Below are positions 1 to 64,000 of a DNA stretch of 64,000 bases, piece by piece (the stretch's first letter is position 1; every line of letters starts with the position of its first letter). Under the pieces are notes generated by a model, which was not told the DNA's origin, searched no databases, and saw only the letters and a program-made list of their open reading frames with translations. A program made the position numbers and the translations under genes. This DNA comes from Callorhinchus milii (Eukaryota): contig NW_024704756.1 in the NCBI RefSeq assembly GCF_018977255.1, positions 6,882,001-6,946,000 on the forward strand. The letters are read 5' to 3'.

Positions 1-14
1 TTTGGTGGTGCAGT

Positions 15-154
15 TTGTGGCTGTTTGTGGGACATTGCTGTGCGCAAATTCTAAATACACAGCCATTACACTAAATGGCAGTGAAACACTTTGAGATGTT
101 TTGAGGGTGTGTTGAAGTGCTGTATCAAATGCAAGGATTATTATTATTATTTAT
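15..154 (+). mobile_element. SINE 3' part
   Basis: CTGTTTGTGGGACATTGCTGTGCGCAAATT...CAAATGCAAGGATTATTATT. Confidence 0.85.
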
Positions 155-3100
155 TGATCTGAGCAAAAGTGTTGCTTCCACATATTTTTTCAAGCAGTGA
201 AAGAAATATGCCTCTTTTAGAAATGTATTTCCACAGAAAACAAACATACTGGTAAATGTACAGATCTTAACAGATGTGCAGTTGTCTTATTAAATTACAA
301 TTAACAGTCTAACGCTATCAGCTCATTTCTGAGCTAGATTATTTCAGTGCAAATGAAGCTATGAGGGTACCTCAGCTCACAATTTTTTGATTCTGCAATC
401 AGGAGAGAGAGGAAAAAAACATTCAATCACTCGACCTAAACTGCTGAAGGAAGGTTTTCTCCTAATGAAAACACAATTAAATCAATAGAAATTCACAGAA
501 ATTGTATGAAAATACTGCAACTACTGTAGTATAATTAACCCTATGACAGCCTCAAATACCCAGAGTGTTTCTGCTTTCCAAAGCATGCACTCAACTGGTT
601 TCTAATTAAATGATGGATGCTAAAGTAAATTTGCTTGTACAAATCCAAATACCTTTTTTTTAGCATTTTCTGGAATGATTGCAGTGCAGCAGTCGTCTTT
701 ATTTCAGCACGGATATTCCAGGATGATCTTTCAGCAAAAGAAAAATACTTTGACTTGTGATGTGAAGATACAGTTGAATTTAAAATCCTGCTCAAGTTCA
801 TATCTTCTAGTTACTGCATCATTGAGTCTGAGCATTATCGACCAATGGTAAATTGTAGCTCCCTTCCAGCAATCAGTATTTGTTGTCCTTTCATTCCCAA
901 TTCATTAACAAATGTCTTATTTTATCAAGATACCTGCAGACCAGTGCTATGACAAATAATGAATTATATAGGAATTATGGTAAAGTTTTATCTTAAATGT
1001 TTGCTTATTCCTAAAATTAGAATCAATGTGGGATAAAATGTGTTTTATTCCTTAAGTGTTCCATGAATTAACACTGCTTAGATTAAGGAACACTTAGAGA
1101 GTAACCACAATTTCCCCCTAGCCCCAATATGTTAGCAGCTGCCAAATTAACTTCTGCTCAAATGTTTTCTTGGCGGCACGTGATGTTGCAGAGAGTGGTT
1201 ATAATGGACCTTACTGAAACAAATAACACAGTATCTGTTACACTGTGCACTTGACTTTCCCTTTGTGTTTTGCTGAGTGGTTTTCCGCACTGGTCAACAA
1301 CATAAATGGCGCTAATATATTTTATATTGCTCAATTAAATCTTCCTCCCATTCTTTACAGTGTTAAAAGAGAAAGTGTCAAGCTGGTCCTTCTGGGATCT
1401 CCAGATAATCTTTCCCGTACATCATTTGCGAAAATATAGGCTGTCCATAGACTGCCGTCACAGAGACACATGGAATAACGCCCTTTGTTTCCCAGATCAA
1501 ATTTTTAATTGAACTCCGTATGAAGGAAGCTCCTTTCATTCAATAATGCAATTACAATTCATACTGTGAATTCATAAGTTTTATTCAAAGCAACGAATGA
1601 GAGGCAGGAAGGAAAGCAGGTATAGCTCATGACATTTATCAGTATTTTAATTGTATGCGGTTTGTTTTATGCTAAGACTATGAATAATGAATCCAGAAGA
1701 AATCTTCAAAATAATGGTTAATTAAATAGAGTGTGGGATCTAATGAGGGGTGATTTATTATAGGATTATTTAATAAGGAATTAGAACAGGGACTCCATCC
1801 AGTAACTGAGAGTAAATCATACCAACCTGTGGGACCCTGGTTCCAAAAGTGACTTTCAGCTTTGCGGAGCTGTAACGGATCGGCTTGATGTACTTCCAGT
1901 TTTCTTATTAAGAAAAAGACTACAAAAGACTCCTTTTTTGTACATCTATTCCACAGCTGTGAAATTAATATTCTGAGATAATATTGGGGACTAATTTGCA
2001 ATATTTCTTAATGGGATTCCTTAATGAGCAATTTGAGTCATGCTGACGAGGATTCCTTTGGAAGTGGGTCTGACTCCTGAGATTACAAAGATCAAAGTAT
2101 TCTGTTATATATCGTATTAACTGAAAGTATTAGTTTGTCGGGCAAGATGGCTACTTCTGTCCCTAGACAATCTTGTTTCTTTACCATTTCAAATTCCTTC
2201 CAATGCAGTCTACTGAAGTAATGCATTCCAGTTCCAGTATATTTGCCAACCCTAGAATCCACCTGTTCCAAGCCAAGAAACAAAGCAAGTGATTTGCAAT
2301 TAACAGAATACAAAGGCTCCTTTAGGGATCAATGCTTTTTAGTTATACATCTTGCGTAAACACCTTGTATACCCATTCGTTGTACAAAATTAAGTAGTAT
2401 CTGAAATATTTATAGTGACACTTTCCAATACATTAACAAATTCTAAAGTGCTTTTAGTGGTCTCTATTCCCAGACAAGATTAGATCTTAAAATTCAATTA
2501 AACCAGACTATTGTACTATCAAATTCAGGGAGTACTCTCAGGGTTCCCTGAGGCTACTAAATATATTTAAGACATTATATTGTAATTCACAAAATTAGAT
2601 AAGGAAGATGGAAGGAAAGTTCACATTACTGGTATGAAAACCAATTGTCAGTCGGAGTTTGTAGTTCTTACAGATAATATTATCTTAAAAATACTTAAGT
2701 ATTTTAAAGAAAATCTTTTCAAGGATATTTGTAGGATGGTGTTTGACTTTTGTATTGAACTAATTCTAAGCAACAACCTTGAAATTGCTATACCACAGAC
2801 ACTTCAGTTTATAATCAAAGCCGTTGCAGCAACCAGAAAGTTTGCTTTACTTATTTATTATAAATGCACTGATATTTTTATATATAGGTAAGAGTTGAAT
2901 GGAATCATCTTTTTAGATTATCGTTTTACATTTGAAGAATATTTTCAATTGCATGCTGCAGTGACCAATATTGTTTGTTATTGTAGGTTATTAAGTATAA
3001 TAATTAATCCATACATTTGATACAAATGCTTTATTGTGTTGTCAGGACTATTCAAAGCGCTTCACAGGATTTTGCTGTGTTCTGTAGGAGGATTCAGGAG

Positions 3101-3577
3101 AATGTTTCATTGCAAAATAGAGCAAAAGCAGAACCAACTGCAGTATGATACATTTGAATAAAATGTTTTCAGAATATTATTAATTTTAATGGTTGTGCTA
3201 AAACGTCTTTGTGAGATCATCCATACTGGATAATTTTCTGAAGACTGATATCATCCAAATAGTTCACTAAACCTTTATTCCACTGGTGAATATCATGCAA
3301 CTTAATGAATATATATTTCTATACCTATATAAAAAAAACTGGGCTTAGTTGGTTTATCTGCTAATGTATACCGTGTTTGATCAGCAGAGGGCAAGAATAT
3401 TACATTTCAGGAGATTTTTACAACAATTCGGAAAAAAAACAAATACATTTTGCAGAATGTGCCAAACTTGAACACATAATAGTTTCCCCTCCTACCCTAA
3501 CCCACCCACCCTTACCACCCACCTACACACATACACACAAAATGATTTATGATTATTAAATAACATTTTTAAATAAG

Positions 3578-3910
3578 TCTGCCTGATAGCTCAGTGAATT
3601 TATTCAATGAGTAGGCGAGCTGTAAAGGTCAGATGATCCCAGAGGTTTGATCCGCATTCTGTGCTGACTTAACTGATTCACCCTGGGCTGAATTATAAAG
3701 GTTTCTGTGCCTGGATTAGAAAGGTGATAGTTGACTATGGTTCTTGCTCCTGATCACTATCCAGCAGCTGTTGCTACCTGTCGAGCGGAAAGGGAGAGAG
3801 ATTTGGCTGCAATGTCTCTGTGGTTGAATAGCCTGCCAACGTGCAATATCTAAGCCCACGCATGAATAATGAGCATTTGAGTGAGGTATCAGAGGGGAAT
3901 GGTACTCCAG
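3578..3910 (+). mobile_element. Ancient tRNA-headed SINE-like family
   Basis: TAGCTCAGTG...GGTTTGATCC head and body CTCCTGATCACTATCCAG...GAATAGCCTGCC...CATGAATAATG. Related copies occur elsewhere in the window. Confidence 0.65.
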
Positions 3911-4244
3911 TTGAAGAAAAAAAGGAGACAAATACCTTAAGCATAGGGAGGAGGGGGAAGAAAATTGGCGAGAAAAGGAAGCAAACAAAACACTGTATAT
4001 AAAATTAACTCTTCAATAAACAACAATCTATGTTACTCGAAATGACTTACTTGCTGAACAAGGTGGAACAGAATTCTTAATGTTTCTCTGCATGAAAGGG
4101 TCTTAAAGAAAACTTAAATTGTAATTATTGTTGTGTCCTTTACTTGGTGCAGCATGCAAGTGCTTTGTGCCCGTCACATTGGCTTCAGCAATGTTTTTTT
4201 GCCAGTCAGTGAGTTCCAGCCCTAGTTTGAACCAATGCAAAGGA

Positions 4245-4465
4245 AACAACAACAAAAACAACAACTTGCATTTATATAGTGCCCCTCATGCAGGGTAGAA
4301 TCCCAGAATGCTTTACAATGACGGAGCACAATTCCAAGCCGGGGGGGTAGGGGTAGGTGACCGTAGGCACGGTTGAATAGGAAGATCTTCAGCGCGACCT
4401 GAAAATGGGGAAGGAAGGGGCAAGGCGGAGGGAAGGTGTTCCAGAGTTTCGGGGAAGGTGCTTTG
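4245..4465 (-). mobile_element. Second L2 family, 3' fragment
   Basis: APSPKLWNTFPP...LKIFLFNRAY and a GCAAGTTGTTG tail. Same family as the 40760, 53880 and 59595 copies. Confidence 0.8.
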
Positions 4466-5544
4466 ATACAATGAGGGAAGTAACATAACAGGGAGGATAG
4501 CTCAAGATGTAATGATGCAACCTGATCCATGATCAGCATTTGTAGATCCCTAAAATCTAAGATCATGAGAAGGCACAAGAAAACCTGAAAGAACTTGAAG
4601 GGTTGTTGAACTCTCTGCCCAATGTGAAAAGGAATAGTACAATTTAGAAAGACCCCAGGTTCGATCTTTAGCTTGTGCTTAACTAGCTGCTCTCCCAAAG
4701 ATTTACATAAGATACACATGGAATTAATAGCATGGGAACTGGCCATTTGACCCAACTAGTCTGTGCCAGCATTTACACTCCCCAGGAGTCAACCAGAGCA
4801 ACAGTCCACTTTACCAGGGTGATCCCCAGGTCCAAGAAAGTGAAAAAATCCTGATTTATTTCCGTTGATTCATGCTAAGAATGTGAAGGACATCTCAAGG
4901 GGCTTATCAAAGCTATTTTTAGTCTGCATATAATATGTGCACATTTATTTTTCAAATTGACATGCCACATGTTTTCTGCCCCTTTTGAAGTCTCACCTTC
5001 TTCCCTGCTCTTTGGTGACCCCACATTAGTCACCATTGGGAGAATGGACAATTGACTTCCTTCCATACTTCTTTCTTCGAAAAAAGCATTTCTGTAGTAC
5101 GTTTCACATAGAATGGTGTCTCGGAGATCTTTACAATGGTGGGGACAGATTCTAAATGGGGCGATTCTACATGGTATTTCAGGGGAATCGGGGTGAGTTG
5201 CTTTTTTTTTGTCCTTTTGCACTGCGCTTTCTCTCTTGCCTCTTCCTCAATAGCACTGCTGAAATTGCCAGCTTGCTGTGTAAGTAATTATGGGCTCAAA
5301 CCTGCACCCACACGGTATGTTAGGTCACTAATGGCACTGTGCTTCCTGTTTCAATTTTTTAGAATTAATTCTGATTCTCTTGGCATTTAAGAGAATTCAG
5401 TGTCCTAACTGTTTGCTGTAATTAACATCTATCTAACATTTATCTTCTGCAGAAAAGCAAAAGCAACTGGGCGTGGGTGTTTGAATCTTGAAAATACAGT
5501 AATTTACTTGGCGGTGATAAGACTGAAAGTGGCCATGTAATACC

Positions 5545-5625
5545 TTGACTAGATGAACAATGACATGCCAAGGGCATGAAGGGATTTGAAAACGCGTGAG
5601 ACGATCTTGAAATCGATCCGTTGTT
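5545..5625 (-). mobile_element. Old L2 ORF2 fragment
   Basis: Minus-strand translation QRIDFKIVSRVFKSLHAL, homologous to QRIELKILVLSFETIHGL in the younger L2 copies. Confidence 0.65.
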
Positions 5626-6245
5626 TGTTTGCCAGTTTATCACAGTTTAGAATAATTTAGCTTGAATTCAGGCTGAATTCAGTGCTTAAAAAATTGCTAC
5701 ACGCATCATGTTCGAGCTGGATTAGTGACCTTCGTCAGGGAACATTGCTGTAATGCCATGTATGAATCAGGATAATTATTTGGTAATGATTTTGTTAAGC
5801 ATTAATGGTCACTGGGATAGATGAGGCACCAGTTGGAATTTACTCAAGACACCATATCGTTTTTTCACCAGCCTTTTGTTTTATAAATACCAGATAACAG
5901 TTCACTGCAGGTAAACTCACTCTGAACGCAATGTGCTCTGTCTGACTAGGACCAGGAGCTGTAATATTAACATGTGGAGAAGAAATTTTAAAATGCAACT
6001 TTTGTTGGTTAAAACAATAAACCACGGTTTTAGATACATTGTACTGGATTTTACATGGGTCTTCACATGCATGTGTAACAAATACATCTGCAACCTTTGT
6101 GAGATTTTCATATGTCCAGTCACACAAAATTCCAGTCATTTATCATCTACGACTAGTGAAGTTAGTTGAATGCCAAGTAAAAGTAAGAGGATGTTATCAA
6201 AGGCTCCACACACGTACAAACTTATCTCCCAACTCGAAAAATGTA

Positions 6246-7645
6246 CAACAACAACAACAAAATTACATTTATAGAGCGCCTTTCACGTCGGGAGGACGTC
6301 CCAAGGAGCTGAACAGTCAGATGTCAGGGCCCGAGCATGGGGGGATGTGGTGTAAGGATGAGGGAAGACAGAGAGGTGGGAGGAAGACCAAAGGCAAGAT
6401 CGAAGAGAAGGGTCTTGAGACCGGCCTTGAAGGATGCGAGGGAGAAAGCGAGGTGATGGGACTGTGGGATGGAGTTCCAGAGTGTGGGGGCAGAGAAGCT
6501 GAAAGCCCGGCCACCGATGGTAGGGCGGGTCGGATGGGAGACATGGAGCAGGCCGGAGCCCGCTGAATGGAGGGAGCGGGCAGGTTGGTAGGGAGTCAGC
6601 AGGTCAGAAAGGTAGGAGGGGGAAAGGCCATGGATGGTCTCAAAGGAGAGGACGAGAATCTTCAACTCGATCCTCTGGGGGATGGGGAGCCAGTGGAGTC
6701 GGGCGAGGGTTGGAGTGATGGGGTCACGGAGCCTGCAGCTTGTGAAGGGAAGGGTTGGGAAGGCCAATGCGGAGGGAGTTCCCGTAATCACGCCTTGAGG
6801 TGACGAATTCGGGGGTGAGGGTTTCAGCATCCTGTGGGGTGAGGCAGTGGCGGAGACTGGCAATGTCGCGGAGGTGGTGGTAGGCAGTGCTGGTCATAGC
6901 GCGGATGTGGGGGAGAAAAGACAGTTCAGGGTCGAACAAGACACCCAACTTCCTGACTGGCTTAGTGAGGTTGAGTGTGCAGCCGTGGAGGCTGATGCTG
7001 CCAGCGCCCGAGGTGCGGAGGCGCTGGCGCGAGCCAATCAGGAGGGCCTCAGTCTTGCTGATATTGAGTTGGAGAAAGTTGGCCCTCGTCCAGGACTTGA
7101 TGTTGGACAGGCAGTCGGTCAGGACGCGAGTAGTCCTGGAGTTCAGGGTGGAGGCAAAGAGGTAGAGTTGTGTGTCATCCACATATATGTAGAAATTTAC
7201 CCCATGTCTGCAGATGACGTCAACAAGGGGGAGCATGTAGAGGGTGAAGAGGAGGGGACCGAGGACAGAGCTCTGAGGAACACCGCACGAGACAGTGCGG
7301 GGGCTGGAAGAGAAGCTGTTTGCCGTGACAAAGTGGAAGCGGTGTGAAAGGTAGGACCTGAACCAGTCAAGGACAGAACCTTGAAGGTTGAGGTGGGAGG
7401 AGAGGCGGTGGAGGAGAATTGAGTGGTCCACGGTGTCAAAGGCAGCGGAGAGGTTGAGGAGGACGAGGAGGCAGAGGGAGCCCTGGTCACACATGGTCAG
7501 GATGTCGTTTCTGACCTTGATCAGACCACGGGTTTCCGTGGGCAGCACGGAAACCCGATTGGATGGGGTTCATGGAGGGAGTGAGAGGAAAGGAAAGAGT
7601 GAAGCTGGGAGCCAAGGGCTCTCTCAAGGACCTTGGATACAAGAA
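6246..7645 (-). mobile_element. L2-clade LINE, 5'-truncated (RT region through 3' tail)
   Basis: Minus ORFs 6724-7548 and 6324-6863 contain LLNLSAAFDTVDH, GVPQSSVLGP, YVDDTQLY, LHWLPIPQRI and GGRAFSFSAPTLWN. The element ends in the 3' stem-loop and a (TTG)n tail. Confidence 0.95.
6324..7640 (-). pseudogene. Disrupted L2 ORF2 reverse transcriptase
   Basis: RT motifs carry substitutions (LDLS>LNLS, PQGS>PQSS, YADD>YVDD), with frameshifts near 7545 and near 6730. Confidence 0.9.
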
Positions 7646-8334
7646 CTAGTTAGCTTATGAAAAAGTGATAGAGAAACAGTGACAAGGTTGGAAACACAGA
7701 TTGGCCAATGTTGAAGAGAAGCTGACTAGAACTATGGTTGATTGATGATGAAGAAAATTAGACTGTTGACTGGGACCGTAATGCTAAGAATAGTTCAGAT
7801 ACTTTTTGGCAAAGGAAAATTCCTTTGACGACAATAGCATTACAAGATGGGAATGAGCAAAGAACATGCAGCTCACTCCTTTGCTTCGACCCATACATTG
7901 ATACCATTATCTTGCTTCAGGAGGAATGCATTCTTCAGCTTCCTTCCAAAACAAAAAAACTCTAGGCACACTTACCTCAACCCTTATAAAAAGTGAAGCA
8001 ATTTAGCCTCAAGCAGAGTTGTGAACAAGGCCTGAATTTACACCTTCTCTCAGCCCACTAGTCTTAAAATGTTAAAGATCACACGTAACTGTGAAAAATT
8101 CATGAATTCAGTCTTAATTTAGGAACCATTTCTTTTCAAGAACTGAGGAAAACTTTCTGTGTGATCTGAAACTTTACATGATGGAATTTCAGACCTGTGG
8201 GAGGTTGCAAGTTATGTGTTGTGATTCGGAAGCACCATCCAAAATACTTTTTCCTTTATGTAAAGACAACAGGGTTACTGTTCTTCCTGCTTTCATTTCA
8301 GCCTGGCTCATTGCTAGTACTTTTGCCTGTGATT

Positions 8335-8600
8335 CAGAAGGTTTTAGATTCAAGAGCCAGGTCAGATCAGCTCATTGTCTAGACTGAGACTCCAATGCAA
8401 TGCTGGGGGTTTCTGCATTGTCAGAGGTGCCGTCCTTCAGGTGAGATGCTGAACCAAAATTCTGTCTGTCCAATTTGGTGAATGTTAAAGATCCCGTGAC
8501 ACTATTCGAAAAGAGAATACAATTTCTCTCGGTGTTATGGCCAACAATTTGATATTCACTTCATGACTGTTTGTGGAACATTGCTGTGAGCATGTGGGTC
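8335..8600 (+). mobile_element. Older Deu-type SINE
   Basis: GCATTGTCAGAGGTGCCGTCCTTCAGGTGAGATG...GTTAAAGATCCCGTGACACTATTCG...CTGTTTGTGG. Confidence 0.8.
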
Positions 8601-8794
8601 TAGTCAATTCATTGAACAGTTCTCTGATTTGGTTGAGGAGTTGCAGTTGTTTATGGATTTTTCCAGAAACATATTCATTAGCCAAAAAGCCTGTTGTTTG
8701 GATTGTTTCTGCAGTTAATGACTTTCGCTCCAGTAATTCTGCCATTTGGAAACAAAACTCCATCTCATTTCCAGTTTCTAAATAACATTAGAAG

Positions 8795-9150
8795 CTTGGC
8801 TCAGTTGGTAGCATTCTCACTTCCGATTTGGGAGGTTATATGTTTGAGTCCCACAGCCTGACTCATAGCTCATAGTCGAATCTGACGTTCCAGGACAGTC
8901 CTGAGGGAGAGCTGTGTTTTCTGTAGTGCTGCCATTCAGTCGAGTTTGTCTCTTCAGGTGGGTATTAAGGATCCCATGATCAGAAAAAATGAGTTTTTCC
9001 TGGTGTCTTGGCCAATCATGCTTGATAAATTGGCCATTTGCTGTTTGTAGGGCCTTGCAGTGCACAAAATAAGTCCTGATTTTGCCAACAAAAACAATGC
9101 CTGTGTTTGACAGGAATATTGTTAAGTGATAAGTCACTACAAAATGTAAG
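8795..9150 (+). mobile_element. Older Deu-type SINE
   Basis: Head GGCTCAGTTGGTAGCATTCTCAC, followed by a degenerate central domain. Confidence 0.72.
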
Positions 9151-9609
9151 TTCTTTCATCTGGACTTTAAGTCAGCATACACCATCAAGTATAAGTTGCT
9201 TTAGAGAGCATGGGATGAAAATTCTACACAGCACTGTACATAGCGCCTTTGGCAATGCACGACTATAAAATACACAGTCACTATATCTTATAGAATAACC
9301 TGTGAAATACTTTGCTGTGAAAACAGGAGTCATGCTCCTGTTGTGAAAGATGCTAAATGCCATAAGCGACCAATGGCCAACATTATATTTGGTGATGCAC
9401 GTGGCATTGAACAGAATTTACCCACATATCTGGTTTGTGGATATCACTGCTGATATCACTTGTTGAATTCATTTGCTGTCATATCATCAGCTTTTGTTCC
9501 CTCAAAGAAAAAAAATGCTGCAAATAATCCGACTGATACATTTACTGTGAAAGTATACATCCTCTGCTAAACTCCTCCACTGTAAACATTGTGCTGTCGG
9601 TTTGTCATT

Positions 9610-10178
9610 AACAACAACAATAACAAAATGACATTTCTATAGCGCCTTTCACATCGGGAGGACGTCCCAAGGCGCTGGACAGTCAGAGTTTCGGACTCAA
9701 CTTGGGGGTCGGGATCGGGGAGGGTAGAGGGCAGGGTGGGAAGCAGGGTGTTCAAATGCACAGTTAAAAAGGAGGGTCTTGACATGGGTCTTGAAGGTAG
9801 CGAGGGAGGGGGCGAGGTGGAGGGACTGTGAGATGGAGTTCCAGAGGGTGGGGGCAGAATGGCAGAAGGCCCGCGCGCCAATAGTGGGGCGAGCGAGGCA
9901 GGGGACGTGAAGCAGGCCGGAGCCTGCTGAGCAGAGGGAGTGAGCAGGATGGTAGGGGGTTAGGAGGTTACAGAGCTGTGGAGAAGCAACACCATGGAGG
10001 GCTTTGAACGTGAAGACTAGGATCTTAAACTGTATCCTCTGTGTGAAGGGATGCCAGTGGAGTTGGGCGATGATCGGGGTGATAGGGTCGCGGAGCCTAG
10101 TGCAGGAGAGGACATGGGCTGCAGTGTTCTGGATGATCTGCAGCCTTTGGAGGGAGGAGTTGGGAGGCTGACAAGCAA
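9610..10178 (-). mobile_element. L2 LINE 3' fragment
   Basis: ORF 9697-10230 contains LQIIQNTAAHVL, LHW and RIQFKIL. Same 3' stem-loop and (TTG)n tail as the 6246 copy. Confidence 0.93.
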
Positions 10179-11694
10179 GGTGTATATGAGTATTGTCTAT
10201 ATTAAGAAATAGATTAAAAATATTCCACATAATAGACTTTTGTGGGGAGGTTAAAACCTGTTGAGCGGTATCATTTAAAGAGGACAGGATATTAATGGTT
10301 TAAGCTTCACTAACAGATGAAACTGAGCTTAGAAATGGAGAAACATTATGTGGAGGTATTTTTTTCATGTACCAGAACAGCTTTCATCCACTAATATCAA
10401 GTGAGATTGTTTCCACACCCACTCTAATTAGTTTCCTCCTTTTCATCTCCCAATCAGTTATGTACGTTAATGAGCTAAGCTTCTGTTTTATGGTCTTGTT
10501 TGATCCTTTTCACTAAGTTTGAAGATTTATAACATACACAAATTGAAAATTATCTGTCTCATTTACAGGCCATCGGTTATTTAGACACCATGCTAAATTT
10601 GTTATCCTTGATATCATGTATATTTGTTACATGCCAAATCATGGTGTTATGTAACATTGCTATCTAAAATGCAGGTTGGGCTAAAAGGCCTCTGGGCTAA
10701 CCATGCTCAAACACACACAAGCGCCCTTGCTTATATTATTCACATCAATAATAAAGGATCACAAGTGATTTTGCAATGCTTTTCACTGGCTGGTTACATG
10801 GACCTTTTGACCAACCCCAAATTTTGCCCAAGTTTTACTGCAAATTATTTAGTGCTAGAAGAGTTAACAACAACAACCTGCATTTATTTAGGACCCTTCA
10901 CACAGGGTAGCATTCCAGAGTGCTTCACCATTAATTACCTAAGCGTTGCTTGGTAGTTCTGGTGCTGTGTATGTCAGAAGCTTGCTTAGAATGCCCTGCA
11001 CACGATAAGGCACGAGAAGGAGAGATAAGTGTGTTTTATCAAACACAAGGATTATTATGATTTATTTATTTGGTTTGATGTTTAGACAGTTACCATCTAC
11101 TCTCCATATTATATACCAATTTCTGCAGCTTCTATCTTGGTGCCTCAGCAAATCAATGCAACATAGACAAATAGCTATTACCAATGTTGATGTACAGTTC
11201 AGGGTTTTAGTTTGGTATTATCAATTTAAATATGATCTATAAGGAAAATGAGGTAAAATTTATGGCATTTCCTAACCCATTCCTTTTGTTAATTATCACA
11301 AGGAATAAGTTAGGGAAATACTAAACACTAAACTCTAGCGTTCCTTAATCAGCTGTAACCTAGGTGCTGCTCCCATCGCACAGCCTTCTCCTCCTATTTA
11401 GCCTGCTTCCTGCTCGCTAGTGGGAGAAAGAAAAAATTGGAACTCAACTTTATATAATTGTCGACAGTTGGGTGATTGTAGCTCCAAATAGAGCTTTAAA
11501 TCGTGATTTTGTAATCTCTACCTTCATCGCACATTTGATACGTTAGCAATTTTTAAATTTAATTTCTGAATGTAGCCTTTTATACATAATATGCACTGAT
11601 TGTGACCCAGTAATTAATGGTAAATAAAAATCACACCTTTGTACAAAGTGAATATGGTAGGCACCACACTATCTGTGTTTCTCTTTTTGGACAC

Positions 11695-11855
11695 CAAGGG
11701 CCCACATTGCACTTAACCTTGGCCGTTAAGACTATTTTGCCTTAAAATTAAAGATTGCGCAGATTCGTAGAAAATTCATAAATTAATTCCTAATTTGGAA
11801 GCCTTTTAAAAAGAAGCCTTTAAAAAGAGTCAGCTTCCAAATCAGGTCTTAAGTA
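11695..11855. mobile_element. Old palindromic MITE-like repeat
   Basis: Internal inverted pair ATTTGGAAGC...GCTTCCAAAT. Homologous to 42750-42975. Confidence 0.6.
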
Positions 11856-12334
11856 TATCTGTTTGGGAAAATCTGAAAGGAAAAACGAAACAAGGAAAGT
11901 GTCAAACTATTGAGAAACCCATTTAGATAAGTAGAGACTATCCTCTAGCAGTCCTTGATAAATGATTCAGTTAGTGCCTTGAAGTTCAGTAGTATAACTG
12001 AATGCTATTGACTGATGGTCTGCTGAAATGTAATTAGAACTTTAACTAATAACTTGGATGACTGCATGTACAAGTAGGAGAACATGAAAGAGGAATCTCA
12101 TAAGGGGAAAAGAACTTGAAATAAATAGTGTGAATATTAGCAAACTTCACTGAAGTCTTGAGCTTAACTCTCTTTTAATCTCATTTTTGTAGATTTAGGG
12201 CCCAAAATGTATCTTCCAGGAAGTCTTTTATCTTTATTATGTATAAATTTAGTGTGTCGCAATTTCTTTTCAAAATGTTTCCCCCACGAGAGTGTGCCTC
12301 ACCATTCCAGGACTGACCTCCTCTTGCTGGGATG

Positions 12335-12730
12335 TGTGACTCCTCTGGTACCAAGTGACCATTGCTCAATGTGACCCTTGGAGATGAGTTTTGGCAAGAT
12401 ATTTGACTGTAGATGGCATCACAGTCAAGCTTGATCTCTCCTCTACACCCCCCCGGAAGGTGGGGGGGCGGGGGTGGTGGGTATGGGGGAGGTATAGAGG
12501 AGAAGTCAAGCTTGACTATGATGCCATCTACAGTCAAATGTCTTGCCGCACACAGGCATAACCATTAGTGGATGGTGTGTAGAGGGAACAAGAGCAGGAA
12601 CGCTAGCTATTTTACCCTCCCTGGGAAGGCTGAGACCCATTTAGCCGCCCCCTACTGCCCCGAGTGAGTCCAGCAATCTCAAGACCAATTGAATGGTAAC
12701 AATTTGAACCAAGCTCCTAGTTTGTAAGCT
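12335..12730 (-). mobile_element. Ancient SINE-like family copy containing an inverted duplication
   Basis: Collinear with the 51940-52190 copy and with the reverse complement of 3578-3910. Confidence 0.65.
12393..12547. repeat. Long inverted repeat (57-bp arms)
   Basis: Arms 12393-12449 and 12491-12547 are reverse complements with 5 mismatches, separated by a G-rich spacer. Confidence 0.95.
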
Positions 12731-12849
12731 GCAGCTCTACCGATTTTACCATCAAGCCTGCCTTGCCCTTTCACTATTAACAATTTCTGTAGATTTGCTG
12801 TAAAATGTACAGATAAAAGCGATTCAATTTCAAGTGCCACAAATTAGGC

Positions 12850-13142
12850 TGTCACTGCAGTGCAGCGCTGGGCTATAAAGCGGGTCCTGTCGTCCTTCAG
12901 ATGAGCCATTAACCCGAGGTTCCATTTACTGCTCAGATGATGTTAACGATCCCATGGCACTATTCACAAAGCGAAGTGAGTTTCTCTCAGGATCCTGGCC
13001 AACAATTCTCCAAGTTAATTAGTCATTCAACCCATGGCTGTTTGTGGAATCTTGCTGGTGTAAATTGGCTGACACGTTTGCCTACAGTGAAGAGTTACTG
13101 CACTGTAATTTACAAAGAAGTGCAAGTATTAGGATTATTAGG
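12850..13142 (+). mobile_element. Older Deu-type SINE
   Basis: GTCCTTCAGATGAG...GATCCCATGGCACTATTC...CTGTTTGTGGAATCTTGCT. Confidence 0.78.
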
Positions 13143-14810
13143 ATAAGTAATTATGCACCCTCTGTTGCATTTTTTTTCACAAATTTGTAGCTGGCAGAGT
13201 AACTGAATGCACACAGAAAAGGTAACCTACAACTCCTGATAAGTTTTTATAGCTGACTGACAGCCTTTGAAAGTTGTTTTGATTCATTAAATAGAGGGTG
13301 TTTCACCAGTGATGGTGAGATATGGAAGTTCTCTTACAAGACTTATAACTCATACCCTCCATGCATAAATGAGTTGCCATAGCCTTTCATACAAGTAAAA
13401 TAATGCCTGAATTTCACAGTCACTTGCTGAAGTATTCCGTTTAATCTAAGCGTGTGTGTAGCTTCTGATAGAATCTTAAGAGCATGTTTAAATTATCTGG
13501 TTGGTGCTGCCTACTCTTATTAAAAATGATCATTTTTGCTTTTAATCTGTGATCTGAGTATCAGTCCTATGAACATCTAAATTACAATTCATGCCCACAG
13601 AAAAAAAATACGAGTCTCTTCAATTTCATAGATTCTTTTTAAGGTGTCGCCAAATTCACCGTTGCGTTTACTTTTATTTGATTTAATGGAAATAACTCCT
13701 ATTCTGGATTCATCTTCAGATCTAGAATATTTATCACTTTGGCTTTTCTATTTCATATTTAAAACTAGTACCTGTGTGTTCCTAGAGCTCAACACTGATC
13801 ATGTGGAATCTTCCCATCCAAAGAGGTCAGTGCTATTCAGGTGTCCTTCCCATTTCACAAGATCACAAGATTAGTCTGGATCAAAAAGGCCCTTCGGTCC
13901 ATCCGATCTCATCCTTCTAGAATTCACACTCTCTTATCCTCCCTTCACTGCATCAAGCTGGTGCTGGAAAAAGAGGCACAAAATACATTAAAAACAGAAA
14001 ATGATCCCCTCTTATAAGCGGAATCCAAAATGCCAGCGGCTTTTCCGCCTGGTTTAGGTGCAACCACTGCACTGAAATTTCAATGTACATTTTAATCTCA
14101 TTCTTAAAAAGGAACAGAATGTCTTTAGAAATAGTGCATTAAGGTAGCGACAATAAAAGAGGAGCCCTTGCTTCTATTATATTCTGTCACAGCAATCCAC
14201 TAGTTGCCAACAATTCAAACACAATTCAGATTGACAATGGTGGTGATGGTAGAGGCGAAGAGACAGAGCAAAGTTTAGAAAGAAAAATTGGATCTGAAAA
14301 GCAATTTTCAGCTATTTTATGTGGTAAATAGGGATTGTGTGCGCCAAAGAGCATGACCCCAAAATCATCATGAAAGCTGCTGGAAATAAGAAGATGCTCT
14401 AACAAAATCTGAATCAGGTCTAACTCTGGTAAAAGGTGTGTGGGTATAATATACCTGCATACCTCTTGGCTGTGTAGGTCAAATAATCAAGAGTAGTGCC
14501 TCACCAGTTTCCCCAAGCATCTAAACATAATCAACTGTTTGTGGTACCTTAGTAAAACTCGTATCCTTTTGCATTGCAGAAAAGGCCACACTCAATGTGT
14601 GAAGATTGATGTTACTGCCAGTTATTGTTAAACCCTCTGCTCCTTATGATTGACTGTAGACCTGCATTTTCAAAGCCTCAGCATTCATTTCAGAAAGCGT
14701 GCAAGTGTCTGCCTGATATTTAAGTTATGAAACAATGACACATACAAAGCATGAGGTTGTCCTTCATATTAGCCATGATCACCCACGATTTTGTTGATAT
14801 ATTAATATTT

Positions 14811-15022
14811 ATAATAATAATAATCCTTGCATTTGATATAGCGCTTTTCACGTCAGGAGGACGTCCCAAAGCGCTTCACAGAACACACTGTAAAGTGAAT
14901 TGACTGTATATTTGTGGGCGAACGCGGCAGCCAATTGCGCACAGCAATGTCCCACAAACAGTCGTAGATTGAAAATGACCAATTTAATTATTGTTTTTGG
15001 TTTTTGGAGGGATTATTATTAT
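14811..15022 (-). mobile_element. tRNA-derived SINE, short form, 5'-truncated
   Basis: Nearly identical to the reverse complement of 44605-44817. Confidence 0.92.
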
Positions 15023-16704
15023 TTTTAGCTGTTAATATCATAATTTGCCAATTTTGGAATCTAGCGGTAGAAAGTCAAAATACCTGTGACAGCATGACTT
15101 ATCCTGGATTCAAAACATCTCCCCAGACACTTCTCTCACCCATTCAAACCCACAAAACACACACACACACTATCATTGATAGAGTTCATGAAGCAGAGTC
15201 TTTCTCAAGCTATTTTACATTTGTGATACTTAGCTCAATTTCGCCCATAAAATAAACAGTCAATCCGCTTGATAGTATATCCTGTGAAGCACTATGAGAC
15301 ATCTCGATGATGTTATGAAGTGCTATATCAAATGCAAGCTTTATTATATCTGGTTACCAACTCAGTGGATCAAATTACAAATGCAAAGTGCATCAAAATG
15401 AGCTTCCAAAATTATCAAAATAATACAGAGTTCAGAACTTATATTTTTAACCATTATTTGCTTGATCTCCACCAAGAGAGAGCTTAAATTTGACAACTAT
15501 CTGAACTGTCCATTTGTTTCTCAACTCACTTCCAGCTCAATTCAAGTAATTAACTTGGACTCCAAGAGGAGGAGAGGGGGTTAAGAGGTGTAGTGGATCT
15601 CCTGTTATATGGGTCTGAAGAACCCAACAGAATTGACTGAAGTGACTGAGCTGCTTACCTTGTTCAGTAAGGGAATCCTTCAGCCACAGCTTGTTTACTA
15701 CTTCTTTGCATAAGAGAAACAATGTAAGCCAGGGTTAAGTCATCCCCTTTCTACAAGAATGTGAGAAGCTACAGACAATGAAACTACAATGATTGATTGC
15801 TATGGTTACTGTTCTTTCATCTGTCAAAGAAAAATAGATGACATTCAATTCTGGCTTTCATTTATCAATGAGCTATAAATATAAATGCAACTTCTAAGTT
15901 TTCAGTTGGAATACAATTTTTTTTTTTGGGGTGTGGGGGGGGGAAATCATCCGGGTGTCTGACACACGTGGAAACCCACCACCATGCTTAAGAATATCCA
16001 AACCATGCAGGTCCATGCATCCCACCTACACATGGAAATCTCAGAGATAGATTATTGGAATGGAATGCACACTCTCTGCCTGTAGGAACACATCCTGCTT
16101 ACCTAATTCCGGAAAGTTTGGCAAGAGCCAAGGCCTGGAGTCCCCAGAGTGTGCGTTGAGGTACTGCTGGAGTCTAACCACTGAAAACCACATAGCTTGC
16201 CATTGATATTTCTGTCCAGCAAGCTTTCCCGCTCCTTGTCCAGCTAGGACCATCATTAGGGATTTGGCGTGCAGGGTTAACAGGAGCTGAATGAGATGAT
16301 TCCCTAACCCCAGTGACTGGTCTGCCCTTCCAGGTCCGGCCAATGAGCCAGACTGGCTCATCACTAGTGCCTTGGAATACTAGGAACTCACTTGGCTCAG
16401 GAATCGGACTACCAAGACTGCCAGAGAGGGCTGGTTCAATTCTGACATTCCGTTGCCAGACATATCACCTTGGAGCCAGTTCAGCTCCAGGAGACCCTGC
16501 TTATAGATAGAATAGGAAGAAAAACTGGACAATGATAGATAAAGTTGATTCTCCACAGAACCCCAGCTCTATTAGTCCATGTTCTGCATCAGCAAGTAGC
16601 TATGTTTCAGATGACCCTAGGTTGAAATTATATATTCCTTGGAAATTAATTACGAAAACAAGTTACAAAAATACCTACTGGGGCCTTTTCCTAGCTAATT
16701 CAAA

Positions 16705-16965
16705 TCTCAGTTTGACTCAGCTGGTAGCACTCGTGCTTCTGAGTCAGAAACTCATGGTCTAGGCTGACAGTGCACTGTAGTATTGGCGTGTGAGACATTG
16801 TCGCAGTTTCAGACGAGACATTAAGCCTTTCTTTTCAGATGGATGTTAAAGATTTGTGTGCAAATTGTCAACTGCAATGCCTGCAAAATACACATATACA
16901 CTTTGAGGCATCCTCCTGGCATGAAAGTTTCTATATTAAATATAAGGATTATTTATTTTATTATT
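16705..16965 (+). mobile_element. Older Deu-type SINE, internally deleted
   Basis: GACTCAGCTGGTAGCACTCGTGCTTCTGAGTCAGAA...CAGATGGATGTTAAAGAT plus tail. Confidence 0.72.
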
Positions 16966-17284
16966 TTAATTAAATGTTTTGCTTCAAACAACTTGAGTTG
17001 ATTTGTTTCCCTCTTGTGATGATTTCTTTATGTAGTATAGCAGGAACATTGTTGTCCTCTAGAAAGACCTGATTATTCGGAACTCTCTTTAACCAGCTGG
17101 GGAAAAGGTAATTGAAAGAATTGAATGAGAATCCTGCCTACACAGAAAATAAAAATGGTAATTCTTTGGTAATAGTTCTATGTGAACAAAATCTCCACAA
17201 GTGCACATCCCTCAAAGTTTCTCAACCAGTTTCTTCACAAAAATGTATCAATTATCAAATTTCTAAAACAGCTTAAAATGTAAA

Positions 17285-17535
17285 AGAATGTTTTAGGAGG
17301 AATGTCTTTACACAGAGGGTGGCAAAAATTGGGAGTCACTGTCATATGTTATGGTTTAAGCAGAAAGCATAAACGTATTTAAGAGGAAGCATGATGCACG
17401 CATGATGGAGAAGGGAACAGAGGGTTGTAGGAGAGGGGAATAGTAGGGATCGAGGTTTAGACGAAAATAAACACCACCACTGACCAGTTGGGCCAAATGG
17501 TGTGCTTTTGTGATAAAGTCTATGTAATTGTATGT
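17285..17535 (+). mobile_element. CR1 LINE 3' fragment
   Basis: TCTTTACACAGAGGGTGG...GACCAGTTGGGCCAAATGG...TCTATGTAATTGTATG. Confidence 0.75.
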
Positions 17536-18542
17536 GTTATGAATGTGCAGAAGAATACATGCTTGTGGGTTAGAAAATTGAATGATGTATGCTTCAAGGT
17601 AGTTTGTGTTTTAGAAAGGTAATAATTACACATTTCTTATTCAGAAATTTGTTTAGAAGTATCACAAATTAGACCCTATAACAATACTGTATATAAATGG
17701 ATTTGTTTAGCATTAATATTTCTGAATTAGTGCTAGATTGTTGGGTGGTACTGTGCTGGGCCCACCAATATAATGGAAACAAAGCTTCCTAGACTCCTGA
17801 GTCCTCCAAGTGATCAGATGGAAGAAATTGAGCAAGTATCTATGCCACTTTGATTTCAGTACATGAGCAAAGCAGCATCAAGATGATACTAGAAATGTCA
17901 CCAAAGTGTAGATACATTTGTAAATAGATCCCTTGGAGTTTATCAATCTGCAGTATTGTGCTGTTAGAGTCCATAAAACTACTGTATGAACAAATTCTGT
18001 TTGAATAGAGCATATTTTGCAAATGCTTTGGAAAGGTGATTGATAATTAATTTTTAATTTGGAAGTGGCTTGAAAATAGACAAATAAATAAAAATTCAAT
18101 ACACCCTCGCGATTATTTTGCACTTTTTGAAGTGTGTGCCAGGGTGTTAATCAAATATAATTTGTATAAAAGCATATACGATGACATGAATAACATTTAA
18201 ATATTTAAAGGAATGTTTTAAAATATTCACCACATCATTTGACTGCTCAATATCTGCTCTTGTACATTTTTGAAGAAAAGATCAATACTGTGTAGCTTAA
18301 ATTAAATTTTTCCCACCTTTAGAGCTAAAACACATTTTTAAAAGTCTGGATATGTAGACACACAATTTACACCATGATTTATTTTTAATTTGGTCCCTGA
18401 GGATAAATAAAATAATTTTTGTTTTGGCCAAAGCATTAAGAAACCATTTAGTCCTCTGGGGTGATGGTACATTTAATGAGTGTGTGTTCATTTATGAAAC
18501 AACCCTTTTGATTGCAGCGATGAAAGAAGTTCTAATCCTTTA

Positions 18543-18614
18543 CAACACAACAACAACAACAAAATTACATTTATAGAGCACCTTTTACGTCGGGAGGACG
18601 TCCCAAAGCACTGA
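18543..18614 (-). mobile_element. L2 3' tail only
   Basis: (CAA)n-AAATTACATTTATAGAGCACCTTTTACGTCGGGAGGACGTCCC, matching the tail at 6246. Confidence 0.85.
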
Positions 18615-19160
18615 AATGGATGTAGATTTTCTTCTGATACTTTATGCAGTGCATTGCAGCCAAATCAGGCAGATCAAAGGAGTAGGACCTAGCCTTTGGC
18701 AATAGAAGAAATACTAAATATAACCTGTAACAGTTTTATCAAGACACAAAATGTCCAATTTATTCAATTATTTTCAGCCGAAGCTTTTCGACAGCCATGG
18801 CCCATGAGACAAACTTTGTGTATCACTTTCTTGTCCCAAATTGAACCATTGTTAAGTGTCACTCCAATAGTAACATACATTATTTGTAGGTGATTCCTTT
18901 GAGCTTTCCTTTGTATTTTACTACGTTAATCTACAAAGATCACTGTGATAGATTCAGGCATTTTACATGACCTTTGGGAGGCAATGGTACAAGTTGTATG
19001 AATGTCAATTAATGCTCTGGATTTTGGAAACAATTGAAGGTTGAAATTAGCTTGGGGGTAGCTATGGGCGAGGTGCAATGTTGTGTGTACACTTACTCCG
19101 GCTGCCCAGACTTATTGGGATGGGGGGTTGGGGGGGAAATCCAGTCCGGCAGGTGTAATT

Positions 19161-19560
19161 ACAAAAAGAAAAATACTGCAGATGCTGGAAATCTGAAATA
19201 AAAACAGAAGTCGCTGGGATCACGCAGCAGGTTAGGCATCATCTACGGAGAGAAGAAAGTGAGTTAACGTTTCAGGTCGATGACCTTTTGTCAGAACTGG
19301 GGGACGTTGGAAAGGAGCAGATTATAAGGACAAGCAGAGAAGGTGGCAGGGAAAGAAAGACAAAGAAAACATTTAGGTGGAGGACAGAAGATGACGAGAT
19401 CAGAGGTGTTGATGTGCAAGACAAAAGAAGGCAATAGTGGGAGATTACGGAAAAGATGCATCTGAAAATCCAGATGATGTGTGAATGGTTATAGAATAGA
19501 TGGAGGGGGAGGCAAGCCTGAAAGAAGATGGGAGCTGTGTTTAAGGTCTGAAATGGTTAA
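19161..19560 (-). mobile_element. Penelope-like 3' terminal (pLTR) copy, tandem with the adjacent element
   Basis: AAATACTGCAGATGCTGGAAATCT...AACGTTTCAGGTC at 19171-19278 is repeated at 19580-19688. Confidence 0.85.
19262..19298 (-). ncRNA. Miniature type I hammerhead ribozyme motif (G8>A, probably inactive)
   Basis: Minus strand AGTT-CTGACAA-A-AGGTC ATC GACCT-GAAA-CGTT-AACT gives stem I, core, stem II and a palindromic stem III. Confidence 0.75.
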
Positions 19561-19570
19561 AATCAATGAA

Positions 19571-20768
19571 CAAAACACAAAATACTGCAGATGCTGGAAA
19601 TCTCAAACAAAAACAGAGAGAGCTGGGAAAACTCAACAGGTCAGGCAGCATCTATGGAGAAAGGAAAGTGAGTCAACGTTTCGGGTCCACGAATCTGTGT
19701 TTGGTCTCCCTTATGTAGACGAGACCACATTGTGAGCAGTGAATAAATTGGTGGAAGTACATGGAAATCGCTGTCTCACCCGGTAGCAGAGTTTGGAGCC
19801 CTGGACAGTGGTATCGGAGGAGGTGAATGGGCAGGTGTTGCATCTCCTGCCCTGGCATGGGAAGGTTGCAGGGGAAAGAGAGCAGGTGTTAGTGGTGATG
19901 GAGGAGTGGGCCAGGGAGTCAAGGGGGGAGTGGTACCTTCGGAATGCTAATAGTGGAGGGGATGGAAAAATGGGTTTGATGGTGGGATCACGCTGGAGGT
20001 GGCAGAAATAGTGTAGGATTATCCGTTGAATGTGAAGGCTGGAGGGGAGGAAAGTGAGGACTAGGGGGAAGCTGTCAAGGTTCTGGGAGGGAAAGAAAGG
20101 GTGAGGCAAACGTACGGGAAATAGGACAGACACGGTTGAGGGCCCTGTCTGCCATGATGGAGGGGAATCCTAGGCTGACGAAAAAGGAGGACATTTCAAA
20201 AGCTTTGGTGTGGAAGGTGGCTTTGTCAGAGCAGGTGCGGCGGAGGTGGAGAAACTGGAAGAAGGGAATGGAGTCCTTACAGGAAGTGGGGTGGGAAGAA
20301 GAAGAACAACAAAATTACATTTGTATAGTGCCTTTCACCTTAGGAGGACGTCCCAACATGAAAGACGTTATACAAATGTGATTTTGTTGCATTTGTAAAA
20401 AAAGGGCATTCAAGGTAGCGGTGGGAGTTGGTGGGCTTGTAATAAACATCCGTTGATAGTCTATGCCCCGAGATGGAGATAGATAAATCGAGGAAAGGAA
20501 GGGAAGAGTCAGAGATGGACCATATGAAGGTAAAGGAGGGACAGAAGTTGGAAGCAAAGTTAATGATCTTTTCCAGCTGAGGGTGAGAGCTCAAAGTAGC
20601 ACCAACACTGTCTTCAATGCACTGGAAGAATAGGTCAGGGAGGGGACCAGAGTAGGACTGGAACAAAAATGGTTCAATATATCCTACAAAAAGGCAGATA
20701 GGTAGGACCCATGTGGGTATCCATAGTGACACCTTTTATTTTGAGGAAGTGAATGGAGTTAAGTGAGT
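19571..20768 (-). mobile_element. Penelope-like element (RT and GIY-YIG remnants, internally deleted)
   Basis: Minus frames give KGVTMDTHMGPTY, CLFVGYIE, LPFLDLSISI, TDVYYKPTNSHRYL (PLE RT) and CSQCGLVYIRETKHR (GIY-YIG). A PLE terminal repeat lies at 19571-19690. Confidence 0.9.
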
Positions 20769-22887
20769 GGAGTGTAATTACAATGTAAGTACCGACATTT
20801 ACTTTTTTTCTCGACATTGGCCTTGTTCGGTACCGAATTATACTGATTAAATGCATTAAATTGTTTGAACAGAAGATAACAAATGAACTATTTTCTGCTC
20901 ACGGGATTCAATCTGATTCAAAGTCCATATCCCTGGCCACCTTAGATTTTGACTGTAAGATGCTAAACAAAGAGAGAAAGTAAAGCCAGAACAATAGTTA
21001 AGATATACCAAAACAAAAGGCCACAATCTTGAGTTTATAAAATGCATCGGAAAGTATTTCTTTAAAACTGGAATGATAGTGAAGAAATGTCTCTTATGTT
21101 ACATGTCCATTTAAAAGAATTAAACATATATTGATATTTGTAGATTTTGCAAGACGAATCGTTGATACTGAAATGTCTTGCATCCCTTCGGTTCCTGAGC
21201 AGAAGGCAATAGAAATGTAATCATATAAATCAAAGTTATTGTTCAATCGGTGTATATTTGCAGGTTTGGTTTGCAACGAAGGAGAAAAGCTTGTGAATAA
21301 GTCAATGAACCCATCACAACCTTGCAGCTTAGATTGGTTTACAGATAATTCTTTGACCCTGTGATTTAGAGCAGAAAACAAAGTGGATCCAACACAATTG
21401 AGTCCATCAATGTCGTAACATTGCCTACATTAATTAGCAAGGGTATGACGTATAGCTTGGTCACCTATAGACCAAATGTAGACCAAGGTTGAGAGGCACA
21501 TGTTTAGTCCTTTATCAAACCCTGAGTTTTTTAGTTATATTTCATTCTATTTAGCAAGATTTCTTCTATACTTTTATATACTTTTACATATGTGACATAA
21601 TAAAATCTTAAGTGCTGTATTCAATAGGTTCTGAGATCCAATTTAATTCCAGTATTTCTTCATACATCAAGATATATATTACTCACATATGGCTGCAGAG
21701 CACTGAAGCTGAATAAAATATATGACTTGTCATATTGTGCTTAAAATTGGACATGAAAGTTCATTTAAGATTAAGACACATGAAAATTAAACAATTTTAA
21801 TTAAAACATTAAAATTGCTTCTGTTAATTCTCACCTTTATGCTGAAGAGACTTGAGGATTTAGGGTAAAATGATTTGAAATTAAAATCAAAATGATGGGT
21901 ACCTTGACACTCTGAAGGTTTTGACAGGGTTTGTAAAGAGAAGTTAATTCCACTTGTTGGGGTGGTGGTTTATTCTTAGAGCCAAAGCAGTCAAGGGCTG
22001 AATAGCCTCCTTCTGCAAGGTAAATTTCTACGTTTGTATGAAGCATGCTTCAATTCCGAATTGCTCGCATGTAACCAAATAGTAGCTGAAAAATGGGGAG
22101 AGAAAGGGAGGAGAAATGACAAGCAATTACACATCAGACTTTTGTTTTAAACAGCACTTCAATTTCATGGAAGAAAAGATCAAGAACCAACAATATATTG
22201 CTGGAATACACTTCCCAAGTGAGTTCTAAAAATAGCAAAGTTTGGTTACATCATTCAGCATATTCCCAAGATATCAACTTCATCTTTATGAAAAAAAATG
22301 CATGAAGTCACTAAGAGCATGTAATTAGAAGAGCTTTCACACATGGTCAGAAAACTTGAAACCCAGCTAATGATTCATTGTTAGAGACGTTTGTCATGAA
22401 TTCATGACATTACCAATGAAGCTGAGATATAAATCAGGATTGAGAGAGTGGGGACCACGCTTGAGCCCTGTTCCTGATACAACTTGAAGCAAGTGGTTTC
22501 AGGAGCAGTTCAAGTAACACTCAATACAATGCATTGCTTGGGGACATGCAACAGACCATTTTGAGTGCTATTAAAGAGCTGATTGTGCAGCCAGCTCGAT
22601 TTCAATGTTTTGAGCATGCATCGAACTGTACATGCAGAACAGCTCCAAAATTGGCTAGGTTTCAAATGTCTTACTGCTAGATAACACTGCTCCAACCAGA
22701 GGATCTAATTGTTTTCTTCTTATTTCAAAATGCTTTCATAGTTACTCTCGTGGAGTCTATGTCCAGTTCCGAGTAATTCACTCCATGGATTTGACCATTG
22801 GACTTTACAATAAAACTAGGAAAATATCCAGAATTCAATACCTTCCTCTCTATCACTATTCTTCTCTCCATTTTCTCTGCACAATTT

Positions 22888-23050
22888 ATAATAATAATAA
22901 TAAAATAATAATAATCCTTGCATTTGATATAATGCCTTATCACATCTTCGAGACGTCTCTAAGTGCATCGCAGAATATATTGTTAAGTGAATTGACTTTA
23001 TATTTTATGGGTGAAACACAGCAGTGTCCCACAAACAGTTGTGGATTAAA
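22888..23050 (-). mobile_element. SINE 3' part
   Basis: (AAT)n-CCTTGCATTTGATAT...CCCACAAACAG. Confidence 0.85.
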
Positions 23051-24179
23051 TTAATTTATACAAACTTATACAATTTATACAAACAATGGGAGGGGAAAGC
23101 AATTATACATTAGCCTTTTGCTTTTATGTATAACTCCACTTTAATGTAAGCAAACCTTCATGTAGTCAAATACACTTCTTCATTGTAATGTAAAAAGTCA
23201 ATTAAAACATTGAGTCAGCTTTAGTGGCCCAAAGAGCTGGTGAACCAGAAGGCCGAACAGTACTAGGTGAAGGTCTGAAAGTCACAGTGGGAATTAATAC
23301 CATAATCACAGTGCCTGTTGTGAATAGACCAGTCATTGAGTATTTACTTCAGAGACAGATAAGGACAAGGATTTTTACATGTCTCGAGGGTGTAACTCAA
23401 CTTCATTAATGACTATGCTTTGTAGCAGAAGATGTACATCTTGTTTGATTTGAGAATAATGCAACTTAAAAAAAAGTTTTTTTTATCACCTTCAGCATAT
23501 CAGCTTGATTCAATTGGTAACTTGCCTGTGTGTCAGTGCAAAGCTCAGTGTCAAAAACGCTGCTGGCTAGCTCTATAACTGCTTTTGGGAGAAAATATTT
23601 GAACAAAGTCAGGAGATGTTCACTGCGGCTGTTAGACTCTCAATGAATATCACTGGTGATAATTATCACATCGTACTCTGCAGTTTTCATCCCCTTATCA
23701 CACACTCTCCATATATCTTGTGTTTGGTTAGCTTTGTTGGCCGGAGCTTCACATTGCCTGGAATTGTTCAAAGATTTTTTTGAAAGAAAGAAATAAAGGA
23801 ATGCACCAACATCCTTGTCTTTCTTTGCCTTTGTGAAAGCAACACAGCAGAAAACAGAAACAGAAGCAGTTGTTTAATGTCATATCACTCGAACTGTTTG
23901 AAGGTGAGAACGTACTTTTAAATTCAACCTAAGAAAGCAAGATTTCTCTTGTGCTGAAATTTAATATTACAAGCTGTGCATATCTTAACATGATAACAGA
24001 TGCTTTTGAAAACATTGCAAAAATATTGCATTGCAAGTAAACTATTAAAATGCATGTGTTTAAATCTGGTTCAATTCTATTATTCTATCTGATCTTAGCC
24101 TTCTTTGTGTATTACCCATTCATCTATGTTGACTACACAAACAGCCCAAAAGGTAAATGTAATAATGTTCATGTGGAAA

Positions 24180-24312
24180 TATAATAATAATCTTTATATT
24201 TTTACGTCGCCTTTCACATCGGGAGGACGTCTCAAAGTGCTTTCACAGGAGATACTGTAAAGTGTAGTGAATGTGTGTTGTGGGCAATGATAGTAGCCAA
24301 TTTGCACACACA
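24180..24312 (-). mobile_element. SINE 3' part
   Basis: CCTTTCACATCGGGAGGACGTCTCAAAG...GCCAATTTGCACAC. Confidence 0.75.
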
Positions 24313-25200
24313 TAAAGGATTTTAAAAAATGGACAAATGTCCTTGAATATGACAGTCACAAAGGTTATTCAACTGTAAACTGAGAGCTTCATTATCACAG
24401 AAGCAAAGTAAAACATTCTGATGTTGCAGTTTTTCTTTCAAAATGAACCACATCAGTCACACATCATGGTTCCTATTTGAAATAAATCTGCAGTTTCTAT
24501 ACTATCTAGGGGTCCACTTGTCATCTGATCTATGCACTGTTGACAAGAGAGATAGATCTGCAGAATACAATTGGATCCTGATAAGCACAAAAAAAAAGCT
24601 TGCAGTTGCAGTTGAAACAGAATTGTATACCGTTTATGCCCTCCCATCAAATAGATCTGAAAGTGACCAGTTTTAAATATCTCTGATTCATTCTCATGCA
24701 TCATTCACTCTCCAGCCATATCAAAATTGAAGAAACATGAAACATGAACCAGCAGAGTACTTTAAAGATACATTAGTTTAGCTTGAAAAGGAGAGAAAGC
24801 AACACTTGTTAAGAGATTGTACAATAAACATTGACTTGCACGTATTCAACTCTTCCAAGCAAAATACTCAGTGAATATTTTAGATAGCTATTGGTCATAG
24901 ATGGAATGGCTATGATGACAACAAGGGCAAACAAGAGAGATGCAGAGAATCATTATCCTGTGTAGTTCTGTGATCTGAGCAAATCCTGATGAAAAAAAAT
25001 AAAGAGAAACTGTTACTTTCTACAGTGTGATTTTACTAATGACAAACATGTTGCTATTATTTGCACCAAACTTAAGATAAATACTAAAGATTACCACATC
25101 CGCAACAACTTGCACTGCACAGTCCCCCTTGTGTAGAGTAACATCTCAGAACTTTTAACATAGACTCTGCTGGATGTCAAGCAGGGGAGGAGGGAGATGA

Positions 25201-25310
25201 TTTCAGGTCGATGACGAAAGGTCATTAACCTGAAACATTAACTGACTTTCCTCTCTCCATAGATGCTGCCTGATCTGCTATGTGTTCCCAGCAACTTCTG
25301 GTTTTATTTA
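25201..25310 (+). mobile_element. Penelope terminal fragment with hammerhead remnant and inverted junction
   Basis: TGACGAAAGGTCATTAACCTGAAACATTAACT...GATGCTGCCTGATCTGCT is the reverse complement of the 19200-19290 family. Confidence 0.8.
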
Positions 25311-25749
25311 AGTAAATGGTAGGAACTGTTTGCCCTGTGCGATTACCTCCTCTATTTATAGATCTGGTTCTGCTTGAAATGTTAATGAATTGATTCCCCA
25401 ATGAGGATGCCACTATGTATTGAAGTAACCATAATGATTTATGATATATTGTGTTTTCACTTTAAGCATGTTCAGAGCAAAACATTAATTTCAATATGTG
25501 AAAATCTGGTATGGACATTTTACTAAGTTGATGTCCTGGCATTAGTTGTATGCTAAGTGACAGGACAGAACTAGTAAATATATGGTTTTATATTTATGCT
25601 GCATGATCTACATTGTAATTAATAACTTTAAAACTATATGACTCACACTTATGCATGTAATTGTCTTGATCTTCACCACAAATAAAAAGAGAATTATATT
25701 CCTATTTTTCTTTAAAAATAAAGCAAAAACTACATGAACTTCTTGAAAA

Positions 25750-26175
25750 AATAATAATAATCCTTGCATTTGATATAGTGCCTTAAAATGTCATTCACAT
25801 GATGGACTTTAAAGTCCTGCGATTGTGTATATTTTGTGGGTGAACAGCCAATTTGCACACAGCAATGTCCAATAAACAGCCATAGAGTGAGTCTCCAATT
25901 TTATTTGGGGGATTATTGGCCAGGACACTGGGAGAAACTCCCTTCTCTTCTCGAATAGTACCATGGAAACTGTAATATCCACCTGAACAAACAGCCAGGA
26001 CCTCTGTTTAATGTCTCATCTGAAGGATAGCCCCTCCAACAATGTAGACCTTCCCCTCCTACCCTCCATTACTGCATCAGAGTCTCAGCCTATATGAGTT
26101 TGATATCCCATCATGGGGCTTGCACTCATAACCTTCTGCCTCAGAGGTGAGTGTTGCTACCAAATGAGCCAGATT
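25750..26175 (-). mobile_element. Older Deu-domain-type SINE, near full length
   Basis: Minus-strand head GGCTCATTTGGTAGCAACACTCACCTCTGAG, central CCTTCAGATGAGACATTAAAC and the shared L2-type tail. Resembles DeuSINEs as recalled, not database-checked. Confidence 0.8.
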
Positions 26176-26679
26176 GATGCAGAGTGAAACAGAATTTCTA
26201 TAGGAACAGTTGAAGGATAGATCCAAGTGGCTCACTGTTATTCTATATAAAAGATGATTCAAATTTTATCTGTGAAATTTTAAAGTGATTATTACCTTTT
26301 AATCACTGTAACAGTTATTATCTTGTAAGATTTGTATTGCAGAGTGATGGAGCAGCATATTTAAATTAAAAGCCTAACTGTACTGTATTATCAGCAACAG
26401 AATGGTGTCAGATACAAATTTGAAGCAAAACAATAGATAAAGGTATGGAGGACTAGCAGGGAATTATTAATACAGCAAGTTATCTCCAGTGAAGTAAAGC
26501 TGGATGGGCTGAATGACCTTCTTCTGTGCTGTATATTTTGTATATTTTGATATATATAATAATTGGTATGATGCGATTTTGACTGGAATAGATTAAACGA
26601 GATGAAGCAGGTTGCATTGTGTGTGTTCTGATAATAGTTTGGGGGGATTGGGGTTAAAGCCCTTATAGCAGAAGCTGTT

Positions 26680-27115
26680 AAGGGCTGATTTGATTGAAGT
26701 ATTTTAAATAACTAAATGAATTGACAGTTTAGATATTCGTCATATTTGCCCTGTGGCAGAGGAACCCAATACTGTGGCATAGATGGAGCACACCTTAAAA
26801 TCAGAACCAAACCAGAATGAACTGAAGTCAGGAAGAATTTCTTCACACAGAGGGTTGTGAAGATGTGGAATGCTCTGCCCAAGAAAGCTATAGAGGTTTA
26901 ATCAATAAGGATGTTTAAAGAGAGATGCACAAATACTTGGGTGCCTGAGGTATTAAGGGATATGGTGAAAAAGTGAGCACTGGACTTAAAAGATATATCA
27001 GTTTATTAAACTGCACCAGTTTATTAGGTGCAGTTTATTGCATCTAATAAACTGATGCAACAGGCTTGATGGATTGAATGGCGCCCTCCTGTCCCTTCTT
27101 TCCTATGTTCCTCTG
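26680..27115 (+). mobile_element. CR1 LINE 3' fragment
   Basis: TTCTTCACACAGAGGGTTGTGAAGATGTGGAATGCTCTGCC (FFTQRVVKMWNALP), then a 3' UTR ending GAATGG...TTCCTATGTTCCT. Confidence 0.85.
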
Positions 27116-28253
27116 TTCAATCTATATCATCACATAATTTGAACAGACATGACAATAATGTCACAAGAAAACACATTCTCCACATTTTAGTATACTGCAT
27201 TCTGTAGAATTTGTTTTAAAAAATTTACACGCATGAGCTGTGCAAGGATTAACATATCACGTTATTTGCACATAAAAGTGCAAAATATTTAGCAGAATAA
27301 AAAATCATTTTCTTTAATTTTCTTTTGCCAAAAGTTTCAACTTCAAGAGAATCTAGATTGAAACCAGCTTTCACTCTCAATTTATTTTTAATTTGAAAAA
27401 TATATTCAGTTATCTGGGATTCAGTTAAGTGAAATTGATTGTTGATTTGGTGGTCTTAAAAAATATTGATTGAACCCTTTAAGGTCTTTTCCACATCATC
27501 CAACTAAAAGATAACAGAAATCCTTAACCAACCAGAATTTTAAAGAAGGATTAATAGATAGTCATTGATTTCAAAACATTTTATACATTACTCTTTATAT
27601 TAACAAGCAAGGCTCTTGCTCGTGAGTAGAGGTAGTCACTGGCAGTGTTTTAATTAAGGGTGCATCAATTATAAATTTCCAATTTAAATAACTGCATTTG
27701 GATGTTTGAATAATGTTGAATGATTCACACAATATTTGTCATATTCCCTAACTCCAGTAATATGCTTTAACTAATATACCTACCTTCAAGCTATGCTTCA
27801 GCCTTCTTAGCTCGGATTTCAGCTAGGCTGTGTTGTTAGAATTTTAATAAGTGAAATTTCATGCCTCCACAGAGTTTAAATTATTCATTGGTGGGTCATA
27901 ATCATTATTCTCTCTTTTTTCATAGCAAAAATTCATCACCTGTATTTTGATCTCTGTCTCCTTCTATGCCTACCAATCTGTCTGTTCCTCTCGTTCCCAC
28001 AAATGTAATGGGATTTCTACAACTAAAGTGGTCAATATTAGCAGCAAATAATATTTGGAGATAAATCTGGATCTCAGAAGTTTTGTAGGCCACTTCACTA
28101 CAGCACTTTATTTATGTGTCAACCAGATGCTCTTGTCTGATCCATTGTCCTCAATAATACACAATAGATGCAATTCTTCAACACAATCTCATGTTTAATT
28201 ACAGGTAATGTTTCCAATTTTACAGATATTGTGGATGCACACACCACTTTATT

Positions 28254-29003
28254 AAGCCAGTCTGGAACCTTGGCATCTTGTTTGACACTCAACTGCCCTT
28301 TCTACCCCACATCTGTGCCGTGACCCACTCTGCCTTCCCCCACCTCCGCAACAACACCCAACTCCGCCACTGCCTCACCCCTCAGGCCGCTGAAACCCTC
28401 ATCCATGCATTCATCACATCTAGGCTCAACTATACCAACGCCCTGCTTTTTGGCCTTCTCAACTCTTTCCTCCACAAGCTGCGGATCATCAAGAACTCTG
28501 CCGTTCATGTCATCTCCCGTACCAGACTCCATGACCCTATCACCCCCACCCTCGCCAGGTTCTACTGGCTTCCCATCCCCCAGAGATTAGGGCTGAAAAT
28601 CCTTGCCTTCAAGGCTTTCCACAGCCTTGCTCCTTCTTACCTCTGTGACCTGCTAACCCTATATCAACCTGTCCGATCCCTCCGCTCAGCAGACGATGGC
28701 CTGCTCCACGTCCCCCGCCCGGCCCACCATACCATCAGCAGTCTGGCCTTCAGCCTCTTTACTCCACCTTTTAGAAATCCATCCCACATTCCCTTTGCCT
28801 TGCTCCTTCCCTTGCCTCCTTCAAGGCACATCTCAAAACCCTCCTTTTTGACTGCACCTTTGGCCGGCCTTCTGCCATCACTGCCCTCCACACTCCCTGG
28901 TCCCGATTCCTACTCGGGTCCAAATCCCTGACAGTCCAGCACCTTGAGATGTCCTCCTGAAGTGGAAGGCGCTATACAAATGTAATTTTGTATTGTATTA
29001 TTC
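28254..29003 (+). mobile_element. L2 LINE 3' fragment
   Basis: ORF 28278-28931 contains AETLIHAFITSRLNYTNALL and YWLPIPQR, followed by the L2 3' tail. Confidence 0.93.
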
Positions 29004-29986
29004 TTCAGAAGAAATAAAGCTGTCAAAAAATGTCCATAATGTGCTATGAAGTGGAATGGGATGCAAGGATGGCTGGAAAGTGACCAAGGAATGTGATACT
29101 TGCAGATTCCTATACCAAAGTCAAAATTAAGGCACATTGTTGGGTTAGTTCAAGTCAAGTGTACGGAGGAGGTGTTACCCCATTTTATTCCAGACCTGAG
29201 AATGTTTAATAATAACTTTTGCTTTTGCTATAGAACCTGTGTGGATAGGTGGATATTTAAGCACTCTGAGATGCTGTTGCGCGTGAAGGGGGCTATATAA
29301 ATGCAAGCTGTTGTTATTACGTATCAAAGTACAATTTCCCTAAAGTTCAGTCACTCCTGTATTTGTAGGCGAACGTGGAAACCAAGTTTCACACAGCAAT
29401 ATTCCCACAAACAGCCATGTGGAAACGCATACTAATTTTTAAATATTAGCATGCTGCATTTAAGTCCCGTAACTATAAAAAAAAGTCATTAATAAATGTT
29501 CTCATTTTACTGCAATGTTTTTAATATAGGTCAGTAGACACAGTACCATTCTGATAGATTAGATTGATATCCAAGGCAAGTGACCTGCTTTGTGTACCCA
29601 AATTGTGTCCTAATGATATCTGTGTAATAGATGTTCACCAGGAAAGCACTTCAGAACTTTAACCCCATTCTCCTCATGTTCATTGTTTTTGTATTGATTT
29701 GTTACATAGTGGAGACATTTCTGTATTGTGCTGCTAAGTAGGACGAATAACAGTATAATATGATATGATGGTGTATTGATTTTAAAACCACGGAAAAATT
29801 TTATTGCAAAATGCTTCCATGGTTACAGACAATTTCCTCATATTATAACTGGAAGGATTTTAGCTCTTGTCAGTAACTAACATTTTATTTTAATACTATT
29901 ATGGAACAAGCCCAATTGAATTCTAATGCACAGGGGGATATTCCTTGTAATGTGTTATTAAAGGCAATTGTTAAAGAAGGATTTCT

Positions 29987-30299
29987 GGATTCCTGTAGCT
30001 CAGTGATTAGAGCACTCGCCTTGCAAGTGAGAGATCTGGGTTTGATTCCTGGCAGGGTGAAACTTTGGGCAAGTTTCCTTACTCCACATGCCTCATAATA
30101 ATCCCTCAAGAAACAAAAATATTATTTGATCACTCAATCCACAACTGTTTGTGGGACACTGCTGTGTGCAATTGGCTGCTGTGTTTCGCCCACAAATATA
30201 CAGTCAATTCACTTTACAGTATATTCTGTGAAGCGCTTTGAGACGTCTAGAAGACGTGAAAAGCTCTATATCAAATGCAAGGATTATTAATATTATTAT
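29987..30299 (+). mobile_element. tRNA-derived SINE, short form
   Basis: Collinear with 44496-44817. Confidence 0.9.
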
Positions 30300-30548
30300 C
30301 TCAAAGCGCTTCACAGATCATACTGTATATTTTGAGGGTGAAAAGCAGCAGCCAATTGCGCCAAGCAGTGTCCCACAAACAGTCGTGCGTCGAATGACCA
30401 AATTATTATTGTTATTATTAATTTGAAGGAATTATTACCCCCGGAATAGTGACCCACCCAATCGACTTACAACCAGGTTCCTAACTTACTGCTAGGTAAA
30501 CAGAGGTGTGTGGGGTAAGGAAACTTGCCCAACATTTTGCCTTACCCT
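30300..30548 (-). mobile_element. tRNA-derived SINE, long form, truncated; tail-to-tail with the previous copy
   Basis: Reverse complement of the long-form body, including CCTCTGTTTACCTAGCAGTAAG. Confidence 0.87.
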
Positions 30549-31447
30549 AGAACTACTTTAATTTTAACAAAGAAATACTATGGTTAAATAACAAGTCTAC
30601 AGTTAATTACGAAATATACTCTTAATTAGAGTAGATACATTAGTTTTACCTTCACTGTTGACTAAACGTTATCAGGATTTGAAAAAATTCCACTTATTTT
30701 CTACTGTTGCTTGAAACTCATGCTCAGTACGCTTCAATAGCTTCCTGACGTTCGATAAAGAAAGCAGTGACATATGGCATGATAATACTTGATACCAAAA
30801 AGCTTTAAAGGTTTTACAGTTTACTTTTATATATTCCAACCAGTTCTTTAAAGATTCTACTCATCCTGTCGGCCACCTTTGGGTATTTACCCACACAGAA
30901 CATCAATGCAGATGTGATTCTCATTGTACTAGGGACAAATGGTTGAGATATAAAATAATAGATATACAGTGTATTGCTTTGAATTGCTGTGATATGATGT
31001 GTAAATGTATTAGAATGTCCTCAGCAGCACAGTGAGTTATTGAGATGAATACAATCCAGTGCAACTGAAATCTGTTTATAGGTACTGCAGAGCTGTTTGA
31101 CATCATGGTCATTTCCTAACGGGAGGAAAGAAGGCTTACATTCCCAATGTCAGAGCAGGCTTGAATATAGATCGTGTGGCCAAAGCAATCCCACTTCCAT
31201 TTAAAGAGCTTTTACAAAACCTTGGCAGCTTGTGACTGCAGAGTAGAGTCAATAATGGAGCAGAGAATTTTGATATGTAGCAGTTCAAGGTTAAAAGATA
31301 CTTTTCTCTGTGGGAGAATTGAATAGTTGAGCTTTGCATTACTTTTGTAAGGAAAATATTTTTGTTTAAATGCATTTAAATGGATCCTATTATTCAGAAG
31401 AGTTTTTATCGTTTGGCATTGGTTTCCTCACCTTCTATCAGAGGTGT

Positions 31448-31628
31448 AATGAATAGTCAGGTGTGTGCAGTACTGGATTTATGAATAATGAGATGTCTGT
31501 GCATTACTGACTCGATGAATAATAAAGCATGTATGTATTACCGGATTAATGAGTAATAAACTATGTCTGCATTATTGGATGAATGAATAATATGCTTTAC
31601 ATTACTGGCATAATGCAATGCTTTACAT
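31448..31628. repeat. Degenerate minisatellite, about 34-bp unit, about 5 copies
   Basis: Recurring ATGAATAAT...ATGTCTGCATTACTGGAT. Confidence 0.8.
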
Positions 31629-33189
31629 CATATTCAAACTAATCCTAAACTGCATTATTAGGTATTAATAGTTTGCCAAACATTAAGTTTCTGAAAAGTT
31701 CAGAACAGTCTTTATGATTAACATTGTAAGGTCAACCATGAAAATATTAACTACGATTATAAACGGACAGATAATAATTCGCAAAATAACTCAATTCCAG
31801 TAAGAACAAAACTGATTACCCCTTAAACATGTGAATAACCTCACTCTGAATCCATGACTAGAAAGTAATAACTTGCAGCTTTACAGCTCCTTATCATTTC
31901 AAAATACCTTTACAGTAATCACCTTCAAGTGGGGTGTCTATTTTTTAAGCAAATGCAGCAGACAGTTTTTCACCAGCAAGGTCTCACAATCAGTGTTGAG
32001 ATGAATGATTAATTTATCTGGAGGATTGTTGGCGGCGGAGGGCGAAGGGTGGGGGGAGGGATCATTGAACCCCTCCCTCTTTATCTGGGTAGAGTTCCAG
32101 GGATATAAGGAACAAGCAAGAAGTTGAAAATTTACAGAACTTACTGATGTGGCAAAGTTGAATATACTACACTTGATCTGAACAATGGCATCAGTGCCTC
32201 TAGATTTACAATAGATATTTGTTGCGCACAGTTGCAATGCAACATCTTTGGGATAAATGGAACTGGTTGTTTCTTGGAGTTGAGGTTTCTAATTGAGAAG
32301 GTGAGATGGTCTGAATGCAATTAATGGTATCAGTGCCAGTAAGTGAATAGTGGAAAATAAAAAAACGTTGTTGGTAAGAGAACTTTGACTTCACTTTTAC
32401 ATTTTAATTGGCCCCTTTAAGAAATGGTTTGTGGTGTTAAGTAATTGGTGTTATTCTCTTTCCATGTCCTACCAGGTTACACTTCAAAATCATATCAAAA
32501 ATCAATGACCCGTGAAGATATTTCTACACCAAGCCTCTCAGTGTCAGAAAACAATTGCTTTGCCTGGAGCCCACAAATAAAATATACCTCAATTTTTCCT
32601 CAAGTTTTCATTTCTTAATAAGTTGTCAATAATAACAATGTTCATGAGACGTCTCAATAACGTGATAAGGCACTGTATCAATTGCAAGGATTATTATTAT
32701 TATATAAAAATAATTAATTGGTCATTTGATTGTCAGATGTCCTGGCTTTCCAGCTGATATCGTTCCCATTGTAGTTATTTGGTCGCAGTTGGAAACCTAG
32801 CTTTCCTTTATATGCAATTTGAATCAATCTTTCACAATCAGTAGCTTAATGCCCATCAATATCCGGTGGGATAAGTCCAGAAGAAGTACGTTTTCCATAT
32901 TTCTAAGGCTAATGTAGAAAGTTGCTAGACCATGTGTTGTTAACGGTATTATTGCACTCAAAGTATAATCTGATCCAAAAGATATAAAGCACTAATCTGC
33001 ACAACAACCCTGGGTTACTTTCTTAATGTCCCTGTTTTTATGGCTCAATAAGAATGAATATTATAAAACAGAAAACCATTCAGTATGGGATATATGGTAA
33101 GGTTGATTAATATTTTACAGTTACGTTGTATCTATTTTTCTTTTTATCTTTTTCTCTCCGATCCTTTTATCTCTCTAACATATATTGCT

Positions 33190-33576
33190 ATGGGTTCAAG
33201 CCCCTAGTTGGGACTTTAAACTCACATAGACCAGGTTGACTCTCCAGTGTAGTGCTGAGAATGCGCTGCATTGTTGGAGGTGCCGTCCTTCAGATACAAC
33301 ATTAAACCTAGATTGGATTTACCTGTTAGGTGGATGTTAAAGATTCCTCGGCACTATTCAAAAAAGTGAAGGAAGTTTCTACCAATATCCCGGCCAACAA
33401 TCTGCCAGGTAAAACTGGTCGTACACTTCATGGCTGTTTATGCGACCTTACTGTATGCAAATTGGCTACCATGTTCACCTGCATAGTCATCACACTTACA
33501 ATATATCCTGTGAAGCATTTTGAAATGTCCTCCCAATGTGAAAGGCACAATATCAGTAGCAAGGATTATTATTATG
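33190..33576 (+). mobile_element. Older Deu-type SINE
   Basis: GCATTGTTGGAGGTGCCGTCCTTCAGAT...GGTGGATGTTAAAGATTCC...GCAAGGATTATTATT. Confidence 0.82.
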
Positions 33577-33914
33577 ATTCACGTAGACTCATCACACGAC
33601 CAACAGAAGATATATTTTGCATTTCATCTCGTAGATAAAGACCAGCACTTTTATATATCACTTGTATTTGTCCAATTTATCAAGCTGCAGGCACTCAGCT
33701 TACATGATGAAATAATGCATCACATTTCTGCAGTTTTATTCACAAATGAATTACTTTGCATAACAAAATATATCTTTAAACCTTTGTAGGCTCCTTTGCA
33801 TTTTCTGTTATCTTTGAATATATGCAGAAAGATAATTTTCATGTTTTGCCATCTTTAGGTGCAAAATCCCATGGCATTTTCGAAAAGAGGAAATAGTTTC
33901 TCTTGGTCTCCTGG

Positions 33915-34085
33915 CCATTAAATTGGTCATTAAACTGCTTTTTTTGTGGGACAATGCTCTGAGGAAATTGTCTGCTATGTTCACATACAAATACGAATGT
34001 AATACACTAAACAATAATTTAACAAAAGGCTTTGAGATGTTTTGTCAGGAAAAGGCACTCTATCAAATGCAAAGTTTATTGTTAG
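33915..34085 (+). mobile_element. SINE 3' part
   Basis: TTTGTGGGACAATGCT...CTATCAAATGCAAAG. Confidence 0.7.
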
Positions 34086-34470
34086 GTCTATTATATACAG
34101 ATGAGAATTTCAACTGAACCTATTTCTATTCAGTATCTTTCATCTGTACTCTGAACTGCAAATTCAATGACTTGCCATTGAGCATTTGCTGTATAATATA
34201 TTCCATTTGGCTGATTAATGCTGTATTGCAAAAATCTAGCCTTCTCCAATGATCCATGGCTAGTCTATTAAAATATCTTATGTGTAACAGCATAAAAAGT
34301 TATCGTCGAAAATTCATAACTTTGCAGAATTTTTTGATTCAGCTTAGAAGTTTGACAACAGTAAGGATACTTTTTTTGAATAGCCACAATTATGAAAATG
34401 TTTCCCTTTTTGAATAGGGGAGTTTAGTCCACCAGTGATTCCAGACAAATGTACGGAAGGTTTTAATATC

Positions 34471-34729
34471 AACAACAACAAGATTACATTTGTATAGCAC
34501 CTTTCATGTCGGGAGGAAATCCCAAGGCGCTGGACAGACCCGAGCTGGGGTCGGGGGGGGGAAGGGAGGGGAGGGGAAGGGGGGTGGGCTGATGGCATGG
34601 TCGAAGAGGAGGGTCTTGAGACGGGACTTGAAGGAGGCTAAGGAGGGGGTGAGGCGGAGTGTCTGGTGGATGGAATTCCAGAGGATGGGGGCAGAGTGGC
34701 TGAAGGCTCTCCCGCCAATGATGGGACAT
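34471..34729 (-). mobile_element. L2 LINE 3' fragment
   Basis: IGGRAFSHSAPILWNS...SFKSRLKTLLF plus the L2 tail. Confidence 0.92.
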
Positions 34730-35474
34730 CCATTGATAGGCACAAAAATTCAGCAGCTGGAACCACTAATGTTCTCTGTACTAATTTTCTTGTTAAAGAG
34801 TCAGTCAATCTTATCTTTTCAGAGGTAACTGGAATGTATACACCCATGTAAATTGTAAGCTGTCGGCATATACTGTTTAAAATGTGTGATAATAAGTGTT
34901 GTTATGAAAGCTGTACAGCTGATATAAACAAATAAATTGCTTTCTCCATCCCACAGAATCAAAAGAGTTAAAAAGATCATGTTCATTTACTTCTCTGAAC
35001 TAGACCATTTCAACCAAAGTGGAACTCAATATCATTTAATGTGCCTTTTTAAAACGTAACTTTCTGTCTGATATACTTGAAAGCTACTAAACCATATTTA
35101 AATTTGTAAAGAAACACAGTATCTTAATTCCATGATTGGCAATTTGCTATTCAGGCTAGCAATAATTTTGAGTTACTAATTCTGAGGAGTGACTGACAAA
35201 TTCCTGTAATACAATTATTCCTGGCTTTGCTGTCGTGCAGCAAATATTTCCATGTTTATTTTCACGCTTTTCTCAGATGTGCATGACTTCAACTCAATGC
35301 TTCCAAAGCCACCTCCGCAGAGCTGACACAGCCATAACATGATAAACATAAATATCACATTGTCATTGAACATTTTGTGTTAGGAACAGCGACTGATTAA
35401 ACAAAACAGAACGTAAGCCAAATTGATCTCCTCCCAGAATATCCATCACAGCGTCGCACTTTTTTTTCTCAAGA

Positions 35475-35760
35475 TCACAAGACTGCCTTGCATGAACAAG
35501 GCCCTTCAGCCTATTTGATCTCATCCCTCCAGCATTCCTGACCTATCATCAAACTATTTTTTCAATGAATCCAGTTTCCAACCCTCAAGCATTCTTTTCT
35601 ATAAACTGTTCCAGTTGTTTATCATGCTCATGGTTAAAAAAACTTTCAGATTTTAGTCCTAAAATTGCTCTTTGCATCCTATGATAAGGCCTGCTCTCTC
35701 CTCATATTCTTTCATAATCCTTTCTTTCACAATCATCTACCTAATTTCCTCTTAAAAGTA
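35475..35760 (-). mobile_element. CR1 3' fragments
   Basis: AAGGCCCTTCAGCCTATTTGATCTCATCC, also seen at 13885-13915, followed by degenerate CR1 3' ORF sequence. Confidence 0.55.
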
Positions 35761-38700
35761 TTTGTGGACTCTGTCTCAACAACAATTGCTATAGAGAACC
35801 TGCAAACATTTCAGCTTCCATTTGTTTCTGAGGGCAGGAATATGCCCTTTGCCCGTTTCAAGCATTTCATCAGGAGTTCCTGAGATATTGAAACATGGTC
35901 TGCTCAAAAATACCAGTTACTTTTCACACCATCAGAACATTCATTTCCCCAAAATATTGTTGAGTTGATCAGAGAAGACGGACACATACTTCATGCATTT
36001 TCAGTCAGGCTGTTCTTACTTTTAAATAGGGTGATTTTTAATTACTTTGCAAAACTGAACCCCTCTTCTGTAAACTGTATTGGAATAGATTCCAGTATCT
36101 TTTGAACAATTACAGTCAGAAAATGTCTTGAAGGGACAGATAGTGAGAAGCTACTATTTATAACAGAAAAGTCATTCAGGTCTGACCAATATCTTACAAC
36201 ACGGAAACTCCCACGGTTATGTTGGAACATGATTCTGGCTAGAGCTGTTACAGGTTAAGTATTAGAGCCCTTGCACTACTGATTAAGCTTGAAGAGATTC
36301 ATTAATGCTCTTTTCAGACAGTATGTCATTTCTGAACATTAAAAAAGCTTGAATGTGTAATATTGTTAAAACTGTAATGACATATGAATGAATTGATGGA
36401 TTTCTTTTAGTACCAAGTCTGAATAATTTTTGATTCTCTATACGGCTATGACAATCAAGTCTTATTAATTCACATACTATTAATTTGATGGAGCTTTGCA
36501 ATGGGCCTTGTTTACTTCTTGTAATGCCATATGTATGTAAAATTATCAGTAAGCCATTTATGTGTCTTTGATGCAGGTTTTCAGCCAAATAACTAATCTT
36601 GCTCCTTTCAGTATATTTCAACAATGCACTTTTTGTTTGCTTGACATAACCTACATGAGTCTAATGAATTCAGAGGCAATTTATATGATGGCTTTCAAAA
36701 TGCACCAGAGCAATGATAAAGTGTGTAAGTACAATAAAAATGAAATGAGATAATTTTGAAGAGACAATGATGCGTTTCAGAATTGTATCAAAGAACCAAG
36801 AAAAACCCAACTCATTTCAAAGGAAGCATATTTACCACAACTGATTTATACTTCAGCGGCAGCTGTTGTCAGTGTGGTATAAGACTTTAATTATAATGCC
36901 ACGTTTAACTGTAGCATTAGCGCTCATAGTTACAAATAGTGGAGTATAATTTGTGATGTTTCTTAACAAGTTCCTTTATAATTAATCCGTAGAAACTGTG
37001 CTGAGAATAGGGTAGTGCCCTGCAGAAGGGTGTGACATACTTCTAGTTATCAGAAGATGTTCCCACTAGCTCAGCCCTGATTCCTTATTAAGAAATCCCA
37101 TGAAGAAATCTTGCAACTTAGTCTGAAATAATATCCCACAGCCCAAGGGCAAAGATTCACCTGTACAGATAAAAATATCCCGTATTCTGATGGATGCTGG
37201 ATTAAAAACTTTAGAAAAGTTGGTTGTAGTTCAGTCAAGACATCCATTTTAAGACTCTAAAATGGAACCTATTATAAATAATGTCATTATGTACTCTCAG
37301 TTCACAATGGACTATCTATCATGGAGACAATGTAAAAAGTAATGCATCTCTTCTGCAGATAAAAAAAACAATTATTACAGTACTGTCCTCAATGCTATAG
37401 CATACATGCAAGATACTAAATTCCCAGAAAATGCTAGCTTTTACCTTAATTAGCAAAATGTGTCTGATCTTAGCCATTTCATAGACATTAGTTGCCAAGC
37501 AACATGCCAATTTGCTATCTGTACAATTTGTACAATTAGGTAATGAATATTATAATGAAGGCTGAAGTTTTGCTCAATAAATACTTGCAATGTAACATCT
37601 AGGCAGGAGATACATTAACAGTAACAACAACAAACTTGCACTTATTTAATGCCGCATTCACATAGAAAGAAATCTTAATGTGTAAACTTATATATCTTTG
37701 TATGAGATGGGGCTCCGAAAGAAACAGATACTGCGTACTTCTTCAGCTCCTACTTATTTCTGTTGGACAAATACTTACAGTTGTCCATATGCCTTACCTA
37801 TAAGTTACCTCCTTCACTTTGTGCTCAGATCGAGGCAAGCATAAAAATGGTGTCACATTGTGCACACAATATGCATAGACCCAAATTTGCAATTAGATGC
37901 ATAGGTGTGACCAATTATGACATATATGGAACACTGCAGAATTAACTAAATGTGTGCATGGAGACAGCCCAAGGTGAACAGTCGCTAATGCTCAGGTAAA
38001 CAACAATTGTTCATTTCCCCAAGGAATATTTCCATGAAATTCTGAAATGCTTTGTTGCAAAAATAGGGGGTGGGAACCGCAAGCTTGTCAATTTAGATTT
38101 GGGTAGATGGATCTCTGGTGATCAGAGATAACACCACAATGTTATGGTGATAAGACTGGATTTGGTGCGTTTGCTGGAAATTCTTGTCTACTTTGCATTA
38201 ATGGCTGGTGCTCTTGCTTCCTGCCAAGTGATTGCTAATTTGCTTCCTTGTGAATAGGAGGAATGGTGGAAAGAATGCTCACTTGCAATTTTCAATGATA
38301 AATCTAAGCATTATCTATCTTCAGCATTTATTCTCCAAGCCTAATATGGCCTTAATAATAAAGTAGCACTTCAAAAGTGCTCCCAGAAGCATATTATGTT
38401 CAACAGCAAGAAGAGTAAAGAGCAATGACAAATCTAGGATAAGGAATTAAATGAGGTACAAGTTTTAATATATCCATGAATTATTTGGCTCTATGTGAAA
38501 GGCAGACAGCTCCTAAATTGATTATGTTTAGAATTGCAAAGTGAATAAAAATCTCAACGTAATTTTTACTGGGTTGGTAGCTGAATACGTTAACAGGCAA
38601 TCACCAGTACCATTGGTATCTTCAAGATATCCTTTGTTGACTAACCAAGCATTAGTAAGTGGCCCTTGTCTACATAAATGCAGCAAATAAGTCAGACAGT

Positions 38701-39178
38701 ACGGTTAGTAAAAAGGCAAATTGCATCCAAATTGGAAGTTAAATCATTGCATATCTTGTAGTAAACTCACAGCCATAACAGAGAAGAATAAAATAACTTT
38801 TTTTCAAATAATTCCAAGCCAAGAGTTAGAAAAATTATTTGTTCGCTCGCAGACAAACTAAAAAAAAATCCAAAATGATTTTAATCTGGTTGACAGCACA
38901 TCAAAAGAGTTCTCTGCTTCTTAACAACTTGGCAATGTTAGCAATATGCTGCAGTCAGAGGGGTCCGAGGTGAGGAGTTATAAAGCGTGAGAGGACTTGT
39001 GTGAGTTCCACAAGTATGGATACAGGTTCCTGTGCCCAATGATGGCTTCATTTTATATTGAAACATTATCCACAAGCTCACTTACCTCTTCTTCTATACT
39101 TTGTGACTTGCCAGGTACTGATTCTTTTATATGACCATATGCCCATCTTAGCGTAAAATTCTATGTTGCAAATTATAA

Positions 39179-39546
39179 AAATAATAATAAACCTTGCATT
39201 TGATATCGCACCTTAACACCTCTTTGAAACGTCTTAAAGCGCTTCACAGAATGTACTGCAAAGTGAATTGATTTTGTGGGTGAAACACGGCAGCTAATTG
39301 CACACAGCAGTGTCCCACAAAGAGCAAAGGGTTGTGGATTGAGTGGCCAAATTATTATTTTTTTTTTAAGGGATTATCATCCCTGGAAAAAAAGTCCAGC
39401 GATTGAACCTGGTTCCTACTTACTGCGAGATGAACAGAGGCGTGTGGAGTAAGGAAACATTTCCAATGTTTTGCCCTGCCCGGGAATCAAACCCAGATCC
39501 TCTCGCTTGCGAGGCGAGTGGTCTAACCACTGAGCTACAGAACTCC
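39179..39546 (-). mobile_element. tRNA-derived SINE, long form, full length
   Basis: Minus strand GGAGTTCTGTAGCTCAGTGGTTAGACCACTCGCCTCGCAAGCGAG through the (ATT)n tail. Confidence 0.92.
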
Positions 39547-39879
39547 AGTAGCATGCGAAGGGCATTTTGAGGCTTCCAATAATATCTGAAACTGCATTCC
39601 CATGGCACAGAATATGCAAAGACTACAACTGTAGCATAAGCATCGATTCAGTGCAGTGGTTTTAATGGACTGATGTGGAGTTGGCAGACTGTAGTTGCAC
39701 CACTCGTTGTGAAATGCCCTCGCTTGGGGCAGAGTCCTCAGAGAGCTTTGTGCTTGTGCAACCAGTTCATTTTTAATGTAATTAAAAAGTTGCGATTCCT
39801 TCCTCTTTAATAATGTTAACAATCTTAAAAATGGATAAGCAGAACGGCAGGAAATTTTTAAAAAAATTAATCACAGTCC

Positions 39880-40185
39880 ATGCATTTGATATAGCACCTT
39901 TCACATCAAGAAGATATTTCACAGGAGCACTGCAGAAGGAAGTGACTGTAATTTGTAGGCGAACGCAACCGCAAATTTGTTCAGCAATGTTCCAGGAAGT
40001 GAATGACTAATTTTGTCTGAGGGATTCTTGGCCAGTACTCCAGGAGACACTCCCATCTCTTTTCAAGTAGTACAATGGGATCTTTAGCATCCATCTGATC
40101 AGGCAGGCAGAACCTCAATTTAATGACTCATGCAAAGATGGCACCTGCAACAATGCAATGCATTGCATTGGAGTGTCGGATAGGT
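39880..40185 (-). mobile_element. Older Deu-type SINE
   Basis: Reverse complement of the same central domain and tail. Confidence 0.75.
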
Positions 40186-40659
40186 CTGTGAGTCCAAAGA
40201 TCGGAGTTACATACAATTATGCCCATCAATTCAGTTCCGGAACCCGTTCAGTGACACGATTTCTGAAACTCTCTTCTAAAACAAATCAATTGCTTTATCT
40301 GAAGCTAAAAGGATTGTTTCAAAACGTATTCCAACTTCATGTCGGTGCAGAACAGGCAGCATAATTTAAAAATGTGGAAAGATGTGGATGCCTCTCGTAT
40401 ATATACTAATCAGTTTTCAATGTCCAGGGAAGCAATGAACAAATAGAAAAACTGGAAGAAACTCATGCATTAAAACATGATACCCCATCTACAACAGTAA
40501 GCACAGAGGATTACTTTGTCCACAATTCAATTGTTAATCAATATGTTGAATTTTGTAATATTGAATTAAATGTGTGAGGTGATCGCTCCAAAGTGGGGCA
40601 ACATTTCAGACGTTAATTACACTACCATCATTGAATCACACATTTCACCCCCTGTTGTC

Positions 40660-40760
40660 AGGCTTAAAATCAGTTAGAACTGAGGACAGGAAGCATTTAT
40701 TCACAGAGGATTGTGAAGATGTAGAATTGTCAGAAAGCTATAGAGGTGGAATCCTTCAGT
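40660..40760 (+). mobile_element. CR1 fragment abutting L2
   Basis: AGGAAGCATTTATTCACAGAGGATTGTGAAGATGT...AAAGCTATAGAGG, similar to 26830-26897. Confidence 0.65.
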
Positions 40761-41005
40761 GCCCTGTCTGTTCTGTTCCCGACTGGCACCGGCCTCCTGC
40801 TCGTCCCTCGCACCCTCTGTCGCACCATTGGAGGTTGCACTTTCAGACACTTCGGCCCGAAACTCTGGAACACTCTCCATCAATCTCTCCTCCTTTACCT
40901 CCCCCTCCCCTTTTTCAAGTCTCGCCTGAAAACCCTCCGCTTCGGCCACCCCCCCACCCACCCCCGGCTCGGAGTCAGGAGGTGCTCCAGTTTATACTGC
41001 TCATA
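40760..41005 (+). mobile_element. Second L2 family, 3' fragment
   Basis: GTGLLLVPRTLCRTIGGCTFRHFGPKLWNTL...FKSRLKT. Confidence 0.85.
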
Positions 41006-42129
41006 ACATCTACATGACAAAAAGATTGCATTTCATTTTATCACAACAGAATGAAGTGTGACAATAGGTCCAGAGAGAATATTTGCATACATTTTAGAAC
41101 TACGTAATCTAATGGCACCAGGGTACGAGTTTACACCTGTCAACCTTCATGTATTGCATTCACCGGTGAAGGCGTAGAATAACACAAAATTCTCCAATAC
41201 CATTTAACATCAGTAAAAAATGCCAGAACTCCAGGAAAATGGTTCAGTTGTTAATGCTTTCTTTTCCACCTTCTTGGATTAAACCTCCAAAAAGCAGCAG
41301 GGATTTATCTGTTACGATGCAGGGTTTTCTTGTGTGTAAAGATCTAATTGAGTGCAACCTTTGTTGGCAGAAAGCTGCAATTGAAAGAAATGGCTTTGCA
41401 GATGCAAACCAATGGTTGATGTTGAGTGAAAGGAGTCAGTTTGAAGCAGCTGAGTAATTTTCAAATTGATATTCTATTACAATAAAGTCATATTGTTCTC
41501 CTTCATGTTAAATACTTGGCAAGTTATTAAATATACATGTTTATAAACCCTGTGGCTAGTTTGACTGAAATGTGTCCAACTTGTAAAAATGATATTCCAT
41601 AACATAGTGACCTGAGAGCAAATGTTGTTGTATCATTATTATGTGGTACTGGACTTGGAACAATTAGTAAAATGTTAAGCATTTGTTTGTAATCCTTAAT
41701 AGAATCCTCCCAGTGAAGATTAACCACTTAATTTTACTTGGGGACAATAATCATTGCATCCAATGCTACCACAGAGGCACAAATAATTTAACTGAAGTCC
41801 AATTAATAAAATGCAATTTTGAACTTCATCCAGAAAACACTATACATTATAACTGTTCTCTAGTTTTGCAAATTTCTATAGCTTTAATAACTAATCAGTT
41901 AAGAAATGAGCGCACTTTACTATAACTTGCATTTTCACATAGGATGAATGTCTCAAAGCATTTAGTTATTCTATTGAAACTCATCAATCAACCATGAATA
42001 TTATTCAACTTGCATGATAGAGTAGCTCCCATCAAGTATAGCACTTACATCATTTCAGTCAGAGAAGTAAACCTTGTCAACAGATAATGATCATAATAAT
42101 AATTGTTGCATTTGAGATAGCGCCATTTC

Positions 42130-43800
42130 ACGTCATTGAGATGAAGAAAGCAAAGCATAATTGAACAGAAAAACGATAAAAATAAGTGGTTAGAAAACGA
42201 AGGCAATATTGTCCTACAATAAGACTAATTGACGTGTTCACCCAACAGGAAGATGATGTTAAATGGGTTACTTTGAGAATATTAGTCCGTAATAATGGAA
42301 TGAATGTGGAGTGAAAGTGAGATGGTTTAGAATTTTAAATTACAACAAGCAATGAAACTTGCTAGAAGAAAAGCCTATGAAGAACTAGATGTAAAGGGAG
42401 AAAATAGCTATTGTGTTGTTTTGTATTGTCATTCAAAAAGAGGGAATTTAGAAATCTTCCTGTTATCAATGAAATTCTCCACTGAAGGTTAAAAGCATTG
42501 GCTTGATTATTTCCAGAACTGTTGAATGTGGATGAGAGAACAAAATAATCAGCCTTTGTGGTGGATCATCCCAATAGGGATAAAATGCACTTGATGTGAT
42601 GTTGGATGAGATCCAAATTGGCTTTGGTGAAATGAACACCAAGAGGTTAGAAAAGATATTTAAAGAGATTCAAAACCTGATCGCAACTATTTAACGACAC
42701 TTGATCTCAATATCCCTGAGCTATGAAGGGAAAAATCAGTCTCCCCTAAAGACTTGAAATGACACCTAGTCTTAACACATAAGGCAGTTTTGATTTAAAA
42801 ATTTAAGGTTGCACAAAATTATGGAAGATTCAGTGTTCATTTGGAAATTGGTTTCCTCGTTTCTTAAAAGGCCAGCTTCCAAATTAAGACTGAATTCACA
42901 GATTTTATATAAATTTGCATTTTCTTTTAATTTTAAGGCAAAATGGTCTTAAAGACGAAGAATAGGGGGAATCTCAGATGAAGATGAAGAGGCTCTTCAC
43001 CAAAGAACAGGCAGAATTGATGAACCTTTCAGTGTCCATTGATGACATTGTTCAATGAGCAGACATAAAAATTACAAGATGGGATTGTTTCAATAGAATG
43101 AGGTTTCTGTTCAAAAGAATCCTCCAAGGATCAGCGTGGACAGCAGTGAGATTTTGGTGTAGTAGAGAAAAGATGACACACAAAATAATTCTGAAAGCTA
43201 CCGATCCTAAAATAATCCATGACTGAACACGTATCAAAATGTGGACAGACACTAACCACTTCAAGATTAAAAATCACAGACACCTACAACACAGTCAGCT
43301 TCAGAAGTGCCATCCCTCTACTAAAAGAATGACCAGAGAAACATCCTTGTGCCAAACTTATCACATCTTTCAAAACTTGGGACCTGTGTCCTATAGTGGT
43401 AGCTGGAAGAAAGTAGGCAGGGATGAGGGTAAAAGCGTGATAGCCATTGTTAAAGTCGTTTCATTTAGAGTTAAAGTGACAATATGACTTTGCTAATACG
43501 TTCCTTCAAAGGACGTATAATGATGATGTTTTGGCAATAAAACATAGAGAAGCGAGACTTAGAAAACACTGAAAAAATTATGCCAGTGAGAATTTAACAA
43601 TTCAATCTTAATGCCAATCTTGAAGACTGAAGAAATTCAAGCAATTCATTTGAATTAACTGAACTTAGGCCTTCAGCTGACAAGTCTAGTAGCACTAAAA
43701 TTTTAGTCGACAGGTGTATTAGGAAATGCAGAAAGTTATCACTGCAGTGTGTAGGGTCTAGTATGGCATCCATTTCATGCAGATGAAACAAAAATGTAAT
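42130..43800 (+). mobile_element. Possible highly decayed RTE-like LINE ORF
   Basis: Long purine-skewed tract. TGGCTTGATTATTTCCAGAACTGTTGAATGTGGAT resembles the RTE motif W.EYF.ELLNV across a frameshift. No intact ORF. Confidence 0.35.
42750..42975. mobile_element. Old palindromic MITE-like repeat
   Basis: Shares GCTTCCAAAT and the reverse complement of TTAAGACTATTTTGCCTTAAAATTAAA with 11695-11855, and GAATTCAGTCTTAATTT with 8025-8150. Confidence 0.6.
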
Positions 43801-43904
43801 TTGAACAGTTTTGAGGTACTTGTCACCTTTAACTGTTGAATTCCCTCTTGAAGACAGCAACCATCCTGTGATATGGTTCCATGTTTGCTGTTCTGTCTTT
43901 GGTA

Positions 43905-44370
43905 ACTGATCCTTGTGTGCACAGCAAGCTTCGGCTAACGCAGCAAAGACCAGGGATGGATTCTTGAACCTTCTGCGTCTATATGGCTTAATTTGCCACT
44001 AGGCAGTGCAATGATTTACCAATTCAACGGAAAGGAATCATCCTTTAAAAGAAAAATTGCAAAATAGAATGGTCCTGCAATAGCTGATCTCTGTCAAGAC
44101 AGTTAGTAGAGTCACTGGAATTAGCCTGAGTAGTCTGAGGAAGGAAGAAGCATAACATAGCTGGGGTTATTGCTAATTTTTCATCTTTAGACCACTCCTT
44201 GAACAAAGGCATGTGTGGGCATCAGACAAACTCAACTGCAAAGTGCTCTGCCAATTGAATGGCCTGCAGAAGCTCGCCCTTTCACTGCACCCATGAAGAA
44301 TGATCACATTGGGCAGGTGCCATGGAGAGGGTGACACCTATAGACCTACTCAGCGGTGCTGCTGTGCACA
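43905..44370. mobile_element. Ancient SINE-like family, head inverted relative to body
   Basis: Head on minus (about 43905-44030) and body on plus (about 44078-44370, CCATGAAGAATGATCACATTGGGC). Confidence 0.55.
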
Positions 44371-44495
44371 GTGAGAATAAAAGACAATGTTTTGTATCAG
44401 ATTTGCTGTGATTAAACCTGTGATGAGGTGTCATCATTTTGTTGTCTGAATTCATATTTCAAACAGACCTTCGGAAGCATATGTTGCATTATTGT

Positions 44496-44817
44496 GGAGT
44501 CCTGTAGCTCAGTGGTTAGAGCACTCGCTTTGCAAGCGAGAGACCTGAGTTCAATTCCAGGCAGAGGGCGAAACCTTGGGCAAGTTTCCTTACTCCACAC
44601 GCCTAATAATAATCCCTCCAAAACCAAAATCAATAATAAATTGGTCATTTTCAATCTACGACTGTTTGTGGGACATTGTTGTGTGCAATTGGCTGCCGCG
44701 TTTGCCCACAAATATACAGCAATTCACTTTACAGTGTGTTCTGTGAAGCGCTTTGGGACGTCCTCCCGACGTGAAAAGCGCTATATCAAATGCAAGGATT
44801 ATTATTATTATTATTAT
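44496..44817 (+). mobile_element. tRNA-derived SINE, young short form, full length
   Basis: tRNA-like head with A box TAGCTCAGTGG, anticodon arm CTCGC-TTTGCAA-GCGAG and B box GAGTTCAATTCC. L2-type 3' stem-loop and (ATT)n tail. Confidence 0.93.
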
Positions 44818-47451
44818 AGGATGCAGCAAATTGCAGTTAATAGAACCATCAGAATCCGTTGTTCATTTGTTGTGTTCTGTCTCATAGCAAATAATAATAA
44901 TAATAATGACTGGATACGTTGAAATAATGTACTTCTGGATTCTACCATTAAGAGACTTCTACTGTAAGACCTCAGTGTATTTATGTTTGAAAATGTTCAA
45001 CGACAGAGAGTAGAACACAGTCAAGATTCCCCAAGGAATTAGGTCCTGATCTTGAGCGTGTCTTTGGAGAAAAGAGGAAAACGTTAGCTGTTTAACCACA
45101 GGGAGGAAAATCAGAGTGAGTCACCTTGGCTACGCTAGTATATCTCCCACTGATTCACTGGCAATAACCTGATTTTCTCTCTCTCTCTTTCTCTTCTTTA
45201 CCGAGTAATATGGCTAGCTGCTGAAAGACACAAATCAAAGAGAGAAAAATAAAAAGGGATGAAACTAAAAACATTCCCAATTGAAGGAAAATGTCCTCCC
45301 GCTCATAATCCTTTAGACAAAGCATATTGAAAGCATTTCTATTCGGAATGTCAAATGCTGTGAAAGAGTGTAATGTGTTTTTCAGTATGAATGCCATTCA
45401 GCACTGATTCACAAGTTTACAGCTTATGAAGGGAGCAGACTACTTAATGTTAGTGCTGATGTCTGTTGAATATCAACTACCTATGATTGCACTGTGAGTG
45501 ACACAGGGAGCAGATTATTGATGTCTTGTCCTTATTCTTGTTTCATTTTACCTCCGAAATGACAAAATTCTATTTTGATAGTTTGTTGAAAATCTTGTGG
45601 GCTTTTTTTCCGCCTGCTGTGTCAGTGACATTATTAGGAATTACTTGCGCAATATTTGGTTTGCTACTTATTGATAAATCTGACAACTTTTCAATCTTTT
45701 CTTGTGGGAAGCTCGACCTGTGTGTACAGTGAACTGTGTACCAGGAAATGACTGAAATCAAACATTTCCTTACAGGTATAGGCTGCAGCTGGCATTTAGC
45801 GAGAGGATGGTTAGTTATACCTCTGTTACACTACTAGCACACTGATTTGCACACTGACCATTGCAGCAAGATGGAAAGCCAACAGATTTGGGTTACACTG
45901 CCAGCTTTCTACCACTCTCAGCCTGAAATCATTGTAAGTGAAGTGAGTATGTTCAAAACCACCTTAACACCTATCTATTCAACTGTTCTTTCAGCCACTT
46001 CTGTTCTCCCCCCCACTGCCCCCATCCCAGTCACTTAAGTGAAGCATTTAGAGAAGTCTCCTCGATGAGAAAGGCATTATATAAATGTAAATTGGTGGTG
46101 GTGTTTCTCTGTTAAAATCATGCTCAAAAGCTGGTTGCTTTTCAAGTTATTGAAATCCAGCAGGATTGCTGGCCCTTCATTAACTTTAAAATTCCTCCAA
46201 AACTCCACACTGACCCGTGTTTCAATCCAGTTGATGGAAAGGTTGATGACAATAGCTGCTTCAGGTGGTTTGGCCGGGCTTCATTAAGCCTGAATCAAGC
46301 TGGCGAAACAGTGAGAATACAACCAAAATTTCAACAATTGGAGATGAACACCGAATCAGATCAGTACAAAGTGTGTGATGCAACTCCCCGATTTAGCAAA
46401 GTATAGCCTGCGCACAAGAAAATCCTTGTATTTGCTAATTTATATTTTTCCTCTTCTTCCTGAAAAGCTCAGGTATGAATGTATGATTAATTAAAGTTGC
46501 TGTCTCACTTTAACAGGAAATTATACCATCCATTCAGTGGCAATTGAAATGTACCTTTTTAGCTCAGCCATTTTCAGCTCTACCACCTGCTGTGTAATTA
46601 ACTTTAATGTACGTGACTAAAGATATGTGCCCCAACTGACAAGATAATCAATAGTATATAGAATGACCAATTATATTTTAATAGACTATATTGTATTCAC
46701 TTGGTTTAACAATGTATGTTTCAATCATTATTCATCTCTGCATGTCTGTCTTAGTCAAACTTTATCACATTTTCTCCATTAAATGTCACTACACTAAATG
46801 TAAAAGTGCACCAAGTACATTTATTCCAATAATTAAGTCCATGTGAAAAGTAACTCATTGCATTTTATCGGTTTAATTTCCGCTTTGAACAAGCCTGGTA
46901 ATGAACGGAAGAGGTTTAATAAACAGTTACTCTTGTCAAGCTGATGAACATTGGGTATGTGAGATTAAATAAAGACCAAATGATGGCAGGGATCATGCAG
47001 TGAGCCACTAATACATTGAAGGGGTTCAGATGATGCCAGGAACCATGAGATTAAATCTGATGCAATTTACATAGCCATTCCAACCCGGGGTATACATTAC
47101 ATCTATTGAAATATGCCCTGAAATTATATATTTGTAATTATTGCTATACTCTCTAATTATTATTTTCAGAAATTGGAATTTTCCAATTCTGTGCTCATTG
47201 CCATCATCATAACAATAATTTTTGCATGATTATCATTGAATGTGATTTGTTTTTAAGCACGTCATTCTGCATCACCCGTCAGGACTGGTACAATCTTATG
47301 ATATTATTCTAGAGATAAGTCTATATATGATTTCCTGTTCATTACATTGGTACTACAATTTGCAACGATTTCTAACAGGGTTCTTGATTAAGGAAACCAG
47401 AAGTAAATCAGATGGATTTGCAAGAACTCTGCTCCAACTCAATCTACTCCT

Positions 47452-47775
47452 TTGATTTCCAGGAGGGCAAAATATTGGGCAAATTTCCTTACTCCACACG
47501 CCTCTGTTTACCTAGCAGTAAGTAGGAATCCGGTTGTTAGTCGATTGACAGATTGTTTTTTCGGGGGTAATAATTCCGTCAAACAAAAATAATAATAATA
47601 AATTGGTCACTTCAATCCATGACTGTTTGTGGGACACTGTGCGCAATTGACTGCTGCATTTTGCCCACAAAATATAGTCAATTCACTTTACAGTATATTT
47701 TGTGAAGTGCTTTGAGACATCTCAAAGACGTGATAAGGCACTTTATCAAATTCAAGGTTTATTATATTATTATAA
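47452..47775 (+). mobile_element. tRNA-derived SINE, long form, 5'-truncated
   Basis: Collinear with the 56613 and 39179 copies from the B box onward. Confidence 0.9.
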
Positions 47776-50754
47776 TATGGTTCAGTGTGACATGCCTCTG
47801 GTTACCGGGAGTCCTTGTTTGGATTGTTGAAGACCTCTGTTAGTTAGACGTAGCTGACTGTTGGACACCATTGTACTGTAGATGCATTGATAGGAAGGTA
47901 CAATGAGAGGTCAGGCAATATTGGTTTGGTATGATCCTAATTTCCTTCTAACTTATAATTGCAATAGAAGAAAATTTGGATCCGATCCAGTTTGTAACTT
48001 TAACAGATATTGCTCTGAGCTGACAACAGCTATCAATCCTAATAATGTATAGTTTTAATACAGCCATTACAGAAACAATACACCCTGATGTTTTTGAACG
48101 AGCATAATCCTTATTAATGCACTTCAATAATTAATTATGCATTAGGTGAGATAAAAATAAACACAATCTCTGTGGCTTAGTGATCAGCGTTTAAATTTTA
48201 AGCAGGGTATTCACATGGAAATCAAAGTTGCAGACATTTGCTTTTTTAAAAAAAAATGTATTCACACTGAACAAAAATAAAGACTGTCCAAGAGATTGTT
48301 ATGTATTGTTTTAAGCCTCGGTAGTTGAGAGCTTCTTTTTACATAACTCAGAATCTGTTAGGTGCAAGTGGGTTGGATATTAACAGTCCTTTGCTGTGAG
48401 CACACTTCCTGGAGCAAGCAATCACTCAGCTCAGTTTGCCAATCCGATAAAGAAAGAAAAGTAACAGTTTATATTGGCAAACAAACTCTGCTTCCCAGTG
48501 ACTGCTGTAAGGATGTTTACCTCCTGGGTAACACAGCAGTGATATAGGAAATAATTCTGAACATTACTGATTGACTTTGTTCCAGCCGGAGCTTTCAGAA
48601 GTGCTTGTGACACAGAAGGTGAAGACATCGATCGTCCACCTGAAGAGTTTCATTGGTGGCTTTATAACACTGCAAATCATTTTAAGTTTATATATTAGTT
48701 TAATGTATCTTATTTAGTTCATCTAATTTATAAAGAAAGTGTAAGGGAGGCCGAACGTTAATGTTTCCATTATGTATGGATGTTGAGCTTTTCCAGGGTG
48801 TAATCAGCAAGGTGCAGCTATTAGCCTTCTCCAATTTGAGCCTTTCAGTACATTTTATTGGGTCCTCTACACTTTTAGAAATTAAGATCTGAACTTTTAT
48901 GTATCATTCATGTCTACGTCACCTCCAAACTTAATTTCTTTAATGCTCTCCTAAATGTACTTCCATCTCAACCCTCCATAAGCTCTAGTTTATCCAGAAC
49001 TTTGCAACCCATATTCTCTCCCACACATGCACTGCAAGCTCATCATAGATAAGTAAAGCTCTTCTTCTTCTTCTTCTTCATCAATATATTTGAATCCTAA
49101 TGGATCTGACTATAATCTCAACTGGAGTGAGGTATGGGCAAAAAGAGTTTTGATCCACTGAAATCTTTGCCTGATTGATGTCAAGTGATCAAACAAAACA
49201 GTTTTGTGCTGATAATGTGCTAATATTCCAATAGTGCATTGATACAATGCAGTGATTTCATCGACATGGAAAAGGGTTAAGGATACAGTTTACTTTCAGA
49301 TTGCTGGAAGGTGCTAAACTTTATGCAAATGCTTTCATGTTAATGCTCTCGCTGATACAAACTACCGATTTTATAACCATCTGACAGCTGGTGTCATTCA
49401 GTCTCTCTCAAAACGTGTGAAAACAGATAATATGATTATCACATTGAATCTGTTACAAAACATCACATTTTTCGCCTTGTGTATAATATCATTGTAGCAG
49501 ACATATGGCTAACAGTCGTATTTGGTAAGGTTGTTCTTTAGATAAAGAAATTCCTTATACAACAATTTCCTTTTTTTGGTTGATGAATCAAGTTCAATCC
49601 ATTAAACTATGACTAATCAGAATAGCTTGAGGGCTTTCAGATTTATGGTTGTTTAGACTTGCAATAAACATTTGTTTTTGGAACACTGATTGCCATATTA
49701 CTATATTAGTAATAATTGCATCTAATATAATAATGATGAACCTGGGTCCTCTCGCTTGTGAGGGGAGCAGCTATTCACCATCCTATGGGACATCTTGATA
49801 ATATAGCGCCTTATCGGGTCAATATAATTTGAAGTTGTGATATTTGGATCATTGGTGTTAGCGAGGCAAATGGAATGCAGTGCAAATCCTTTAAAACTCA
49901 AAATGCAAATGGCATCACTCCCTTGAAAATAAGGTGGTAAAAGAATAATATTGAGGAATGCTTACTAGTCAATGTAAACTTTGTCAGAGTAGGGTCGATG
50001 ACACTAACCCTAGCAATCTTTGTGTTACGTGGTTATAATTGAATTTCCCATTGCAAACACATAACTATAAACATCACTTGTTTGTTAGCAGTCAATGTGT
50101 GACAGACCTGTATATATAATTATCAATCTTGCAGTGCAGTTGTGAAATATCAATATTTAAATGGGGGGGTAAATCTTATTGAATGAGATGTACATACATG
50201 GCTATCAAGGAAGTGAATGCCTGATGTGGTGCATGTGATATTGCGTCCTGTTTTTAAGCTGATGTTAGTACATGTATGTGCATGGCTTCCTCTAACTGTA
50301 AGGTCATGTCTCTTTAAAGTTGCCTCATGGCTCAAAGTCTAATTGATTTAGTTAATAAAATGGCAGATCAGCTACATAATGCCTTTCATGCTACTTTATT
50401 TGTATCGTAACTTCAGAATTTTTTTATCTTCAAAACAATAGGAGAGGCTGATGGATAACTTATTTCGTAAATTAATTTTCAATCTTCCATTTTTTTTCCC
50501 TAACCCTGTTAAGTTCAACTTCAAACCAGCTCTGAAGTTTATATCTTTCTGGTAACAACAAGCCCTTAATTACACTTTTTGAATTAGCAGCCACAGTTCT
50601 TAAATTATGATATTAGGTGGAATTACTTTCCATTTGAATGGTAATCTTTTCATTGGAAGATTCAGTATGAAATCAAATACTTTCTCGAGAGAAAACTTGC
50701 CCAAATATCCTCATGATTGTTTCTTTTCACAGCCTGCAGTAAAATGTATTAAAA

Positions 50755-50992
50755 GTAATAAACCTTGCATATCATGCAGCACATATAATGTCAAGACGTC
50801 GCAAAGTGCTTTATGGTAATTACTGTTAAATGTAGTGACTGTATTTGTAGGTGAATGTGGCAACCAATTTGCACACAGCAATTCCCCACAAACAGCCAGG
50901 AGGGTCAATTCCATAGCGCCAACTTTAATTGATCAATTTAACCGGAGGATTGTCAGACAAGACACTGGAGAAACTCCCTTCTCTTTTGAAAT
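50755..50992 (-). mobile_element. Older Deu-type SINE, 3' half
   Basis: AATAAACCTTGCAT...CCAATTTGCACACAGCAATTCCCCACAAACAGC. Confidence 0.75.
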
Positions 50993-51939
50993 AGCTTAAC
51001 CTTCTTTTGAATCACGCCCAAGTTTAAAACAAATGGGAGATTTATCTTTACATTAACGTTCCTACTGTAATGCCTTATGTTCACATCAATATAACTTCTC
51101 TACAATAGCAATTCAGTATACCTCAATTATAATTTTGAAAGAGGAAACCAGAAACTGGGTTTACATTTTCTTTCAGGCTGTTTCTAATTTTGAGGACCGA
51201 TCCATTACCCTCATTAACAGAAAGATCCTACAATAGTTAATGCGTTTAGCAATGGGAATTTCACAGGATAGCTTACAGATACTAATTGTTTCATAAATAT
51301 TGGGTAATCTGGAGGAAAAACAGTTGATCTGTGCAATCAGACAGCATAATTCACCTGAAGCCAAAACTCTTTCTGTAATGTTGGAGTTTCTAGTGCTGTG
51401 AAATTAATCCTGTTTCCCTGTGTTTGTGTATTCCACAGCGTCAACTTTACTGAAACTCTAGATTTCGTTGCCCCTCTGTAAATAATTGTAATGAATGAAC
51501 AATTTGCCCAGTTAATGACTCTTTAGTCTCTTAGGATGTGGTGTTACTGGATTGTGAAGTTATGTGCAAGAAAAATAGAGACTAGAATTGATATCAATTA
51601 ATTGAATGGCATCTGCTTTGAATGTGACTCAGATGTCAAAAATGAACTTTATAAAATAGTAGTATTGCTTAATTACATTATGAACAATATCAGCAGATGG
51701 GAACCAAAATATCTGCCTCCAAGCAACATTAGTTTATTGTGCGTGTGTTTGCTAGTAAATCTCTTAGTGCTAAATCAGCTGAACTTTTGTCCAACTTAAT
51801 TAGTTCCACTGAACCGATAGACTGGATAAGCTGCACATAATTGGCAATTCTGCTAATTCTCCGTCTCCAAAGCGTTTCCCTCTCCTCCTGCTCTCCTGAA
51901 ATTATTTGACTCATTTTTCCCCCCCTTGGGGCATAGTTG

Positions 51940-52190
51940 CACAAGTGCTAGTTGCACCTTGCCTAGTTGGCTATTATTCATGTATGAGCCATGATGATGA
52001 GCATTGGAAGGCGATTTGACCATGGGGGTTTGGAGCACATTCAAGCCCAATCCAGGCCTCATTCAGCACCCTCACAAATGCTCTTCCAATGGTGCTTAGG
52101 AATCAGGAGTTGGAACCCTGCATCGCTCCCCGTCTTATGTGTATGCAACCAATTGTAATAGCCCAATTGCTGCCTGAGCTGAGATCACAC
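51940..52190 (-). mobile_element. Ancient SINE-like family copy
   Basis: GGCTATTATTCATGTATGAGCC...ATCAGGAGTTGGAACCCTG...GCTGAGATCA. Confidence 0.6.
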
Positions 52191-53879
52191 ATGGTTTGTG
52201 CACTTGAGATCTTTTCATAAATAAGCAGTGAAACTGATTGTATTAGGAAATTACTGGGAATTAACTTGCACTGCATCTATGCAAGACTAAGGTTCATTTT
52301 TTACAATACCATGCTGCACACAAAGACGTCTGTGAGATAGACATTGGAGATAATCTTTCCTGTTAGTATGAGATTGAAAGGAGACAGAAGAGTTCCCTTT
52401 TATTCAGTCATTGCCAGCTCTGTTGCACTGGTAAATGAGATATACCTTTTAAAATGGTATGGATATTCGCATCTTGAACTGTGCAACAATAAGCAGGCAT
52501 TGGTCAATCTGATAAATGGCAGTAATAGAATGGTATTTACAGAATAGGAAACATTTCTGGCTTTCAAATAGCTCTGTTTGTTCATATGAGCTCCTCCGTG
52601 TTGCCTGATAGTCTCTCAGAGCAACACGCATCACAACAGCTCAGTCATTGTGACAGGTAAAGCTTTCTTAATGTTAAAAAGCCTTAATCACCAAACCGGG
52701 TTTAAATCCATGATGATTAGAGCACAAGATTAGTGCCCAGAAGAATAATATCCTTTTCTTTTATTTGTCAAAGACAAATCCCCTGCAAAGTCCCATTGTT
52801 GATGTATGATTCCATGGGCTGTAAATATCGTGTGCAAGTGGCCACTTTTCAGTTGTAAGCTCGACAATGAGAGTCAGCTTGCCATTGACCCAGGAGTGGG
52901 GAATTAAACCCAGGATTAAAAATTCCGCCTGAGTCCACATTTATTCTATTTCCTTAGCATTCCAGGCTGCCCAGTGCCTAACCAGCATCTGATACTCCCA
53001 GAATCAAGTAAACAGAGCGTGTCCCTCTGGGGAGAGTGTGCATTCCAAACAGGAATTTCTACATGGAGGTGGCATACATGGAACTCTCAGTCTGGTTTGC
53101 TTATACATCAGAATGGTAATGGTTTTCCACATGTGTCAGATACAGTTGACCAAAAACAAAAGTGAAACAGATGGGTTTCACTTGTGTCGGTCACTGGTCT
53201 CATTATGTCACATAGAGCTGACTTTGGTACAGTTTTTGTTGGATGCCAATGGAAGCTGCGTTCACAACCAAAGAACAAAAAAGCTTATTCAGTGCAGACT
53301 TAGGAAGTGCACTTTTTTAATCAGTGTCCAGAAATATAAATTGTGCCAAATTTCCTTGTGCTTGGCAGGCAAATGGCATGTTGAGATCTTTTCACTGGAG
53401 CATTGTGCTATTCACAAAGTGCTGGCTGCAAATCACTCTTTAGTAAAATATTATTCCTTGGAGGTGGATATTAGATAGAACCATATCCTGTGATTCTGTT
53501 TCTACTCTGTTGGTTATGGCACTGCATCTTGTTGGCTAGCCAGGTCTCAAGTTAGCTGATTTCAGCTGCATAGTGCTAGGGATATGTTAGATGAAAGGCT
53601 CACATTCTTGTTGAACTCCAACAGTACCCCAGCACACACCCTGAGCTTCCCAAGCCTTGGCTTCAAGTTGTTGGGATGTGGAATGCCTTTCCTGGAACCG
53701 TGGTTGAGCCAGGCTTTGGACCCTGAGATTAAATTACCCAAAATGTCCAGAACACATCATCCCATTTCATCGTTTGGAAACAGAAAGATAAAAGACAGGT
53801 CAACGTGGGGAAGGTGAAATGCCCAGGTGATCAGGCTGCAGCGATGTCAGTTCCATGAACTGATATAGGCAGCGTTCTG

Positions 53880-54102
53880 ATGACCCAAAACTCTGAAACA
53901 CTCTCCCTCAATCTCTCCGCCTTGCCCCCTCTCTCCCCTTTTTCAAGTCCGCCTGAAAATCTTCCTCTTCGACCGTGCTTACGGCCACCTCTGTCCTACC
54001 CACCCCTCCCTCCCCACTGGCTCGGAGTCAGGCTCTGCCACTGTTAAGTGCTCTGAGATGCTACTTTGCGTGGAGGGTACTTTGCAAGTTGTTGTTGTTG
54101 TT
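53880..54102 (+). mobile_element. Second L2 family, 3' fragment
   Basis: Similar to 40850-41000 and ends GCAAGTTGTTGTTGTTG. Confidence 0.82.
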
Positions 54103-56612
54103 GACCCATAATGCTATTGGAATTTTATAATCCCCTCATTACCGCATAAGTTATCACTAGCCCATGGCACATCGCTCCACTGCTGTTGTTTCAGAGAACA
54201 CAGGCAGAATAGGTCGAACGGCCTTCTTCTCTGCTGTAAATTTCTATGGTTCGCTGAGTAATCTTGTCAGAGTTTTGAGTTCATTAGTACTTTTAAATAA
54301 TTGTTTTATTTTACCAAGTTTTCCCTGGCACTGCCAAGGCTGGGCTGCCATTTTTTGAATCAGCCCTGTAAGCAGTTAAACTGCCTGACTGCAGAATGAC
54401 ACAGAGCTACGTCATTATTTTTTTTCATAAAGTTATTTTGGAGGAATAAATGACCCTGCCTCCATAAAATGTTCGTATAAGCATTCCAGTGATTCTCTCA
54501 GTTAAGCAGGTTTTCGATAGATTTATTGGCATATATCTTCTTTAACCACCACACTCCGAATACTGTAACAGTATAATATTTCCATTTCACACATCAGCCA
54601 TCCTTACGGTCCCTCTGAGTAAGATTGCTAATTTAGTGTCAATTAGCTCTGAACTGTGAGCGCTTTTGTACTGCTGGTCTGCACCCACTGGGAATTGGTT
54701 GACACTGCTCAAACCTATTTCATTAAGGACTCATACAGCTATCCGAACAAGACTCTCATCCTTTAAATACAGTCGGCATTTCATCCCAGAGGTGGAAACG
54801 GCGTTCCAACCCAGTGCATCACCAGTCTCAGAAATTTGTTAAACCCTCAAACTTGCTGCAGTTATTAATAAACCTTCAAAAAAAGGTAAATACGCATGAG
54901 CTTTATTTTGCCTTGAACTGAAAGTGTAATTTCACTTCCAAAGGCAGATATACTGTGTACATATGCAATGTGTGTCTTTGTGCGTGTGAGGGGGGGCATA
55001 AAAAGTCTCTTGCGGTGTTTCAGAAGTGTGTAAGGTTGAGCATGAGTTAGTTTCAATTTGGTTAGAATTAAGCTGGACTATGTCAATTAGCTAGGAAGTA
55101 AGGACAACCAAATTCAACTGCTTCTCTACACCAAATTAGCACATGCAGATGAGCTGGATTTGAACAGTGTCTGTACCAGTCAGATTCATTCAGGTTCAGA
55201 ATCGTTGAGTTTACCGTTGCATGTGGTTAGATAACATTTTAGTCTTGTGCCAATCTACGGTGTAATTGGACCAAGATGATTTCCACACTTGATCTGAAAT
55301 CTATTCTGACACTGCATAGGGTGCGGTTTGAATTAAGATTCACCTTGAATTGACTTTAATAAAGCACTAATTATATTTTATTTTTAAATCTGCATCAGCG
55401 GCCTTGGGATGTGTGCAGTGATAGATATATTGCTGTTTCTTTAATAATGTTTCAAAACTCTTTCTTCAAAAAAATGCATCTGGTTTTCTTCATCAGACAG
55501 AAGGATTGATTTGCTGAAATCAAATAGTATTATCTGCAGCAAGTGACAGATATTTTTCAACATTTCCAAATTATTTGCCAGAAATTCATTTAGAATAAAT
55601 CAAGAAGAACTACTTTCGAATAGTTTAAAAGTATTTTTTTTAGAAAAACATCTTATTATTTCTGGAATTATTCCCAGACTTGTGTCCATGTAAGGTTGAA
55701 ATTCAAAAGGCTTACAAGACCCTTTGTTTAGTTTCAAATAATAATTGTTCGCAATTTAAAATCAAAAGTTTTTTTAAAAAAGTGACACCCATCTCCCCCC
55801 TTTAACTCCTCTCTGCTCTGATCTAATGAACTGGTGGAACAGTCTTGATGGTCTCCTTCTGTTCCTGTGTCCCTAGACTGTACTTAACGAGCTGCAAATA
55901 AGTGAAGTCCTCTCTCTTATAAAAGGCTTTACCCTTCTAATCACCTTGCGATATAATGCATGCATCGTGTTACTTGAAAATGAAAGCCTTGAGTTCATTT
56001 TTAGGATTTAGTTTTGATGTCGAACAACAGAATGTTCTCTCCTGTTTGACCCCACCAGAACCTTGCACAAATTATGCATTAAGGTTATATCAGTTCCCTT
56101 GGCAGTGTTTTTTTTTATTTCAGTGTTCTTACATTTTGCTTCGTGCTCTGATTCCCTTCTCATCCATTTTAATTTGATGCTGCTTAACCAAGCTTTCCAG
56201 AACCTCCAAGCATTTTTCCAATTTATTGCGATTATCCTTGACATCAGACTGTCTGCTGGAGCATCCTAATCGTGGAAAATGCTTCATCAATCCTTTTTTC
56301 CCCCAATGTGTTTTAGTATTGAGCAGATTATGTTGAGCTTTTAATTTGTGATTCCAAGACAAGAGCCACTGTCTGAGTCTATCATTGATTTCTCTTGCAA
56401 GTCTTCTCCAGGTGTCAGGAAAGCTTGACCCAGTGTCACCACTGGACACCTCTGTATTGCCTTTTCCTCAGTTTGTAAATGTATTGATATTTTGGGCTGT
56501 TTCTTTGCTAGATTGCATTAGAAAAAAAGAAATCAAAATAGAAGATATATAGATTAAAAAAGATTACTTTTTTTTCACAGAGGGAAGTACATCAGTTTAC
56601 AGCGGTTTATGT

Positions 56613-56960
56613 GGAGTCCTGTGGCTTAGTGGTTAGAGCACTCGCCTCGTAAATGAGAAGACTTGGGTTTGATTCCCAGGCAAGGCAAAACATTGAGCAA
56701 GTTTTCATACTTCACACGCCTCTGTTTACCTAGCAGTAAATAGGAACCCAGTTGTTAGTCGATTGATGGATTGCTTTTCCTGGTGTAATAATCCCTTCAA
56801 AAAAAAAATAATAATAACTTGTTCACTCAATCCACGACTGTTTGTGGGACACCGCTCTGCGCAATTGGCTGATGCGTTTCACCCACAAAATATACAGTCA
56901 ATTCACTTTACAGTATATTCCCTGAAGAGCTTAGAGACGTCTCAAAGTCGTGATAAGGCT
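56613..56960 (+). mobile_element. tRNA-derived SINE, long form, tail missing
   Basis: GGAGTCCTGTGGCTTAGTGGTTAGAGCACTCG head and long-form body, ending at GATAAGGCT. Confidence 0.9.
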
Positions 56961-59594
56961 CAGTCTTCTGGACAAGTTCAGCTTCACAGTAACATTACCA
57001 GAAGATTAAACATGAATTGAACATTAGACTCCAGACATTTGAAACGGAGACTAGGCAGAAAATACTCTATAGATTAGAAACAGGAATTGGTGAAAAAATC
57101 ATTTCTGTAACTGATATGATAAAGCAGAACTGTCAATTCATCTGAATAGAACTTATTTAACAATGTTCTTTTATTAGAAAAGAAAGCAATTATGAGAGAA
57201 GAGTAGGGCATGTAACAACCTTGCATGGGTTTGATAATGTTTGACTGCGGGAGATTTGCAAAATTCACTTTGTGTCTTTTTTAAAAAAAATTCTACCCCC
57301 TTTCATAGTTTAATGCAGGTGTTACATTTAGCTTTAATGTTCAGTTCAATACATTTCATTGTAATGTATATTTGTGGGTCAGCAGTACAGTTATTGAAAG
57401 AGAAAGTAAATGCTTCCATACACAGTCTCTAGAGGGCAGCCCAACCATGCAAAGTAGAAGTGAAGTGGTTAAATGGTAAATTAGACTTATTAAAACCTAG
57501 ACAAATCGCCTAGAAAAAGCATACAGTCATAGTACTTTACAATATATCCTGTGAAGCGCTTTGAGTCACCTCGACGATGTGACAAGGTGCTGTGTCAAAT
57601 GCAAGGATTATTTATTGGAAACTGCTGATTTTCAATGTATAAAGAAGAATATTGCAGCATTACTTTAACTTTTGTTCCAAATAACATATCTGCCTTAAAT
57701 CTAGCAATTTAGTTCATACATCATAAGTTGTCATCTTCACCCTGTGAATTTCATTGTAATATTGACATTGTGCAGTGTAACAATCAGGTCAAAGCCTGTC
57801 CTTGATTTCACTTGTATATAAATGTCAGATGTATGTAAGGGTCACTGCACATGAACTGTGATATCATTACAAACCTACCTTGCTTGTCATATGAGTAATT
57901 AGTACAAACAGGTTGAACCGTGGCTTGAACCATTTCCTTTACTGATGTTCACAGCGTTCCAGTGTGAAGAGAAAATAAAATGTGAAGGTAGATTCACAGT
58001 TTAGTCCCAAGCACAATGACACATCGAAATAGTGACAGATAGAACTAGTAACACATTTGCTCTCTGAAGGGGTTATTGGAATGCACCACCTGAGGTTTTT
58101 AAAGGCAATCTATATATTGCTCAGAGATTATGTGAACAAGCCTGACAAAAATCCAGACAAAATAAATCCATAATGATCTTACAAGTTTGAGTCAATGTGA
58201 ATACATGGATTGGGAGAAATCACTACTTGTTCAAATCCTATACACAGGAGTGACTACAATTCCGCCTCAGACTTACTTTTTTCTTCCACACAAACAGTTG
58301 GTCTTTGAAATCTAACAAACCTTAATGATACAGAATAGCCCAGTTTAGGAAGTAATTCAAGGAGGTTGCTCATTACTTCGTCATGAAAACAAATCAATAC
58401 TTGCTGACAATATTACTACTGTGTTAAGAGATAGGAGGACCAAGGTAAATTGTTTGCCTGTCTTTATAAAACGTAAAAACAAAAATGTATTTTCTTAAAG
58501 TAATAGTTCAAGTTGCTGCATTTGCAGGAGTTCAATACTTAAAAATGGTTCCTTTCATTTGACTTCTAACTTATCTGAAACAATTCTGTGATAAGTAATG
58601 TGTGAGGTGAGATGATCTTTTAGACACTTTCATTTATTGGCAATATAAAAAATGTTGAATGAAGATTCACCCCCCCACCACTATACAGGCCTAGGTTTTA
58701 TGTCAAAGATTTTCATTACAGACCCCCTAATTTTCATAACTCTGTAATCACACTTTCAGCTTCATTTCAATTTCAAAACACAAATGAACTGAAATATCTG
58801 CATTAAAATGTGTTATTGAAAACAGCAGCATCTCTCGTTAAAACCCTCCTGATTTAGCACAGTGCTAACTTCACAATCCAGATGCCACAGAAAGTTTAAA
58901 GCTGCAAAGGCTTCAGTTGTTACAAGTTTCATCAGATTGAGGCTGCTTTCTCAGAATATTTCAGTAAGGATTATGAAATAAGCCTTGCCTCCTCTAGATA
59001 TTTGCCTCTAGTTGACCAACGTTAGACCACTTACAGTAGCATCCAGGGAGAAATTTGTGTTCCTAATGGCTTTACCATTCTGACTAAGAGATTTACATTT
59101 ATATTTGTGTCAGATCTAAGCAAAGCTGATAGTAAATAGTGATAGTGAAAAGACCAATCTGGATCTGCCAGGGAAAAGCCACTCAAAGGTGGCTCATGTA
59201 CCTATTAGAGAGCAGTACAGCACCTAAGGCCTCAGCAGAAAATCCTTCTAAACAAAGATGATCCAAGTTCTGTGTTTGTTTCTCTGTGGAGAAAGTACAG
59301 AATCGTGAAATGAGGAGTATTTGTAATAAGGAAAGCTGATTTAAAAATCAACCCCAGAGTCATACAAACATGAGGAAGAATACCTAGTTGTAAGCATTGA
59401 TGTCCAGGAGATGATACCTGTATTTATCTGAGACATGGAGTACCAGATGTGACCATATTGTCAATTCCTGTTCTGTTCATGTTGTTCCTTTGCACCACCT
59501 CAACCACCACGCCCCAAGCTTCTGGTACTTCTTGTATCAATCACTCTTCCTCTTTATCTAACTTTACATCCCACCTTACCTCCCAAATACTTAC

Positions 59595-59745
59595 CTCTTT
59601 GACAGTGACTATAGTCACCTCCCCCTCTCCCTTCTTCCGAGTCCAATCTCATCCCTGTGTGGCACTCCAAGACACTATCCTACATGAAGTGTGCTATATA
59701 AGTGGTATTTTAAAAAAGATATGTATGTGCAAGTTATTGTTGTTG
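59595..59745 (+). mobile_element. Degraded L2 3' end (second family)
   Basis: Ends TGCAAGTTATTGTTGTTG and is loosely similar to 53960-54100. Confidence 0.55.
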
Positions 59746-60859
59746 TACCTGACGAAGCCACGCTAACAATCTAACAATATGAAATTCGTGAAAATAATTA
59801 GCATTGCACAAAGAAATCTCAAAAGGCTTGGTGCAATATTCGTGCAATTTATAATCACAATGCCCCTCAGGTTCAGTTCATGTTTGGAATGAGTTGTTCA
59901 AAGGAAATTGCACTGAGTTTCAATGTCTGCATTGGACTGTCAGAACAATGGTTTAAATTTTCTAAGTGGCAATGTACCTTTTACCCACTGCATTATGTTC
60001 ATATTGTGCCTCTTTCATACTGCAATATCAAGTATGCCAATACAATTGCAATTTCATAGCCGAAAACTGCATCAGCCCAATTTCTGGCACTTTCTACTAT
60101 GACATTAATAGAGTGGAATAATGCACAATGAATGCAGCATGCTTTCAACCATCATAGTGCCCAGAATAAGGCCTATTGAAACCCATCAATAAAAATAATC
60201 CAGACCCCATCTTGAAAGAAAAAAGGAATAAATGAAAGGTGTTTTTGGAGTACAATGTCCATTGTAATGATCGCATGGAAATTTGAATGCAGTTTTTTGT
60301 CAATCAATTACTTTTTCTAGATGAGTGTCTCCAATTGTTAAGTGTGCTCAGACCATGTTCCATTCAGTAATCTTGAGTATTGGGAGCACATCCTGAGGAG
60401 CTGTGGAAATGAGCATTTTTTGTAACTTCGGAAGCAAACTTCATTGTACATCTCATGCTCTCTTTTTGCATAATGATGCGATTCTTCAACTTTATGCCGT
60501 GCGTAATGCTTGAACTGTATTCCTATTAATCTGTAACCATAGTGTGTAGTCACTGAAACATTCAGAAGAACTTGTGAGCCATTGTGAGTCTCATCCTCTT
60601 ACAGAACTAGCAGAAAAAGGCCTGAATGTTGGGTTTGAGCCAGAAGATGGGTTGGCTTCCTGAGCAAAGGGTTGGAGTGCTACAAAAAGTGAGTAACAGT
60701 GAACAATATTCTGTGTAGCATTGGCAGGAATAATTTCAGTCACAGAATTTTATCATGTGCTTTTGGTCAAACCGAGTTTAGTATGCATTGAACAGCCCTT
60801 ATCCACCAGCTGAGCTGCCACTTTAAAGAATGCCAGTACATTTCTGAGGCAGGTGCCTG

Positions 60860-61517
60860 TGTTGGAAAATAAAATCAGCCAAATCTGCAAGGAAATAACG
60901 CTAATTCCTCTAACCAGATATCAGACTGTTTTATTATAATTCGTTCGTTATTCCCCAATATCCCGATGGGTCAGACCAAAGGCCGGTACAATCAACAGAT
61001 CTTATAACAGAACAACACCACTATAGATATTTCGACTTCAAGAGTTCAACACTGTGTCTTTCCAGCACACAAGCTTGATTCTTCATGCTTTCAGTCTTCT
61101 TGCTTACAGCTTTCAATCTTCCATCTGATATCCTCAGTCTTAGTGTTTCCAGCTCTCAGTCTTCCATCTCTGTATCCTTGTCTCCACGACCCGGGACGGC
61201 TCCATCTCCCGTATCCTTGTCTCCGCGACCCGGGACGGCCCCGTACACAAAGTTATCGGAACTCTTATACCAATATTCATCCAATCATGGTGTGGATATT
61301 AGATCACCCGGTCGAAATCATGCTGGGTTCACGTGAACACCTCATGGGGTGTACGTGCCTCACACACACAAACACACTGTCCTTGAGACAGTCCGTTATC
61401 TCGTGTTCGTGTAGGGAGTTTCAGTCCCGCTGCCCACAACACACTTAACTTAAAAGTTAACCCGTTCGCAACATCTATTATGATTCTAACATTATACAAA
61501 AAGTGTAAATTCTAACA
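60860..61517 (-). repeat. 3' LTR (658 bp, full length)
   Basis: Minus strand starts TGTTAGAATT and ends TTCCAACA. Minus-strand AATAAA at 60930-60935. A 38/39-bp tandem duplication lies at 61163-61239. Confidence 0.9.
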
Positions 61518-61528
61518 GTCCCCACCTT
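61518..61528 (-). other. Polypurine tract
   Basis: Minus strand AAGGTGGGGAC directly abuts the TG of the 3' LTR. Confidence 0.85.
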
Positions 61529-62098
61529 GATACCGAATGAACATGAGGTATCACAAAATAACAAAAAAATACAAAATCAGAAAAATACTACAAGGTTACA
61601 CAACCTGATAGTACAAAAAGACAGATGATACAAAGTCAGAAAAATAGTACAAGGTCACACAACCTGGGAGGGAGGATGGTACTTCCAGGAGGCAAACTCT
61701 CTTAATGAGCTTTCTCTCGAGTTTCACAGCTCAGTCGTAACCAACAGGTTATTTCCAGCGACCACAGCCATAATTACTGTCGGTCCCGGTCCCTCTCCTT
61801 ACCCAGAGGTAATAGGGGATTTCCCACTGACTGTTCGAACGCCCGAAAGTTACTCCATCACTTACGCAATTTCCACATCGACACACAATATATCAACATA
61901 TTCGAATGTCGTTCACACACACATCAGCGCACTTAAATGCCTGGTGCGATCGCCAGCGTACTCAAATGCCTGACAAGGAGACAATCACAAACTTCCTAGG
62001 TAATATAGTCAAATATTCAGCTTTAAAAACAATCAGACATGCAACATCATTAAACGTTCGTCAAGGCTTGATTGTACCTCCCTTGTCTGTTTACTGGG

Positions 62099-62118
62099 GA
62101 ATCCTGCCGACTACGCCA
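62099..62118 (-). other. Primer-binding site complementary to tRNA-Ser 3' end
   Basis: Plus strand reads GAATCCTGCCGACTACGCCA, the 3' end of vertebrate tRNA-Ser(AGA/TGA) plus CCA. It sits 4 nt from the 5' LTR. Confidence 0.92.
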
Positions 62119-62122
62119 AATC

Positions 62123-62258
62123 TGTTAGAAAATAAAATCAGCCAAATCTGTTAGGAAATAACGCTAATTCCTCTAACCAGATATCAGACTGTTTTATTAT
62201 AATTTGTTCGTTATTCCCCAATATCCCGATGGGTCAGACCAAAGTGTAAATTCTAACA
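62123..62258 (-). repeat. 5' LTR with 522-bp internal deletion (136 bp left)
   Basis: Matches 60860-60981 joined to 61504-61517 at an AAAG microhomology, with 4 mismatches over 136 bp by manual comparison. Confidence 0.9.
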
Positions 62259-63204
62259 CCTGTTTGCTTCTAAAGGTTTGCAGACTGACCTGATGCCCTC
62301 TGCTCTGTTTTACAATTGACTTGTTTATGACTTCCAATCTATTTTGATGTTAGTTTATTTTGACTTCCTTATTCAGTTGCTATCGTTTGGGCCTCATTAA
62401 TTTTCCTTTTAGTGTAAGAGTATAGATATGTACTTCAAACAAAAAAAGTCTCCACTCTCAGAATGCTGGCAGCACAGTCTTCACTTTCCAAGTTGGATGT
62501 TATTTCAGTAAAGTTTTTCTACAATTGAATCCTTAGCATAAAATTCTAAACTTAACTGCACAACCTGTATATGTTTCTGTCATAGGCTGTAGGTGTGGAC
62601 ATATTTGTATTCTAACTCCATCTGAAAAAAAAGAAAATGTTTTTCTTATAATGGCAGGAAAAAACATCAAGCCGGTCATTCAGTAAATCACTCACTCACC
62701 TGCCTCAGTCAATCACTAACCAGTTATTTTTCTATCTTAAAAAAAGGCAATTCATCCTGACGTATGGTCTCTTCAGAGCTGGACTGCTGGGCTCCTTTTC
62801 ACTGTCAGATCCTTTATCATCTCTCCAGTCAAAATCCATTCAACATTTTCACAGTGGGGGAGAATATCAATGTAAAATTCAGGCTACTTATTGACCCAAA
62901 AATCTGTGCTGAAACTGGAGGGGTTTGTCAGCCAAATGAAAAGTGCCCTATCAAAGTTTGAATGATTGCAATCAAAAGAATTGGGTCAGATCATATCATC
63001 TGCATTTTCAGTTGCCAAAAGAAGATAAATCTCAGAAAGCAAATGCATACACTCCTGACCAGTATTGCTAAAGCATTGGTGCTCAGAGGGGAAATTGATT
63101 TCCATTCAACTTGTTTTGTTTTGTGCTGTCACCCACTTCCTTGAACTTTTCTATTGCCCCTAAAGTTTACTCTATGCACATCTGTGCACAAAGTCTTCAC
63201 GTCA

Positions 63205-63556
63205 GGATTTTGAACTTACAGTCTAGTCTGGCACTTCAGTGCAGTGTTGGGAAAGTGCTGCATTGACAGAGGTGCCGTCCTTCACGTGAGACATTAAACT
63301 GAGGTCCCATCTGCCTGTTCAGGTGGACATTAACAAGCCCATGTCACAATTTGAAAAAAGGTGTCTTGGCCAACAATCCCCCAGATAAAATTGTTTTTTC
63401 ACATCATGGCTATTTGCAGGACATTGCTGTGCGCAAATTGTTTACCTCGTTCGACCACAAATGCATAGTCATTACTCTCTACAGTAAATCCTGTGAAGCA
63501 CTTTGAGACATCTCAACGACATGGTAAGGGGCTATACTAAATGGAAGAATTATTAT
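63205..63556 (+). mobile_element. Older Deu-type SINE
   Basis: GCATTGACAGAGGTGCCGTCCTTCACGTGAGACATTAAACTGAGG plus tail. Confidence 0.83.
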
Positions 63557-64000
63557 CTAGCTCACATATATCATTCTTGGTCATAGCTTTTATTGCTGTA
63601 TCAAATCTAATTGGCTAATCTAATTGATCACTGAAAATCAAGTGTTCAGCTAGTTCCTAATACTTTCTGCTGGATACTAAATTTACATTAAAATACATCC
63701 ACTTACCTTACATTTCGAGCTAAATTCTACATTACAATATCTACAAATTTGTTTTGACTGCCCTTCATTTGTTATTAACTTTTGACCCTGTATTAAGTAA
63801 TTAGCCCGTTTCCATATATTATACCAAAATAACAGTGTTGAGTGTTTCTAAGATAGTAAGTCATTCAAGTTTGTGATTATGTCAAAGAAAATCTACTCAA
63901 TTATTAATTATGATCTCCATTGTGACCTGAACCATTTTATGTTTTACTATCGTGTAACATACCTTGTAACGTGCTGTAGACTGCATGTTTTCTATGTTTA

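Follow-up and report, generated by a model that had tools for sequence, protein, structure and literature searches.

The 64,000-nucleotide stretch of elephant shark (Callorhinchus milii) genome sequence analysed here, referred to below as the window, contains a long terminal repeat (LTR) element on the minus strand at 60860-62258. The element is 1399 bp long and has one copy of the target-site duplication (TSD) CCTG on either side. Read in its own sense, it consists of a 136-bp 5′ LTR, a 4-nt spacer, the primer-binding site (PBS), a 605-bp interior ending in the polypurine tract (PPT), and a 658-bp 3′ LTR (Table 1). The original prediction, made from the letters alone, had listed these cis parts (TG..CA ends, CCTG TSD, PBS, PPT and AATAAA) correctly, and all are confirmed. 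It had also described an 8-bp terminal inverted repeat, which is perfect in the short LTR but matches at only seven of eight bases at 60860. The pair of LTRs is likewise present, but that their lengths are so unequal (658 bp at the 3′ end, 136 bp at the 5′ end) had been left implicit, and the element lies on the minus strand.

Table 1. Features of the LTR element and its flanks, numbered along the window.
Feature	Position	Strand	Basis or remark
TSD, left copy, CCTG	60856..60859	.	Sequence
3′ LTR, 658 bp, full length, 'B' subtype	60860..61517	-	Sequence
AATAAA of the 3′ LTR (LTR position 583)	60930..60935	-	Polyadenylation function inferred
522-bp stretch without counterpart in the 5′ LTR; includes the two TATA-like motifs, at LTR positions 249 and 512	60978..61499	-	
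PPT, adjoining the 3′ LTR	61518..61528	-	Sequence
Env tail, 3′ untranslated region and PPT	61518..61688	-	89.8% to the last 175 bp of the L101 interior
Gag start/env tail deletion join, family-wide	61683..61706	-	Join comparison across copies
Late leader and gag start region	61695..61824	-	80-84% to coding proviruses; packaging signal likely here (inferred)
'B'-type leader	61825..62098	-	Partial match to L117, a more distant provirus (77.7% over interior 157-428)
PBS, 20 nt, complementary to tRNA-Ser(AGA)	62099..62118	-	Genomic tRNA gene ends
5′ LTR, 136 bp, with 18 bp from the U3 end fused to the final 118 bp at a 4-nt microhomology	62123..62258	-	Join unique in genome
TSD, right copy, CCTG	62259..62262	.	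Sequence

A second AATAAA in the element's sense lies at 62193-62198. The interior (61518-62122) is non-coding, as predicted, and holds no stop-free frame of note; coding potential of the element was rejected because its longest stop-free frame is only 146 amino acids, antisense and inside an LTR. The PBS bears out the proposed serine primer: 20 contiguous nucleotides pair with the 3′ ends of genomic tRNA-Ser(AGA) genes plus CCA, and ARAGORN calls tRNA-Ser(AGA) at six of the six genomic loci checked. Four sequencing runs, only guessed to be RNA, contain sequence of this family, but their coverage misses the flanks of the locus, so they speak neither for nor against its expression. Elsewhere in the window, translations inspected by eye suggest decayed non-LTR retroelement fragments at 6000-7600, 9500-10300, 19700-20700 and 28200-28900.

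The interior matches the genome at no fewer than 85 places, whereas backwards control patterns gave zero in the searches for the PBS, PPT, LTR start, interior join and 136-bp-LTR join, which places the element far beyond chance. Alignment with the 7.8-kb interior of a long relative, L101, reveals how the short interior is built. Bases 2-72 correspond to the leader (79% identity), bases 299-428 to the late leader and gag start (80%), and bases 435-605 to the env tail, untranslated region and PPT (90%). The element thus aligns to both ends of the long interior and to nothing from between, and the genes are absent. The same join is present in all 29 distinct loci with an env-joined anchor (L021 also has an unjoined anchor), and a pattern spanning the join occurs at 32 genome sites, with none for its backwards control. 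These sites divide into 21 on large contigs and 11 on small ones; the small-contig copies examined have common flanks and look like duplicated segments of two to three insertions. With this duplication allowed for, the 32 sites go back to some two dozen independent insertions, all derived from a single deleted master.

A perfect 4-bp TSD surrounds 14 of the 19 join-bearing copies in which both outer ends were located, and these 14 distinct sites argue against spread by segmental duplication. Solo LTRs behave similarly (perfect 4-bp TSD in 18 of 19, 5 bp in none), with four of them having common flanks. Many copies with different TSDs, which the original prediction had proposed to look for, are therefore found. 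The LTR start motif occurs at 454 genome sites, a total in which the subtypes are pooled and a two-LTR element contributes each of its ends. Repeats with the same flanks were seen on small contigs in several sets (G000:C363, C135, C58, C606, C1610, C133 and C1257; C73; C93 and C224; C612, C1416 and C78); they probably sit in duplicated or tandem segments and inflate the copy counts. At interior positions 155-625 of L101 the gag-start block stands three times in tandem, and short copies carry one to four such blocks.

Long elements that have these LTR ends were reached through searches with the PBS (33 sites) and PPT (57 sites). Open frames in them match zf-CCHC (E 8.8e-07), RVT_1, two RNase H-type families, integrase and TLV_coat, although stops or frame changes interrupt every coding copy read. 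LTR ends, PBS and PPT are common to the element and the coding provirus, so the long gag-pro-pol-env relative is found as predicted, and the reading of the element as a non-coding passenger of a serine-primed retrovirus is supported. L101 agrees with the printed passages of 'CmiERV scaffold 2' (PMC4422223 supplement) at the LTR start, the PBS and leader, the env tail, the PPT and the 3′ end, and is identified with it on the strength of these passages. Its LTR divergence, 0.031 as measured here, compares with 0.033 in that study, which placed the CmiERV lineage I provirus next to snakehead retrovirus (Han 2015, PMC4422223). The snakehead retrovirus placement is that of PMC4422223; in a PDB search with the partner, foamy and MLV-type reverse transcriptases were the nearest solved relatives.

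The original prediction had noted 4-bp TSDs as typical of ERV1-class and many Gypsy integrases; the probable helper is neither ERV1-classified nor Gypsy but this published, snakehead-retrovirus-related lineage. A Gypsy/Ty3 helper was rejected on the partner's second RNase H, its TLV_coat envelope and its agreement with an ERV already published. ERV4 (Chong et al. 2014, PMC4299795) is, in the passages of that source that concern it, also an ERV outside classes I and II with an envelope in non-mammalian vertebrates, but it is excluded because its TSD is 5 bp long and its gag lacks a zinc finger, against the partner's 4-bp TSD and zf-CCHC. Lokiretrovirus, as partly outlined in PMC7947760, was dropped after L101 had matched CmiERV lineage I. 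The element has the LTR start, tRNA-Ser PBS, env tail and PPT region of CmiERV lineage I, whereas PMC4422223 describes complete proviruses and 'many short ERV fragments' and mentions neither a non-autonomous family nor a common join nor subtypes of the LTR. A motif search of its supplement, in which line breaks may hide a match, found none of four motifs specific to the short family, and the literature searched, mostly title-level matches, held no description of the family. Several loci (L108, L109, L114, L128, L131, L135, L136 and L140) have the same tRNA-Ser PBS or PPT junction with different LTRs; they are related more distantly, and some keep remnants of pol at about 68-74% identity to L101.

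The elephant shark genome is among the slowest-evolving in vertebrates. The two LTRs of the element differ at 4 of 136 common bases, and its CpG observed/expected ratio is 0.84 compared with 0.33 for the remaining window. Both observations agree with the original prediction, but the youth drawn from the first does not follow, as the 95% interval is 0.8-7.4%. LTR pairs of the short family diverge by 0.021-0.048 (K2P; median 0.029 over 13 concordant pairs). Long pairs give 0.031, 0.036 and 0.020 with matched TSDs, 0.019 for L110 (TSD unconfirmed), and 0.077 and 0.060 for L141 and L113, whose flanks are unmatched. These measurements cover 25 of 35 loci, then six long elements, and do not include L157, L137, L061 and L062; L019 and L151 were left out of the median for their unlike LTR pairs. 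No pair is identical among the 13 short and 6 long ones measured. Given the similar divergence and this lack of identical pairs, the short and coding forms were active in the same old period. At the 2.2e-10 per site per year assumed by Han, the median corresponds to about 66 million years, and at a tenfold faster mammalian rate to about 7 million years. A measured shark rate of 7e-10 per generation, which comes from another lineage (PMC10587355, in the part bearing on rates), points to the slow end of this dating. An LTR divergence of about 3% together with kept CpGs does not mean youth in the elephant shark lineage.

Whole-genome runs from four samples of one study provide a further view of the locus. 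In four of four runs, the right-flank contig enters the short LTR by 44 bases, the left-flank contig ends 29-30 bases into the long LTR (below the 31-base bar), and no element-skipping joint, as expected of an empty site, is present. Rare variants are lost from contigs of this kind, and the source sample itself may be among the runs, so the result is consistent with fixation of the insertion rather than proof of it. The description of the element as recently mobile accordingly fails on two counts, the missing identical pairs and the missing empty site in the four runs.

How the short interior and the short 5′ LTR arose can be viewed in several ways. It is scarcely conceivable that the locus reflects a one-off provirus deletion or an assembly artefact. 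The former, which the original prediction had named as the outcome that would undo it, is true only of the 5′ LTR, since the interior join is common to 32 sites; as for the latter, unique contigs reach both flank-LTR boundaries in four of four other runs. A reverse-transcribed spliced proviral RNA, in place of a deletion, could also leave an interior lacking its middle, and a GT donor-like hexamer does follow the upstream break in L101. Nevertheless, no AG precedes the downstream break in L101 or L115 and a few bases at the join fit neither side cleanly, so that a splicing origin is very unlikely and, lacking an AG acceptor, was rejected. The join of the 136-bp LTR, in turn, occurs at one genome site, the present locus, in a pattern search with mismatch allowed. 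The 522-bp deletion in the 5′ LTR is therefore a local accident absent from other copies, which happened at or after integration (during reverse transcription or later). As this 5′ LTR lost both TATA-like motifs, the present copy is probably a dead end. The deletion ends about 29 nt past a TATA-like motif, near the predicted start site, which we treat as coincidence as other copies break elsewhere. LTR deletions affect the 5′ LTR in four copies (L001, L002, L003 and L016), the 3′ LTR in two (L069 and L157) and both in one (L012), too few to uphold a bias. The original reading as a young, recently mobile terminal-repeat retrotransposon in miniature (TRIM) is favoured by the non-coding interior with PBS, PPT and TSD, by the well-kept CpGs, and by one relative within the TRIM size range, yet we regard it as highly improbable. 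Apart from individual deletions and a longer composite form, LTRs of other copies measure about 570-1170 bp. The 136-bp join at a single site speaks against a short-LTR TRIM family, which was rejected, and neither the smallest LTR divergence (K2P 0.019) nor the flank contigs that enter the short LTR, with no joint skipping the element, fit recent movement. TRIMs, as delimited in passages of PMC6934838, are below 1000 bp with two repeats of 100-250 bp, whereas the element is 1399 bp long with repeats of 658 and 136 bp; it does possess a PBS and PPT and lacks coding sequence. Among the copies measured, only L012 (G000:C3:5.575 Mb) is below 1 kb and has two short LTRs; at about 875 bp, with 178-bp LTRs and a matched TSD, it is TRIM-sized and was copied at least once.

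The identity of the helper is a separate matter. Of the 658 bases in the element's 'B' LTR, the 'A' LTR of coding elements shares just the first 240 and a patch of 67 (70% identity), rather than the whole LTR. Within those first 240 bp (U3), the 3′ LTR is 94.6% identical to the LTR of the coding provirus L115. About 225 bp of the element's leader is absent from L101, L110 and L115. A related retrovirus with 'B' LTRs, since lost or not found, might thus have been the helper, the CmiERV-I-like pieces having been acquired through recombination of co-packaged genomes. This proposal accommodates the 'B' LTR core and leader that the coding proviruses compared do not have, the partial match of the leader to the more distant L117, and the frequent mosaic combinations of LTR and leader (L010, L019 and L069). 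Still, we consider it unlikely. In U3, the gag start, the env tail, the PPT and the att ends, the element shows 80-95% identity to equally old CmiERV-I-type proviruses. The loci fetched, among them 21 further PPT sites of which about half come from more distant elements, yielded no coding element whose 5′ LTR is of the 'B' type; a coding 'B'-LTR helper was rejected on this basis. Moreover, it would change the sub-lineage of the helper but not the mechanism. Since mosaic LTR and leader combinations are common, the passenger itself is a recombinant patchwork, and the parent of its 'B' LTR core and leader is not among the coding loci fetched. L010, for example, carries the join with coding-type 'A' LTRs at both ends. 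An 'A' 5′ LTR is combined with a 'B' 3′ LTR between matched 4-bp TSDs in L019 (G000:C8:0.583 Mb) and in L069 (G000:C3:25.06 Mb); their unlike LTRs could stem from gene conversion or intermolecular strand transfer. A tree built from the 3′ segment that short and long copies have in common (36 rows, fixed-length cut, with L013 dropped for lack of an anchor) places L101 in an unresolved cluster with 18 of 22 short copies. The remaining four group with other long ones and four label changes are needed, which may reflect recombination or an effect of the fixed-length cut.

Taken together, we are confident, to a degree just short of firm, that the element represents a copy of CmiERV lineage I stripped of its genes by an internal deletion, one of about two dozen insertions with the same deletion, likely mobilised by proteins of the full-length virus. 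It is an old non-autonomous deletion derivative of a published ERV, and neither a TRIM nor recently mobile. The master would have arisen through a single deletion, probably when reverse transcriptase switched templates where a few bases were shared, and would have kept the PBS, the leader through the gag start, the PPT and the att ends. Retroviral packaging signals usually sit in the leader through the gag start, and this part of the master would have served as its packaging region. The master would then have been transcribed from its own LTR, its RNA taken up by helper Gag-Pol, primed with tRNA-Ser and reverse-transcribed, with the helper's integrase inserting the product. Later, the majority of insertions in the LTR group presumably collapsed to solo LTRs, and the 522 bp missing from the 5′ LTR of the present copy would have gone when it integrated or afterwards. 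Structure and overlapping LTR divergence suggest mobilisation in trans by helper proteins. With all coding relatives read being broken, the partner can be named, as judged from sequence, at the level of the lineage.

Gene-less passengers of retroviruses are well known as a kind. The ETn/MusD and VL30 elements of the mouse, like the short family, are non-coding LTR elements moved by the proteins of a retroviral partner, but they are mammalian, have longer interiors, and their activity was shown experimentally. A related case is the cattle D-type ERVK[2-1-LTR] (PMC10924933), where, in the portion of that source relevant here, gene-less members of an ERV clade are mobilised in trans by competent ones; that clade, however, is active with de novo insertions shown and belongs to another retroviral class, whereas the CmiERV passenger is old and its mobilisation in trans is deduced. 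TRIMs, in the passages of PMC6934838 and PMC10886601 that define them, resemble the short family in having two LTRs, a PBS and a PPT, in being non-coding and in depending on a helper, and some stem from internal deletion of an autonomous element. They differ in their size and short repeats and in their Copia or Gypsy helpers; copies of the short family mostly span about 1.8-3 kb, their LTRs measure about 570-1170 bp, and their helper is retroviral. The family ties a published but thinly described snakehead-like ERV of one cartilaginous fish to gene-less passengers and some 450 LTR starts, and among the sites examined the passengers left more PPT-bearing copies than the coding form. It represents a fossil case of defective genomes carried by a retrovirus, and is useful for annotation and for ERV population history.

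Outside the window, some PBS matches lie within a longer LTR, in which a 'B' (once an 'A') LTR is followed by its old end, a PBS, 190-330 further bases, and a new AACA end. The extra module of 190-330 bases holds a poly(A)-like hexamer and matches the genome at 40 or more sites. Such composite LTRs of about 1.1-1.4 kb include L142-L148 and L161-L185 (for example, G000:C1:64968.6-64969.8 kb). Among 28 distinct composite loci examined after removal of two duplicate rows, both ends were found in 21, and 16 of these 21 have a perfect 4-bp TSD around the whole unit; L148 carries the composite unit at both ends. One altered internal PBS is common to 23 of the 25 top composite loci. L146 (G000:C19:8.159 Mb) has an intact internal PBS and a 9-base loss in the downstream PBS, past the extra module; the same downstream loss is found in L150/L013 (G000:C73), where L150 has a plain 3′ LTR and unmatched flanks. 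Tentatively, the LTR of a sister lineage may have swallowed its own PBS, so that LTR, old end, PBS and a second R-U5-like module became one unit and its descendants resolved the tandem priming sites in opposite ways; this is an open possibility to which we give a little less than even weight. If true, these loci are a natural record of two primer sites competing to redefine the end of an LTR. One targeted search, covering part of the literature, returned no description of a PBS-containing LTR, which is weak evidence of novelty, but the composite is more unusual than the element in the window and the part that a specialist might find surprising.

Two further arrangements concern the priming region. 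In L116 (G000:C52), at positions 1080-1120, an LTR-like end is succeeded by a run of about 40 bases that could pair with tRNA-Ser, well beyond the usual 18, and ARAGORN calls no tRNA gene at L100/L116; the stretch has the look of reverse transcription continued into the tRNA primer. In L149 (G000:C30:1.188 Mb), the PBS region is tandemly duplicated, with two PBS copies 35 bases apart.
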